DNA of 64,000 nucleotides from Rhodosorus marinus CCMP1338 (lineage: Eukaryota; Plantae; Rhodophyta), in assembly GCA_029953675.1 (NCBI GenBank), contig JAMWBK010000005.1, positions 1,984,001 through 2,048,000 of the forward strand, given 5' to 3'. Both the position numbers and the translations under genes were made by a program. Positions within the stretch are counted from its first letter, which is position 1. Each line of letters starts with the position of its first letter. A model generated the notes under the pieces. It was not told the origin of the DNA, did not search any database, and was given only the letters and a program-made list of their open reading frames with translations. Positions 1 to 64,000 of the stretch are shown here, in pieces.

Positions 1-11
1 TGGGCAATTAG

Positions 12-1230
12 CTACCGTCGAAGGTAGAGCTCTCGGCTCAAACGATTTCGATCCAACAGCTTCAATGATGCTGCGGGGTCCGAGCAAAAGTCTCTCGGCG
101 TATAGCTATCCGCTTTGGGGTAAGGTTCCAGAAGCTTCAGACGCTGGTACGACGCAGCAACGAGCTCAGAACAAAATACCCGAGCGAGATCATCCTCTCT
201 GCGCATTCGCTTGGTTGAAACAGGTCTTTCGCCTAGATGGGGAGGGGGGGGGGGAAGGGATTGTGCGTCAGCTGCTGAAGACGAAACCTAGGTATCTCGG
301 TCTGCTGCTCTTATGAACGGTGAACAAGACATACTCTCAATCACCTCGTTCAATCGAGCCGATAGGACTTCGACGTTTCTGCTAACCCGAGTCCTCTCCG
401 CCAGCAGTACTCGTCTCTGGTACGTTGTAAGAACCGCATTATCCAGTTCCCGCTGAATGTCTGTCAGCTGCTCCTTCTTCTCTATTAACAGTGCGTGGAG
501 CCTCTCGCGCTCCTGTTTTGTTAGGGGGTCGAACACAGCTTGAGCAGCTGTTTTCCATTGGCAGAGGGTGCTTCTTCGTCAGAGATCACAGCATATAAAG
601 AAATGCGTGCTTTGGAATTCGGTATAGGCGTCAACGAGTTGATCACCTTGAAGTAAGCCGGTCCCTGTCTCGTATGGTCTGCCCGTCATCTGTTGTGCAA
701 AGTTCCAGAGCTGTCTGCGGAACTCGTCCGTGCGCATGGCCGAAAGCCTTCGTACTGCGATGTCATGTGATTTACTGGGCGTCGCGTGTTTAGAGAGTCA
801 ATGAGCAGCTTTGAAAATATTTGCATACGCTGCTTAGCTGCTTACCTCTTGGAAACACGGTCACTGAGCTTGCGTAGCTTCACACCGCCAAGATCAGCTT
901 CCAGGAAGAACAGTTTCTTTGAATCTGGGTCTCTCACAACTATTCCTACATGGTCCCATTTACTATTCGAAAAGAACTTGGCCACGATGCAGATGGCAGC
1001 ACCGTAAGCAGTCATCGACGTGCATCTGGGAAGGGAGGAAAATATGGCCAGCGATTCGGTCGGCCCTCAACACTTCTTAGCCACTTCAGAGTTGAAAGCA
1101 ATTGAGCTAGAAAGACCTCGTCACGTTACCTTCTGTTAAAAAGCACGATATCACCGGAGTCCACACTCCTGGGGAGTTGAACCTCAGCTGGCTTCTCTTG
1201 CTTGCTTTCTTCCTCCGTTCCTTTCTCCAT
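12..1230 (-). CDS. Permuted papain-like NlpC/P60 amidase (YiiX/YebB/C92-like) with internal coiled coil; multi-exon, start may lie further upstream
   Basis: Spliced translation (introns 1026-1129 and 775-845, GTAAC/GTAAG..CAG) gives VDSGDIVLFNRRC...KWDHVGIVVRD...LFFLEADLGGV...AVRRL...GRPYE, and finally RVFCSELVAASYQRL...YTPRDF before TAG at 12-14. His-before-Cys order is the permuted NlpC/P60 pattern. Confidence 0.75.
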
Positions 1231-1539
1231 GATGAACAACTTTTCAACTTCGTTTCTCACAAACAGCACATCCTCATAATCGAGGCCGTTGTCGTCTCGC
1301 CGTTCGCACTAATCAGGCTCATACCGTCCTGAAAATTACGAGCTCACGATTTGCACCCCTCCTCGCTCAGCACTTATTGTCGAGCAACGACCATCCGTCC
1401 AGATTCTAATACGAATCCCCCGGTCATCCGCATCAAGCTACGCACGAGGTGAGCCAGTAAAAAAGGCCGCCCCCCACGCATTCGTTCGTTCCCGTCGCTT
1501 TTACCAAGCAACCAGGACCCTCAAAATATCTGCACTTGC

Positions 1540-1856
1540 ATGAAAAACTTTCCAGAGGCAGCTCAAAAGTCTTCCTTCAAAAAGTATCCTGACTTCCGCA
1601 ATCCTCAAGACCCATCCACACCTGCAGATTCCTGTACCACTGCTGAACTGCGTAAGCCCAGATCCAAATGAAGACAGATCTCTAGTAAATGTACTGACCA
1701 GGTTTCGTAATCCTCAGAGCTTCCAAAGCACAGAAAATGACCAAAATTCTCTTCCCCGGCTTCCAAGCAGAAACTCTCGAGTCTCCAGCCAACTATTACC
1801 ATCACTGTCTTCGTTCTCATGAGGAAGTTGTTTACACTCTCCAAATAGTCTGCTGA
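1540..1856 (+). CDS. Small hypothetical protein (~88 aa), one intron
   Basis: ATG 1540; intron 1652-1701 (GTAAGC...CTGAC-CAG, 50 nt) keeps frame to TGA 1854-1856; divergent from the NlpC/P60 gene. No family recognised. Confidence 0.35.
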
Positions 1857-1938
1857 AGAAGACGGTCGAGCTGAGTTCAGAACCCGAAAACGAGTTCTTT
1901 CTTTCGGCTGTACTTAATTGAACACAAAGTAAATTAAT

Positions 1939-2882
1939 TTAAAATTCTACGTTCATTCCAGATTGGACGTGTTTCTCTCTCAGCTGGCCTAGAAAGGCTC
2001 GGAGAGACTCATGGGAAGAAAGTATACTTACGCTGGGCTCTGTGTTGTCGGTAAGCAGAGGAGTCAATGGAGGACTCGCTTGAGCTGTACCTTGCAACGT
2101 TGTGTTCAACTGCGCTATGAGATGGTATAAGTTCCTTCGAAGAAGATAGAGCTTTTTCAGTAAGAAGATTCTGTGGTCGTCTTCGTCCTGCTGACTGAGA
2201 CCGTACAAACAGTATTAGGTTACGCTAACTGCAAGCCTAGAGTCCCAGGGTCAGGCTTGGCAACACCATGGTGGACTAAATATTTTCCCCCTGAAGACAG
2301 CCGCGAAGGCGGCGGTATCGAACCAAGACCTTCAGAACTAAAAAGGGTCAGGCTCAAGTGACGAAAGAGGACGAAAAAGAATTGTGCTGAGGAGGATGGT
2401 GATTCTAGGTCTGACGGCTTTCATAGTTGGAAAGTATATAACGGCAACTTACACACTCCGTTTCGGCAGCAGTGGTGTGAAGGTATGAACTATCTTCACT
2501 CTTAGAGCTGGTATACGGCGCTCCGCAGCTTCTGACCAGCTCTGATGGAGGCGAGACTCTGACTGTGGGGGTTCTGCATGAGCTCGGTGAAAGGGCCGTG
2601 GATCAGTACTAGTGGATCCATAGGATGAGGCCAGATCCAAGGCGATCCTGGAGGTAGCTGCTGAGATTTGATTCCTCTGTTTGGCGAGTAAGTCCACGGC
2701 AATGGAATGGTCCACCCAATTGATACACATCCGCCGGCGCAGCTCATGTGCAATGGTGACGAAAAAAGGCGACAGGATCGTCTTCCGCATTCTGAAACGT
2801 TGGGGACGAAGTTGGCAGTCTTCTGCTGTATCGGGTTCATGACTGGTGGGCCGCAGCTCACACTTCCGATGAACCAACCCAT
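1939..2882 (-). CDS. Hypothetical multi-exon protein (boundaries uncertain)
   Basis: Minus-strand ORFs at 2449-2882 (GTAAGT donor near 2450) and 1939-2208 (helical segment EDDHRIFLLKKLYLLRRNLYHLIAQL). Exon joining not resolved. Confidence 0.25.
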
Positions 2883-3003
2883 TCCCTGTGCAAACTTGCG
2901 GTTTGGTGCAATAACACAGCTAGCATTGTTACAGGGGTCAAGTGCAATATGTATCCGTCAACCGTAGAGACAGGTAAGACAAGGGCCACAGCCTATGTTT
3001 GCT

Positions 3004-4816
3004 CTATGACAACGAGCACATAGATCTGGCAATCTGCACAATATGCTGCGGCGTGTACTCGAGATCCAGGACGATGTCTTGTTTGTTAAGGCAAGGTCCG
3101 ACGTCGTGGGAAAAGAACGAAGCTCTAGCACTTGGGCCGTCCGGGGTCGTCATCTTTGCGGCAAAGTCCTCATACCAAGCCATCGCCTTGTCTATGTCAG
3201 CATTGCCGCCCTTCTCCAAGCAGCTCCTTAGGACGTGAGGCCGTGGCGATCCATTAATGGCTGAGAAATGAACGCCGAGGATCTGAGAACAAAAACGGAG
3301 ATGAGGACGCACATGTTGGGACTCAGCTTTCAAAACAGCGTCCGGCGTTCACGACAACTTACTCGAGCGATGGGAACAAAATGAACCTGTGCCGTGGCAG
3401 CTGGGAAAACTTCTATGAGGGACGTATTCCTTCTCATGAAGATCACGTTTGCCTCGGCAGTGCGAAGGGAAGTTAAGAATATATCGGCTTTGTTCGCCCT
3501 ATATATCTGCAAAGAAACAGTGAAGTTCCGAGTCAGCTTCCTTGCATGAAGAGTTCTAAAGCAAGTCATCACCAGGACAAGCTCACGATCCCTCACCTGA
3601 TACTCCGGTGAACGACCTTCATAGTAATCGGCGTTGAAGACTATTTCTATAGGGAGATCTCCGAGCGCAGTCTTGATAGCCTCTTCGAGAGAGTAAATAT
3701 TAGCAATACTGAAGATCATGAAAAAAGATAATTCCGTTGAGATTCTCTGGTAATCGGAGAGTCAATCTTCTTTGCAGTCAGCAGACCTCGCGCCTCTCTT
3801 TGAAGACACAGCTTCCATGTTGACCACGCAAGTCCCATCTCTGAACCTTTCGGACTGTTCCTTTGGATCTCTCGTCAAGTTAAGATTTCTGCCCGAAACG
3901 TGAAAGGGCGAGGCTAGATTTCAGAGTTTGAACACATCGTAGTGGAGCGCACATTGTGGACTCCTGTCTACCTCCACAAGAAGTGCGACGAATCGAACAC
4001 GTCCTCTGCACTCTCCGGGAACTTGTTGTTAAACAGGATGATGCTTTGGAAGCAAACTCCGCTCTCGGTCGCTTCGTGGAAAGTCCTGTTCGAAACGAGC
4101 AGAACTTTATCGCTCAGCGCTGAGAGAATCGGTCCAGTGATTGTTTTCGAAACCCCATTGTTGGCCATCTTCTCCAAGTCTGCAGTGATGGGATGAAGGA
4201 CTCTAATTTGCTCATCCTTAGCTTCTGTAAACGCCGCACAAGCAGGACCTTTTAGAAAGCGGCGATGATGAGCCATGAAGTGGACAGGAGTCAGATGCTT
4301 CCATACCCTCGCAACGAGCTCCGTAACAGGAATAATCTCTTCTGTTCTCGTCCGACAATGGCCTGTCCAATGCGCCGATGGTCAGAGCTCCAATGAGGAT
4401 ATCCTTAACAAAATCTGCCTCGGCAAATCTCGGGTACTGCTCGCCAAGTCTTTCCGAGTGAAGTAGGTCAGCTTTCACCTGTGACAACACCGTGGATCCC
4501 TACTGTCAAGCGAGGAAAAGCTAGCACCGTTCGGATGGAGTGTGGCGTCGCTTCTCCTCACCGTCGGTAATCCAGTTGGAAGCTGCTCGGTGAACGTGAC
4601 TCCTTTATCGAGTCCTGCAGACTCCATCTCACGCTTGACGTCATCTGATGGACTCTGAAGTACCACCTGGCCATCTCCTAATCGACATCCACCTCCAAAC
4701 CTGTAAACCGGAGGGAGTTGATCGCTGCGAGACGACCAAACCTCTACCCTCCATGGCTCTGAAGCGGCATTACAGAAACCTATTTGAAGGAGCAGCAAGG
4801 CAAGGATTCTGTACAT
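3004..4816 (-). CDS. Secretory-pathway GT61-like (DUF563-type) glycosyltransferase, divergent; multi-exon
   Basis: Signal-peptide-like MYRILALLLLQIGFCNA (ATG 4816); later exons give GVCFQSIILF and SLRTAEANVIFMRRNTSLIEVFP, resembling the GT61 GVHGAGLxNxxFMxxGSxxIExFP segment. Confidence 0.5.
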
Positions 4817-5757
4817 CCATTGTCCCATTCCTACATATTTACAGGTCGCTGAATCCAGTTTCACATATCCACTGGCCTTCTCATCATACCTCGTGAACAT
4901 CAATATGAGTATCACTGCAGCCCTGCCGGGCCCACCGAGGCTCCGAGATCTTCCCTCGTCACACCAGCGTGACTCTTCCCAACGGTGACTGTTCCAGCAG
5001 ATGGCAACATCGTATCAACGGGCAGAGCTCGGGTGAGTAACCTCGACAAAGATCGTATCTAATGTAGAAGAGATACGGCCCCATCCCGAAGAGACCCAGA
5101 CGCTGTTGCTGCGACTTCGCTCGAAACGTTTTCTTTAAGTGAGGTAGGTAGCGGTGGGGAAAGGGGGGAGGAGGGAAGTGGAATGGTTTGATCGCCTCAC
5201 ATCGAAAATCAGAAAACTGCCACAGAGAACCCATCAAGAATGTCAAGAAAGCGAATAAGGAACTCTTGAGGCTCAGCTTGTACATAGCACAAAAACCTAT
5301 CGATCACCCAAGTCTTCGCATGACTATGATGATATTGACTGTACAGTCAATATCAAATAAAAAAGAATAAATATTAATTTGTTCAATCAATATATCAATA
5401 TCCGAACGAATAATTTGTCGGGTTTGTGTTCTAGTCAATCATTTTTTGTCTCAAGATTTCAACGGACGATCTTGGAGAACATCGATTTGGGATCGGAACG
5501 CTGGCTGGCAATGGGGAAGGGAGAAGCAGAGAAGACTTTGTAGCCGGTGCAAGGTGTGCTAGGAAGGAGCCCGAGAAGATTGCTTTTTTTTTTTTTCTGT
5601 CCTGTGTCATCTAATAACGCCCTAGGCAACTCATAGCCTCTTCAAGTACAGCTGTTTTCTTGTTGCGCTCTTTGACCCGAGCGATTTTGGGGAGGGGGAG
5701 AGGAGTTGGGTTGGTGGAGCCTGTGTGAGCGTGGTGGTTTGGCTTGAGGACAATAGG

Positions 5758-6609
5758 ATGATCGATAGAACTGGAACATTTCTTGTATTGGCGTCCTTGG
5801 TTTTATGGGGATGTATTTTAATTTCTTCATCCGGACAGGTGGTGTGGGCGAAGCCCAGACCTGTGGACTCGGATGTCAAATACTTGAAGTGTGACGTATG
5901 TCTTGCTGCTGCTATTCGTTTGCATGAATACGGTAGCTCACGAGGGACCAAGCTTAGCGAATCAGAGTTGTTGGATATGCTGGAGTCGTTTTGCGACCCT
6001 TTCTTGCCCACCGGGGGCTGGATTCCTTTCATGGAGATCTTGCACAACAAGGAGGACAAGCGTCTGGAGCTGAAGACGCACGATAAACCTGGTAAATGTG
6101 AACGAGATTGTGCGACGATGTCCAAGGCTTGTACTGATGCAATCGACGATGTGGTCTACGACATGGCAGAGTTCTACGTCTCTCACAAGGATGCTGACGT
6201 CGAGGCAATTGGAAAAAAGATGTGCTATGAGATCGGCACCACTTGTAAAGAGTCAGTTCCAGCTGTGCCAGACGACTGGAAAGGCACTGGATACACTCCA
6301 GCGTCAGAGGAGGATGTTGAGATGGACAAGCTTCGTCGGATGTCCAAAGGAAACGTTCAGGTGCGTAGTTGATGCTCCATGCTTTGTGTGCGAATGAACA
6401 CATGCCCCCCAAGACAACCCCGGAAGGCAATATGCTCAGATTATTTGTGTGTTGCGCTACCCCAGGTTATAGGACCTGACGAGATCCCGAAAATGATGGA
6501 GGAAATTGACGACATGGAAAACGTGGACGAGGGCGCATCTTCAACGGAACAGCAGGACGGGGCTGCGACAGAGGAGCAAGGCGAAGAGGACGAGCACGAT
6601 ACCCTGTAA
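5758..6609 (+). CDS. Canopy/CNPY-like saposin-B-fold ER protein (DUF3456-like)
   Basis: Hydrophobic signal peptide; LKCDVC and further spaced Cys (FCD, KC.RDC, KAC, KMC, TTC); intron 6361-6465; acidic tail ending HDTL (HDEL-like). Confidence 0.75.
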
Positions 6610-6804
6610 TGAAAACCAAGCTTTAAACAACAAAGGAGCATGTTGCGCTCAAAACCGCTAATACTGCGTCGACGATATACGATTCGGGAGAGGTTGACAC
6701 CTCTGACGGTTTCCTAAGCTGACCAAACCCTTCTAGGAACCCAGCTAGTGAGATCCTGGTCGAACAATCCCGTCACGAGGGTTATTTTAAACAATCCCCC
6801 CGTT

Positions 6805-8199
6805 CTAGAAGTCGAAAAACTTGCCTCCACTTGAACCTCCGTAGGCCTGGCCCGTAAGATCCTGTAGGATCGATAGACACGAATTGTAGTATCCGCCACC
6901 AAACAAGTTGTAGTGATTCTAACAAGAAGAGGAACAAAAGGAGTCAGCCGGTGAGCAAAGCTCTGGAAGATTGCCGAACTAGCGTGGACTAGCCCCGTTC
7001 ATGGTTTCTGAACACAAACCAGATAATGATAAAGCAGGTAGATCTGCTTTCGCTCCTCGAATCCTTTCTCTTTCGGAATCACTGAGAAGTACGCATCGTA
7101 AAAGTCCCTGCCGAACCCTGCGCACCAGGACATGCCAAACTCAGCCTCATTGTGGCCATAGTAACAAGCTGGGTCAAATATTGCGGGCTTGCCGCCGCTT
7201 GTTCCACCGATGTTGCCACTCCAAAGGTCACCGTGAAGAATACATGGCTTCACCTCGATCCCTAGGAATCAGGTCGAGATCAAGAAAAAAATAGCACTCA
7301 GCTTCAGACTGGAATCCATGGGCGCTGGCAGTGAGTCCAGTAAAAACCAATGATTAACCATCCCTAGTAGGGAACTTGTTGTCATCGAAGCAGTGCGTCA
7401 TCCCTGGCCTGGCCGGGCCTGTTTCTTTTCGGGAGTAGTGCTGATAAGCTCACCCTCAAAATATGAATCCAAGTTATCCATGAGCTGCTTGCCGAGGCTG
7501 GAGAGTGTTCCATCTCGAGCTAGTCGGAGTTGATGCCCTAGTCGCTTTTCCCTAAAGAATTGGACGTAGTTCCCGCTCCATTCGTTTGGCTGCGGAGTGC
7601 CTCCAATAGTATTCTTGACCGGGAACCCAAACTTCCCCGCCTTGGCTTCTTCTGCGAGAGGTTCCGCGAGGTGCATCTATAGCAGACAATCAAGGATCCA
7701 TTCAGATTGATCTGGATGTCTTTTTAAACGGTTCGGTTGGGATGGTGGATACCATGGCAAGTTGCTTTCCCAGTTCCGCTTGACTGTACGAGCCTCTCAT
7801 TTCCAAATGTTCCATGATAATAAATGAGCCGTCCCCCTCTTGGAGATCTCCGTAATGATAAACATTGGGAACTGTCACTGTGTCAGTCGCGTGCATTGCG
7901 CGTAGGCCTTCAGCCTCACCAGTGAACATCGCCTCGGAAGGGCGCTTCGAGGTCTTCACAAAGAACCTGTTTCCAGATTCAGTATCCACGATACTTGACG
8001 AGGCCCATCCCGACCCTCCCCCTCCGCTAAACGAGGTCACCTTTCCAGATCCAGCATTATCCTCTATCCACTGAGTCAGTTCGCGCTGAGGCCCTCCCAT
8101 CTGCATCACGCAAACATCATGGCGAGGTCGCAAACAGTGGCTTTTAGATGCTTTCCATTGTGGTCTTTTGAAGGTAGTTATCGCTACAAAAGCTGCCAT
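6805..8199 (-). CDS. Fructosamine/protein-ribulosamine 3-kinase, plastid-targeted
   Basis: MAAFV transit peptide; FFVK, MFTGEAEGLRAM, IIMEHL, FPVKNTIGGTPQPN, LHGDLWSGN, FDPACYYGHNEAEFGM, YLLYHYLNHYNLFGGGY; 3 introns; TAG 6805. Confidence 0.92.
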
Positions 8200-8714
8200 C
8201 TTACTCCGTTGCCAGTCCAAAGAGCCCTACTCGAACTCATCGGCACCCTTCGCTAATCGAAAACCCTTGAGCTGCAGAAGATTTGCTATAGATCCCGTTC
8301 GAAGTGCTTTGTCCGCATCGGAGCAAAATTGGGAGGAAGGAAGCGGCAAGAAGAATTCTTCGACTTTGCTCTGTTATGTCTAGAACGAGTTGTCTCCTAT
8401 GGATCTCCACTGTGTATAACTATTCATCCGTAGCATGGTGCCTCTTTAACCATGCCCTAAGAGCAGGAAACCCCTCTTCCCGAAACCCTCTTCAAAGATC
8501 GTGTGGACGTGGTTTGCTTCAGTTGTTTTCCTCTGATTAAATTTATTTGTTTTTCCTGAGTTCAGAAGGTGGAGATCGAAAGATGGATTTATGTATATTT
8601 ATGAATTGGGGATTGGATCCGGGGATGGTGGCTTTGCAGGTGTAGAGATCGGACTACTGGTCGGCAGTGAGGACTGAAGAGGAATTGATTCAAAATCGCA
8701 GTTGTGAAGTAGCG

Positions 8715-9793
8715 ATGGCGTTTCTTACGGGTTTGGCTATTGACAGTCGAAGACTGAGAATCGGTAGCTCGAGATGTGAGCCTCGACGTCGAGTTGCGGT
8801 GCATGCGAAGGTTATGCAGGCTTTGATATTCGACTGCGATGGGGTACTTGCGGATACTGAACGTGATGCGCATCGAGTCGCTTTTAATCTTGCGTTTGAG
8901 GAGAACGAGCTGAACACGGTTTGGAGCGAGAGTAGATACGGTGATCTGGGCTTAGGTTCTCTCCTCGGGCTTCGGTTGTACGGTCTGCTGACTGTTCTTG
9001 TGTGGGTTGCCAACTACCAGGTAAGCTCTTAGAGGTCGGCGGAGGTAAGGAGCGAATGACCGCGCATTTCAACGAAGTAGGATGGCCCGAGGGCTATACA
9101 ACGGAGGAAAGTCAACAGGAGCTTGTGAAGAAACTTCATCTGCGAAAGACTGAGTTGTTTGGGAAGCTCATCTCTGAGGGCAAGATCCCGCTTCGGCCTG
9201 GAGTACGCAATCTCAGCATGAACGCCGCTGTTGCACTGACGCCCCAAGGGGAGCTTGTTACCCCGAAACGTTTAATTTAAGAAAGTCTCTACGTTCGCGT
9301 CCGGCTAGGTGCAATCGCTGGCAGACTCTGCTTCAAAAAAAGGGCTTCCTATCGCGGTTTGCTCAACCTCAAACGAAAAGGCCGTTGCTCAGATCGTGAC
9401 GATGATGGGCCCAGAGCTAGCAAGCTCGATCGCGATATTCGCTGGTGACATTGTTCCCAAAAAGAAGCCCTCTCCAGATATTTACAATCTCGCAACGGAG
9501 AAGCTGAACCTGGACCCGGCGGCGACTGTGGTTATTGAAGACTCTTACATCGGCCTCCAAGCGGCAAAGGATGCAGGGATGAACTGCGTCGTCACCAAGG
9601 TAGGCTTTACACATCATCGCAGGCCTTTCTTTTCATTGTCATCTGGGCGAATTTGCTCAGTACCTGTACTGTTTCCCGACAGAGCACCTACACATTGGAC
9701 GAAGACTTCGCCCGCGCCGATAGAGTTGTTGACGATCTCGATTCAGGGGCCGTAACCCTGGAGTCCTTGGAAGCCCTAGTCAGCAACGAATAA
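8715..9793 (+). CDS. cbbY: CbbY-like HAD phosphatase (xylulose-1,5-bisphosphate phosphatase family), plastid-targeted
   Basis: MAFLTG transit peptide; LIFDCDGVLADTERDAHRVAFN, GGGKERM, LHLRKTELF, PLRPGV, AVCSTSNEKAV, GDIVPKKKPSPDIY, VIEDSYIGLQAAKDAGM; 3 introns. Confidence 0.92.
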
Positions 9794-9862
9794 CTCGAGA
9801 ATGAGGTGTAAAAAGACAACACAACAACAATTCGCCGGACTGTAACTTTTTTTCTGCAACCT

Positions 9863-10324
9863 TCAGCACTCATAGACTCTGAAGAAGCGGCTATCCTCCT
9901 CGTCGCATCTATCGCAGAACCTGTCGTGCATGTTCCTTTTCGGTTCCCCACATATACAGGAGTTGCAGTGCCGTTCCACATAAGCACTTCTCCATTGTCC
10001 ATCTTCGATGCCCTCAGTTCTTCCCCCTTCAAGCACCAGACCAAGAGCACTGATCAGCACCATCCCGCCAGTTGGAGCCTCTAGCAGACGGGGGGCGAGA
10101 CCCTGTCCCAGCAGACCATCACATGGAGACTTACCTATACTTCCCCACCTCGCGAAGTACTTCTCTTTCCATAACCTGTCACTACAAGACGCAGTGTAGG
10201 CATTCATGCACGTTGACCCCAGTCGTAAGATCACCCGATATCCACAGTGTCGCATGATTTGGTGATACAGGGCCACGGGCATTTCCTCACCCTTCATCTC
10301 CGCGTCTGTTCCCATGTCTTGCAA
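9863..10324 (-). CDS. Small F-box protein with Cys-rich C-terminus
   Basis: EMPVALYHQIMRHCGYRVILRLGSTC...SDRLWKEKYFARW is F-box-like; WRSAY followed by C-x-C...C-x2-C. Confidence 0.6.
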   Translation of the reverse strand: MQDMGTDAEMKGEEMPVALYHQIMRHCGYRVILRLGSTCMNAYTASCSDRLWKEKYFARWGSIGKSPCDGLLGQGLAPRLLEAPTGGMVLISALGLVLEGGRTEGIEDGQWRSAYVERHCNSCICGEPKRNMHDRFCDRCDEEDSRFFRVYEC

Positions 10325-12483
10325 TCAAAAATGTTGAACAAGCAAGCTTCCTCGTCTTATGCCTTTTAGATAGGAACAAGCATAGTGCTGTTTTCTCTTG
10401 CCCGGCAATCCCGTCATGGAGCTTGCCTTTACGGAGCAAGAAATCTTGGCTTCATACACGATTTCCTTTCCGACAATGCAGTTTCATGGTGGGACAAGAT
10501 TGCCCGAGTGCATCGGGTTTGGGAGCACTCTATCTCTGCTCTGTTCATCGTTCTGTAGAAACAGTGCACAGTGTGTGATCTCGTATGTGGGAATACGCTG
10601 TCTCTGCCTCCCAGCTGGAGTCCACATTGAGTAATATCAAAGTCCTACGCCTATACTTTTCCAATTCCTCCGGGTACCCGTTAAAGTCGGTTTGCGCTCT
10701 GCAGCCATTTCAGCGATGGTGACATTGCGTGCATGAGCATGTACTTTGACTGCTGGCTAGCTGACTCAAACGTTGAGTGAGCTTGATTGTCGTCGAAGGA
10801 GGATGAGAGGCCTTGAAGCTACGACAGGGGACCACGCTTACTTCCTATCGCCTGAGTCGACAAAAGACAACCTTGCGCTTACTACAGACACCGGTTTGAC
10901 GCATAGCTCATTCGGAACGCGAGAGCTCATATTTCAAAACGTCTGCGGCTTGTAGTGAAAAGCAGCAGGTTCGATGTCAATCAACTGAGCCGTTTTGCAA
11001 ATGGCTTGTAGACTGAGTCCAGAGTATTAAGTTTATGCGCCTACTAGTGCTTGTGCCTGAAACCAACGCGCTCATCATCATGCGACCACGTTGCAGATTC
11101 GTGTCGGTCTTGCGTATTTTTTTCATGCCGAACTATGCGAACGCGACGTGACAAAAACAAAACAACAAGCACCACAACCAGCACACAGTCCGGGTTGCAT
11201 GCTTCCTTTCAACCAGCTTTCACCGTAGGGTGTCGTTAAACACTTCTTCTAAAGTGACGATTAGGTACGTACACAGCGTTCAAGACGCTCAGAGGTACAA
11301 CAATGCCTACTACGTTGTCGGTCAAAACGACCGCATCCCTCGGAACGTCATGGACTCGGACCATCGTACAAACAGATTACTAACCCCTCCCCCCCTGCCT
11401 CATACCCGAAATAAAATAGTTTATGCAACGGTTCGTTAGAATCAGTACGAATATGTACTATCAAAACACCCAAAAACGTGTCCAGCATTCAACGTTTGGG
11501 ATCATCTGACTTCTAACCCCTGCCGAGGAGCCTCGCGCGAATCATATTTGAGGAATTGAACTAATTTCTCCGATGATGCTAGCATTCAAAAATAGAAGTT
11601 CACACCCCCTTCTTCGTTCCATTTTGAGACAATTCTACCGCTGATAGTTAATTTTGACAAAAGCATCTGGTTTTCTCACATCAAGAGCCAAAGTCATTCT
11701 AAATGAAGAAGAACCGGCCACATATTCTCAACCCTATCAAAATACCAATAATACCTTTGAAATTTCGAGCATACTCATAAATATTTCCATTTTATATCCT
11801 CAAAATCTATAGAAATTGTTTTTAAAAAAGGATCTTCCCGAACACGTTCAAAAATCACGATTGAAAAACGGATATTTTAATATTATCTGCGTAAAAAGAA
11901 TAGTTATAAAGGATGCCGCTCTTGTTCCTTGGATGGTCATTGGTGATTTATTTATTGTTATGAAATAAAAGTTAATGGTTTTCAAAATGGAAACTACTCC
12001 GTGAGAATGGTTTTCTCTTAGTAGTGAACTTTTTTTTTATTGCTGAGGGGGATATGTGGTTTGTGTGTTATAATCGTTGTCGGTTTGGAACTGTTTGGAT
12101 GAGGAGGGTGGGTTTTGGATATGTGGAGGGAAAGGAAAAAGGAAGGGGTACAAAGGGGGATTGAGGGGGGAGAGAGTTATCGTAGTATAGTAAGGCCTTA
12201 TCGAGGTTTTGGGACAAGCTATTGAGTAGGTTTTTTGTTAAGGAAAGTCTTTTGCAAAGAAGAATACAGATGATCTTGGACAGAAATTTGAGCTTGGGAG
12301 GACAAGGGATTGGTTTGTGTTTTTAAATTCGTGTGTGTGGGTTGTGCTGGTTGAGGTGGTCTGTCGGGAAGGTAGGGGTGGGTTGGTATTGTAGATGGCT
12401 TTTGTAGTTTGAGATTGGTTGGGGGGGGTGGTTGGGGTGGTTGGGGGGTTTGTTGTTGTTGTCGTTTGAACGTTTCTTTCTAG

Positions 12484-13935
12484 ATGTTGTCCAAAGTGAA
12501 GAATGGAACAGCAGCGTCAAAGGCGGTGCTTTTGACGATGCTGTTAGGGGCTGGGTTTGCGATATTTTTCACTCGAGGAGGTGAGAGATCGGGAATGGAT
12601 TTGGTGAACAAGGATTTGGAGGAGCCGATGCCTGACCCGCTTTCGGCTATCAAGAGGTATCATGAGGTGGTGGAGGCTGACATGCCTTCTGTAGATTCAC
12701 TAGGATTTATGCCTCGTTGTGATCGAATCGTTATGTACCATGATCAAAAGGGGAACGGTCTCGGTGCCCAAGTGTTACGAGTTTTCGATGCCTACATGCT
12801 AGCCATGCAAACTAACTCGACGCTGCTAATTGCAAGGCAAATGTACTGGAATTACGGCTGTGATTTGTACGTGACCTGGGAGTGTTATTTTGAGTCGCTC
12901 ACGCCATATTGCATGGACTCCAAAAACCAATTGAGAAGGGTAAGCTTGTTTCTTTCGGTTCTAGTTGAGGGTTTCAAGGCACAGTGGCACCTCTGACACA
13001 TCTGCGGTGTGCGAAATGTGAATTTTGCCCTTGCTAATCGTTGATTGTAACAGGTGGACACGATGATTTCGCCGGAGAAATGTGACACTTTCAGGGCTGC
13101 GACTTACAAAGATTCAGACTGTCTCGTCATAGCCGATACTATTGCGGAAGACCAACTGTATCACGTGGTTCACGATGGAGAAACTCAGATAGGCCACGAA
13201 AAGGCGTTTGAAGAAGTCAAGAAGAACATGAAGCACGTCTGGAAACCCAACAGGAACATACAAGAGAGGACCAGTGATGCGATGCAGAGAATAGATCTCC
13301 GCCCGGACGAATTTGTTGGTTTGCACATAAGGCGAGGTGACAAGGCCCTTGAAGTGCCTTTGATCCCGCTTGAAAGTTATGCTGAGATTGTAAGAATGTG
13401 CGACCCGGCTATTTCGAAGATTTTCCTGGCCACGGATGACGGAAGCATCATCTGGGAGCTTCGGGATTTGCTTCCCGAGTATGCTATATACACGTTTGCT
13501 GATCCCCGTAAGCCAGTCTGCACATTGGAACAACTCCTCCAGGGTCTCACAACGAGGATAGAAGGATTGACGTGTTCCTTTTTGCCCTTGCTCTCGAATG
13601 CCACAGAATCGACCGGACATCTTCAAAGAAACGCCAACGAAGACCCGATGCGGCAGACGGTTTTGTCGACAATGTCGCTCGTAGCTGAGATCGATATCTT
13701 AAGACAAGCCAAGTATTTCATAGGAACGTATAGCAGCAACATTGGTCGCCTGCTCGCAGTATTGAGAGACAAAGACATACGCACATCTATCAGCATGGAT
13801 GTAGCGTGGTCATCGGGAGTCGCTTGGAGATCGTTCAACACCGATTATTGTATGGGGTACCACCCAAAGCAGGGATATTGTGAGTGGAAGAGAAAACACG
13901 AGGAACTCATAGACGAAGACGGGTTTTTCTTTTAG
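12484..13935 (+). CDS. GT23 alpha-1,6-fucosyltransferase-like (FUT8/NodZ-type) type II membrane protein
   Basis: N-terminal TM; GNGLGAQV; VGLHIRRGDK, KIFLATDD and YFIGTYSSNIGRL fucosyltransferase motifs; intron 12940-13053 and probable intron 13508-13606. Confidence 0.8.
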
Positions 13936-15340
13936 ATAATCAGTATGTGAACGGTGCCCAATATCCTAAGTAAGTAGGCGTTTAGCTTCCTCGAGTTCGC
14001 TCCGAATATCGGATTAGCCTCGTCATGTGCTTCCCGCCAACCGCGGGTTGTATAGACTGATCTGTTTGGAACTTGTGAATGTCAGCCAGACAATGAGAAT
14101 GAAATTGTACATTTCAAGAATCTGCTCTTCACATTGCCGGTCTTATATCTGAGGCCACTATTAACACGAGCTAGAGGGAAGGGAAGTGCTCAGGCAGTTG
14201 CTCACCACCCCACTCCCGTGCTTCAACTCCCCCGTTGACGTTTTGATCGATGGTGTCTAATGTGGACACCCAAGCGTTATCAGGACCCCGAAGACCACAG
14301 TAAGAAAGGCCTTCCAGCGAGAAACTCCTTGCCAGTACGGCTTCCTGAACAACACTAATTCGCCAGTAACCCCAGCCAAGCCGTGTCCAGCAATACCCCA
14401 GCCTTTGCCACACCCCTCAATACCCACTAAACGATGCTAGTCAAGAGCAAACCCCAGTTTCGAAGCACTACAAGATACAATCGTGTAGTAGATATTCTCC
14501 AATCCTTTCCAGAAAGTTCTTCTGAAACACCAGCTAAGCTTCCTACCCACCATCATATACCCACTACCACGACTCTCCTCTGCGCTCCTCCCCCGAAGCG
14601 CGCGGGGGCAGCGAATCATTCTATCCACTACAATCCAGCCGCAGAAACAAAAGAAAAAAGAAAACTTGCCAAAAACATAGACATTTCTCAAAGGGGCAAA
14701 ACAGGAAAATTCCATCAGCCAAATTTGACGACCAGCAAAAAAAAAAATACCGTTTTGGTAAAGCCGGCCCAAAATTATCCCCCTTTTTTTCAAAATCTTG
14801 TTCTTATCTTCCCCTTAAAATTTTGCGTCCATGGCACGTTCCCTTTAAATATTTCAATAAAACAAAATTCCAAGAAAATCCGTTCATCGTACCGCAGGAC
14901 CAGCTAAAATATTCATATTTTCATGAATATCTTGGGTTTAAGATACAACTGAAAAAAGGATAAATGAGTTCCTTTCAACCAATAGTAAGAGGCCAATTGT
15001 CTTTTACTAATTATAGTCAAATTAAAAACTTGCACGTGTCTTAATGTAACACGGCGGCCGGTAGTCTGGGGGTCTTCAAATTTTATGATATTTCTTTTTC
15101 TATGGGGGAGAGGTTTAATGAGAGTACTAATAGGCCAAGCTCGCATTTGGGCAGGGGATTGGGGAGGGTGACCTGGGACTGGTTGTGTGGTAGATGAGTG
15201 CGGTGGAGTAGTTTGACTGGTGTTAGTGAGACCTGCTTGCTTGTTTCCTTTTCTTCTTGAAAGGGAAAATCGCCGATTTTCTTTGATCTTTTTGGGGGGA
15301 GGGAAATTGTGGGATTTGTACTGTGAAATTTCGGGACGAG

Positions 15341-17880
15341 ATGGATCGGTTGGGATTTGTATCTGGGCTTGGTGGCTCCCTGCTACGGAAGCCTGCGTCG
15401 ACTGAGTCTCGACTTGGAGCATGGGGAAGGACGTCTCTGGTTCAGAGGTCGAGGAGGCCGTCGCCGAGCATTGTGAGGATGGTTGCGGCGGAGCCTGAAG
15501 CAAAGGAGTCCAACGCCGAGGAGTTCAAGTTTCAAGCCGAGGCTTCGAGGGTCATGGACCTCGTGATCAATTCTCTCTACTCGAACAAAGAGATTTTTAT
15601 GCGAGAGCTGATTTCGAACGCATCGGATGCCTGCGACAAGTGCAGATTGCTGCAGCTTACTGATGAGAGAGAAGATCGAGAGCTCAGTATTCGAGTGAAG
15701 GCCGACAAGACAACCTCCACCCTCACAATCCAGGACACTGGCGTTGGCATGACGAGGAAAGAGCTCATTGATAATCTTGGAAGCATCGCAACATCTGGAA
15801 CCGCCAAGTTCGCAGAAGCGCTGGGGAAGGGGAAAGCGGATACTTCTCTGATTGGACAGGTACGTTTTCTGTTTGCCGGTTGATCAAACGTACGGGTTAC
15901 TAACTGCAACGGCGTTGTGTTCATTCTCCTCGCGTGTCTTAGTTCGGTGTCGGGTTTTACTCTGCATTCCTTGTCGCTGAGAAAGTGACAGTGCTCACAA
16001 AATCATTCACTGACAAGGGCTCACCCGTGCTCAAGTGGGAGTCTGCTGATACATCTTCTTACACTATCGAGGATGTTGCCGACGAGGACTTTGGAGAGAG
16101 CGGGACGAAGATCATACTTACCTTGAAAAAGGGCTCTGAGGAGTTTTTGGAGCTGAATCGAGTTTCTTCGCTCCTGAAGAGGTTTTCGGAGTTCATTGAT
16201 TTCAACATCTACTCATGGGACGAAAAGACAGTTATGGAGGAAGTCCCAGATGGTGAAGAAAAGGACGAGGAAGGAAACCAGAAGATGAAGAAGGTGCCGA
16301 AGACGGTTGAGGACTGGAAATTGATCAACGAGCACAAGCCAATCTGGCTTCGACGTCCCAAAGAAGTCACACAAGAGGAGTATAACGACTTTTACAAGAG
16401 CATGTCCCGGGACTTCAATGATCCAATGGCCCACTCGCACTTTTCAGCCGAGGGAGAGGTTGAGTTCCGCTCAATTCTATTCACCCCGTCTGGTAAGGAT
16501 TAGTCGCGAGTCACTCTGATTGACTGCAGCAGCAGCCGATGATAATCCAGAATCTGATTTGACTTGCTTTTTTTTCCTCAGTTCTTCCGTTTGAGCTGAG
16601 GCAGAATATGTTTGATGAGGGTGGTCGCTGCGTCAAGCTCTACGTGAAGCGTGTTTTCATCTCTGACAAATTCAGTGAGCTCATGCCAAGGTTTTTGACC
16701 TTCGTGAGGGGAGTCATTGATTCTGAGGACCTGCCCCTTAACGTTTCGCGAGAGATTTTGCAGCAATCTCGGGTGCTGCGGATCATTTCCAAGCGCCTGA
16801 TAAGAAAATCACTGGATATGTTCATGGATCTTGCGAAGAATAAGGATCAGTACAAAATTTTCTGGGACAACTTCGGACGCTACATCAAGGCTGGAGTCAT
16901 CGACGAGCCGGACTACGTAGAGCCGCTTTCCCAGCTACTTCGATTTGATTCCAGCGCGTCGGATGAGCTGACGTCCTTGCAGGAGTACATTGAGCGAGCA
17001 CCGACGGATCAGAAGGAGATTTACTATTTGGTCGCGGAGTCGCTGCAGTCCGCAAAGAGCTCCCCGGCAACAGAGAAGCTCACCGCCCGCGGTTTCGAAG
17101 TCATTTACTTGCTCGATGCTGTGGACGAGATTGCTGTCCAGACACTGCAGAAGTTCAAGGGCAAGAGAAATGCGGAAGACAAGGAGACGGAGGAGTTGCC
17201 GCTCAGCGATATTTCACGAGATAATTTCAAACTCCCCGGTGAAGAGGATGAAGCAGAATCAGAGAAGCTCACCGAGGACTTCGCGAAGGTAACCGAGTAC
17301 ATGAAGGGAGTTCTCGGTGATGCGGTTTCGAAGGTTCAGGTATCTACTAGACTGACGGAGTCTCCGAGTGCCATTGTGCAGTCGCAGTTCGGCATGTCCC
17401 CAACAATGGAGAGGTTCATGAAGTCGCAGATGAGCGGTCAGGATGCTGGACAGCAATCGTTTTTGAACCAGAGCCGAGTCTTGGAAATCAACCCATCGCA
17501 CGCGCTGATCAAGGACCTGCAAGTCCGTTTGAACGCAGGTAAGCGAAATAATGATGAGAAAGCGCCTTCGTTTTGTGGCAGCGCTATTCCCGGATCTTGA
17601 GGTGTTTTGTGGATGAGAAATTGATATGGGAGCTCGGTGTCTCTTTTCTCGTGTCCTAGGCCAAGATGATGACGCTACCAAGGATACGGTTGGACTCCTG
17701 CATGAGCTTGGACTGCTCTCTGGAGGTTACAACATCGAAGACTCTGCCGGGTTTGCCAAGCGGATAGCCCGCTTCATGGCATCTAGCCTCTCGAGCTCGC
17801 CAGTTCCGGAGGCTAGCAAAGCTGACGAAGAAGACAAATTTGGCGAGACAACGCGAGTCAACGCTGAAATTGTCGACTAA
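15341..17880 (+). CDS. HSP90C: Plastid Hsp90 (Hsp90C/HtpG-type)
   Basis: Transit peptide, then [44 protein letters not shown]|[41 protein letters not shown]; introns 15860-15942, 16493-16581, 17539-17659; no MEEVD tail. Confidence 0.95.
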
Positions 17881-18323
17881 ATTCATCGCAAGATGAAAAC
17901 GTACTACCAGGGCATCCGTGCTGCCGATCACTAACACGCCTTGCCGCAAAGGGCATAAGGCGACCATTTGCTTTTGGCTTTTCTTCCCGGACGCTCAACT
18001 TTGCTGGATTTCGGCTAGTCTCAAAATGAAAGTAAAACAAAAACAGAGAAAGCCGTACTTGATTTGGGAATAGCTCTCTTGAAAAGACCTCTTCTGGGTT
18101 GTTTTAATCGGGTCTGCCCTTGATTTTCGTGGTGTTCTTGGTTTGTTCTACATGCGGCTCCGCGATTTGATACTGTTTATAGCATCCATCTGCCCGTGGT
18201 TTCCTCCGCAAGGTTGGTGGGTCAGTCAAAGAAACGGGTCCTTGCCACTCTTGTTCGGTAACTCCAAAAAACGCAATCAATAGGTTTTGCATGGTCCTCG
18301 TGTCGACCTCTTCTGTTAACCTA

Positions 18324-19075
18324 TCAACAGCCCAGACTTTCTCTAGTTGGGTTGCCAGTTGTTGGGTTCTCGCCACCAAACGTAGGGTTTTTGCAGATAT
18401 TTCTGAGAGCAAAGTCGCCAATGTATACGTCAGAAAAGTCAGTGTCCTTGAGGTTTGCGTCCTTGAACGAGGACTCAGAGAGCACTGCGTTGGTGAAAAT
18501 CGCGCCCTCCAAATTGGCTTTGTTGAAGACTACTCTGTCAGCGATAGCGTTGCTGAAATCAGCCCCTTTGAGATTAGCACCAACAGCCCATGCCTTGGAC
18601 ATAACGGTATCCTTAAATATGCTCCCAGACATGTTGGCATTCTCCATAATCACTCCTGCAATGTCGAAACCGCTGAAATTCATCTTGCTCAGATTGCATT
18701 CGCGCAGATCAAAGAGGGAGTCCCTCGCAGCGTTGGCCTGTCCCATAGCAGATGACTTGACCTCACATCTGAGCAATTAATACGAACCCAAATCACTTCT
18801 TCATGAGTCGACAGATATGCTTGATTCTGTCTTGCATCATTGTGGATAGAAACTAACCTGTTCGGATTTGTCCTGTCAATCGGAGGAAACTTTGCGTTGA
18901 TAGCCGATTCCACGCTCGCCGGCGCGACTACCAGCACTGCAGCCGCCGCAAGACTAAAAACGCCAACAGAAACCTTCCTCCCAATCCCAGACTCAGTATC
19001 GTGAGCGCAAGTCACCACGCTACGGGATCCTCGCGAATCGACCCTCCCGCTACCAACACCCACCACGAACGCCAT
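18324..19075 (-). CDS. Thylakoid lumen pentapeptide-repeat protein (TL17/17.4 kDa-like)
   Basis: Bipartite MAFVVG...AAAAVLVVAPASVESA presequence; PPIDRTNPNRC...GQANA...DLREC; A(D/N)LxxA-type pentapeptide repeats; LC.NPT..GENP.TG..TRESLGC end; intron 18769-18857. Confidence 0.9.
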
Positions 19076-19698
19076 CGCAGCCGATCAAAAATCAATACCC
19101 AAGTTACGAACTATCCTCAACCTTCCCCAACGCCTGTTCTTCGGTAAATAGCTAGAACTAGACCAAAAAGAAAAACCAAAACTTATCCTTCCTCCCCTGA
19201 AATACGCCGTTACCAATACCAACTCGCTGGAACAGAAAACAGCCAAAATCAACCTCATAAACCTCACCCAACATCCCCCTCCACCGATCAGTATCCCCAC
19301 ACACCACGAGAGTCAATCTCGCCGAATAATTCCACGTTACCCTTCAAAAACAGAATACAATGCAGCCCTAAAAAAACACAAAACACAAAAAGCAACGAAC
19401 AAATTTGTTTCATTAAAAAACACAAATCAATTTGTATGATAAAAATACTATGCATAAATTTTAGCATGGGCTAGGGGGTACGTGTAATTCAATAGTAATA
19501 ATATAACATCCAAAAAACGAATAATACGTTCCAGTTCGTATGCAAAGGTTAGGGGTTTATTTTATTTGTAGCAAGAATGCTATTATGTTAATGGAGTGTA
19601 AGCTGGAAGCTAGCAATGAATGATGAGTTCTGATTGGTGAAAAGGAAAAATTCAAGTCAATAACTATTAAGAAACAACCAATATTGATTCATATCCAG

Positions 19699-21945
19699 TC
19701 AATTTTGTAAGTTGTTGATTGCCTCCGGTTCTGAGGGTTTCAAGTTTGGTACGAACGTCAGGCATCTGTCCAGATTGTAACTATCCTTCGACAAGCTCTC
19801 CAGTTTCATGTCCGCAATAGATTCACATATTTCCTGTACCTCATGCGCTCCGCGTGAGCTAACCTCGAAGATCAGACACCCTCGCTGCCCCCGTAGAATC
19901 TCTATGCCTGAGTTTTGGCACTCTCGTATCGATCTGTTGAAAGTTGTTGAGTGCCGAGGGTTGAGGCTGAAGAAAGTCTTTGCACGTGGGTGTATCTTCT
20001 AACATTACTGGTTGCTTTACATACCGACAGATATCCTCGTAGCATTTATAGCTGCCTCCATTCGTTATCAAGCCCATAAACGGTTCGTGCTTCCTTGATG
20101 ATGTAGACATGTGCTTCTGGTCCTCAGCTGAGTAGTACGGGGGATTGCAAACGATGAGGTCGAAGCCCCTCCGCAATTCGTTTCTCAGTTCCGAGGGGAT
20201 CTTATCACTGCAGAGGCAGGAAGAGGCAGGAAGAGGCACGACATCCTGAGCAAAGCATCACTACTGAAGATCTTACTGAAGTTTTTAGAAAGTGATTACC
20301 AACCTTTCATGTAGCTTCGCAAAATCTGCCTCGTGGAACGAACAGCGGTCAGACATTTTCAGGCTATCGGCGTTGCTGGAGGCTATCTTCAGTGCATCCG
20401 TGGACAGGTCAAGAGCAACACCAAATGCCGCTGGGAGACGGTTCAGCAAAGCGAGAATAATGTTCCCGCTACCTGTGCCCAGGTCAAGTATTCGTGGACG
20501 GTCTACAACAACATCTTCTCGTACACATCGGAACGCGGGAGCGTAGAGCGATTCACATGAGAAACGAACTGGTCCTTCCCCGACGACTCAGTGTGGAATG
20601 GGTGAAGAGTTACCTCCAAGCGCATTCATGCAGGCATGGACAACGGTCTCGGTTGCCTTGCGAGGAACGATCACCGATTGCTTCTCGACGAGAAAGGAAA
20701 GACCATCGAACTCCTGAAAAAGAAGCGTATAACCAGAAGGACCACTTCAGACGCGCGCAATTACCAACGGAGAGGCCCCTGGGTTTGCTTCACCTGAGTA
20801 CCCCGCAGATACGCGAGAGGCATGTCGTCTTCATGTCGAACTGAGGTGGACTTTTGGGCTTGAAACTTCTCCTCTCGTTTACGCAAAGCTTTGAATTTTT
20901 CCGGCTCCTCGTTGTGGAACGCATGTTCACGAGTGCGATCATCATTTCCAGTTGAAAACCTGAGTGAGAGCTGAGAGTAGGAAAACCATCATTAGGAGAG
21001 CGGGAGGACACGCGCAGTGCCAATGCTATTGCTGCTGCCGAGCAGACCATGGATACGTATGTTCCTTTCAACGGAGATCTCCTTCTGCCCCCAGACTTTG
21101 TGAGGATGTTGATGCCTGCCTTAGCCAGCGAGTCCTTCAGGTAACTAATATCCAGAGGATTACACTCGACATCTACTGTGGTTACGTAGCCAGTGCCCGT
21201 TTTTGTGGAGGTCAATGGCGATACCTAAACAGCAAACCAAGACTTTATAAACCGTGGGCCTTGAAAAGAATCGCGTTCCTGCACACGTCCTACCTCATAC
21301 ACCCTTCCGTCATACGCGGGAATCGACACTGAAGAAGTGATCTTGCTGTCGACAAGTGCACGCATCACCGTTGACAGGCTTTGCTGCACATACTCCCTCT
21401 CAGGACAACCGTCTCGCACCATTACCAAGAAAGCTCCAACTCCTCGGTTAACTCGGTACAGCGATGTGAACGCTCCTTCCGTTCTTGGACGGACCTCATC
21501 GTTCTCAGTCACAGTAGCGTCGGGAGCAAGCGGGAACCCGGGCGGTTTCCAGAAGACCTTTATGTTCTCTGTGCTCATCCGTCTTTCGAGCTCTAAGGGT
21601 TCCATGTAAGCAAAAGAGCAGTTCCTTGAGAAAACGGCAACGCCAGTGGACGAGACTAGAAAATTCTTCGATAGCGAATTGCGTACTGAACATTGCGCCT
21701 AGACATGACTGGTACCCCTCAATAAGTTCAACTCTATCCCCTGCCTTTAATAATCGAGTCGGTTCAACGTTCCTCTCGCCGTTGAGCACAAGAAACCCAA
21801 GTTTCAAAGCATCAAGGGAGCTGCTTCTCGAACCCAGTACTCGTCTGAACTCGTCCAAAAGCACGAACTTATTGATTCGGTATCCTTCATACGAGTCAGA
21901 TACGACGACTTTTAGCCGCACTCCCTGGCTGGTCAACCCGCTCAT
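19699..21945 (-). CDS. Fusion protein: S4 domain + degenerate RluA/RluD-like pseudouridine synthase domain + PrmC/HemK N5-glutamine methyltransferase
   Basis: S4: GYRINKF...SRSSSLDALKLGFLVLNGE...RLLKAGDRVEL. PUS-like: ENIKVFWKPPG, SLYRVNRGVGAFLVM, VMRALVDSKI, TTVDVEC. PrmC: MPLAYLRGTQ|EFDGL..VIVPRKATETVV, ILDLGTGSG, DLIVCNPPY, LIFEV, KD...DRC. Frame-preserving GT-AG introns 21225-21293, 20971-21056, 20714-20793 link the modules. Start codon uncertain. Confidence 0.72.
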
Positions 21946-23008
21946 TTGATGAACCGATGAATTTCGCTTTAGGGCTTGGGTGCTCCTCAGGGAAAACGAC
22001 CACCGCATGGAGGTCGCACATTAAGCAAGAGTCCGTTGGGCTACTGATACTAAATCGACCCGCGTTTCTACTTATCGTGAGCCAATCGGTGGCGCTTCGG
22101 CTTCCTAGATGGACCTTATCTGATTGCTTGCATCAGACCGGCGCTGCTTCCACAGGGGCAACAACAAAAGATAGTGAAAATCTAATCCTGTCGTCACAAA
22201 GGCTGCGAAGCACCTTGTCCAAACTCACGAGTCGCAGCTTCTTTCACTGCAGCCCTCTTCTGCCCTCAGAAGAAAAACTCCAATGCCGGGATCCACGTAA
22301 TATAGCGCTCAGATACATCCCTGGAAAACGTCGCTCGACCTGCGATGAGCATCCGCTCGCGCTCGAGAGATGCAGTTTGCACTATCCGTTTGCTGGAACT
22401 TGGCCCGTTTAATTTCCCTCTCACAGACAGAAAATCCAGTTCTCATGCTCTCCAAAATCCCAGGTCTATCCAGTGTTCAAAATCCTCAATCAGTCCCCAC
22501 CACGCCCCCACCGGCTTCCTCAGAACGTAAGAACGACCCTCGTCTGGATCATCATGTTTGTTATATTTGTATGCCTTAAGCTGAATCGACGATTCCTGGA
22601 TCTGAGGACTACCTTTGTGTTTCAATTAACATTAACTTATTTGCGAACATTTCCAAACGTTTTGGGTTTTTTTAAAGAAAAAGGAAGGACCTTCCCGGGA
22701 CATGATGGAGGACGTTTTTGGGAACATCGGCCATGGATTTCATGACCTAACAAATGGACGCGTGTAACATTGGCCATGCTTGAGATTTTTCGTTGGACCT
22801 GTTTTTTATTTATTTTTGGTGGAAGACGGAAGACTCCACAGGTTGATGGATGACATCCTGTCAGATTGAGGGTTGGGTCGTGGTGGGATATAATCGCAAA
22901 AGCTGTTGAATGTAGAGTTGAGGGAGGCAGGGTGGGAGGGATGGAATGACAATCGGAACTGGATGTTAGTAGTAGGAACAAAGCTTTTATGGAATTTAGA
23001 GTCTAGCT

Positions 23009-26000
23009 ATGAAGTTTAATATAGGAGATACTACGATTTATTTTCCGTATCCGTATGTCTACCCTGAGCAATATGAGTATATGAAGGAACTGAAGCATGC
23101 GTTGGAGTCACACGGCCATGGGATTATTGAGATGCCTACGGGAACGGGCAAGACTGTTACTATATTATCTTTCATTATGTCATATCAGATTGCTCAACCG
23201 GATGTTGGGAAACTAATCTATTGCACTCGAACTGTGGGCGAGATGACAAAGGTCAGAGTCATGGATACTTTTGCCTCTACGGAGTCAGATGTGCAGTTAA
23301 CATTTCAAGAGTTTTATCGACTGTGTGCAGGTCATGGCGGAGTTGGAACGTGTAGTAGCTTATAGAAACAAATGTCTTGAGGAGGAGAACGTAGACATAT
23401 CCAAGGCAAAGCAAGGCGTCATTGCGGTGGGCCTGACGACCCGGCGGAATCTTTGTTTGCACCCAGACGTATCCATGGCAGATTCTCGAGAAGAAGCTGA
23501 TTCGATGTGCAGAAGTCTAACCGCGTCTTGGGTAAAGTATCAGATCGGAAGTCACCGAACAAGCTGATCTAGAGATAAGCAGAGACTGAGAATCGTTCAT
23601 CTTTCTTCACCGTTTTCCACGCGCCTGGTCCACCAGGCGCGTTCAGCTGCCATTGAGCGATCTGATGGATCGGGCGTCTGTGAATACTACGAAGGCTACC
23701 GCAACGAAGGATCTGACGCGGTTCTGCCCCCTGGATTCTACGATATTGACCGGCTAATGGAGTTCGGGAAACAGCGAAAGTGGTGCCCTTACTATACTGC
23801 GCGACATGCTTTGAACTTTGCCAACGTCGTGGTGTACAACTACCAATACCTTCTGGTTCGCGCTCACCCCTCAAATTCTGAGCCTGTTGAGAAAAAAAAT
23901 TCTTTCCCAATTGTGACTCACTTGCACTGTGGGTGCCAAATAGGACCCTAAAATCGCAGGGTTGATTAGTAACCAACTGGCTAGAGAGAGTATTGTTGTA
24001 TTCGATGAAGCACATAACATCGACAACGTATGTATTGATGCTCTGAGCGTGAACTTGCGAAAGGATACTCTCGGCAAGTGCAATGGAAACTTAACCACTC
24101 TATCCAACAAGATCAGCGACTACAAGGTAGAGGCGGACCCGTAAGATCTGTCAAACGTATCACGCGAAGCTAACACAAATCCCCACAACTGCACCCGTTT
24201 GCGTAGGCTCGCGATGCTGCACGCCTGCGGGAAGAGTACGAGCGCCTGGTTCGTGGAATCTCCACCACCCTCATTGAACAGAGAACGGAGCAGACGATGG
24301 GCGAATCTGGAGTTAGTGAACTTCTGGGCGCCCCAGTGCTTCCACAGGACATAGTCGAAGAGACTGTGCCGGGAAATATTCGAAGAGCGGAGCATTTTAT
24401 TTCATTTCTGAGGAGAATCGTTGAGTACCTTCGCGAGAAAATGACCATCCAGCACGTCTTTCAGGAGAACCCAAAATTGTTCCTCAATCAAATGCAAAAT
24501 ACGCTGATGACTGACGCGAAGTCGCTCAGGTGAGCTCTTAGCATCGGCGCGATGCTTAACTAGCGTACGTGTCTGAAAAAATCAACTTGCTTGGTGCTTC
24601 GCAGATTTTGCTCGGAGAGGTTAAAGTCCTTGGTCACAACATTAGAAGTGGAGAATCTTTCCGAAATGACCCCCCTCCAGCTTGTGTCGGACTTTGCGAC
24701 TCTGATTGGAACGTATGGACGGAGCGACAATTTTGCGATCATTTTTGAACCCACAGACCACTCTGGCATACCAGATCCCCTGCTGCAACTGGCCTGTTTG
24801 GATGCGTCACTGGGTATCAAACCAGTCTTTGCCCGTTTCCAAACGGTGATCCTGACTTCCGGTATGTCGGAGAACTTAGAGTCAAGCTGGTTCTTGCATG
24901 ACACTCAGGAATTCGCTGCACTAACTCCACTTCTCGATCCTTTGTGAATGACCAGGGACCATTTCGCCGCTTAACTTGTACTCGAAAATCCTGGGCTTCT
25001 CACCAATTGTCGCACGTTCTCTCAGTATGTCAATGGAGAGGAAGTGTATATGTCCGATGATTGTCTCAAGGGGTCCCGACCAGGTTGGTTTCTCAAAAAC
25101 GCAGAGACGGTTCATGCGAAGGCTATCCCCCTGAATGATGGGGTTGCGGATGTGGATTTGCTGACAATGGTGTTTATCCAAATGCGACTAACTGACAGGT
25201 CTCGATGACGTCCAAGTTCATCTCTCGTGACGACTTGTCTGTTGTCCGAAATTATGGAAATCTTGTGATCGAACTGGCCACACACGTGCCAGACGGAATG
25301 GTCGTTTTCTTCACAAGCTACGTTTACATGGAGCTCATGATATCGTACTGGGATGAAATGAACGTCATCAATAGAATACTTGACAAGAAGCTGGTTTTTA
25401 TTGAGACACCTGTACGTGACAACAGTTTGTATTACCTTATCTAACACTTTCACGGTCAGGCCATGCCCCGCTCAAGATATCTTGAATTCGGTTTGCTTCT
25501 GTTCTGCTAGGACATCACTGAGAGCAGCCTTGCGTTGGACAACTACCGGCGAGCCTGCGACTGTGGACGCGGTGCCGTATTTTTGTGCGTCGCCCGAGGA
25601 AAGGTTAGCGTGCTCCAGGAATCGCAGAAATCTTATATTGTGTTACGTTCCCGGAGTCTCAAGTATTTTTTGCTCGCAATCGCTGACAGGTTGCAGAAGG
25701 AATCGATTTTGATGGCCACTACGGGAGAGCAGTGGTTGTTATTGGTGTACCGTTCCAGTATACGGAAAGCAGGGTTCTCCGGGCGAGGCTGGAGTACATG
25801 AGATTGGCCCTACAAATTAGAGAGTCGGACTATCTCAGTTTTGACGCAATGCGGCAGGCGTCCCAGTGCATTGGAAGGGTTATCCGATCTAAATCTGACT
25901 ATGGTATCATGGTTCTAGCAGACAAAAGATTCGTTCGGTGCGTTAGCGAATTCCTTGGGCTCTTGTGCACAGACTCGTCCTGACTTCGTGTTTGCTTGCT

Positions 26001-26280
26001 CACTTTCGACCACGCCAGAAACGAAAAGCGGGGAAAACTACCCCCGTGGATTTTGGACTGCCTTGAGGATGCTCACGTCGATATGGACACCGACGAGGCT
26101 GTGGGTACTGCTAGAAGGTTTCTTAAGGATCTTGCCCAGCCGATGCAGAAATCCACCGCACTTGGTATTGCTCTTCTCACGGGTCGTGAGGTAGCGGACC
26201 TGGAGAGTGGCAAGGCTCTACCAAAACTCAGTATGAACGAGCTCCGAAAGGGGGTTACCACTGGTGCTTTCGTTGAGTGA
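23009..26280 (+). CDS. XPD: TFIIH/NER DNA helicase XPD (ERCC2/RAD3/UVH6), ~12 introns
   Basis: [135 protein letters not shown]. Confidence 0.97.
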
Positions 26281-27520
26281 ATGCGATCAGCTAGCATTGA
26301 GAAGGACGAGTCGGTGGTTCGAAACACCGGACATGACGCTACGCTCCTGAAGCTAGATTGTTCCTCTCGAATGCTGGCCAAAACCCGGTTGGAAGAAAAG
26401 TCGAAAACAGTATCTTAATCCCAGGGCTGTTCTATTGATTGGGAAATAACATATCTACACTAACATTCTAGTGGGTTTTTTGTTTATCATAAACCTCGCT
26501 TATAACTCTTTCAATTTTGGACACAGCTGAGCTCTCCACGATTTTTTCGCAGTGCGCTCGAAGCACTGCTCCGTGGAGGTCCCAGACAATCTGTAACCAA
26601 GACTCTAGGATGACGTTATGATGTAAGCGGAGGCCCCTCTTGGTAGTCTTTTTCGCATCTTGTCGTATTGCTTATTCTGTTTTGGCGCACGTGCGCTAGG
26701 ACGGAGCGAGCGAGTTCAGCTTGGGGTTTGAATTCAAGTAGCCAAACAGACGAAATCCCTCTGCGCAAGGAAGGCAGTGCGGAGTGCCGTCAATCCTTGG
26801 GAAGGACCGTTTGGAACACAAGCTACCAGTTGAGTCGCATCACCATGTCGGTACCTAGATAGACGCATTGGAAATTCCGTTCCGAAGATGAAATCCTAGT
26901 AGACAACATTGTTAGAAGCGGCGGTTAAGAACAAACTTCTCGTACAGTACCGTTCGGCAGCTACAGTGGCAATGAAAGCGATTGCTGCTACTGACCATGC
27001 TCAGACCCAAGTTGACGACAACGCCATTAAAACAGGCGATGCTGAAACCAACTAAAACCTGAACATCTTGGTTGATCTACTCTACGAACACACCAAGACC
27101 CTCCGCCCGAGCTGTGCTCATAGAGACTCTGGAGAAATGCCTGTCCTGCTGCAAACGGCAGAGCACTTGAACTAGTATACAGCAACAAACTTGACAAAGG
27201 CGAGAACGCGACTTGTTTTCAGATTTACTCTACAGCCTCTCTCGATTTGCACTGGGTCATCTCGACGAGGAAGCTTCGAGCAGAAAAATACTCATGGTTG
27301 GATTACTGCGTATAGATAGTTCAAGCCTTGGGAAACGAGCCCGTTAAGAACCAGTGGAACAAGTTGCTTTCCTAAGAATCGCACGTTGAAATTTTTTCGG
27401 CACAAGGAGGGTTCGATGTTTATGAAGCTTGAAGGTTTTGTCCGCCCGGTTTTGATTTCATCCTAGACTCTGGTCATTCATCTCCCATTAACTTACTCAG
27501 CAAGTTGCGCTCCTTGAAGC

Positions 27521-29154
27521 TTATCTTTCCAGCGCCCTCGGGGTCATGAATTTCTTGAGGGTCTCATCTGTAACCTCTGCGCGCCTAACCTGATGCTGCT
27601 TAACCATATCTTGGAGGACCTTGATGCATTCCAGCTTCATCTCGCCGCTTAATATTTCCCCTTTTCTATACCCGTCTGCCAGCTTTTCGATAAGCTCGTC
27701 ATCATCACAAAAGAATGTCAGGTACCTGTATGCAATATCCACCTCCACTATTCCTCCCTACACGCATTAGTGAATCGCACGGCGGTCACAGTTTAGCAAA
27801 GTTCCTACAACCATAGTTTCAGTGAACTCGTAGAGCAGAGGTACTGCAACACGTCTTACCAATTCGCGGTGCTCCTCCAGGGTCGCTCGACCCCCGGAAA
27901 ACGCATACTTGTTGACCTTCTTCTTTATCTGAGCAGGCGTATCCGTAATAAAAATCGCGCTATTCTCATCCGAAGCGCTCATCTTCGTGTTGTCTCCTTG
28001 AAGTGCGGGGAAGAATTTGCTATGAATCAATGCTGGCTTCTTCAGTTTAAGCCGATGCGCGGCATCCCTTGTCATCCTTGAGGGTTCAGATTGGACGGGG
28101 AAGGCTTAGGTATGAGGACAAGCAAGCATCGACTAAAACAATGTTTAAGGAGGCCTTACCGGAAGTAAGGGTCTTGGTCGATCGCGCATGGTATAAGACA
28201 CGGTAAATCGCTCTTCTCTCCGAAGATGTCCGGGAAGGAGGATGAAAACGATGGGGCAGCTTGCACGGCTGGAAATCCATGCTTGCCTATGTTGTCGCTG
28301 TCCGTGAAGCCGAAGATGCCCTTCACCTGGTTATAAGTCACAGCCTATTGTAGTAGGGAACCCAGACAGGTGAGCACATCGTTTGATGCTTGCCTGACCG
28401 AGCAAGTTCAGATCTCGCAACTTTCTTCACCTTCTGGATCTTTACAATATTCTTCCACATTGTACCCACGTAGTCCAAGTCGGAGAAGATGAAGGTCTTC
28501 TCTGGATCAAATCCACAGGCGATTATGTCCTTCGCGTTGTCCTTTCCCATCTGGTAAAAGTCTTCGAGCTTCTTCTTGGGGTCTTGAGTAAACAGGAACT
28601 TTTCATCATCCGTAAGCTGGATCACAAGTGGTACATTAAAAGCTTCCTAGAGTTTCAGGACGAAGCAGCTGTGAGTTTTCAGGTCCCTTGCACGATCTAG
28701 CAAGCGCTGGCAAGATATTGCACAGGGTCGATCAAGCAGGACGTACCTGCAGATACTTCGTAAACATGAAAGGAATCAGGTGTCCCAAGTGAAGCGCTCG
28801 TGAGCTCGGACCTCTACCAGTATATAGAAAGAACTTTTTACCCTTCTCGTACAAATCCAAGATAAACCCCAGATCTCTGTGCGAAAAGAAAACCCCGCGC
28901 CTCAGCAACGGATGGGCCGGCTTCCCCGTGACCCTCTCGATCCTCTCCACGAGGTCCTGATCTATTCTCTTAGATCCAAAGTCCTTGACTAACTTATCGT
29001 AGTCGACAACGCCTGATACTGTCCACGGCGTCACCACCACCTCCTCACCACCCCCTCCCCCGTTCTCCACATCAGTCCTCACTCCTCCCTCCACGCTCAT
29101 CGCAGATGTTTCAGACTTCGTGCCCTCATTCCCGCTATTACCCTCCTTCTCCAT
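27521..29154 (-). CDS. WARS: Cytosolic-type tryptophanyl-tRNA synthetase (possible extra upstream exon to ~29445)
   Basis: [103 protein letters not shown]; multi-exon. Confidence 0.96.
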
Positions 29155-29313
29155 AATCTCTCTAGGTTCCTTTCTACTCCGTCCACCTTCACAAACATTC
29201 AACTACTCCCTATCTTAAACCCTACCCCACAACTCCATCTCCCCGCCGTTCCCAACAGTTACAACATCTCCATTGGTCAAAACATCCGACTTAGCAGATT
29301 CCATCTCTGACGG

Positions 29314-29406
29314 TTCAGGGTTAGTAACACACTTGCCTACTTCAGGGTTAGTAACACACTTGCCTACTTCAGGGTTAGTAACACACTTGCGCACTTCAGG
29401 GTTAGT
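29314..29406. repeat. 27-nt tandem repeat, ~3.4 copies (TTCAGGGTTAGTAACACACTTGCCTAC)
   Basis: Copies at 29314-29340, 29341-29367, 29368-29394 (2 mismatches) and a partial copy at 29395-29406; minus strand reads (KCVTNPEVG)n. Confidence 0.95.
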
Positions 29407-30245
29407 TCTATCATTGCGACCCTGAAGCACGTGTGAAGGATTCATACTTTAGTGGTCATTTGTTTGTCCTGAGGAAGGGCTGAATCTGTTCTCTCGGCAT
29501 ACGCCAAGATTAGTTGAACGTAGTTGCCCTGCCGAAAAACAAAAGGGGTCTTGCGCTGTTGTCGGAAGGGGTGTTTCAGGATCTAGATTCTCGGAGTCTG
29601 GAATTAAGGGACTTTTCTGCGGGTGGCGCTGCACCGGTGGAAGACCCGACGCGGAGCTTCTTTTGGGAGGGAGCGCTTTCGTTTCCGTTGAGGAGAAGGT
29701 AGTAGAAGACAAGAACATAAGACCTGTATGCTCCAAAAGACGATATGTGCGCAACTAGCTTGTTGCTCATCTTGGAACATAGTGGCTTTCGAGCTTCATA
29801 TACCTACCTGAGTGGGTCCGCGAGTCCTGATTTCTAACGACTCATGGGACTAGGGTTTGCATGTATGCCACCCGTCGGGTTGAAAGTATGTACAAGTTCG
29901 GACAATGATGTCTCCTTTAGTGATGATTATGAATATAAGGACAACAAATCAGTCGGGCGCACGAGCAATCACATGCGCAGCAGCACCTGCGTGCGCTTCA
30001 GCCCCTCCGCAAAACAAAAATAACCAAACATGTAAGCCTTGTCCTAGTCCGTTCCCTCGGAATATCAGCAGCCAAAAACGGATGCCGGTGCCAATCTGCT
30101 TGGAATGACTTGCATGACTGTATTACAATCTCTTCCTACTCGGGTCTTCTCAACTTGTCCGGACAGCTTACAGCATCACCAGCGCGGCGGGTAAAAAACA
30201 AAAAAACGTAAAACACACACTGCCGTGGTCCATTCTCATCCTCCC

Positions 30246-31707
30246 TCAAACGGAGGGAATGGACGAGTGGAATGGTGGTGTCTCACCCAGTCCCAGCCCT
30301 GCTCCAATCTGCTCTTCGCTAGTGGCAGAGAGGTAGCTTGTCGTAGGGGACGGAGGCTCACCAATTAGCGGAGAGCTCTTCACCAACTCTTTTCTCTTCT
30401 GAATGACCTTCTTGCCAGAGGAGAGCTGTACGTTTCTAACCATCGCGTTCAACTCAGAGAGGGCTGCGTCGTAGCCTCGCAGGACGTGGCGCATAGTGTA
30501 ATGAATCACCCGCGACACCCAAAGCTTGAACAAAAGCTCGCACCAGTCCTCGTTGTCCTTGTCGAAGTTGTCGAGAAGGACGCGGTACGCATTCACCCAT
30601 GCCGCCTCGTCCATGAAGCCCCACTTCGGGAAATTTCTGGCACTCATCAGTCCCGAAGCGATGCGGTCCGGGAAAAGCTTAAGAAGCGTTTCCTGCTCGG
30701 TGGTCCAGTTTTCTCTGAGCAGCTCAAGCGACTTTTCGATATCATAGCCAATCTTTTCCCGCACCTCCACAGGTACCGCTTCTCCGGCTTGTACGTGATG
30801 AACTGAATTAGTATCGATGATTTCTTTCTTGATAGTCTGAACTGCATCGAAACATTCGATCAGCATTGTCTTCAGATCACGAAGCCCTCCGTACAGAGCG
30901 TGCAGCTTGCCCTGTGCGTCCGACCGAGTTTTCATTTCAGCTTCCGTTCCTTTCACTCCCACTACCTATAGTTGTGCTAGCTTACCTGTGGCACGTAGAT
31001 CTCATTGATGGAAAGTCCTGATTTTACAGCGGCGAAAGTGTACATTGTGTCGATTCCCCAGTCTGATCGTTCCATAACCTCCGGGCTGTCGAGAAACACT
31101 TTGACCGCTCGGCGACTCATAAGCAGCTCCCCGCCGAGGGGCTGTTGTATGTGGGCGATGTTCTTGTGAGGCCAGAGTAGACTGAATCCCACCCTGGTGA
31201 CCTGCCAGGTGATCTGGGCATCGGTAGAGGAGCGGGGAAAGTAGTGCCTGACCAGATCGTACTCGAGATCTGCAGAATCCTCTGCCTTCGATATCCACAG
31301 CGGAGAGAAAGACTCGATATCTGCATCATAGAAGTGCAAACGCTGAAGTTTCGGCCGGTAGTCATGGAAGATCTTCAACGCAGAATTCATTCCATCGCCC
31401 TTCCCAGGTCTAGATATGTGTGCGAATGGGGTGAGGTGGGACGTTAGATACTGCAGTGAGTCTTCCCTGCTCGACTTGCTACTCACCTCAAGCTTCCTAC
31501 TCGCTCTTGCACCTTGAGGATGATTTTCTTTCCATTCGCCTGCTCAATAGCCGGAATCTCCTTCGCTATGCCCTCGTAAGTTTCATTCTTTCCCGCCGCC
31601 ACGAGAAGAACGACGGAAACCCGACTATGCTTCGCCGCGATTCTCACGTTCTTGAGCACAACATCAATCCGCTCTTTCTTGAATGGAAAACATACCAGAG
31701 AAGCCAT
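30246..31707 (-). CDS. mgs: Mannosylglycerate (digeneaside) synthase, GT78
   Basis: MASLVCFPFK.E...NVRIAA.H, QERVGSLR|PGKGDGMNSAL, LHFYDADIESF..WI.KAE, LVRHYFPRSSTDAQITW, QPLGGELLM, SDWGIDT, GKLHALYGGLRDLKTMLIECF, LFKLWVSRV - closely matching my recollection of Rhodothermus marinus MGS; introns 31410-31486 and 30912-30985. Confidence 0.93.
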
Positions 31708-32342
31708 ACTTGCGTATTGTCGAGCTTCGCTTTCGCACCACTTTCTTCTTCAAAGTATATTCCACAACGCAACGCTCTTCCCGCTCCCAGCTCCTCACAC
31801 CTCTCCTCAGCCTCTACAAGCACCTTCTACTAACGAAACCCTTTCACCCACCTATTCTACCGCGTTCACGCTCTTATATATGCCCACCCTCAATTCATGA
31901 CACACCCGATGCATCAGCTTTCCCACCAAGTCCTTCCCCCCCTGCTTAATGGACTGCAAAGGAGAACGAATCCGTCATTTTATTTCTCAAAAAGTTGTAT
32001 CAGATAAAGTTGAATGCACTTGTTCTGGTGAAATGGTCTGCCCACTTGGAAATCCAAAACTTTGACATCCACGCAATGTCAAAGTGAACTGACCCAGTCT
32101 CAAACAACTCCATTAGAGATGGGTTTCAAATTTCTTGAACAATAACGGGGCATCAAGCTACAATGCTAGGGCTAAGAGGATCTCTTTTCCCCCCAAACGC
32201 CTCTACCAATCAAACACACACCCCATCCCCCCCCCCTAAACCTTTGCTCACCAAAAATCAAACTCGGAAAACCTTGCCAGCAGCAAGCGAAAGGGTGGAT
32301 GCATTGATGATGCCGATTTTTTTCTTTTCAGGTTTCCAGGTT

Positions 32343-32362
32343 TGTGTGTGTGTGTGTGTGTG
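32343..32362. repeat. (TG)10 microsatellite
   Basis: Directly visible dinucleotide run. Confidence 0.9.
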
Positions 32363-32492
32363 TTTCTTTTGTGAACCCTTCTGCTGTATTTTAATAGAAA
32401 TTTGTACGCCACCACCGTTCAGCATTGTCATTTGGCGAAATGTTATCTGATCGGTTGTGGTTAACAAGAAATCCATCAGAGGTACCTCACTA

Positions 32493-32645
32493 CCCCCTAA
32501 CAAAAAAAAATTATCAGATGTAGATGTCTAGAACATCCCCCTCTACTACAGCATGTACCCGAATAATATTTATTTAGTTTAAATATATTGGGGATATTTG
32601 AAGAAGTTGTTCTCTTGATCTGACAAGATATTTTGTTAGGGGGGG
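32493..32645. mobile_element. Decayed fold-back / MITE-like element (~150 bp)
   Basis: CCCCCTAACAAAA...TCAGAT (32493-32519) is inverted as ATCTGA...TTTTGTTAGGGGG (32618-32643), with weaker inner pairing (AGAACA/TGTTCT, ATCCCC/GGGGAT). No clean target-site duplication seen. Confidence 0.35.
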
Positions 32646-35600
32646 ATACGCGTTTTTGAACGTGGAAGAGTAATCCAACTGTGTTCTAAAAATCTGTACC
32701 GTACCAAAAAAATGCTCTAAAGCACGCTTAAGCTCATGTTTTTCGAATATATTTAAAGAATATGAACTTGAATTTCAGTTGACGGTTATTCGTAACTTAA
32801 TTGGTTTACAATGCACCTGAATACTTTTCCTTAATATTATTTTTAATATAAAATTTGAGGGCAGCACCACACTATTCAATCAGCGCCGCAGACCTAGCAA
32901 GTTTATTTAATTTCATAATTTTCGGGAATGGTCTGAAAATCCAGTTTTTTCAGAAACTAGCGAATGGAGGCAGACTTTGAAGGATTTTGATGGCAGCCCG
33001 AGATTTTTGAGCGAAGCTTCCAGATTCTTCCGCTAATAATTGGTCACAATCCACTACAAATAGAATATGGCATCTGAAATACCAAAAAAACTACTCCAAT
33101 CTTCTAAATACGTTGTAATATTTCTAATTTGCTGTTATTTGGATTAGCAAGCGCGACCACAAAGCCTAGTTCGCTGTTTCGCCTGGATTTGCAGAGGGGC
33201 TCTCGTGAGCGCTAATAAGCTCCGGTAACAGAGCCAATTTCCTTTCAATATTCTACTCTCGATTTTTCTTTGCACTCCAACACGATCAGTTTGTAGGTGT
33301 CTACCCCACAGATGAAACGTCACATCATCCTTTCGCTCAGGATTCGAGCACTGAAATTAGTACCGGCTTGACCACTTTGGTCCCCTAGAGTGAAGCGGGA
33401 AACATGAAAGCTAACTTGGAAAAGGGGTTATGGCGTTGTAAAGCGATGGAGTCGAATGAGGTTCTTTCGTTTTTTCCAAAAAGCGTATTAGGTTTCAGGA
33501 AAAGCTATCCAGCTCCCCAGCGCCGACTTGCGCCTTCCGCCGGATTGTAAATGCTTGATAGGGCAGATGGAGCTTTATTCGGCGCTCGACCCGTAGAAGC
33601 CGCCGAGGTGAGAGTGGAGTTGCATTTTACCACTCAATCCTATACATTTGATCCCGGAGCTCATGTGGGATAGTAATGAGCTCAAAAGGAAGCTTCTTCT
33701 ATTCTTGGTACTGTGCTGAGACTATGTAGTATGAAGTGACATGTGTGAGAGGACACTTTTTTTGACCGCTTTTGGTCTGCACATATGCCTGTGATTGTGT
33801 ACCCGAGCACCAGTTTATCTTTGGTGGCCTTGAAACCCATTATGCTCTGCGCTAACGGTAGTCTTATAAAGATGGCCCGCATCGGAAGATGCAATCTCAG
33901 TGAGTTTGCTTTGAATGTAGATTGCTTGCGATCGATGTCATTTGATATGGAACGGGATTCGGACCCTTGCCGAATCCCGAATAGATTTCTGGGACCCGGT
34001 TATGGTGGTGAAGAACTTCACTCATACACTTCACATATATATCGTACCTCCTTGGTTGTGAGATGTGAGAGCCTGCCTCAACACAAGGCGCTACTCTATT
34101 TACAGTTCACTCGTTCTTGTCCAGCGATGAGTTTCCGGCCTATGCTCTTTACTGTGCTCTCCTCCGCAGAGATGATTCGGGGCTCTAATAACGCGTCGGC
34201 CTTGAACTAATGGTGGACGAACTCATTCCTGTGTCTTCCGTGAACACGCGAGATAAAGGTGGGAAACAGAATTGTCAACGGTTGCAACTTTCACGTGTGG
34301 AAGCCTGGTTTTCCCGTGGAGGATTTAAAAACGCGGTTTGCTGATGCTATCTTTTAAAGCTCGCGGATCGTCCCATTTCATGAACGGGGTTACTACGGAC
34401 TCTGTCCTAGTCTCTTAGTCTCAACGTGTAAACCCACGCGGTGGTAAATGCTTTCAATGAGCGAATCGACCTCCTTCAAACAGCAAGTCAGATTCTTCGC
34501 CTGGTGACTAGTGAGCCTCTTAGTTTCCTAAGCGGCGCAGCATATGCTCGTCTAAGGAGACGCGGAAGCATTTTCTGGTTACTGCACGATGGCACCTGTA
34601 GGTGTATAGGACAACCGGAATTGCCAGGACTGCTCCATTGGTTTTCATGACGTTCGCCGTTGGTGGCTTTTTTGTCAGAGGCGCGACCCAGCGTTTGTTG
34701 TTCAAATTCCCGCGAACTATTTGGCTGACGAAAATAGAAAGGTACAGTGTTGTTAAGAATCCCTCACTTCATCGTCAGCAACGCAGTAACCTTAACGAAC
34801 GCAAATGGGCATCAGCCATCAGCGTCAGCAGGGCAGTAAAAGGAAAAGATATGTATCGTTCTTGTCTTCAGAGTAGACAGGCTGGGTCCTAAGGCCTTCC
34901 TAGTTGCTCGGTTGCAATCATATGAACCTGTCCAGCGTGCTCCCGCCGTACCGTACTAGAGTTGTTATGAATGTCGACAAGTCAAAATTCCTCTATTTCC
35001 ACAGCGGAAAGAGGAGCGAGGTAAGCCTAGAACGTTTGCTAGCGAAGCTGGACTTGAGGATTGACAGCTGTCACCAGCGTGAATCCTCATACAGAACGGT
35101 GTCAAGACAAACGCCAGGAACAACCGGTCCACGCCCACAAGATCTAGTCTTGGTGTTGCAAATCACTGCTGCTGCTGCGTTTCAAGATTTGATCCGCGGT
35201 TCGCTAAATCGCATTGTACAGCAGTCTCACGTGCACTACCTCATCGTTCCACAGAAACCAATATCCACGTCAAACTCATTACGGAACATGACCCCTCTAT
35301 CGTAGTGGAAAAAAGTGCAGATATCTTACATAAAACTCTTACCCCTACGAGTCAAGATAACAATTGTGTTTTGGAATTTTTGCATCGATCTTTACAAGAA
35401 AGTCGCCGGTACAGGGGTGGGTAGAAATGACCGAAATCGTCATGGTTAGGTAGATGACCGGGGGGGGGGGGTAAGAGAAGATGGTTTTGAACCGAATGAA
35501 TATGTCGGGTCTGGTTAAGTCGGCGGAAACCATCCGACGAAGGGTTTGAGATGGATCGCAAACTGCACAGGGACAAAAGCTGAGAACCGGAGTTGGTTGG

Positions 35601-35958
35601 AATCGGTTATCACCGTAGATTATGACATCGATGCAGCCAGAAATTTGTTCATCCGGTCGTCGTTTCCGTGGAAACGTCCAATTCCGCACATGGTACAGAC
35701 CGCCTCGTATGTGATCGCAATACGACCGAGTGGAATCTCATCGCGCGGAATGCGGGCGTGTAGGAATGGAGAGGGTTTGAGAATGGGATGCCCATGGGAT
35801 TGTAGATGGATTGATCCTTTTCGGATAAATCCACTTACAATCGATTTCGGGATAGACGGAAGCGGGCAGTTTTGAAGAAAATAAAAATGTTTTGCGGGAG
35901 CTTTTTGTTTCTGAGGAATCTTGAAGATGTTTCGTGAAGGTGTCTGGATTGAGTTGTA

Positions 35959-37447
35959 GTGATGGGGTTCGTTGGGGTAGTTGGAATTAATAAGCGAGGA
36001 ATTTCAGGAGTAATTCAGAAGCGCCCTTTGAGAATCGTGACGGCACAAGCTGAAACTTCGCCATGGAGTGGATCCCAGGGCGACGATATGAATAATCCTG
36101 GAGCAGAGCGTTTCGTGAACGAAGCCGCCAATCAGGTGGATGATGGTGTCTTCTCTGAGGGACCTCTGCTTCCTCCGAGGTTGGTTAGAGTAGAGAAGGA
36201 GAAGAGAGAAAGTGAAAAGAGCGGTTTTTGGAGAATTATTGTTCTCGGTGGCCTCTTCTTGAGCTGGTATGCGTCTAACACGGCTTTCAATGTTTTCAAC
36301 AAGCAAGTCTTGAAGGTTTACCCATACCCCTTGACATGCACTATGGTGCAGTTCCTCGTCGGATCTATCATGATGGCGTCCTTGTGGGTGTTTAGACTTC
36401 GTCGAATACCGGTTGTCGATTGGGATTCGATCCGAACGTTGGGACTACTTTCCGCGCTTCATGCGAGTGGATTCTACCTCACCAACGCGAGTTTGGGCTC
36501 CGTTTCAATCGCCTTTACGCACACAGTGAAATCCACGGAGCCATTCTTTTCCGTAGCGTTGTCGCCGTCGCTTCTAGGCGAGGTAAGAAGCAAAACTCGC
36601 TCCGAAAATAGGCCGCCTAAAACATGATTCAAGAGGGCAGGACATCGATGTTGAATAGGGTTTTTTAACACGTATCTTACTCTCTGCAGGTACCAACGTG
36701 GGGCGTGTTGGCCACCCTGGTTCCAATCGTTTTCGGTGTGGGACTTGCCTCAGCTACGGAGGCGAGCTTTACTTGGTTTGGGTTTGTGACGGCTATGGGC
36801 TCGAATTTGTGCCTTCAAGGCCGGAATTTGATTTCCAAGCGGTTCATGAAGAAAGGAGAGAGCAGCATTGACAACGTCAATCTGTTCTCGTTGATTAGCA
36901 TTGGTGCTTTCCTTATTCTCCTGCCGATTTCATCAATTGTGGAAGGTCCTGCCGCTGTTTCGGCGATCAGCGCACTGAACGTGCCTTTCCGGACCCTTGT
37001 GGAGTGAGTACAGCAGACTACCCAACGCAGGCAGTCAACCGCGACCTCGGCAGACCGCCTGACCCGTCTTTCGAAAACATAGCAACGTCCAGCCCGTCGG
37101 CTGACACGCTGCCTACCTTGTCTCGTAATCGCAGGAAACTGTTCTACGGAGGATTCTTTCGCTGCGTAGATGTGCTGACCTCATATATGATCTTGAAGCA
37201 AGTTTCGCCGGTGACCCATTCGGTTGGGAACTGTGTGAAGAGAGCTATTGTTATTACTTCCTCAGTGATCCTGTTCAGGACCGCGATTTCTCCGGTGAAC
37301 ATTTTCGGTACTTCGTTGGCGCTATTGGGCGTCCTCGTGTATTCCCTTGTGGTTGTTGGCTGCAAGCAGAATAAGTTTGGACCTGACAGCCCACTGTGCA
37401 GACCTGTTTACGAGGAGCTCGACTTGGTGGAGGGCGCCGGTATCTAA
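35959..37447 (+). CDS. PPT: Plastid phosphate translocator, PPT-like (TPT family)
   Basis: MMGFVG transit peptide; [78 protein letters not shown] (NCVKR typical of PPT); 2 introns. Confidence 0.85.
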
Positions 37448-37943
37448 TGGAGGGGGGCAGAGCCAGACATCCTGAAAGTGCGAGCGTGGATGTTGTAGCC
37501 CCGTGAAAATAGCGAGAAGTCCCACTTTCGAGCGAACGCTGTTGAGCGGCCCCATGCACAGGTTTTGTTAACTGATGAATCTCGATTCATTGCAAAGACT
37601 AACAGTCGAAAAAGCGGAATAAAGAAGGCCAAAGATTCGACATTTAAGGGGCAGAGCTTGGACCAAGCCTCACCGGGGCTTTCACGTGTCTTGAGCTTGG
37701 ACAGCCCGTTGCCTGTAGACCATGTCTTTAAACTGGCTTTCATGAAGATGCGTAGCAACGCGTGCTTCACCCGAAGAAGGAATTCTGGCCAGCTTCAAGT
37801 TCCAGTCAAGGCTTTTCCGATATCGACCGCACAGAAGCGGTCAAGACCTATGAACCTTGCTGGCTCTCCAAAATACTAGCCTCGTCCGGTGGACCCCGCT
37901 GCCAGACCTATGTCTGCCCGGTTAGCTGATTTCTCCAAACGAC

Positions 37944-40026
37944 TCACAAATCAAGCCCAAATACGTCATCACTTCCACCCCCTTGTGGGTTGCCACCTCC
38001 TTGACCATCACCGTCCAGCTTATTTACGTCAGTTGAACCTGAAGGAGCGCCTTATACATACGACAAAGATCCAAAACGTCGATTGAGTATCGTCACCGTC
38101 GAGGAGCAAGGCACCCGGACCTACTCCATTTGAGCTAGGACTAGGTCAAGTCGGTTTTAGCTAAGGATAAAAGTTGGCGAGGTTGGGCAAGCTCACCATT
38201 ACCTCCTCCGTCTATGTTTTCCCAACAATAGGTTTCCAGTGGGTCAGCGGACAAACAAGAAAGCCCCAGATAGGTACGGTCAGAAGGGGTAGATTCCTGT
38301 TGCTATTTTCGACCACGTCCTGCAGGTGAAGAATACACTCTCTACCTTACCGAACGCTAGATTGACGTTGGCCATTCCATCGTCATCATATTTTTGTCCA
38401 AAAGGATTACTGTCTGGTGAGCCACCCCCTGAATCGGCCTTTGACTTGACCTTCGGCATCTGAGACGTGGCGGAGTGAAAGTTGAAGCTTTTTCAGAGTT
38501 TGGTCGACGCAGGTTTGGTCGACGTGGACGTGGAATTCGAGACTTACAGGTGCGTGTTTAGGCTGACCAAAGGGAACTTTGGGGAGAGACTCCTGCACGT
38601 GCTGAGGGAGAGTGTCGTTCATTTCAGCTTCTTTCTTCGCTTCCTCAACGTTCTTGGATACTGCAGAACGGTAAGTCCTTGCGTCGAGGGATAAAGACTT
38701 GACGTGGGGATAAAACTGATGATACGACGTGTTGACTCCCCGTATGAACTTGTTTGATGCGTAAAAGTGCGTTTCAATTTTTTGGCAAACCTCTGCTCGG
38801 AAGAATGAAATTGAGAAGTTATCAATCGTCAATTGGGGTTCCATACACACAAAAGTAACACATTTCGCTTTCGCGTTCGCCTTCCACTCCGCCGAAGGTG
38901 TAGAAAATAGTCTGCATACCTTCTCTGTACTGCTTTTCGAAGTGCAGCGAAGCCTCTGTCAAGCGATCAGAATACTCTTCATACCTTGCGCGGGCGTCTT
39001 CAACTCGATCAAGAGTCTGACGGGATGGTTCGTTGCCACCAGCGCACTCCCTTTCATAGTCGATCATTGCGTCCTGAATCAGTTGACGATAAATACCAGA
39101 TGTTTAGGAGTCGCCATAAGCAAATACCAGCCTCGCTTTCAGGATACTTTTGAAAGTTTTGAAGCTGAAGCACTAGGTCGACCGTGGTACCAGTATGAAA
39201 AGACGCTGAACAGCAACTCACCGAGTACTGAGTTCTGACGTGCTTGTACTCATCTTTCCGAACTTGAATTTGCTTAACCCGTTTCTCCTCTTCGCTGGTA
39301 CCCAGAGTGAGAGGCGTTTTGATTGAGTCCATCAGTGATTGGACATACGTATCTCGAGCAGTTTTCAAGTTGGTGACAAACCCGCTCGCCTGAAAATGGG
39401 AACGAGCTGATTGAGACTATCGACTGGGTAGGGATAGCTGGAATCAGTGGTGAGTGGCGTACTGCCTCATCCATTTCATGGATAGCCGCCTTTTCCTCCC
39501 CGTCGTAAATTCTAATGAACTCTTCCTTCTCCTCATCCCACTCCCGGGTACCCATTTCCTCCTTCCAAACATCCAACATCAACTCGTTAAGCGTTGTTGC
39601 AGTTTCTATCAAGTGGTTCAGCTGATTTTTCAATTTCTCCGATTTCTGAGAAACGTTGTGTTTGTTCTTATTAATCTTCTCGATCCTATTCAGGTAGAAA
39701 CAACACGACGCATAAACCAGCGCAATTGTCAAAGCAGACAGCAACGTCGTGTTCGTTCAGTTCAACCTCCTGACCAAGCCACTCAAGCCCAACTTCCTTG
39801 AACAGAGGGCGGCAAAAAAATGGAGAGCCACGAACCGTTTACTGATATAGTCCACCCTCGGATTCTTCGTTAACGTGGTCCTTTTTCCAATCTTGTTGAG
39901 CACTCGCTGCTTTGCCTTCGCGTAGTATCCACCAATCTTTCCTCCCTTTCCGCCTCCACTTTTTCCAGTAGATGCAGACAACCTGTCATCGTCGCTTCCA
40001 TAATCAACTACTTCCCTTTCAGACAT
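37944..40026 (-). CDS. BAR-domain (amphiphysin-like) protein with low-complexity tail; 3' end uncertain
   Basis: KAKQRVLNKIGKRTTLTKNP resembles the amphiphysin N-BAR start; long helical exons (KLKNQLNHLIETATTL; DYERE...ARARYEEYSDRL); Gly/Asp-rich tail with SNPFG. Confidence 0.6.
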
Positions 40027-40679
40027 CCTGATCTCTTATCCAAAACCACAAGAAAGCAGTATACCTATACCCTTTCAAACAAACACTTTAAACAACTAAA
40101 ACAGAAACAACTAAAAACCAAAAAAACAAACATATCCTTGTCTGCTCACACACTTCCAAATGAGTAGTCTCAACCCAACTAGTCACCCTGCCTGTCACCC
40201 TCAAGTCAAACAAAATGCGATATATTCGAATTTCCATCTCAAAGAGCGATTCCACGGAATAAATTGCGGATCGTATCAAATTTGGTCCGAGCCAAACTCA
40301 ACCCTCGAAAAAATAGTAAAGTAATAAAATTTACATGGAAATATCTTGGATGGTTAACGACCGTCATCATATGGATGTTGGAGAGAGCGAGAGACGTTTG
40401 CGCTGGATAGCCTGACGACTGACTTTCACTAGGGTGTTAAAAGTTTCAAGCTCATTCTGATCGCATCCAACGACGCTTGGGAGAGGTCTGCTCTTGTAGA
40501 CGTAGAATCTGTTGGTGTTCTTCGATGGCGAGTCTTTGCTGTGAATCAAGATTCATCGGGTTAACAAAACCTGCCGCTCAACGTAGTTGGTTCAAAATTA
40601 GGAACCTTTCTCTTCAACGCCTAGACAGCGTCAATCGTCTCAACAAGTGTTAAGGCTCTGCCTGAAAAACCGAGAACAC

Positions 40680-40735
40680 TACAGCGGGCACCCCCTAAAA
40701 CACTGTCTGGAGTGTTTTAGGGGGTGCCCCCTGTA
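40680..40735. repeat. Perfect 19-bp inverted repeat (hairpin) with 6-nt loop
   Basis: GGGCACCCCCTAAAACACT (40686-40704) / GTCTGG / AGTGTTTTAGGGGGTGCCC (40711-40729); extends 5 more bp after one mismatch. Confidence 0.95.
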
Positions 40736-41301
40736 CCGTTTGCCGAAACACATAAACACCCAGCCTGACTATCCTCGAGGTTCTCTGTTTTACGTTTCTG
40801 GATGCTCTCGTTTAGGTGATTGCTCAGGTTGGTTTAGATGAACGTCTTTGCCCCACTGGAATTCGACCAAAATTCATCTCCCGACGAACCCTCAGCCTCC
40901 TTCACGCTGAGCAGATATAAGACAACTATCTTATCCGCTCTGGCCCACAATCACGTTCTCTGACTGTGTGGGCAACATCAGGTCTCCTGCTCACGTCCAC
41001 ACGACAGATGAAATTCCTCCAACGTTTTGTCTCAGTCAGTGCGACGTCTAGACCTAGACAAGACATTATCCTCGCCATGTAAGAGCAACTAGTTTCCGCT
41101 ACGAGGGACGACAAGCACTGTTTTGCGGTTGTTGTTCTAAATCATCGTCGTGATTGATGTGCAAACGTTATTCATACGTAGCATCCCTGAGGGAGCATGG
41201 AGGGAGACCCCGATGAGTGTCGCGTCCAACAATAAAGCAGCGTTAGAACGCCAGAGTGTCAAGGACAGCTCCGCGAGGAGGTTGTCAAGACCTCCGGGAC
41301 A

Positions 41302-41484
41302 ATTTTACTAAAGACACGGCAAGGCCAGCGAGAAGCAACACTGTCTAAACGTCCAAAGCAGAAACCGATGAGACAAAGGTAGGGTAAGGTGGCCATTTTA
41401 CTAAAGCACATCAAAGCCACCGGGAAGCAACACGGTCTAAAAGACCAAAGCACTCGATAATGAACATTAGAAACCGATGAGACA
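41302..41484 (+). repeat. Degenerate direct repeat, two copies (~74 and ~90 nt)
   Basis: Both copies read ATTTTACTAAAG..CA..C..GAAGCAACAC.GTCTAAA.G.CCAAAGCA..AGAAACCGATGAGACA (41302-41375; 41395-41484). Confidence 0.8.
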
Positions 41485-41997
41485 GCGCCAAGTACCAAAA
41501 GGTTTGATCAGTCATTGCCTCACCGTATTTGAGACTCGTTCTAATAATACCTCTGGAACTGGAACTTCTACGTACTTCTTCCATCAAAACGACACTGTTT
41601 TTGATGTTTCTCCTGAACCGGCGGCTTTTTAGGGGAATCTGTTCGTTTTCTAAGCATTGGATTGGGGGAATTTCGGGTTGATTTTCTTCTCAGTTTCCAG
41701 TTGGTTTTGCATAACAATTGTCTTCGATAGAATTCGGCAAAAAAGTTTTTGAAAAATGGAGTTTTCTCGTTGGCGGGGGAAATAGTCGGTGGGCCTTTTT
41801 CTGCCTATCAGGGTGGTTGGGACCTGCAGAAGGAGAGCAATGTGGCAGATAGCGATGAGAAAGTTAGAAGGATCTTAGATGTGTCAGATGGAGATGCGAA
41901 ACGTCCCGGACTTTTTTGCGAGTATTGATGACATGTGTTTGGAGAGAGATTTTCACGCTGGGTGAGGAGTAAATCTTTGTACCACGGGCGTGTGACA

Positions 41998-44452
41998 ATG
42001 CCCTTAAATTACGAGAGAATGTTGAGGAAACTGTGGCCTGCTCGGAGCGGGTCCAGCGGCCGTCAGCGCTTTTTGGGGGGAGCGAAGAAGCGCCAGGGCG
42101 TTAGAATAAGCTGTTCCTACAGGATTCTTCTGATTTGCTTCCTTTTTTGCACGGGTTTCACTTGGCTCCATCTATGGATTCGTCCGAGTAAGCTGGAACC
42201 TTGCAGCACGGGTCGGCAGGTCCACAGTCTAGAAAATTTCAACGTGTTCAACTTTCTCTAACCACAGTGTTCTGGCGCGTTATTTTCTTTGAGGCACCGT
42301 ATTGGGCAAAGCTGAAACAATCGCTTCAAACTCGCGCGAGAAGAACACGGATGCGGACAAAATCATTCAGGTCGGAAACAGCCTCCGAGCAGGTTGCGGT
42401 GTCGTCCGGATTTTCGAATCAATCTGACCTTTATCATGGTGGTTACAAAACTCAGGAACTCCTGGAATACGATTCATACGAGCCGGTCAATATATCAGCA
42501 GACTGGAGGCTCCCGTTTAGCCCTGTTGTATCTAGCGTTCGACCGGATGTTGACCAATTTAAGGGTGTGAAAAAGGTAGCATACGCAAGAGTACCCTGCA
42601 TTTTCTGCAGTTCGTCAGGCCGTGCTTGAGTTCTTCCCTCTCCACCCTTCTCACTACCGCCGATCTCGTCCCTTAGCTTCTCCTTCTCGATGTAAACGTG
42701 ACGGCGCTGAACAGCGAACTCTGGAAGACCAACGTCTCGACTTTGAAAACCATGAACTCTCGAGTGCTCGCGGAAGTAGGACCTGTATGTGCCGCAGGCA
42801 AACGACGTGTTCATGATTACAGCCGACTACAGAAGCCCGAAGTTTGCGAAATGTACCTTGGGACGGAGAAGGTCGGATCCATAAGCGGACCGGCGTGTGA
42901 TCAGCTTTTCGTTGATGAATTGGAGAGTGTGTTCGGAGAGGGTTACTTTCTGAAAAGAAACAACTGGGAGGACTTGAGGCGCGATGGGGTAAAATGGAGA
43001 AAGCCATCAGTGCTTGTTCCGAAGTATAAATGGCTTTACAACATATGTCACTTTGGACGTGTTTCTCTTTTTCTCCTGCACGTGCACTGGAACCATGAGC
43101 GTTACGGCCTCTTTCGTCCGGAGGAGTCCTTTTTTCTATCAAACACGGTAAGAAACGCGTCTTCTACAGTGAACGGAACGGAATTTGGCACAGCCCGTTC
43201 GAGCTGTTTGTTGAAACTTGCGGTGCCTTGCTACAGGCCGATAAAACGGCCTGGCATCATGGAATGCTCCAGGTAATCAATGAGCGGCTCGCGCCCGTAT
43301 ACCGAGTGGGCACGGAAGTAACTAATTTAGCACCTTTGTGCTTCGAAAAAGCCGTTCTCCTCGGAGGTGAAGGGCAGCCGTGGGCAATGCAGTTCCTGAA
43401 TGATACCGAGGTTATTAAGGACTTTGAGAAAAGACTGGACGTTCATGTGCCGAGGTTACCGATCGGTTTGCATACTGGCACAAAGCAAACCTCTGCGGTA
43501 TCGATGTCCGGGAAGCTAATGCCAAGATTACCTTTTCTCAGATGCGCTCCGCGCTCGCAGGCTTGTTTTCTCGGCGCTGGGTATGGCACATACGTTGCCA
43601 ATCACAACCCCGGGTAGTGGACTAGTGTCGCTTCCCGTTCCTCCGAAGAAGGTGGCCAGAGTTCACCGTAAGGAAACGAACGCCCGTCACCTGGTACCGG
43701 AAACCTCGGACGTGGTCAATTCCGCTCTTAAGAGATCGGCCGAAAATCACGGCTTTGACGTTGTTGACATTAATTTTGACGAGAAAACATTCACCGAACA
43801 GGTGGGGGATTACACCTACGTTCCGGCTCAAAAATGGTCCATCGACGATTCTCTAAACTGACTCCACGTACCGGATGACTCTGGAACAGCTCCACCTCGT
43901 TTCCGACATAGGTTTCATTCTCGGCGTGCACGGTGCCAATTTCCAGAATACCATTTTCGCACCACCTGGATCCACGTTGATGGAGTTTTTCACTTTTAAA
44001 TACGTGGTAAGCAACCGCGTTCTTGTTAGTCTACCCTCTTGCTGCGCGTACATGACCATCTCTCAACGCACTTGTTTGATCGTTAGTTTCCGTATTATCT
44101 GGCAGGCGGCAATTCTGGCCTTCGTTACACCAGCGTAGTCCAGAATCATGACACTGAAGGAAAAGGAGCTTGTCCGTTCACCAAGGCCACGACGAACTGG
44201 GAGACCAAATGCTTCCACTACTATCGTGCTGCGCCTGTGCGCATCGCTGAGGAAGACCTACCCTCGCTAAGGAAGAAAATTTATAGGTCCGTGCGGTACA
44301 TCAGCTCCCTTCACGAACTTGGCGACACCGTGACCTACAAAGTTCAAGGACGTTGGCTCGTGATGGTGGAGGAAGAGCGGGTTCGCCAAATGATCTCAGT
44401 CGAGGAAGACGTGGATATGGAGGATGAATCCGAAGACGAGCATGTCCAGTGA
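41998..44452 (+). CDS. GT61 glycosyltransferase (DUF563), type II membrane protein
   Basis: [21 protein letters not shown]; [54 protein letters not shown]; multi-exon; acidic tail. Confidence 0.85.
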
Positions 44453-45025
44453 GGAGCAGGCAATAATTTACTAATTTCAATTTTGGGCACGATGCCCGCT
44501 CAAACTTGCTTCGCAAAAGTTATTAAAGCCCATCTACTATAATAGCTATTCACGTCGAACCGACATGGCAGTGAGCTAGCTGTCATGTTCGGTCAGCAAA
44601 GGTCCTCAAAAGTCCTCTATGCAAGCGTCTGTACGATTTCGAGTTGGCGGCAAAGCGTTGTCGAGCTTTCGCCTCTGAATGTGATCACGACTGTGAATCA
44701 GTTGCGTTGTGGTGCAAATGCCATGAGAAAACGTTTTAGTGAAGTCCGTTCAGGAGTTTCAGCTCAAACCGATCCCTCCACGCAGCGAGCAGCTCACGGA
44801 CAGGGAGAACGTGATATTTGAGCTCGCGGCCTACACAGCTCACCACTGGTGTTGCCTCTACGGCAGAGCTTAAGATACCCCCTAGCTTTTGCTTTTAGAC
44901 CTCAGCTGAACTCGGGACACACCAGATGTTGGGTTTGAGGGACAAACTAATGTCATACAATCGAAGTGGAGAGGAAAAACGAATGCCATTAACGAAAGCC
45001 GTCCGGACTCTCCACAGGCTGTGAA

Positions 45026-46225
45026 ATGGACGTCCAAGGAGTTATTGAGACCGGTGTAGAAACTGCTTCGTGATGCAGCACCAAGTGCTAGTGGAGAACG
45101 CTGACGCGTGGGATATTCTCGGCGGGGATTTGTTTCGATTTGGGTGAGGATTCGGCCTCAATCCGCTGTTCACGGAGAAGTCCGCTGGTTTGTCCCTTGT
45201 CAGTTCGGTTTTCCCGTTTCGGGAAGGAAGAGTCTTGACATTCTTGTATATGAAACTGCAGGTTTATAGCTGAAGATACGATACTGGAGAATTTAGCGTC
45301 CAAGAGAAAGACTCTGGATGTTGCAAGGCTTTTGTTAAACGCCCTCGGCAGCGAGAGAGACAATCCCGTGGAAGCAGTTCGACGACTTGGACTGAAAAAA
45401 CCCTCAGCTCAGACATCGAATGATCGGCTCGTTCTCCTAAGATTTCTCGTGACGGAATTTCAGCTCAAAAAATGTTGCTTCCAGGTATGTGATCCGAGCA
45501 AACACAACTTACATGCTGAAGTGTGTGGGGCTGATTCGATCGCCGATCTTACACATTGATTCGCCTCTCCATAGTCTCGGAAACAGCAACTTCCAGAGCT
45601 TAGGTACGATCTTGAGAGTATTTCAGATTCTCTAGGTCTCAAACTCGAAAAGTCCGAAGATGACCTGCTCCGGAACTGTATCCGAACGATACAGGAGCAA
45701 GGTATTGACAAGTGGCGTTGTGAGCTGCTTTTAAGTACTTTCGACATTAGCATTCAAGAGGTTTGTTACCTGGTTCCAGAGGTTCCTTGATATCCCGCCT
45801 CGGGACTCCAGCGTCTCTACCGTCGTGTAAACTTGCCCTTCCCCATTGCACGTTCGTAGGTGGAAGCTACTACAGGCTTTATGGAATTTGTGAGCGACAG
45901 TAGGCGTGAGTTCTGGCGCAGGGGGGAAATTCTGTTTCAACGCTTTGATGCGACACTTGACGCATTCATCAGCACACCAAAGAAGCACAGAAAAACTGCG
46001 GGAAAGCATCTACTGAGTACAATCACACAGCAACGTATGAGGGTTAGAAACCTGAGGCCGGTATCTGTTTACGAAGCGTTTGCTTCGACTACCGATTCCC
46101 TTGACGTCGTTGTCTCAGGGAAAGCAAATCAATCTCATAAGTCAACACCGAAGTCGTTTCTGATGGGCCCAGTTCCTGACCGTGGAGGAAGACACTCTGC
46201 GCGCACAGATGCATCCAAAACTTGA
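45026..46225 (+). CDS. FAM98: FAM98-family protein (DUF2465); start uncertain
   Basis: Exons give DRLVLLRFLVTEFQ, then EFWRRGEILFQRFDATLDAF...VYEAFAS...KSFLMGPVPDRGGR, matching the FAM98 RR.ML..RLDVT..SF and LMG.VPDRGGR motifs. Confidence 0.8.
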
Positions 46226-47558
46226 GGACACCCGTCGTACATTCCCAGTCAACATGTTGGCGAATTAGGTGAATGTCTCGGGCCATACCAAGCCGATGTT
46301 ATACACAAATCGTTGAGCTCGAAACCGATGGACACAAGGCAAGGATCCCGCACGATAGTTGCATCATAGCTTCAGCCAAAACAAATCAAAGTAGGTTGAG
46401 CAAAAAAATCTACCTTCCAGTTTCAATATTTGAATGCTTCTCTAATGTTTGACATCCTCTTTTGGACCACGTCACTGTCAGAAACGTGAGCTGTGCAGTC
46501 CATAGGACCTCACTACATCCCATCTGACGAAAGCACCTCAGTTATTCCTGTGAGAATCTGTTGATTGGCAAACGTCCAGGATCACTTCAAGTCGCTGCTC
46601 CTCGCAACACAACCGCTTGCTCTCGTAAGTGGGAGAGCGAATTCTGAGGCAGAAATCCTTCCGCATGAGTCTACCGTCATCACTCCATTCCTGCACGTTC
46701 CGAAGAACGGCGCTGCTACTAATGTGCACGGAGCTCTGCTACATTCTCTCGATGGTCTCTACAGCCTAAGCCACTCAGGGAGAGCGCAGCCGCTTAGCCC
46801 CGACCCTTATAGAAGCGCGTTATTTTTCTAAGATCTTTCGGTATAGAAATCATTGCAAAAGCACTTCTTGCGGCAATCGCTCCGACCTTGCCTCTTCAGA
46901 GCTGCCGGTCGACAAAAAAAACACAGGACAATAAATCGCTCTTGGCTCTCAGCACTCGATCTCACCCACAGCTATAGCGAAGCAAGCATCCTGACACAGG
47001 CAGAAGACTTGTCCTCAGCATCCTCTAATCTACTCATAAAAACTGGTGTTCTCTCGTAGACTCTAAGCCACCGAACGCAGCAAGCCGCATCAGACTCCTC
47101 TAACCTACCACAGCGCTCTTCCCCCAGAGTGTACGCCGCTAAGCACTCAGCACAATGGCTCTCTAAGAGTCATTTAAGTGTCAAGAGCATATCAATCGTT
47201 TTCGTACTATATATCATTTTATTTATATGTTAGGACGAAATAAAAACAGTTGATTGAATTAATGAGTGACTATTAAGGATTAGTCTTCTTATTGATGATG
47301 GAGATTTTTGGTAGGGCAATATTAGGGCGAAAGGGCTATGGCATCAGGGCTGCCGGGGTGAGGACAGGTTGTAGGGATGAGAGTTTTTCTTGACTTATAG
47401 CTCGAATCTTCTATCTGGTCTGCATGGAAGAAGGAGCAAAGATCATGAAGGCGTTGCGTCCGACGGGTTGAAGGTGTGCTGTGCGCTTTCGGTTTGAGTA
47501 GGCTTTGGAATGTGTTCGTGCATTGTGAATCTTTTTTAGGTGTCTCGGACATTTAACC

Positions 47559-49444
47559 ATGGTTGAATACTTGAATAGAGATGAGCGAATGCTGCGGTAT
47601 CTGGATAAACCCGGACAGCAATTCCTTGTTATGTTGCTGATTCACCAACAAGAGGAGGTTGATCGGGACGATGTGCTAGAGATTGCCCGGAGACTTACCG
47701 AATGTGAGCGATTCAAGAGAGTGAGTTTTGACGAAAAGTACAACCAAGAAAGAACGCATCACGAAATTTCTTAGGCGCTGCATGACATTCTCTGACTGGT
47801 ATCCTGATCGCCGTAGGCAATCGTGGAACGAGGGCGATGGAAAGTGCCGAGCTTTGAAGGCGCTGAAGTTGTTCTGGAAGACCATGTCAGAATGCATGAT
47901 TTTACCTCGCTCAAGGAGAAAGAGGAATACTTGGATGTATATATGTCAAAGTTGGCGGAGTTGCGTGGAGAAGATTTTGATGAAGGGAAGCCCCTGTGGC
48001 GGATTGACGTGATCACACCGTAAGTATACCACACAACGAGCCTGATAGGACAATCGCCTACCACAGAAACGAGCTTCGATCTGGTGTTGACGAAACATTG
48101 ATGGACTACTGTCTTACCACACCCAGGGGTCTACGTGGCGGCTCAACGTGCATATTTCAGTTCCACCACTGCTTGTCGGATGGTATGGGTCTGGTCCTGT
48201 TCGCGGTCAAGAACATTGTGGATAAGGATCCGCTCTTGGTTGAAGAAATCTCGGATCGGGTTGACTCCATTGTTCGAAAGCGTCGAGGAGGCTCCCTCGG
48301 CACCAGACTGCTTAGAGGCCTGCACTATTTTGAGTCCTACATGTACGCCCTCGGCAGCGTTTTCACTCACCTCGTCATACCAGACGCTTCTATGCCGAGC
48401 TCTCCGTTTCGAGGGAAACACGTGGACAGCAATAAATGGGTAAGCAACTGTCCTAGTATCCATAACGTTCTCCAAATCGATTTTCTGAACGCTTTGTTCC
48501 TCAACATGGGTTCCTAGTCAATGGCCTGGAGCGATCCAATACCTTTCGCAGGGGTTAAAAATGTGTCAGCGCAGGTACGTAGTGGATACGAAGGTCCGAC
48601 AATTTGTGGATTACAGATTATACGAACACCGACGAAATGCTTAAGGACTGGCTTTCTCTCGTTTCTATACTGCAACAGCTGAACTGTACCGTAAACCAGT
48701 GCTTCTTGGGTGCTCTCGGAGGCGCAGTACGATCCTACATGATACAGGAGGGCTTTCCCACCGATGGACGTGTAAACTTTGCGATGTCGGTGTTTTCAAA
48801 CTCTAGCGTCAACATGTCTTCCTCAAAAATCTGTAACAATGTAGCCTTTCCAGTTTACGCACTTGGAGTTCATATAGAGGACACGGAGCAGCGAATCCAG
48901 TATCTTCAGGGCCATACAAAACGTCTTCATCGGGGAGGACATGCTGCTATGGTGAAGCACGGCTTAAAATGTTGTGGACTTCTTCCCCGAGAAACCGCTG
49001 TGCCAGTCTTCAATGGTCTGTGCCGAGGGACGTCGTTGGCCATATCAAACGTTCACGGGCCAGTGACGGTAAGTTGAACCCCAGTTTTTAATCCTTCAAC
49101 CATTCTCTCCCTGATCAAATCCCTACCCCCCATGCTTATCTTTTTCTCATCTTTGCATCCCACCTCAGCAACTGTCCGTGTTGGACAACCCTGTGAACCA
49201 GATAGAAGCGATCATACCTTGTGGTGGTGGGATGGGTGTCACGATGTCGTTCTTAACGTATCGAGGAAGTATAGGTATCACTTCCTCCGGGACCGGATTG
49301 AGTCCATCAGGACACAAGCTTTTGGTAGCATTGCTGAGCGAAGAATTCAAGCTGCTTACCGGTCGGAGAAGGCAGAGAGCCCCTGGGAATGGACTTCGTC
49401 TGCCACTTGTAGTAGATGAAACGGCTCACCGCTCCTTCAATTGA
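47559..49444 (+). CDS. Wax-ester synthase / diacylglycerol acyltransferase (WS/DGAT)
   Basis: FDEGKPLWRIDVI, FQFHHCLSDGMGL (HHxxxDG), CTVNQCFLGALGGAVRSY, NNVAF, SLAISNVHGP, TMSFLTYRGSI; multi-exon. Confidence 0.85.
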
Positions 49445-50109
49445 TTCGGAGACAAGCCTCCGTCACACGAACTACCAGCTTTTCACGGGTAGCTCCCATT
49501 ACGACTGACAGAATAGATTGTATGTATTTGAGTTGTAAAACTGCTCAATTGTTCCAACCCCTTGTGTATACCACGAGCAAAGTTGCCGCCACGAAGGATC
49601 CTGTGGTGAAGGAAAACCCTGAAAAACAAACCGTTTGCCCCAAAATCCTGAGGGGGAGGTCCTATCGAGCCCGAGCTAGAATGAAGGTGAGCGGAACGAT
49701 GCTGACGCACACTGCCAGAAATAGCAGTTGATAGGTTGCAGACGAAAACGAAAAAAAAACACCGCATCCTGATAAAAAAAAGGAATAAATGATTATTGAT
49801 TCCAACTGATTTTCTTAATACTGGTAAATGATTGGATATTCTGTTTGACAGAGATCAGTTCAATTCCCTAGAACTTCCTTTTCTAAAAAACTTGACAAAG
49901 TACTTTCAAAATTGTGTTTTTATTGGTTATTCATGTGCGCCGATTGAGAATATTCAATATTTCTATTAGAATTTTAATTAGATGGAATAATTTTTATTGA
50001 TATTTTAACCATATTTCGATGGAGCGGTGAGTTTAAGAAAAATATCTCCCTCATTGACACTTCATCGATCAGATACGGCACTGGCACCTGTTCACTAGGA
50101 TTGGCGCTG

Positions 50110-51420
50110 AAATGGCCGGTGGATGCAAAAGCAGTGAAATGTACAAATGAGGATACGAGGAAGTGTCTACTGGTTTCAAGGCTGGTTGGAAGAAAGGAAT
50201 CTTGCGTGGTACTGCACTAGAGCGAAAGGTGCTAAAAGGCAGAGAAGATAGTCTACTTGTTTCAAGGAGGCAGAAAGGAGGGGACTGCAGGAGCGACTTT
50301 GTAGGAATTGATTCTGGAGCGAAGGGAGTGATGGCTGTGAGCATGAGCTGCTAAGTTTTCGCAGAAGATCATTGTGACGAGATGGGTGAAAGAGGAGCGA
50401 TAACAACTGCTCTTCGACTCGCGAGCTCACATTATAGGGCGGCGATTCCATCAACATGAAATGTTCTGTGGAAGTGAGCACAGTGACACAACACAGGATC
50501 GTGCCCCCGAGCGGATTCTGCAGTGCATCTCTGCTTGTGGTGAAACGTTCGGCTGGAAAGGAACGCGAGACAGACATTTGGTAGTCTGTGAAGATTGTTG
50601 AGTTACTTTCTGCGGACCGAGGACAACGTCCTGCTCAATACAGGAAAGAGATTGAGACATCCGGATAGAGTTCTCAACGAGTTGAGCTCGCACTTCAAGA
50701 ATTCTGATCAGGGGACTCCATACCGGGTATCGGAGGATGTCAGAGACAACATCTCTTCGTGTAGCTCATAGGTCTGCCCGTCCTCCCTTCTTGCGGATTC
50801 CCATTGTTTGAAGACCTGTTCGTACTTATTGGTGAGCGCTGCAAGCTACTGTTGCTCAACCGTTATGAAAACTACAGGTACTTGAGTAACATTAGGATGA
50901 GCGTATCTTTAACAGAAGTAAAACGAGCAGTTACAGCAGGCACCAAACATCAGAAAATCAACCAACATTGCACTGCTGCAAGGAGTTCCGGAGTCATGCT
51001 ATTCAGTACGAGTCCGTAAGATCTCCGAGGAAACGCGAATTCCAGATTAGACTCCAGTCTGAATCTGGGGAAAAGCTAGCTACCATCCATCTCAATCGGG
51101 CACCAATCGAACACGCTTGGCTTCCCCTGAGCTGGCTCTCCCACCATCAATTTGTGAGCCTAGATGGCACTAGTGCCCAGCGCTTTCTGCTTGAGCACAG
51201 CCGCGAAGACGATGAAGGCTGTGCATTTCGAAGCCGACTTATAGAGTGCAATGACAAAGCAATGAACCATCACTGAGCACCGTGGAACATGTGTCGAAAG
51301 CCTGAGCAGCGTGTTGAACAAGCTCGCACTGGGTATTGTTGGTATGCCGGGAGTCTGTTGTTCAGGAGCATAGCAGACTCTGGATAAATCTGTTGGGCGC
51401 TTCCTATAGTAATCCAAGTG
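50110..51420. other. Unresolved coding-like region, probably one hypothetical multi-exon gene
   Basis: Plausible spliced frames exist on both strands (+: 50804-51276 via a GTACTT..TAACAG intron; -: 50451-50830 and 51160-51417). No family recognised. Confidence 0.3.
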
Positions 51421-51551
51421 AGGTTGAATCGCATTAGCGGGTCTTCCCTTTGGCGATCACTGGCCGAAACGTGCTAATAGGGCGTCTTGAGAGAGGATTG
51501 ATTCATGTGCGTTTGCTTGAAGATTGCGTGTGGGGGTTTTCTGCGCCGAGG

Positions 51552-52379
51552 ATGGAGTGGACCCTCCCGCCATGGGGTGGAGAAGCAAGGATTATGAGGG
51601 CAGAGCAAGCTCCGAGGTACCTGAGGAGGGAGTGGATCGAGAGCGGATATAGGGTTGGAGGAGGGATGCTCGCAGCAGCGAGGTCGTTGTTCACGTTCCA
51701 CAATGAGACCATAAACGCTTGGACGATGGTTTTCATGTCAAGCACTTCGACCTTGTTGCTGGTATACGTCAAATTGATATTTGAGTATGTACCACTTCCA
51801 TTTGCCCTCCTGTGGATGTCCGTAGTCACTCACATGCCGTTTTCTGTAGCTCTACATCTGTTCATCGGCATTAGCGAGGATAGCAGAAAGTTCTGGAGGA
51901 CCTGTGATATATTCTTCATGCAATTCAACTCGCTTCTCCTCTCGGCAGCGTTCGCTTACTACGTTATGGACGGATTGTGCATAATCCTGTATGCGGCTTG
52001 CGCATTCGTCGTCTTCTTACGAACCGTTTACGTGACAATGATTCGCACCCGGATATGGAGGCTTCCAAAGCCGGAGCTTGCCCGGGAAATGTCCTACTTG
52101 GTCTTCACCTACTGCTCTCCTCTGGTTGTTCAAGGCGTGAAGGATCTTGTTCTGTTGTGGAATGTGAGTCTTGGCGTACTACCGCATGTCATCGGCGTAA
52201 TCTTTTGCATGGAAATCGCATACCTATGCTACTCGAAACACCTGCCGGAGAAGTGGTCACCAGGAAGGTTTGATCTCGTAGGAAACAGCCATCAGATTTT
52301 GCACGTCATGGGCCTCGTCGCCCACGTTCTTCAGTGGGCTTTTTTGCTGGAGCTGCACGCAAGAACTTACCCTTTCTGA
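51552..52379 (+). CDS. PAQR / hemolysin-III family membrane protein, intronless
   Basis: APRYLRREWIESGYR, LFTFHNETINAWT, SVALHLF...SE...WRTCD, seven hydrophobic segments, PEKWSPGRFDLVGNSHQILHV. Confidence 0.92.
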   Translation: MEWTLPPWGGEARIMRAEQAPRYLRREWIESGYRVGGGMLAAARSLFTFHNETINAWTMVFMSSTSTLLLVYVKLIFEYVPLPFALLWMSVVTHMPFSVALHLFIGISEDSRKFWRTCDIFFMQFNSLLLSAAFAYYVMDGLCIILYAACAFVVFLRTVYVTMIRTRIWRLPKPELAREMSYLVFTYCSPLVVQGVKDLVLLWNVSLGVLPHVIGVIFCMEIAYLCYSKHLPEKWSPGRFDLVGNSHQILHVMGLVAHVLQWAFLLELHARTYPF

Positions 52380-52917
52380 TGCGAGACCGTGTGGGAGGTA
52401 TGAACGAGCTCGTACCTAGCCCCCGCAGAGGAGAAAGAGAACACTATCCTTTAGCGTGCGTGCAGAAGAATGGCCCGGGATACTTGTAGACCTCAGGAAT
52501 CTCGTCCTCCATATGACGAAAGAAAATTTTCCCTAACCGCGAATGGCTCGTGGCTGCTTTATCGTCTAGCGGAAGCCAGCTAGTGAGCGATAAGGAGACT
52601 AGTATGAGTCTCCGACTAGCACAAGTGGCCAGTACCCCGACAATACCTTAAAAAAGTGTTGGACTTGGAGAAGCGCATCTAAACTGAGCTTCTGGCTCGT
52701 AGTCGCCATCCCACACAAAGGCAGCAGAGCCGAGTAGCTCGGCAGCACTTTGTACGAGCATGTGGAAGCCGGGCTCAAGACTTGTTCGTTTTCATGTTTA
52801 TGTCAGTATGAAGTCACAAGATAAACGGTTTCCACATGCCCCGTAAAGCGATGTTGCCTAGTTGCTGTGAAGAAACGTTAGACAAATTGAAATAATAATA
52901 CAGTTTACAGTCATCTG

Positions 52918-55900
52918 CTACCACTCTGGGACAAATCTTAGGAGCTTCTTGGAGGCCTCAGCGAGATCGAGTTGCGTCTTTGTCCTTCTGTAGAATATTG
53001 GGCAGTCGACGTTTGAGCAATAAACATCCTGGCATACTTCACCCATACACCTTTGACATTCAGTCCAGAGCGCCGCAAAGTCGTCCTCGAGAGTCTCACA
53101 TTCGTGCAGGTACTTCAGATAGAACTCCGCTTCCCTAGCTAAAAGTTTTTGAGAGAAGACGGATAAGCATGGGTAATCAATGGTATCCTTTTGCACTGTT
53201 GTCCAAACGGCATCGCGCAATACAAAATGAAAAGCGTGGTGGGGGAAGCTCACGCTTGCAGTGAACGCAGAGCGCTCCAATAGTTCCGGGCTTCAACGGC
53301 GTCCTGCATCCGAGACAGGTCAGCTGCTTCTTTGCAAACTTAGCGATGCCATTGGTTGGCGTCACAACGCTGACTTTCTGCGTATGTCCTCCGCTGAATA
53401 GTTCGCTCGTTCTGCTTTTCAAGATTGGCTCGAAAATCCTCTCCAAAGGCTTTCGGAGCATGTTCTCAAGGTAGTACTGTGTGTCCAGCGGAAGGTTGTG
53501 CTTCAGAGCGTAGAGAGGATCTTCCGCCCGATCGTATGCAGCTTGCTTTTTGGTACCGCGGGTGATCACGTACGGAACCCTATCCCCGAGGGTAGGAGCG
53601 TTGCCAGGGTCCCTACTTTTCATTTTCTCCGCCAGCGTGACGTGTGCCTGTTTTGCATCGTAGCTGCCTTCAGCTCGGGTGAGAGCCTTGGAAACGACCA
53701 ATAGGGACAGGTCGATCTTGTTCTGAAGAAGGTCAGAGATAACATCCTTCACAAGTTTGATCGCCCCTTCCCTATCACGCCTGATTAGCAGTGATTCCAG
53801 AACATCGCTGATGACGTTCGCAACAAGCCGGCAGTTGTCGCGGCGTACGGATTCCACACCCTTGCAGTCCATCTTGTCGTGTTTGTCCAACTTTGTCCAG
53901 TACAGTCCTGCATACCGCTTCTTGCTGATCAGCAGATAAGGGTAATAACATTTCTCAAACTCCAGGCGAATCGGGTTTGGAAACAGCTGGGATATTTGAT
54001 TCGCAGCCTCACGACCAAGCTCCATGCTCCGTTCCAAGGTCAAACCATCCCCAAACTTGACCATCACTGAATCCGTATCTCCATAAATTACCCGAGATCC
54101 AGGGAACTTGCTTTCCACACCCGCTTTGGTGGCCTGGATCATATCACGGCCGTATCCAGTGACGGAAGAGGAGATCTCCATGCATGGAAGCTTTCCGACG
54201 GTTGCTCCGGTGAAACCGTAGACAGCGTTGGCAGAAATCTACAAAAAAATCGCGAAACGTTCCATTCAGCAATTTGTGAGCTCAACCGAACCTTCAAAAG
54301 CGCGGGTGTGTTTACCTTCAGGGCAAGCTGCCGACCATCCAAAACTGCCTTCCTGAACGGGTCTTGCTCCTTCGCGAGGTCCTTCTTAGCGGTTTTTCTC
54401 GCTCCCAGCAACCCTTCGAGAATTGTCGAAAGCACACCCTTCTTCACAGAGGACCTCACAAAGTGATCTCCGGTCGGGGAAGTGGCATAGTCCTCCTTTT
54501 TGAGCCTGCCTAAATCGTCCTTTCGAATTAACGTCGAGTAGCATAAATTATTCGCCATAATAATAGATGGATATAGTGAAGCAAAGTCGAGAGTTGCGAT
54601 TGGATCTGTATAATATCCCCGATCGGGTTCAATCACAGTAGCACCCTCGAACTGCGGTCCGTCACCACCAGACTTCCCTCCCGCAGCTCCTCTCTCAAGG
54701 TCGGGAATTAAAAGGTCTATTTCATAAGCTTTGCGGTGAAGCAGGCTGACGACCTTGATCATGTGCCCCCTTGAGATGAGCCACGACAGAGGTATGCCCG
54801 TCACGCGAGCCATTTCAATGTAGTTGGTTAGCGACAGGAGCTTGTCCATCAATCGCGAGGGAAGAATAGCGTCCTTTAGACAATACTTGGCGAGCCTCCG
54901 ACGCGTCTGATCACTGCACTGCTGCAAGTCGGTGATGATCGAGTAGTGCACATCCTCCTTCTGCTCACTTAAAAACTCCGCAGATACCGAGTTCAAGGAG
55001 TAGGATCGCAGTTTGTAGTCTCTAGTGATGATCTTGGTCGGATTAGGAGTAGATTACGTGAGCGCAGGAATCCAGCGAGAGGGACCACGCAAACGGCTGA
55101 GCCAGACATACCTGTAGCATGTCCATGATCACTCGTCCGTCCATTGAGAAATCCTTGCTTTCGTGAGTTCCAAAAGCGCTCGAGCTCAGTTGAGAACTCC
55201 TCATAGTCGTTTTTGAGTTCAACATTTTCCCGAGAAACGGAAACGCTTTCACACCGAGGATTTCTGCGCGGTTCATCAAGTATGGGAGGTCGAAGTTAAC
55301 AATATTATATCCGGTGATAACCTCGGCATCGCATTGCCGGAAAAAGTTTGACCTGAATTTTAAGTTTGGAGAGCCAACATGCTTTAGCCTCTTCCCCATT
55401 CAGCGTGGTGGACGGAGAATTTCTGGCCACCAACCATTCGCTAAGCAGATCAGCTTCGGAGTCAAAACTCAAGATCGTCGCACCAGATATTGGTGCGCAG
55501 GACTTGAGAGTGAAAATGACCTTCGCAACGTGTTCCTTTCGTCCGTAAGTTGTGACATAGTTGGCAATTTGAATCACACTATCGTGTTCAGGTTCTGGAA
55601 AAATGCCTTTTCGCCCACTGCACTCGATATCAAAGCTCAAGCGACGGATTGGAGCCGACAAGAGCCAATTTCCTTCCGGTTTATGTGCAATCAGGGACCT
55701 GAGGGAGTCATACGAGAGGGCGGGAGTCAGACCAGCGGCTGATTCGAACACAACTGTATCAAGTCATCCTAGACAAGCTTTCCGTATCCCACCTGTAGTG
55801 TGCTGACACCTCGACCTGCGACGAAGTCGTTTTGTTAAACCTGTTTACTGAATACTTCCCCGCCGGGATTTCGACCCATGAGCAGCCAACCAAGCCAGTG

Positions 55901-56562
55901 TCACACATGAACCGGAGTGTATAGTCCAGCGTGACCTCAAAGGTAGTGGTGGGCGCAAGCCCTTCAATTGCTCCCCGTTCGAAGACGCCGCCTGCCTCCC
56001 GCATTAGTCTGGGTTCCGCCAGGGTAATTTTCATAAATTTATGTGCCGGATCGCCGGGTACATAGTATAGAATGCTCCTCCTCTCAACCTGGTTTGTATG
56101 ACAGAACCAAGCGCCCAAAAACCGAAGTGGTCGAGATTAGCAAAAGGAGAACTCGATTACAGCCGAACTCGTCCTTGACGTTTTGTTGCTCACCTCTTCT
56201 ATTTCCAGAACAAGGTTTGCAGAGCCCCCTGAAAACCTTGGCGCGCTCTTCTGCAAGACATTCTGGAGAGCGACCCTGAGCTTGCCACAGTCTCCCCAGG
56301 TTGGCGGAATATGTACAAAAAAGTAAGGCTTGAAGCCCTCTACACGACAGAACACCGAAATGCCCTCCTCAGTAACTCCAAAAAGCCTCACATTCCCTTC
56401 AGCATCATATGAACTCGAATCTGTCTGCATGAAAGTCAGCGCCTCACGTTCCTCTCGCGGATCCACAACCTGGGCCCTCGAGATCTCCAGGGCTGGGCCC
56501 GAAGCCTCAAATTCAACGGCTTCATTCGGTTCATACTTCGCCTTCTTATATAAGCGAGCCAT
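52918..56562 (-). CDS. POLD1: DNA polymerase delta catalytic subunit
   Basis: [67 protein letters not shown]|[38 protein letters not shown]; CysA (CLGC...CVHC) and CysB (CQRC...C....C); multi-exon. Confidence 0.98.
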
Positions 56563-56687
56563 TCTTTAAGAATTTAATTTGCTCCGCTCCACCAACTCAA
56601 ACCCACTCAAGCCCCTGTTCCTCACCCTGCTCACCAGCACAAGCCCTCAAAAATGTTGATCGCTCTATGGCCCACCGCACATGGACA

Positions 56688-56730
56688 ATTCCCGCTTTTA
56701 TTGGCCAAAACCTAACGCTTCCCGCCAAAA
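56688..56730. promoter_or_regulatory. Two E2F-type sites upstream of POLD1
   Basis: ATTCCCGC (56688-56695) and TTTTGGCGGGAA on the minus strand (56719-56730) match WTTSSCSS, 126-168 nt upstream of the POLD1 ATG. Confidence 0.6.
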
Positions 56731-58077
56731 TTTGTGTGACAACTTATGTCTTGCAAAGCGTGTGGCACACGTCGCTGATAATCGATGGTGACTCCGTTGG
56801 TATCATGTGGACTCGTTTGGGGTTGCGCTAGGGGAGTTCAACGAAACCACTCTTCGTTTTATGGATGGATACCGTGGATCTGCCCTTCCATGAGAAATAC
56901 GCCCAGTACAGCGGCAGATCTGCTGCGAGGAGTTTCTGCCCGCCGACCATCTTCTGCCTTGCACTCGTGGCCCTGTTTGCGTACATTTGTAGCGGTGTGC
57001 TAGGGTACGAAGGACGGCTAGGACCCAGCGTTACGCTCTCCCAGAGCACGAATACCGGACGAGATACGACATCTTTTGCTAGTTTCGAGTATAGTCGCTC
57101 CGGGAGGAGAACGCGAATGTTGGCAGGGTACACCAAAGTCTCGATCCCGACGATTCTCTGAGACGTATATGGAGTTTGGATCACCTTGCGGGCATGGCCT
57201 ACTTCCCGTTGCAAGTTTGGCAAGATCTTCCGTCCTCCCCGTCTCCGCTGGACCTCTCAGATAGTTGATTAGGCTAAACTGACTCGATGCCATTGTCTTG
57301 TTGTGGAGTAGAAGCTTGACTGCGCTCCTTGTTTGCTTGTCTGAGCCACAAGCTCGCACACAGCACTCAGACTATGGACAGCATCCCAGTTTCGACTTCT
57401 CCACAATTCCGCTGCTTATTTCCCGCGAATTCTGTGAGATATGCTAGTCAAAATTATAAGAAAATAGCAAGATATTTTACTCAAATTGTTTACTTACACG
57501 TGGCCTGCTAGAAATGTTTCGGTTTTTTCCTTGTTTTTCTGAGGGAGGCATGTTGCTGCTCGAATGTCGATACGAAGCTGACAAGTGAGCTGTTAGGACA
57601 GAGTGCTTCGCAAGGATTCAAGCGTCGCGATTGTGTACGAAATGGACATCCGTGTCATATGAAATGGGACCGCACTTTGGGAATATCCCCAATGGCGCCC
57701 TTGGTCAAATTCACAGCAGGCAAACCTGGGGCTGCTTGGCCAAGCACTCTGGAAAATTTGGGTGAACTATATACACAGTCCGCGAGGAACGAGCAGACTG
57801 AAATTGGTTTGGTTGAAAGCTTTGCAAGTGCCGATACTCCCACACTTGGCAGTCCAGGCTCAGGCGAGGAGGTCAAGGGGCATTCACTTAGAATAGAACC
57901 TGGACTATTTACTTCAGAATGTTCACGTTTTTGGGGTCAGCCATGTAGCACAACAGTATTGACTCTAAAAATTTTGGCCCAAGCAGTCCGAGTGCACTAC
58001 ATTGGCGATGAACCCAGAGGTCTCGTCTTCAGCGGCCGGATCATGCGAAGAAGCTTAAATGGAGTACACCTGATTCC

Positions 58078-59063
58078 TCAGCTGTTCCAAGACTCCTCGA
58101 CAATGGCTTGAACCCTACGTTCATACTCCCTCCGGTTTTCCTGCAAAATGACGTGCCAAATCCAGAGCATCAACAGACTAGTACATCGAAGCAAGGCGAC
58201 AATGGATGCTGAATGAGCTCACTTGAAACAGTTTGGCCGCCTCAGAGTTTGCCGGCGAATTAGGATTCGGATCACATAATAGTGACTGTATGGAAGTTAA
58301 AATCTGCTCACAAGGCACGATGATCAAATGAAAAACCATCATGTCGACTTTCAGCCATTGATTCTAGAAAGAAGAAGAAATCTCTAAGCCCCGAAGCGAT
58401 GAACACTCACCGCGGAAATGTCCAGAATTGGACTCCAATTGTTTTGGAGGATGTCCAAGCAAATCCCTCCGTCCTGGTTTTTGACCGCAACGAGCTCTGC
58501 TTAGAATTCGAAGGCGCCTGTTTTCAAAAGTTGAATCTTTTACACAACTTACCGCATATACGTTCGGATGGAAAAGCTTGGAAACAAACTTCACCTGAGC
58601 GAGCATTAGCGTTCAATATTATTAGTAGGGAAAGACATATCTGTATTAGACTTCCTCAAATTCACCTACCAGTGGAGCTTGGTTCGGGTAGTCTTCGGAA
58701 AACACAAGCACCAACTTGAAAGTCCCACCTTCCCACGCGGTGTCATCCGGTCTGTAATTGGAAAAATTCGTCAAGCTTCAACCTCCTTGAGCGCCAAGAA
58801 CAGTGACAACTCAATTTCTATCAGTATTCAAAAGGCATAACTCACCCGAAGATGACAGCGTTCCATTTCATAATGTTGTTCTCGCATGGTGCACCACTAA
58901 TTCCAGCGGGAGGGTCCTTTTCAGAGAAACGAGTTTACGGGCGAGCATTAAGGCAAGAAAATTTCCACCTCAACCCGTACGAAAGTATAACGGACTCCGC
59001 GCTTCTCACCTCCTTCAAGACCTTGAAGTCCCTAATCAAACGCCGACGTGCCGGAGTCGACAT
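58078..59063 (-). CDS. UBC2: Ubiquitin-conjugating enzyme E2, RAD6/UBC2 type
   Basis: [14 protein letters not shown]...[33 protein letters not shown], final exon [18 protein letters not shown]-stop; multi-exon. Confidence 0.95.
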
Positions 59064-60137
59064 AACTGCAGTACACAAACAACCAAACGAAGGGGGCAAA
59101 TAGGAAAACCAGGTCCACCGAAACCCCAGATTCGAACAAAGAACACAGCCCACAACAACTTGACCTACACCACAAGCCCCCTCCCAAACAAAACCTAAAA
59201 GCAAAGGTTGACGTCAACAAATACCTCAAAATCCAAGCAAGCGTTCCTACTCAGACCTCGAAATTCCCTCGGACAGGAAAAAAAGCAGCAACCTCTCCGC
59301 TGTCCCTCCCCTACACCCCTCTCCCGCAAAAGTGTCATGAAGAGCCCTTCTAAAAAGAAAACTTTTCGTGCATAAAAAAAGAGAAAACAAATCTTTATCC
59401 TCACCCCGACTCGTTTGCTCATGCAGATTAACAACGACAGCTGTCAATATATTATTTATTTAAATAATAAAAATAGAGTTAGTCTTTTATATTGATTGAT
59501 ATGGACGCGCTGCTTTTTCCGAGGTATTGGAAATCCAACTCAGCGTGAAGGAGGATGAGAATTTTGACATGGCTCAAAGTGTCACTTAGCAATGCGTGGT
59601 TTCTTGAACTTTTTGGATTTCATAATATCTAGAAATAAAAATTATTGGTCAAGAGATTTATATTGACTGATTAAGTAAATGACTTAGAAAACCCGTACTT
59701 TTTCACGGTAAAGATACTTAAAGTCGAGGCTTTTTGCAAGACAGGGTCAAGTGGCGACTCCAGCAGAGACTGAAAACGGATCTCGACGATGAAACATACT
59801 CCGCTCAGTAAAATTGCGGGTAGAATAGGCAGATTCAAGCGAGTATGTTCTATTGAGATTATTATTCAGCATTTCCGGCTTTGCAGTTCGACAATGTAAT
59901 TCACAGTTTCATCATACGAGCCCCAAGAAACACTAGTTGGCTACGAATACCTTTGCGTAGTTATACTGCACTCTTTGTGACTTCGGGCCACAGCGCTCTT
60001 GTGTAACCCAACAACGGCCTAGTTTGTATAGAGGTCTGTCTTGCACATGTCAGGGGATAGCAGCAGGATGCACTGGTCTTGTATCTGCTTCAACGTCTCT
60101 GTCTAGATTGTTCTTGTCGGAATTTGTGTTAACAGTT

Positions 60138-62878
60138 TCATGGGCTGAGTTCCTGCCGTTCAGAAGAATCCTCCTTCGGCTCCCCTAGCTCGTGATTATC
60201 TTCAATATGAAGCGTGCCGTTCTTGCTCACGGAAACGTCGACCAAGTCCCCGTATTGAATTCTCCCTTCCAAGAGCTTCTTTGCCAAAGGTTCAAGTAGG
60301 GCATGTTGGATCACCCGCCGAAGTGGCCTCGCACCATAAGCAGGACTGTACCCCTCCATCGCAAGCCATGCCTCGGCTGCATCGGTGATATTGAGCTCCA
60401 GCTTCTGCTCTTGCAGTAGCTTTCGAAGTTCTCTCAATTGCACCTCAACGACCCCAGTCATAGCATCTTTGCTGAGTCTGTTGAAGATAATTGTGTCATC
60501 TATACGATTCAGAAACTCCGGTCTGAAGTGTGCTCTGACTTCTTGCATAACAGGCTCTCGAGCACTAGACGACGGCTGACCTGCAAGCGCATTTTCACGG
60601 ATCAGACTTCAGTACACCGGAACGGGCTAGTCTTGTTGTTTCAAAGGTCACCTTCTGGAAGGGCTGCAAGTGCGTCGGCACCGAGGTTCGAGGTCATCAC
60701 GATAATCGTATTTCTGAAGTCTACGGTTCTTCCCTGTCCGTCTGTTAGGCGCCCGTCATCCAGCACTTGAAGCAGGACTGCGGAAACCTGCGTATGAGCC
60801 TTCTCAAACTCATCGAGAAGTACAAGCTGGTATGGTCGTCTTCTCACAGCTTCAGTCAGTTGTCCCCCATCGTCGTATCCAACATATCCCGGAGGTGCGC
60901 CAATCAGTCTGGATACTGTGTGGCGCTCAGAATACTCGCTCATATCCAATCGGACCATTGCGGTTGAGTCTTCGAAGAGGAACTGAGCCAGAGCCTTGCA
61001 GAGTTCAGTCTTTCCCACACCTGTTGGTCCTAGAAAGAGGAAAGAGCCAATCGGTCGGGAATGGGACTGCAGACCAGCGCGAGCCAATCGTACCTTAGCA
61101 GCGAAGGAAAGGATTTTCGAATACGTTTGTGTTAGCAAAGCAAGTCAGATCCTCGTCCTCTAGAAACATGCCTATCCTAGCCTTACTGCATTTGAAACGG
61201 AGGAAACAGCTTGGTCCTGGCCGACGACTCGGGATTTGAGCTTGTCCTCCATGTGAAGGAGCTTCTCCTTCTCTCCAGCGAGTAGGTTCTTAATTGGTAT
61301 GCCAGTTGCCTTGGAAATGACGCCCAAGATGTCCTTCTCGGTCACCGCTTCAGCAAGAAGGACACTCCCGGCGGTTTCCTCCTCGCTAGGTATCTTCTCC
61401 TCTAGGTCCGGGATTGTAGAATATTTGAGTTTGGAAGCGGCTTCCCAGTTGCCGGATCTCTGCGCCAGCTCGAGATCCCTCCGTGCGCTCTCAAGGTTGC
61501 GTTTCGCTTCCTTCGCTTCGTTCAGCTTGTTTCGATCGCCCTCCCACTGTTTGACAAGCTGACTCCGATCCTCCGCAACCCTCGCGATCTCTTTCTCGGC
61601 CTGTGCCAACCTCGACGTGGAGTTCTTGTCCTTCTCCTTCCGCAGCGCCTCTACTTCGATGCGAAGTCCCATGAGCCGGTGGTCTAGATCGTCAATGGCC
61701 TCGGGTTTGGATTCCTGTTGCATCTTTAACCTACTCGCAGCTTCGTCGACAAGGTCAATCGCAGAATCTGGAAGGCGGCGTTCCACCAGGTACCTCTTTG
61801 CGTTCTTGGCAGCAGAAACGAGGGATCGATCAGTAATCCGAACTCCGTGGTGAACTTCATACTTTTCTTTCAGGCCCCTTAGAATGTTGATAGTGTCCTC
61901 TACGTTCGGCTCGGCAACGTAGACCGGCTAAACAGTTTTGAAGAGCGAACAAAGAGAAAGAGAGGCAGCATCAGAACGGATTCCTGGGCCCTCGGTGATG
62001 ACTTCATAAGGCTAGATCCAGCACATCGTCTGCGCCTGCGGAAAGATACCTGAAAGCGGCGAGCAAGCGCTGCATCCTTCTCTATGTACTTGCGATACTC
62101 GTTGAGGGTTGTGGCACCAACGCAGTGCAAATCTCCTCGTGCTAACGCGGGTTTGAGCATGTTCGAAGCGTCTACGCTGCCCTCCGCTGCACCTACTCGG
62201 GGAGAGCCCCTTCGAATCAGCAAACAGAAAGAAAAACAAGAAGATATCGGGTTCTCCCGCCGTCTGCTTGTGGTAAGTCTACTAACCTGCACCGACCAGG
62301 GTGTGCAGCTCGTCTATGAAGAGAATGATCTTACTTCCAGCAGCTTCGATATCCGCGAGGACTGCTTTCAGACGCTCCTCAAACTCTCCCCTGAACTTCG
62401 CTCCGGCTACTAGAGATCCCAGGTCCAGAGCTACGACAGTCTTATTTTTCATGCTCTCGGGAACGTCTCCATGGACGATTCTCTGCGCAAGGCCCTCTGC
62501 TATTGCTGTCTTGCCTACGCCTGGTTCTCCAATTATCACTGGGTTGTTCTTCGTCCTCCGCGACAGGACTTGGATAGTCCGCCGAATCTCCTCATCTCTT
62601 CCGATCACTGGGTCCAGCTTTCCTTCCCTTGCAATCTCAGTCAAGTCCTTCCCGTACTTCTTCAGTGCTTCACCCTTCGGTGCTGCCCCTGGAGCAACCC
62701 AGGGCTGAGGACTGGCCGAGTTTGCTAATCCCCTCACTCCAATGTTCCATCCTGCTGTTGAGATCCATGGTTGACATCTATTCAAGCTCCGGCCAACCTG
62801 CGATGCTCTGAGAATACCGGAACTACTGAGTCTCAAAGCCGATTCCAAAGCGACAAATCTGCGGAAAACCCGCGCCAT
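60138..62878 (-). CDS. clpB: Mitochondrial ClpB/Hsp78-type disaggregase
   Basis: Arg/Ser-rich presequence; [66 protein letters not shown]-domain, [40 protein letters not shown]; multi-exon. Confidence 0.96.
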
Positions 62879-63300
62879 GGAAGTAATTCCTTTCAAGGGA
62901 CCGACCCAAATATTCGATTCTTCCTTCCTCCAATATCCAAATGTTAACAACAGAAAACAGGACTAAAAATGTTGCCAGTCGCTGTCGCCGATTAGAAACT
63001 CAGTAGATACGAAAACAACGGCAAAGAATCGAGCAACAACGCAACTCCCAGTAACCTTCCTGCTTCCTCCCGTCAATGGGGTTACATCCAACCCATCACC
63101 AAAACAAAAAGAAACCTACGTCGAGACTATCTACTGTCTTCAACAGGCAACTCCCTCCCTCCGTCGCACACGGGTACATGTACACACCCTTTTCACATTC
63201 AGATCCAGGCTTCCGAACACTCGCTGCTAGCCAGGCAAAGCTCGATTGTGAAAGGGTACTCCTTTGTTTTCAGATATTCAACAGTTCTTGTCAACGGAAA

Positions 63301-63775
63301 TCACCCTGTAGTTAAGCATTTCTTTTTTTTTGCTTTTAGCGTTGTCATCTGAGACGAACGTGTTGGAGTTGAATTTTTGTATGATTTCAACCCCCTTGTC
63401 AAGACCACCCTGAAGTATCATTCTGGAATGATGCTGATACAGATCACCCTGAAGTACTTACGCGTGGATAGGTTTCGGGTAGTAGGTGAGATGTTTCAAC
63501 AAAGACGAGTTTTGCGTTATGATAACCCTGAAGTGTTTACGTTGTTGATGAACTCACCCTGAAGTGGTTCCCTTTGGATAGGTTTTGGGGACGTGGTGGT
63601 GGTCTTGAAGTATCTCCGGGAGACGGTTATTGATTAAGTCACCCTGAGGGATTTTCCATGTCGATGTCTTCTTAGATGCATCCCCCTGAAGCACTGCTGC
63701 CATGACCGTATTTTGGGTACAGGTCACCCTGAGTTGCACTGAGTGGTGAAAATTAGAGGAGCCACCACCCTGAAA
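63301..63775 (+). repeat. Decayed array of a CACCCTGAAGT-like motif (~9-10 copies)
   Basis: CCCTG core starts at 63304, 63408, 63447, 63526, 63557, (63603 degenerate), 63642, 63684, 63727, 63768; all in one orientation. Confidence 0.85.
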
Positions 63776-64000
63776 CTGGATGGAACGTGGATCGCTTGCG
63801 TGGAGATGTTAGTGGGACCGGAAACAGTTTTGAGCTATGTAATTGTGGAAGCGATTGGTAGAGATCTAAGAAATTTGTTGCAAGATGTTAGTCCACGAGA
63901 TGATACCGCAGGGTGCGACCAAGTTTGTGATTCCGGATTGGTGTGGGAACAGCGACCCCAAGTTTTGTTTCACTGTGCATAAAAGGACCGGTCAAGTTTG

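Follow-up and report, generated by a model that had tools for sequence, protein, structure and literature searches.

A nuclear gene of the red alga Rhodosorus marinus encodes an S4 domain, a predicted dead pseudouridine-synthase fold and a HemK/PrmC-type methyltransferase in one protein

The 64,000-nucleotide stretch analysed here (the window) is nuclear DNA of Rhodosorus marinus, and its minus strand carries one gene that gives one mRNA and one protein of ~567 aa (Table 1). In this protein an S4 RNA-binding domain is followed by a pseudouridine-synthase (PUS) fold of the RluA family, predicted to be catalytically dead, and by an apparently active HemK/PrmC-type N5-glutamine methyltransferase domain. 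As judged from collinear homologues, the fusion is a conserved eukaryotic family, with members in a red alga, chytrids, Neocallimastigomycota, Mucorales, Zoopagomycota and protists. We see about an even chance that the dead PUS module acts as a docking device that tethers the glutamine methyltransferase to a site on rRNA or the ribosome. The members are annotated only as hypothetical proteins or generic SAM-dependent methyltransferases. Our search of the literature on S4/dead-PUS/HemK fusions found no characterisation of them, in line with the earlier note on this DNA, whose author knew of none.

Translation of the eight exons reproduced P0001 exactly (hypothetical protein NDN08_001582, Rhodosorus marinus, 546 aa). 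We conclude that a single mRNA is made because P0018, an MMETSP transcriptome protein from another Rhodosorus strain, is contiguous and full-length (561 aa). The single minus-strand gene proposed by the earlier note is thereby confirmed. P0002, a transcriptome protein standing for a cluster of 10 sequences, is spliced over the PUS/methyltransferase junction into the HemK hairpin; intron 5 is left unspliced in it, and its sequence stops without the methyltransferase domain. Two introns first read from the letters, 21225-21293 and 20714-20793, agree exactly with P0001. For a third, read as 20971-21056, the acceptor was right but the donor was not: position 21047 is used, according to P0001 and two transcriptome proteins. 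The earlier note had left two in-frame solutions at the S4-to-PUS junction; P0001, P0002 and P0018 settle it as the 94-nt intron 1. Intron 4 is removed in the transcriptome proteins. The homologue on L005, a second alga-like contig, has the same intron positions as the Rhodosorus gene, that of intron 4 included.

The annotated start is the ATG at 21945. ATG 22008, 21 codons upstream, is probably the true start, giving 567 aa, because both transcriptome proteins (P0018 and P0002) begin there, with MRWS... The added residues are basic in the three strains in which the extension is kept, with 0 or at most 1 acidic residue, and may form a short organellar presequence. Fungal homologues have no equivalent extension; they begin directly at the S4 domain and have acidic N-termini.

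Table 1. Features of the fusion gene, in positions of the window
Feature	Position	Strand	Remarks
Whole coding region	19699..22008	-	8 exons, 7 GT-AG introns
N-terminal extension (probable start ATG 22008)	21946..22008	-	21 codons, MRWSFSLRSTQALKRNSSVHQ; basic, Ser/Thr-rich, acidic residues 0
Exon 1 (from annotated start)	21945-21687	-	
Intron 1	21593-21686	-	94 nt, GT..AG; S4-to-PUS junction, EGYQSCLGAMF/KLERR (slash, splice point)
Exon 2	21592-21294	-	
Intron 2	21225-21293	-	inside PUS-like part
Exon 3	21224-21048	-	
Intron 3	20971-21047	-	inside PUS-like part; donor 21047 keeps Val-Ser-Met
Exon 4	20970-20794	-	
Intron 4	20714-20793	-	80 nt; right after PLAYLRGTQ, 12 codons into HemK part
Exon 5	20713-20614	-	
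Intron 5	20515-20613	-	inside methyltransferase part
Exon 6	20514-20304	-	
Intron 6	20208-20303	-	inside methyltransferase part
Exon 7	20207-20025	-	
Intron 7	19934-20024	-	inside methyltransferase part
Exon 8	19933-19699	-	stop codon 19701-19699
S4 RNA-binding domain	21715..21885	-	GYRINKF...LKAGDRVELIEG; homologue profile, UniRef name, AlphaFold model
RluA-family (RluC/RluD-type) PUS fold, predicted catalytically dead	20911..21592	-	introns 21293-21225 and 21047-20971 inside
Asn codon AAC at the HRLD catalytic-Asp position	21447..21449	-	YRVNRG; Asn in 3/3 Rhodosorus strains
Conserved linker helix	20851..20910	-	EEPEKFKALRKREEKFQAQK; family motif EEPxKFxAxRxxExxF
HemK/PrmC-type N5-glutamine methyltransferase catalytic domain	19702..20823	-	begins M316 (20823); four introns inside
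SAM-binding motif I, LDLGTGSG	20465..20488	-	
NPPY catalytic motif	20135..20146	-	

A Pfam scan of the Rhodosorus protein alone returned methyltransferase families only, with no match to S4 (PF01479) or to PF00849 at E<=1, and a phmmer search of the PDB with the N-terminal half (290 aa) alone gave a sole match, by chance (E=1). The evidence for the PUS fold accordingly comes from homologues and structure. For the S4 domain, the UniRef name of P0002 is 'RNA-binding S4 domain-containing protein', homologues have subthreshold PF01479 matches, and the AlphaFold model has the alpha-beta S4 topology. The family profile matches both uS4 and the S4 domain of RluD, its alignment taking in RluD residues 24-281.

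Searched against the PDB, the homologue profile of the N-terminal half hit E. coli RluD at E 1.1e-15, over the S4 and catalytic domains together. The Neocallimastix member is the only one to pass PF00849 (44.3 bits vs a gathering score of 26.8), and it matches TIGR00005 rluA_subfam at E 1.9e-31, all members being under the TIGR00005 cutoff. Our first AlphaFold alignment held bacterial RluD-like sequences, a source of circularity, and the N-terminal half was rerun with only eight fused-family sequences. This control model (pLDDT 77.9) kept the fold and the top matches of the first run. Foldseek matched it to RluD (1.3e-11), to RluD on a pre-50S particle (1.6e-10) and to a T. brucei mt-LSU assembly PUS (3.9e-9); all 19 matches with E<1e-3 were pseudouridine synthases, and TM values against isolated PUS catalytic domains were 0.50-0.55. 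On the profile and Foldseek matches to RluD, the PUS fold that the earlier note had placed in the middle region stands, and the five segments it had aligned with RluD agree with our HMM and MAFFT alignments. Its naming of the PUS part as RluD specifically is not supported: in the Neocallimastix member RluC outscores RluD (60.7 vs 45.1 bits), and across the members the two models differ little in score, with now one and now the other ahead. RluD comes first in the PDB mainly because no other RluA-family structure there covers S4 and PUS at full length. We class the PUS part as apparently of RluC/RluD type, the two not being separable by score, and docking to helix 69 (H69) is therefore a guess.

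To our knowledge, the catalytic Asp is the universal nucleophile of all PUS families. The Rhodosorus protein has Asn in its place, at the very codon that the earlier note had picked out. Elsewhere in the family the column holds Ser (the L005 homologue) or Q, E or P (six other members), and Asp is kept in four members, two of them chytrids and two of Neocallimastigomycota type (one metagenomic). The erosion of GRTHQIR seen earlier was also found, the motif-III Arg being gone in all fused members; the motif-IIa Tyr column has Met in Rhodosorus and keeps Tyr in Neocallimastix. The loss of the catalytic Asp and the motif-III Arg predicts that the PUS module is dead in Rhodosorus. Given the four Asp-bearing members, the family may have begun as a bifunctional enzyme, or in part still be one. 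Strain-to-strain identity is 85% in the PUS-like part and 88% in the HemK part, a sign of purifying selection on the former, which is as well conserved as the methyltransferase.

The linker helix that follows has seven invariant columns in the family alignment, and in the AlphaFold model it covers residues 269-287 and runs into the methyltransferase. A bacterial relative, P0020, has LPNKFSRYLKLERDRW at this position, and the helix derives from the C-terminal helix of the PUS subfamily.

The methyltransferase domain has a complete set of motifs (PLAY, PRKATE, LDLGTGSG, NPPY and EPxxGL), among them the beta-hairpin PLAYLRGTQEFDGLSF and VPRKATE; GTGSG is invariant in the family, as is NPPY in the fused members that reach that far. 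It scores 123 bits with TIGR00536 hemK_fam, above the cutoff of 115.5 (fungal members 119-128 bits), and 157.4 bits with the PrmC equivalog TIGR03534, below the cutoff of 199.1 (fungal members 148-169 bits). PrmC is the best-scoring equivalog, above PrmB. Foldseek found PrmC from the PrmC-RF1 complex (2b3t_A, E 1.3e-17, TM 0.72), and its matches also include TrmM and METTL16, RNA N6-adenine methyltransferases with the HemK fold. The full-length AlphaFold model has a pTM of 0.57, and its relative domain orientation is unreliable. The earlier description of a complete PrmC stands for the catalytic domain and its motifs but not for the ~70-aa N-terminal helical domain: PF17827 (PrmC_N) matched no fused member, and the model has the single linker helix there instead. 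Of the bacterial PrmC matches, only a few are without PF17827. This domain helps PrmC to hold the release factor, and its loss suggests a change in substrate recognition. The pI is 9.1 for the S4+PUS module and 5.3 for the HemK domain.

The architecture is not unique to the Rhodosorus genome. A word-indexed search with the N-terminal half returned Rhodosorus proteins only, whereas exhaustive phmmer with the same half reached fungal proteins of collinear layout (E 1.8e-7 to 2.3e-4). Collinear fusions occur in chytrids, Neocallimastix, Mucorales, Dispira and protists and on L005; the arrangement recurs in no fewer than 10 independent proteins of other organisms, two of which, the distantly related P0045 and P0046, are each encoded by one ORF without a break. 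Two further proteins, P0007 and P0040, have S4 and a dead PUS without HemK. Conservation of the fusion is highest in Neocallimastix; the hydrogenosomes of this fungus lack a genome, and with it any ribosome or release factor of their own (PMC6856725). A role on organellar release factors, which the earlier note had suggested, is therefore not the general function of the family, and the fungal members, which have no presequence, also speak against it.

We propose that the PUS module, having lost uridine isomerisation, would have taken on a role in RNA recognition and docking, so that S4 and PUS together would stand in for the substrate-recognition domain of PrmC. The module would bind a structured rRNA element of the large ribosomal subunit or its precursor, as RluD and mt-LAF3 do, and the tethered methyltransferase would N5-methylate a glutamine of a ribosome-bound protein, for which a GGQ-type release or rescue factor and a ribosomal protein are candidates. 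The Rhodosorus extension would fit import into an organelle; the fungal members have no extension, and Neocallimastix has no organellar ribosome. Because the fusion is kept in Neocallimastix without organellar translation, it could there methylate a glutamine in a cytosolic ribosomal protein or ribosome-bound factor, or an amino group of RNA. That the family as a whole is a eukaryotic ribosome- or RNA-tethered methyltransferase with a substrate other than an organellar class-I release factor seems to us possible, if on balance doubtful.

One alternative, that adjacent S4/PUS-like and hemK genes were merged wrongly in annotation, deserves next to no credence. P0002, with its retained intron and missing methyltransferase domain, and the two proteins without HemK would fit it, but P0018 is contiguous over the full length and P0002 itself crosses the junction into the HemK hairpin. 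The recurrence of the fusion in ten or more other proteins, the two single ORFs among them, and the fact that the HemK part alone would begin without a Met or an N-terminal domain also tell against it. We regard as very improbable a bifunctional protein whose PUS is active despite the Asn and works at the same ribosomal site as the methyltransferase. The four Asp-bearing members and the purifying selection on the PUS-like domain would suit such an enzyme; against it stand the replacement of a universal nucleophile in all three Rhodosorus strains, the absence of the motif-III Arg from every member, and the Met at the motif-IIa position in Rhodosorus.

Two alternatives bear on the substrate. The protein could be sent to an organelle, where the dead RluD would dock on H69 of the large subunit, in plastids or mitochondria, and bring PrmC activity to the GGQ of the organellar RF1/RF2. 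We consider this unlikely, although the basic 21-aa extension of the three strains, the rank of PrmC among the equivalogs, the genetic link of rluD and prmC through RF2 in E. coli K-12 and the place of mt-LAF3 at the intersubunit face of mt-LSU intermediates are all consistent with it. It is opposed by the Neocallimastix fusion in a lineage without an organellar genome, by the missing fungal presequences, by the indistinguishable RluD and RluC scores, by the lost N-terminal domain of PrmC and by a score under the PrmC equivalog cutoff (157 vs 199 bits); as a red-algal transit peptide, the extension would also be very short. Alternatively, the HemK-like domain could have been re-purposed as an RNA methyltransferase (m6A or m2G) that S4 and PUS guide to a nucleotide of rRNA or tRNA, which strikes us as distinctly improbable. 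NPPY enzymes do include RNA m6A and m2G methyltransferases, TrmM and METTL16 are structural neighbours, there are weak TrmN and RlmF HMM matches, both N-terminal domains are of RNA-binding types, and the domain that recognises the protein substrate is lost. Yet the PrmC and PrmB models far outscore all RNA methyltransferase models, and the protein-glutamine-specific elements AYxxGxxxFxGxxFxV (the hairpin), IPRxxTE and EPxxAL are kept across the family.

If the substrate does prove to lie outside the organellar release factors, the family would provide the first example of a dead RNA-modification enzyme turned into the part that directs a protein methyltransferase to its target: a pseudo-enzyme under purifying selection, in the place of the usual substrate-recognition domain. 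The background drawn on by the earlier note agrees with the literature. RluD modifies H69 and PrmC methylates the GGQ glutamine; the two are separate proteins in bacteria, and in E. coli K-12 loss of either leads to the same RF2-dependent termination defect; for rluD and prmC alike, an improved RF2 allele relieves it (PMC3384335, PMC5373646). A natural fusion of a PrmC-type and an RluC/D-type protein would add independent evidence, of the 'Rosetta-stone' kind, that they act at one ribosomal site. Since the family reaches from red algae to early-diverging fungi and takes in a lineage that lacks organellar translation, its substrate could reveal a new modification of the eukaryotic translation apparatus.

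Compared with PrmC/HemK of E. coli and T. maritima (PDB 2b3t, 1t43, 1nv8), the C-terminal half of the fusion has the same class-I fold with GTGSG and NPPY, and the PrmC-type beta-hairpin and PRxxTE lie ahead of the fold in both; PrmC is its best match by HMM and by structure. The fusion differs in scoring under the equivalog cutoff and in carrying ~300 aa of S4 and PUS where PrmC has the helical domain PF17827. The eukaryotic organellar PrmC homologues are Mtq1 and HEMK1. With RluD/RluC (PDB 2ist, 1qyu, 7bl5 chain 7, 1v9k), the top structural matches of its PUS part, the fusion shares the order of S4 then PUS fold, and motif I (xWKPxG) aligns, as do the positions of motifs II and III. Identity is ~14%; the fusion has Asn for the catalytic Asp, lacks the Arg of GRTHQIR, shows AGINIL as the eroded form of HPxxGD, and alone has a methyltransferase joined on.

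Two further systems resemble the fusion in part. Kinetoplastid mt-LAF3 (PDB 7aoi_XP, 6yxx_EC) likewise places an RluA-family PUS fold on a large subunit: this RluD-like protein sits at the intersubunit face of mt-LSU intermediates (PMC7703582), and its essential role is independent of the catalytic Asp, i.e. that of a scaffold (PMC7703582; bioRxiv 10.1101/2023.02.23.529727). Unlike the fusion, mt-LAF3 keeps its active-site residues and stands alone, with no fused methyltransferase. A precedent for a PrmC domain joined to an RNA-directed module is the bifunctional PrmC/TrmB (NCBIfam NF002421), whose match to the fusion covers the PrmC part only. PrmC/TrmB is bacterial, and in it PrmC is followed, at the C-terminus, by an active tRNA m7G46 methyltransferase, whereas in the fusion a PUS, predicted to be dead, comes first, at the N-terminus.

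The N-terminal part of the protein predicted from a provisional gene model retrieved by BLASTP both P0001 ("hypothetical protein NDN08_001582 [Rhodosorus marinus]", 546 aa, 95% identity) and P0002, a transcriptome protein from another R. marinus strain; this places the window in the nuclear DNA of R. marinus. Eight exons translate exactly to P0001 (see table), and all seven introns are GT-AG, with lengths of 69–99 nt. Two introns of the earlier note were exact, a third had the right acceptor and a donor 9 nt too early, and the S4-to-pseudouridine synthase (PUS) junction that it left ambiguous is settled as intron 21686–21593; the methyltransferase half holds three introns beyond these. P0002 and P0018, a second transcriptome protein (MMETSP0315, 561 aa), both start MRWS, 21 codons 5' of the annotated Met, matching an in-frame ATG at 22008. 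P0018 matches the model collinearly along the model's full length, taking in MRWS, S4, the PUS-like part and a complete methyltransferase, and P0002 is spliced across the PUS/methyltransferase junction (…HEDDMPVAYLRGTQ/EFDGLS…) before running into retained intron 5. Together they rule out the objection that these are two separate genes. The single fused gene is borne out by P0018, one transcript product from S4 to methyltransferase.

Exons of the fusion gene, which translate exactly to P0001, and neighbouring ORFs (read from translation only)
Feature	Coordinates	Strand	Remark
Exon 1	21945-21687	minus	
Exon 2	21592-21294	minus	
Exon 3	21224-21048	minus	
Exon 4	20970-20794	minus	
Exon 5	20713-20614	minus	
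Exon 6	20514-20304	minus	
Exon 7	20207-20025	minus	
Exon 8	19933-19699	minus	
Neighbouring ORF	15323-17600	plus	resembles HSP90-family chaperone, intron-split
Neighbouring ORF	18324-18776	minus	pentapeptide-repeat-like; directly downstream of fusion gene, same strand
Neighbouring ORF	23009-23365	plus	start of XPD/Rad3-type helicase-like ORF, divergent from fusion gene

An intron-retaining isoform without the methyltransferase is present in the transcriptome data. P0002, the most abundant transcriptome cluster (10 member sequences), keeps intron 5 (20515–20613) and lacks the methyltransferase fold. The same retention in the window would read ...NALGGNSSPIPH, then stop, giving a product of about 360 aa with S4, dead PUS and the HemK hairpin as its only methyltransferase part. 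P0003, a partial Rhodosorus protein (141 aa) with linker and HemK hairpin only, terminates in this retained intron as well; its opening residues, MILLYSQ, differ from the spliced protein.

Searched alone against Pfam, the Rhodosorus protein matched neither S4 nor PF00849 at E<=1, and phmmer with its N-terminal half found no match in the PDB. Exhaustive phmmer with this half over 1.84 billion representatives returned nine proteins at E<=1e-3, P0001 itself among them. Those beyond Rhodosorus included full-length collinear proteins in Dinochytrium, Rhizopus, Neocallimastix and an unnamed chytrid, and a truncated protein in Phlyctochytrium. Their N-terminal halves are less eroded than that of Rhodosorus: the Neocallimastix member exceeds the PF00849 gathering score (44.3 vs 26.8 bits, profile positions 2–150 of 152) and matches TIGR00005 rluA_subfam at 1.9e-31, other homologues giving PUS and S4 matches below threshold. 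Searched against the PDB, a profile of six N-terminal halves recovered E. coli RluD (E 1.1e-15, spanning S4 and the catalytic domain), followed by RluA, RluC, RPUSD4, the kinetoplastid assembly protein mt-LAF3 and the S4 domain of uS4. AlphaFold2 modelled the full fusion protein at a mean pLDDT of 88.3, and Foldseek matched this model to RluD at 6.4e-12. Because the underlying alignment included bacterial RluD-like sequences, the N-terminal 289 aa were re-modelled with eight fused-family sequences only. This control (pLDDT 77.9) had unchanged secondary structure, and all 19 of its Foldseek matches below 1e-3 were pseudouridine synthases, the best being RluD (1.3e-11), followed by RluD on a pre-50S particle and the T. 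brucei mt-LSU assembly PUS.

The five segments previously aligned with RluD are consistent with our HMM and MAFFT alignments. The PUS part fits RluD and RluC about equally, the two equivalog models scoring alike and in conflicting order; RluD tops the PDB matches largely because no other RluA-family structure in that database covers S4 and PUS in full length. The intact bacterial protein most closely related to the PUS half is P0020 (298 aa, ENA metagenome; profile E 3e-28). Its intact HRLD and GRTHQIR, together with a C-terminal pattern already reading KGKGLF...LPNKFxxxLxxE, suggest that the fused PUS derived from this subfamily, not from RluD proper.

The Asp-to-Asn change in HRLD (AAC, 21449–21447) is present in three of three Rhodosorus strains. 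Across the family, Asp at this column is confined to two chytrids and two Neocallimastigomycota-type proteins; other members have Gln (two Mucorales), Glu (Dispira), Pro (three) or Ser (one further homologue). The erosion of GRTHQIR extends to every fused member as absence of the motif-III Arg, and HPxxGD has become AGINIL in Rhodosorus. Identity between strains is 88% for S4, 88% for the methyltransferase and 85% for the PUS-like part, and from the last value we conclude that, judged by sequence, this part is a maintained pseudo-enzyme and not decaying sequence.

With the full-protein model, Foldseek also matched PrmC of the PrmC–RF1 complex (E 1.3e-17, TM 0.72 on target). The methyltransferase half passed the HemK family model (123 vs 115.5 bits) and scored best on the PrmC equivalog, at 157 bits under the 199 cutoff, with PrmB far lower (91 bits); fungal members showed the same HMM behaviour. 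LDLGTGSG, NPPY, the PLAYxxGxxEFxG hairpin, PRxxTE and EPxxGL were all found. PF17827, the PrmC N-terminal helical domain present in all but a few bacterial PrmC matches, was not found in any fused member. At its site the model has a single long helix (residues 269–287) with the strongly conserved motif EEPxKFxAxRxxExxF, which by its pattern goes back to the C-terminal helix in the PUS subfamily; P0020 carries LPNKFSRYLKLERDRW. What had been read as a complete PrmC is thus a complete PrmC catalytic domain with its N-terminal domain swapped for S4+PUS.

The fusion is not unique to this genome; members occur in distant eukaryotes, further ones being those of Chlamydoabsidia padenii, Dispira parvispora and a rumen-type Neocallimastix relative, and the divergent P0045 and P0046, each one uninterrupted ORF on its contig. 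L005, a 4.3 kb genomic contig (Logan SRR22824290; GC 0.49), carries a collinear, intron-containing homologue at 1304–4236 that is 27–50% identical, with Ser in place of the catalytic Asp (FRPSRAIG). Breaks in its alignment to P0001 fall at residues 245/246, 304/305 and about 337, where Rhodosorus has introns; at least three intron positions are common to both, and the source is probably another red alga. Named members are all annotated "hypothetical" or "S-adenosyl-L-methionine-dependent methyltransferase", our literature search for the fusion found no description, and the architecture is apparently uncharacterised so far. Overall, the original observation was confirmed after minor adjustment of coordinates, and the architecture is real, transcribed and conserved, a variant assembled from two known families.

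Related layouts were also seen. P0007 (476 aa) and P0040 (331 aa) carry a related S4 + dead PUS (RLEIGCGG, Glu for Asp) after C2H2 zinc-finger-like sequence and lack a HemK domain, placing the same pseudo-PUS module in a second architecture. Residues 1–110 of P0046 (contig L001, 60–2060) form an extra segment resembling a second S4-type repeat (FIRHRIRQGHIFLNG...LVLGDTLAI) before the regular S4. In the gene model of P0012 (Rhizopus stolonifer, 754 aa), a UPF0014 membrane-protein domain (PF03649, E 4e-73) is attached to the fusion's methyltransferase part, probably a neighbouring gene mis-merged in annotation.

The gene demonstrably encodes one polypeptide with S4, a PUS fold devoid of catalytic residues and a PrmC-type catalytic domain that looks intact and lacks its usual N-terminal domain, and the fusion is conserved across distant eukaryotes. 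The pseudo-PUS module may act as an RNA-recognition domain that would bring the methyltransferase to an rRNA element of the large subunit for methylation of a glutamine in a ribosome-bound protein. We infer this from the charge contrast between the S4+PUS half (pI 9.1, basic) and the HemK half (pI 5.3, acidic), from mt-LAF3, which lies on the intersubunit face of mitoribosomal large-subunit (LSU) intermediates and has an essential role independent of the catalytic Asp, and from E. coli K-12, in which more active RF2 relieves both rluD and prmC defects.

The weakest part is the narrower version of the earlier note, with an organellar ribosome, helix 69 and a release factor as partners. The Rhodosorus N-terminal extension is short, basic and free of acidic residues (the other two strains have one or none), as this version would have it, but in fungal members S4 begins directly and N-termini are acidic. 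In PrmC the N-terminal domain, alongside the catalytic domain, holds the release factor (2b3t complex), and that domain is gone from the fusion. Conservation of the family is, moreover, highest in Neocallimastix, a fungus with hydrogenosomes of the genome-less class (PMC6856725). Action of the NPPY domain on an RNA substrate is less likely because the fusion conserves features found specifically in protein-glutamine methyltransferases. Tethered glutamine methylation is, by analogy, a plausible mechanism, and its docking half would resemble mt-LAF3, an RluD-like protein that sits on an LSU intermediate in a role with no need of the catalytic Asp.
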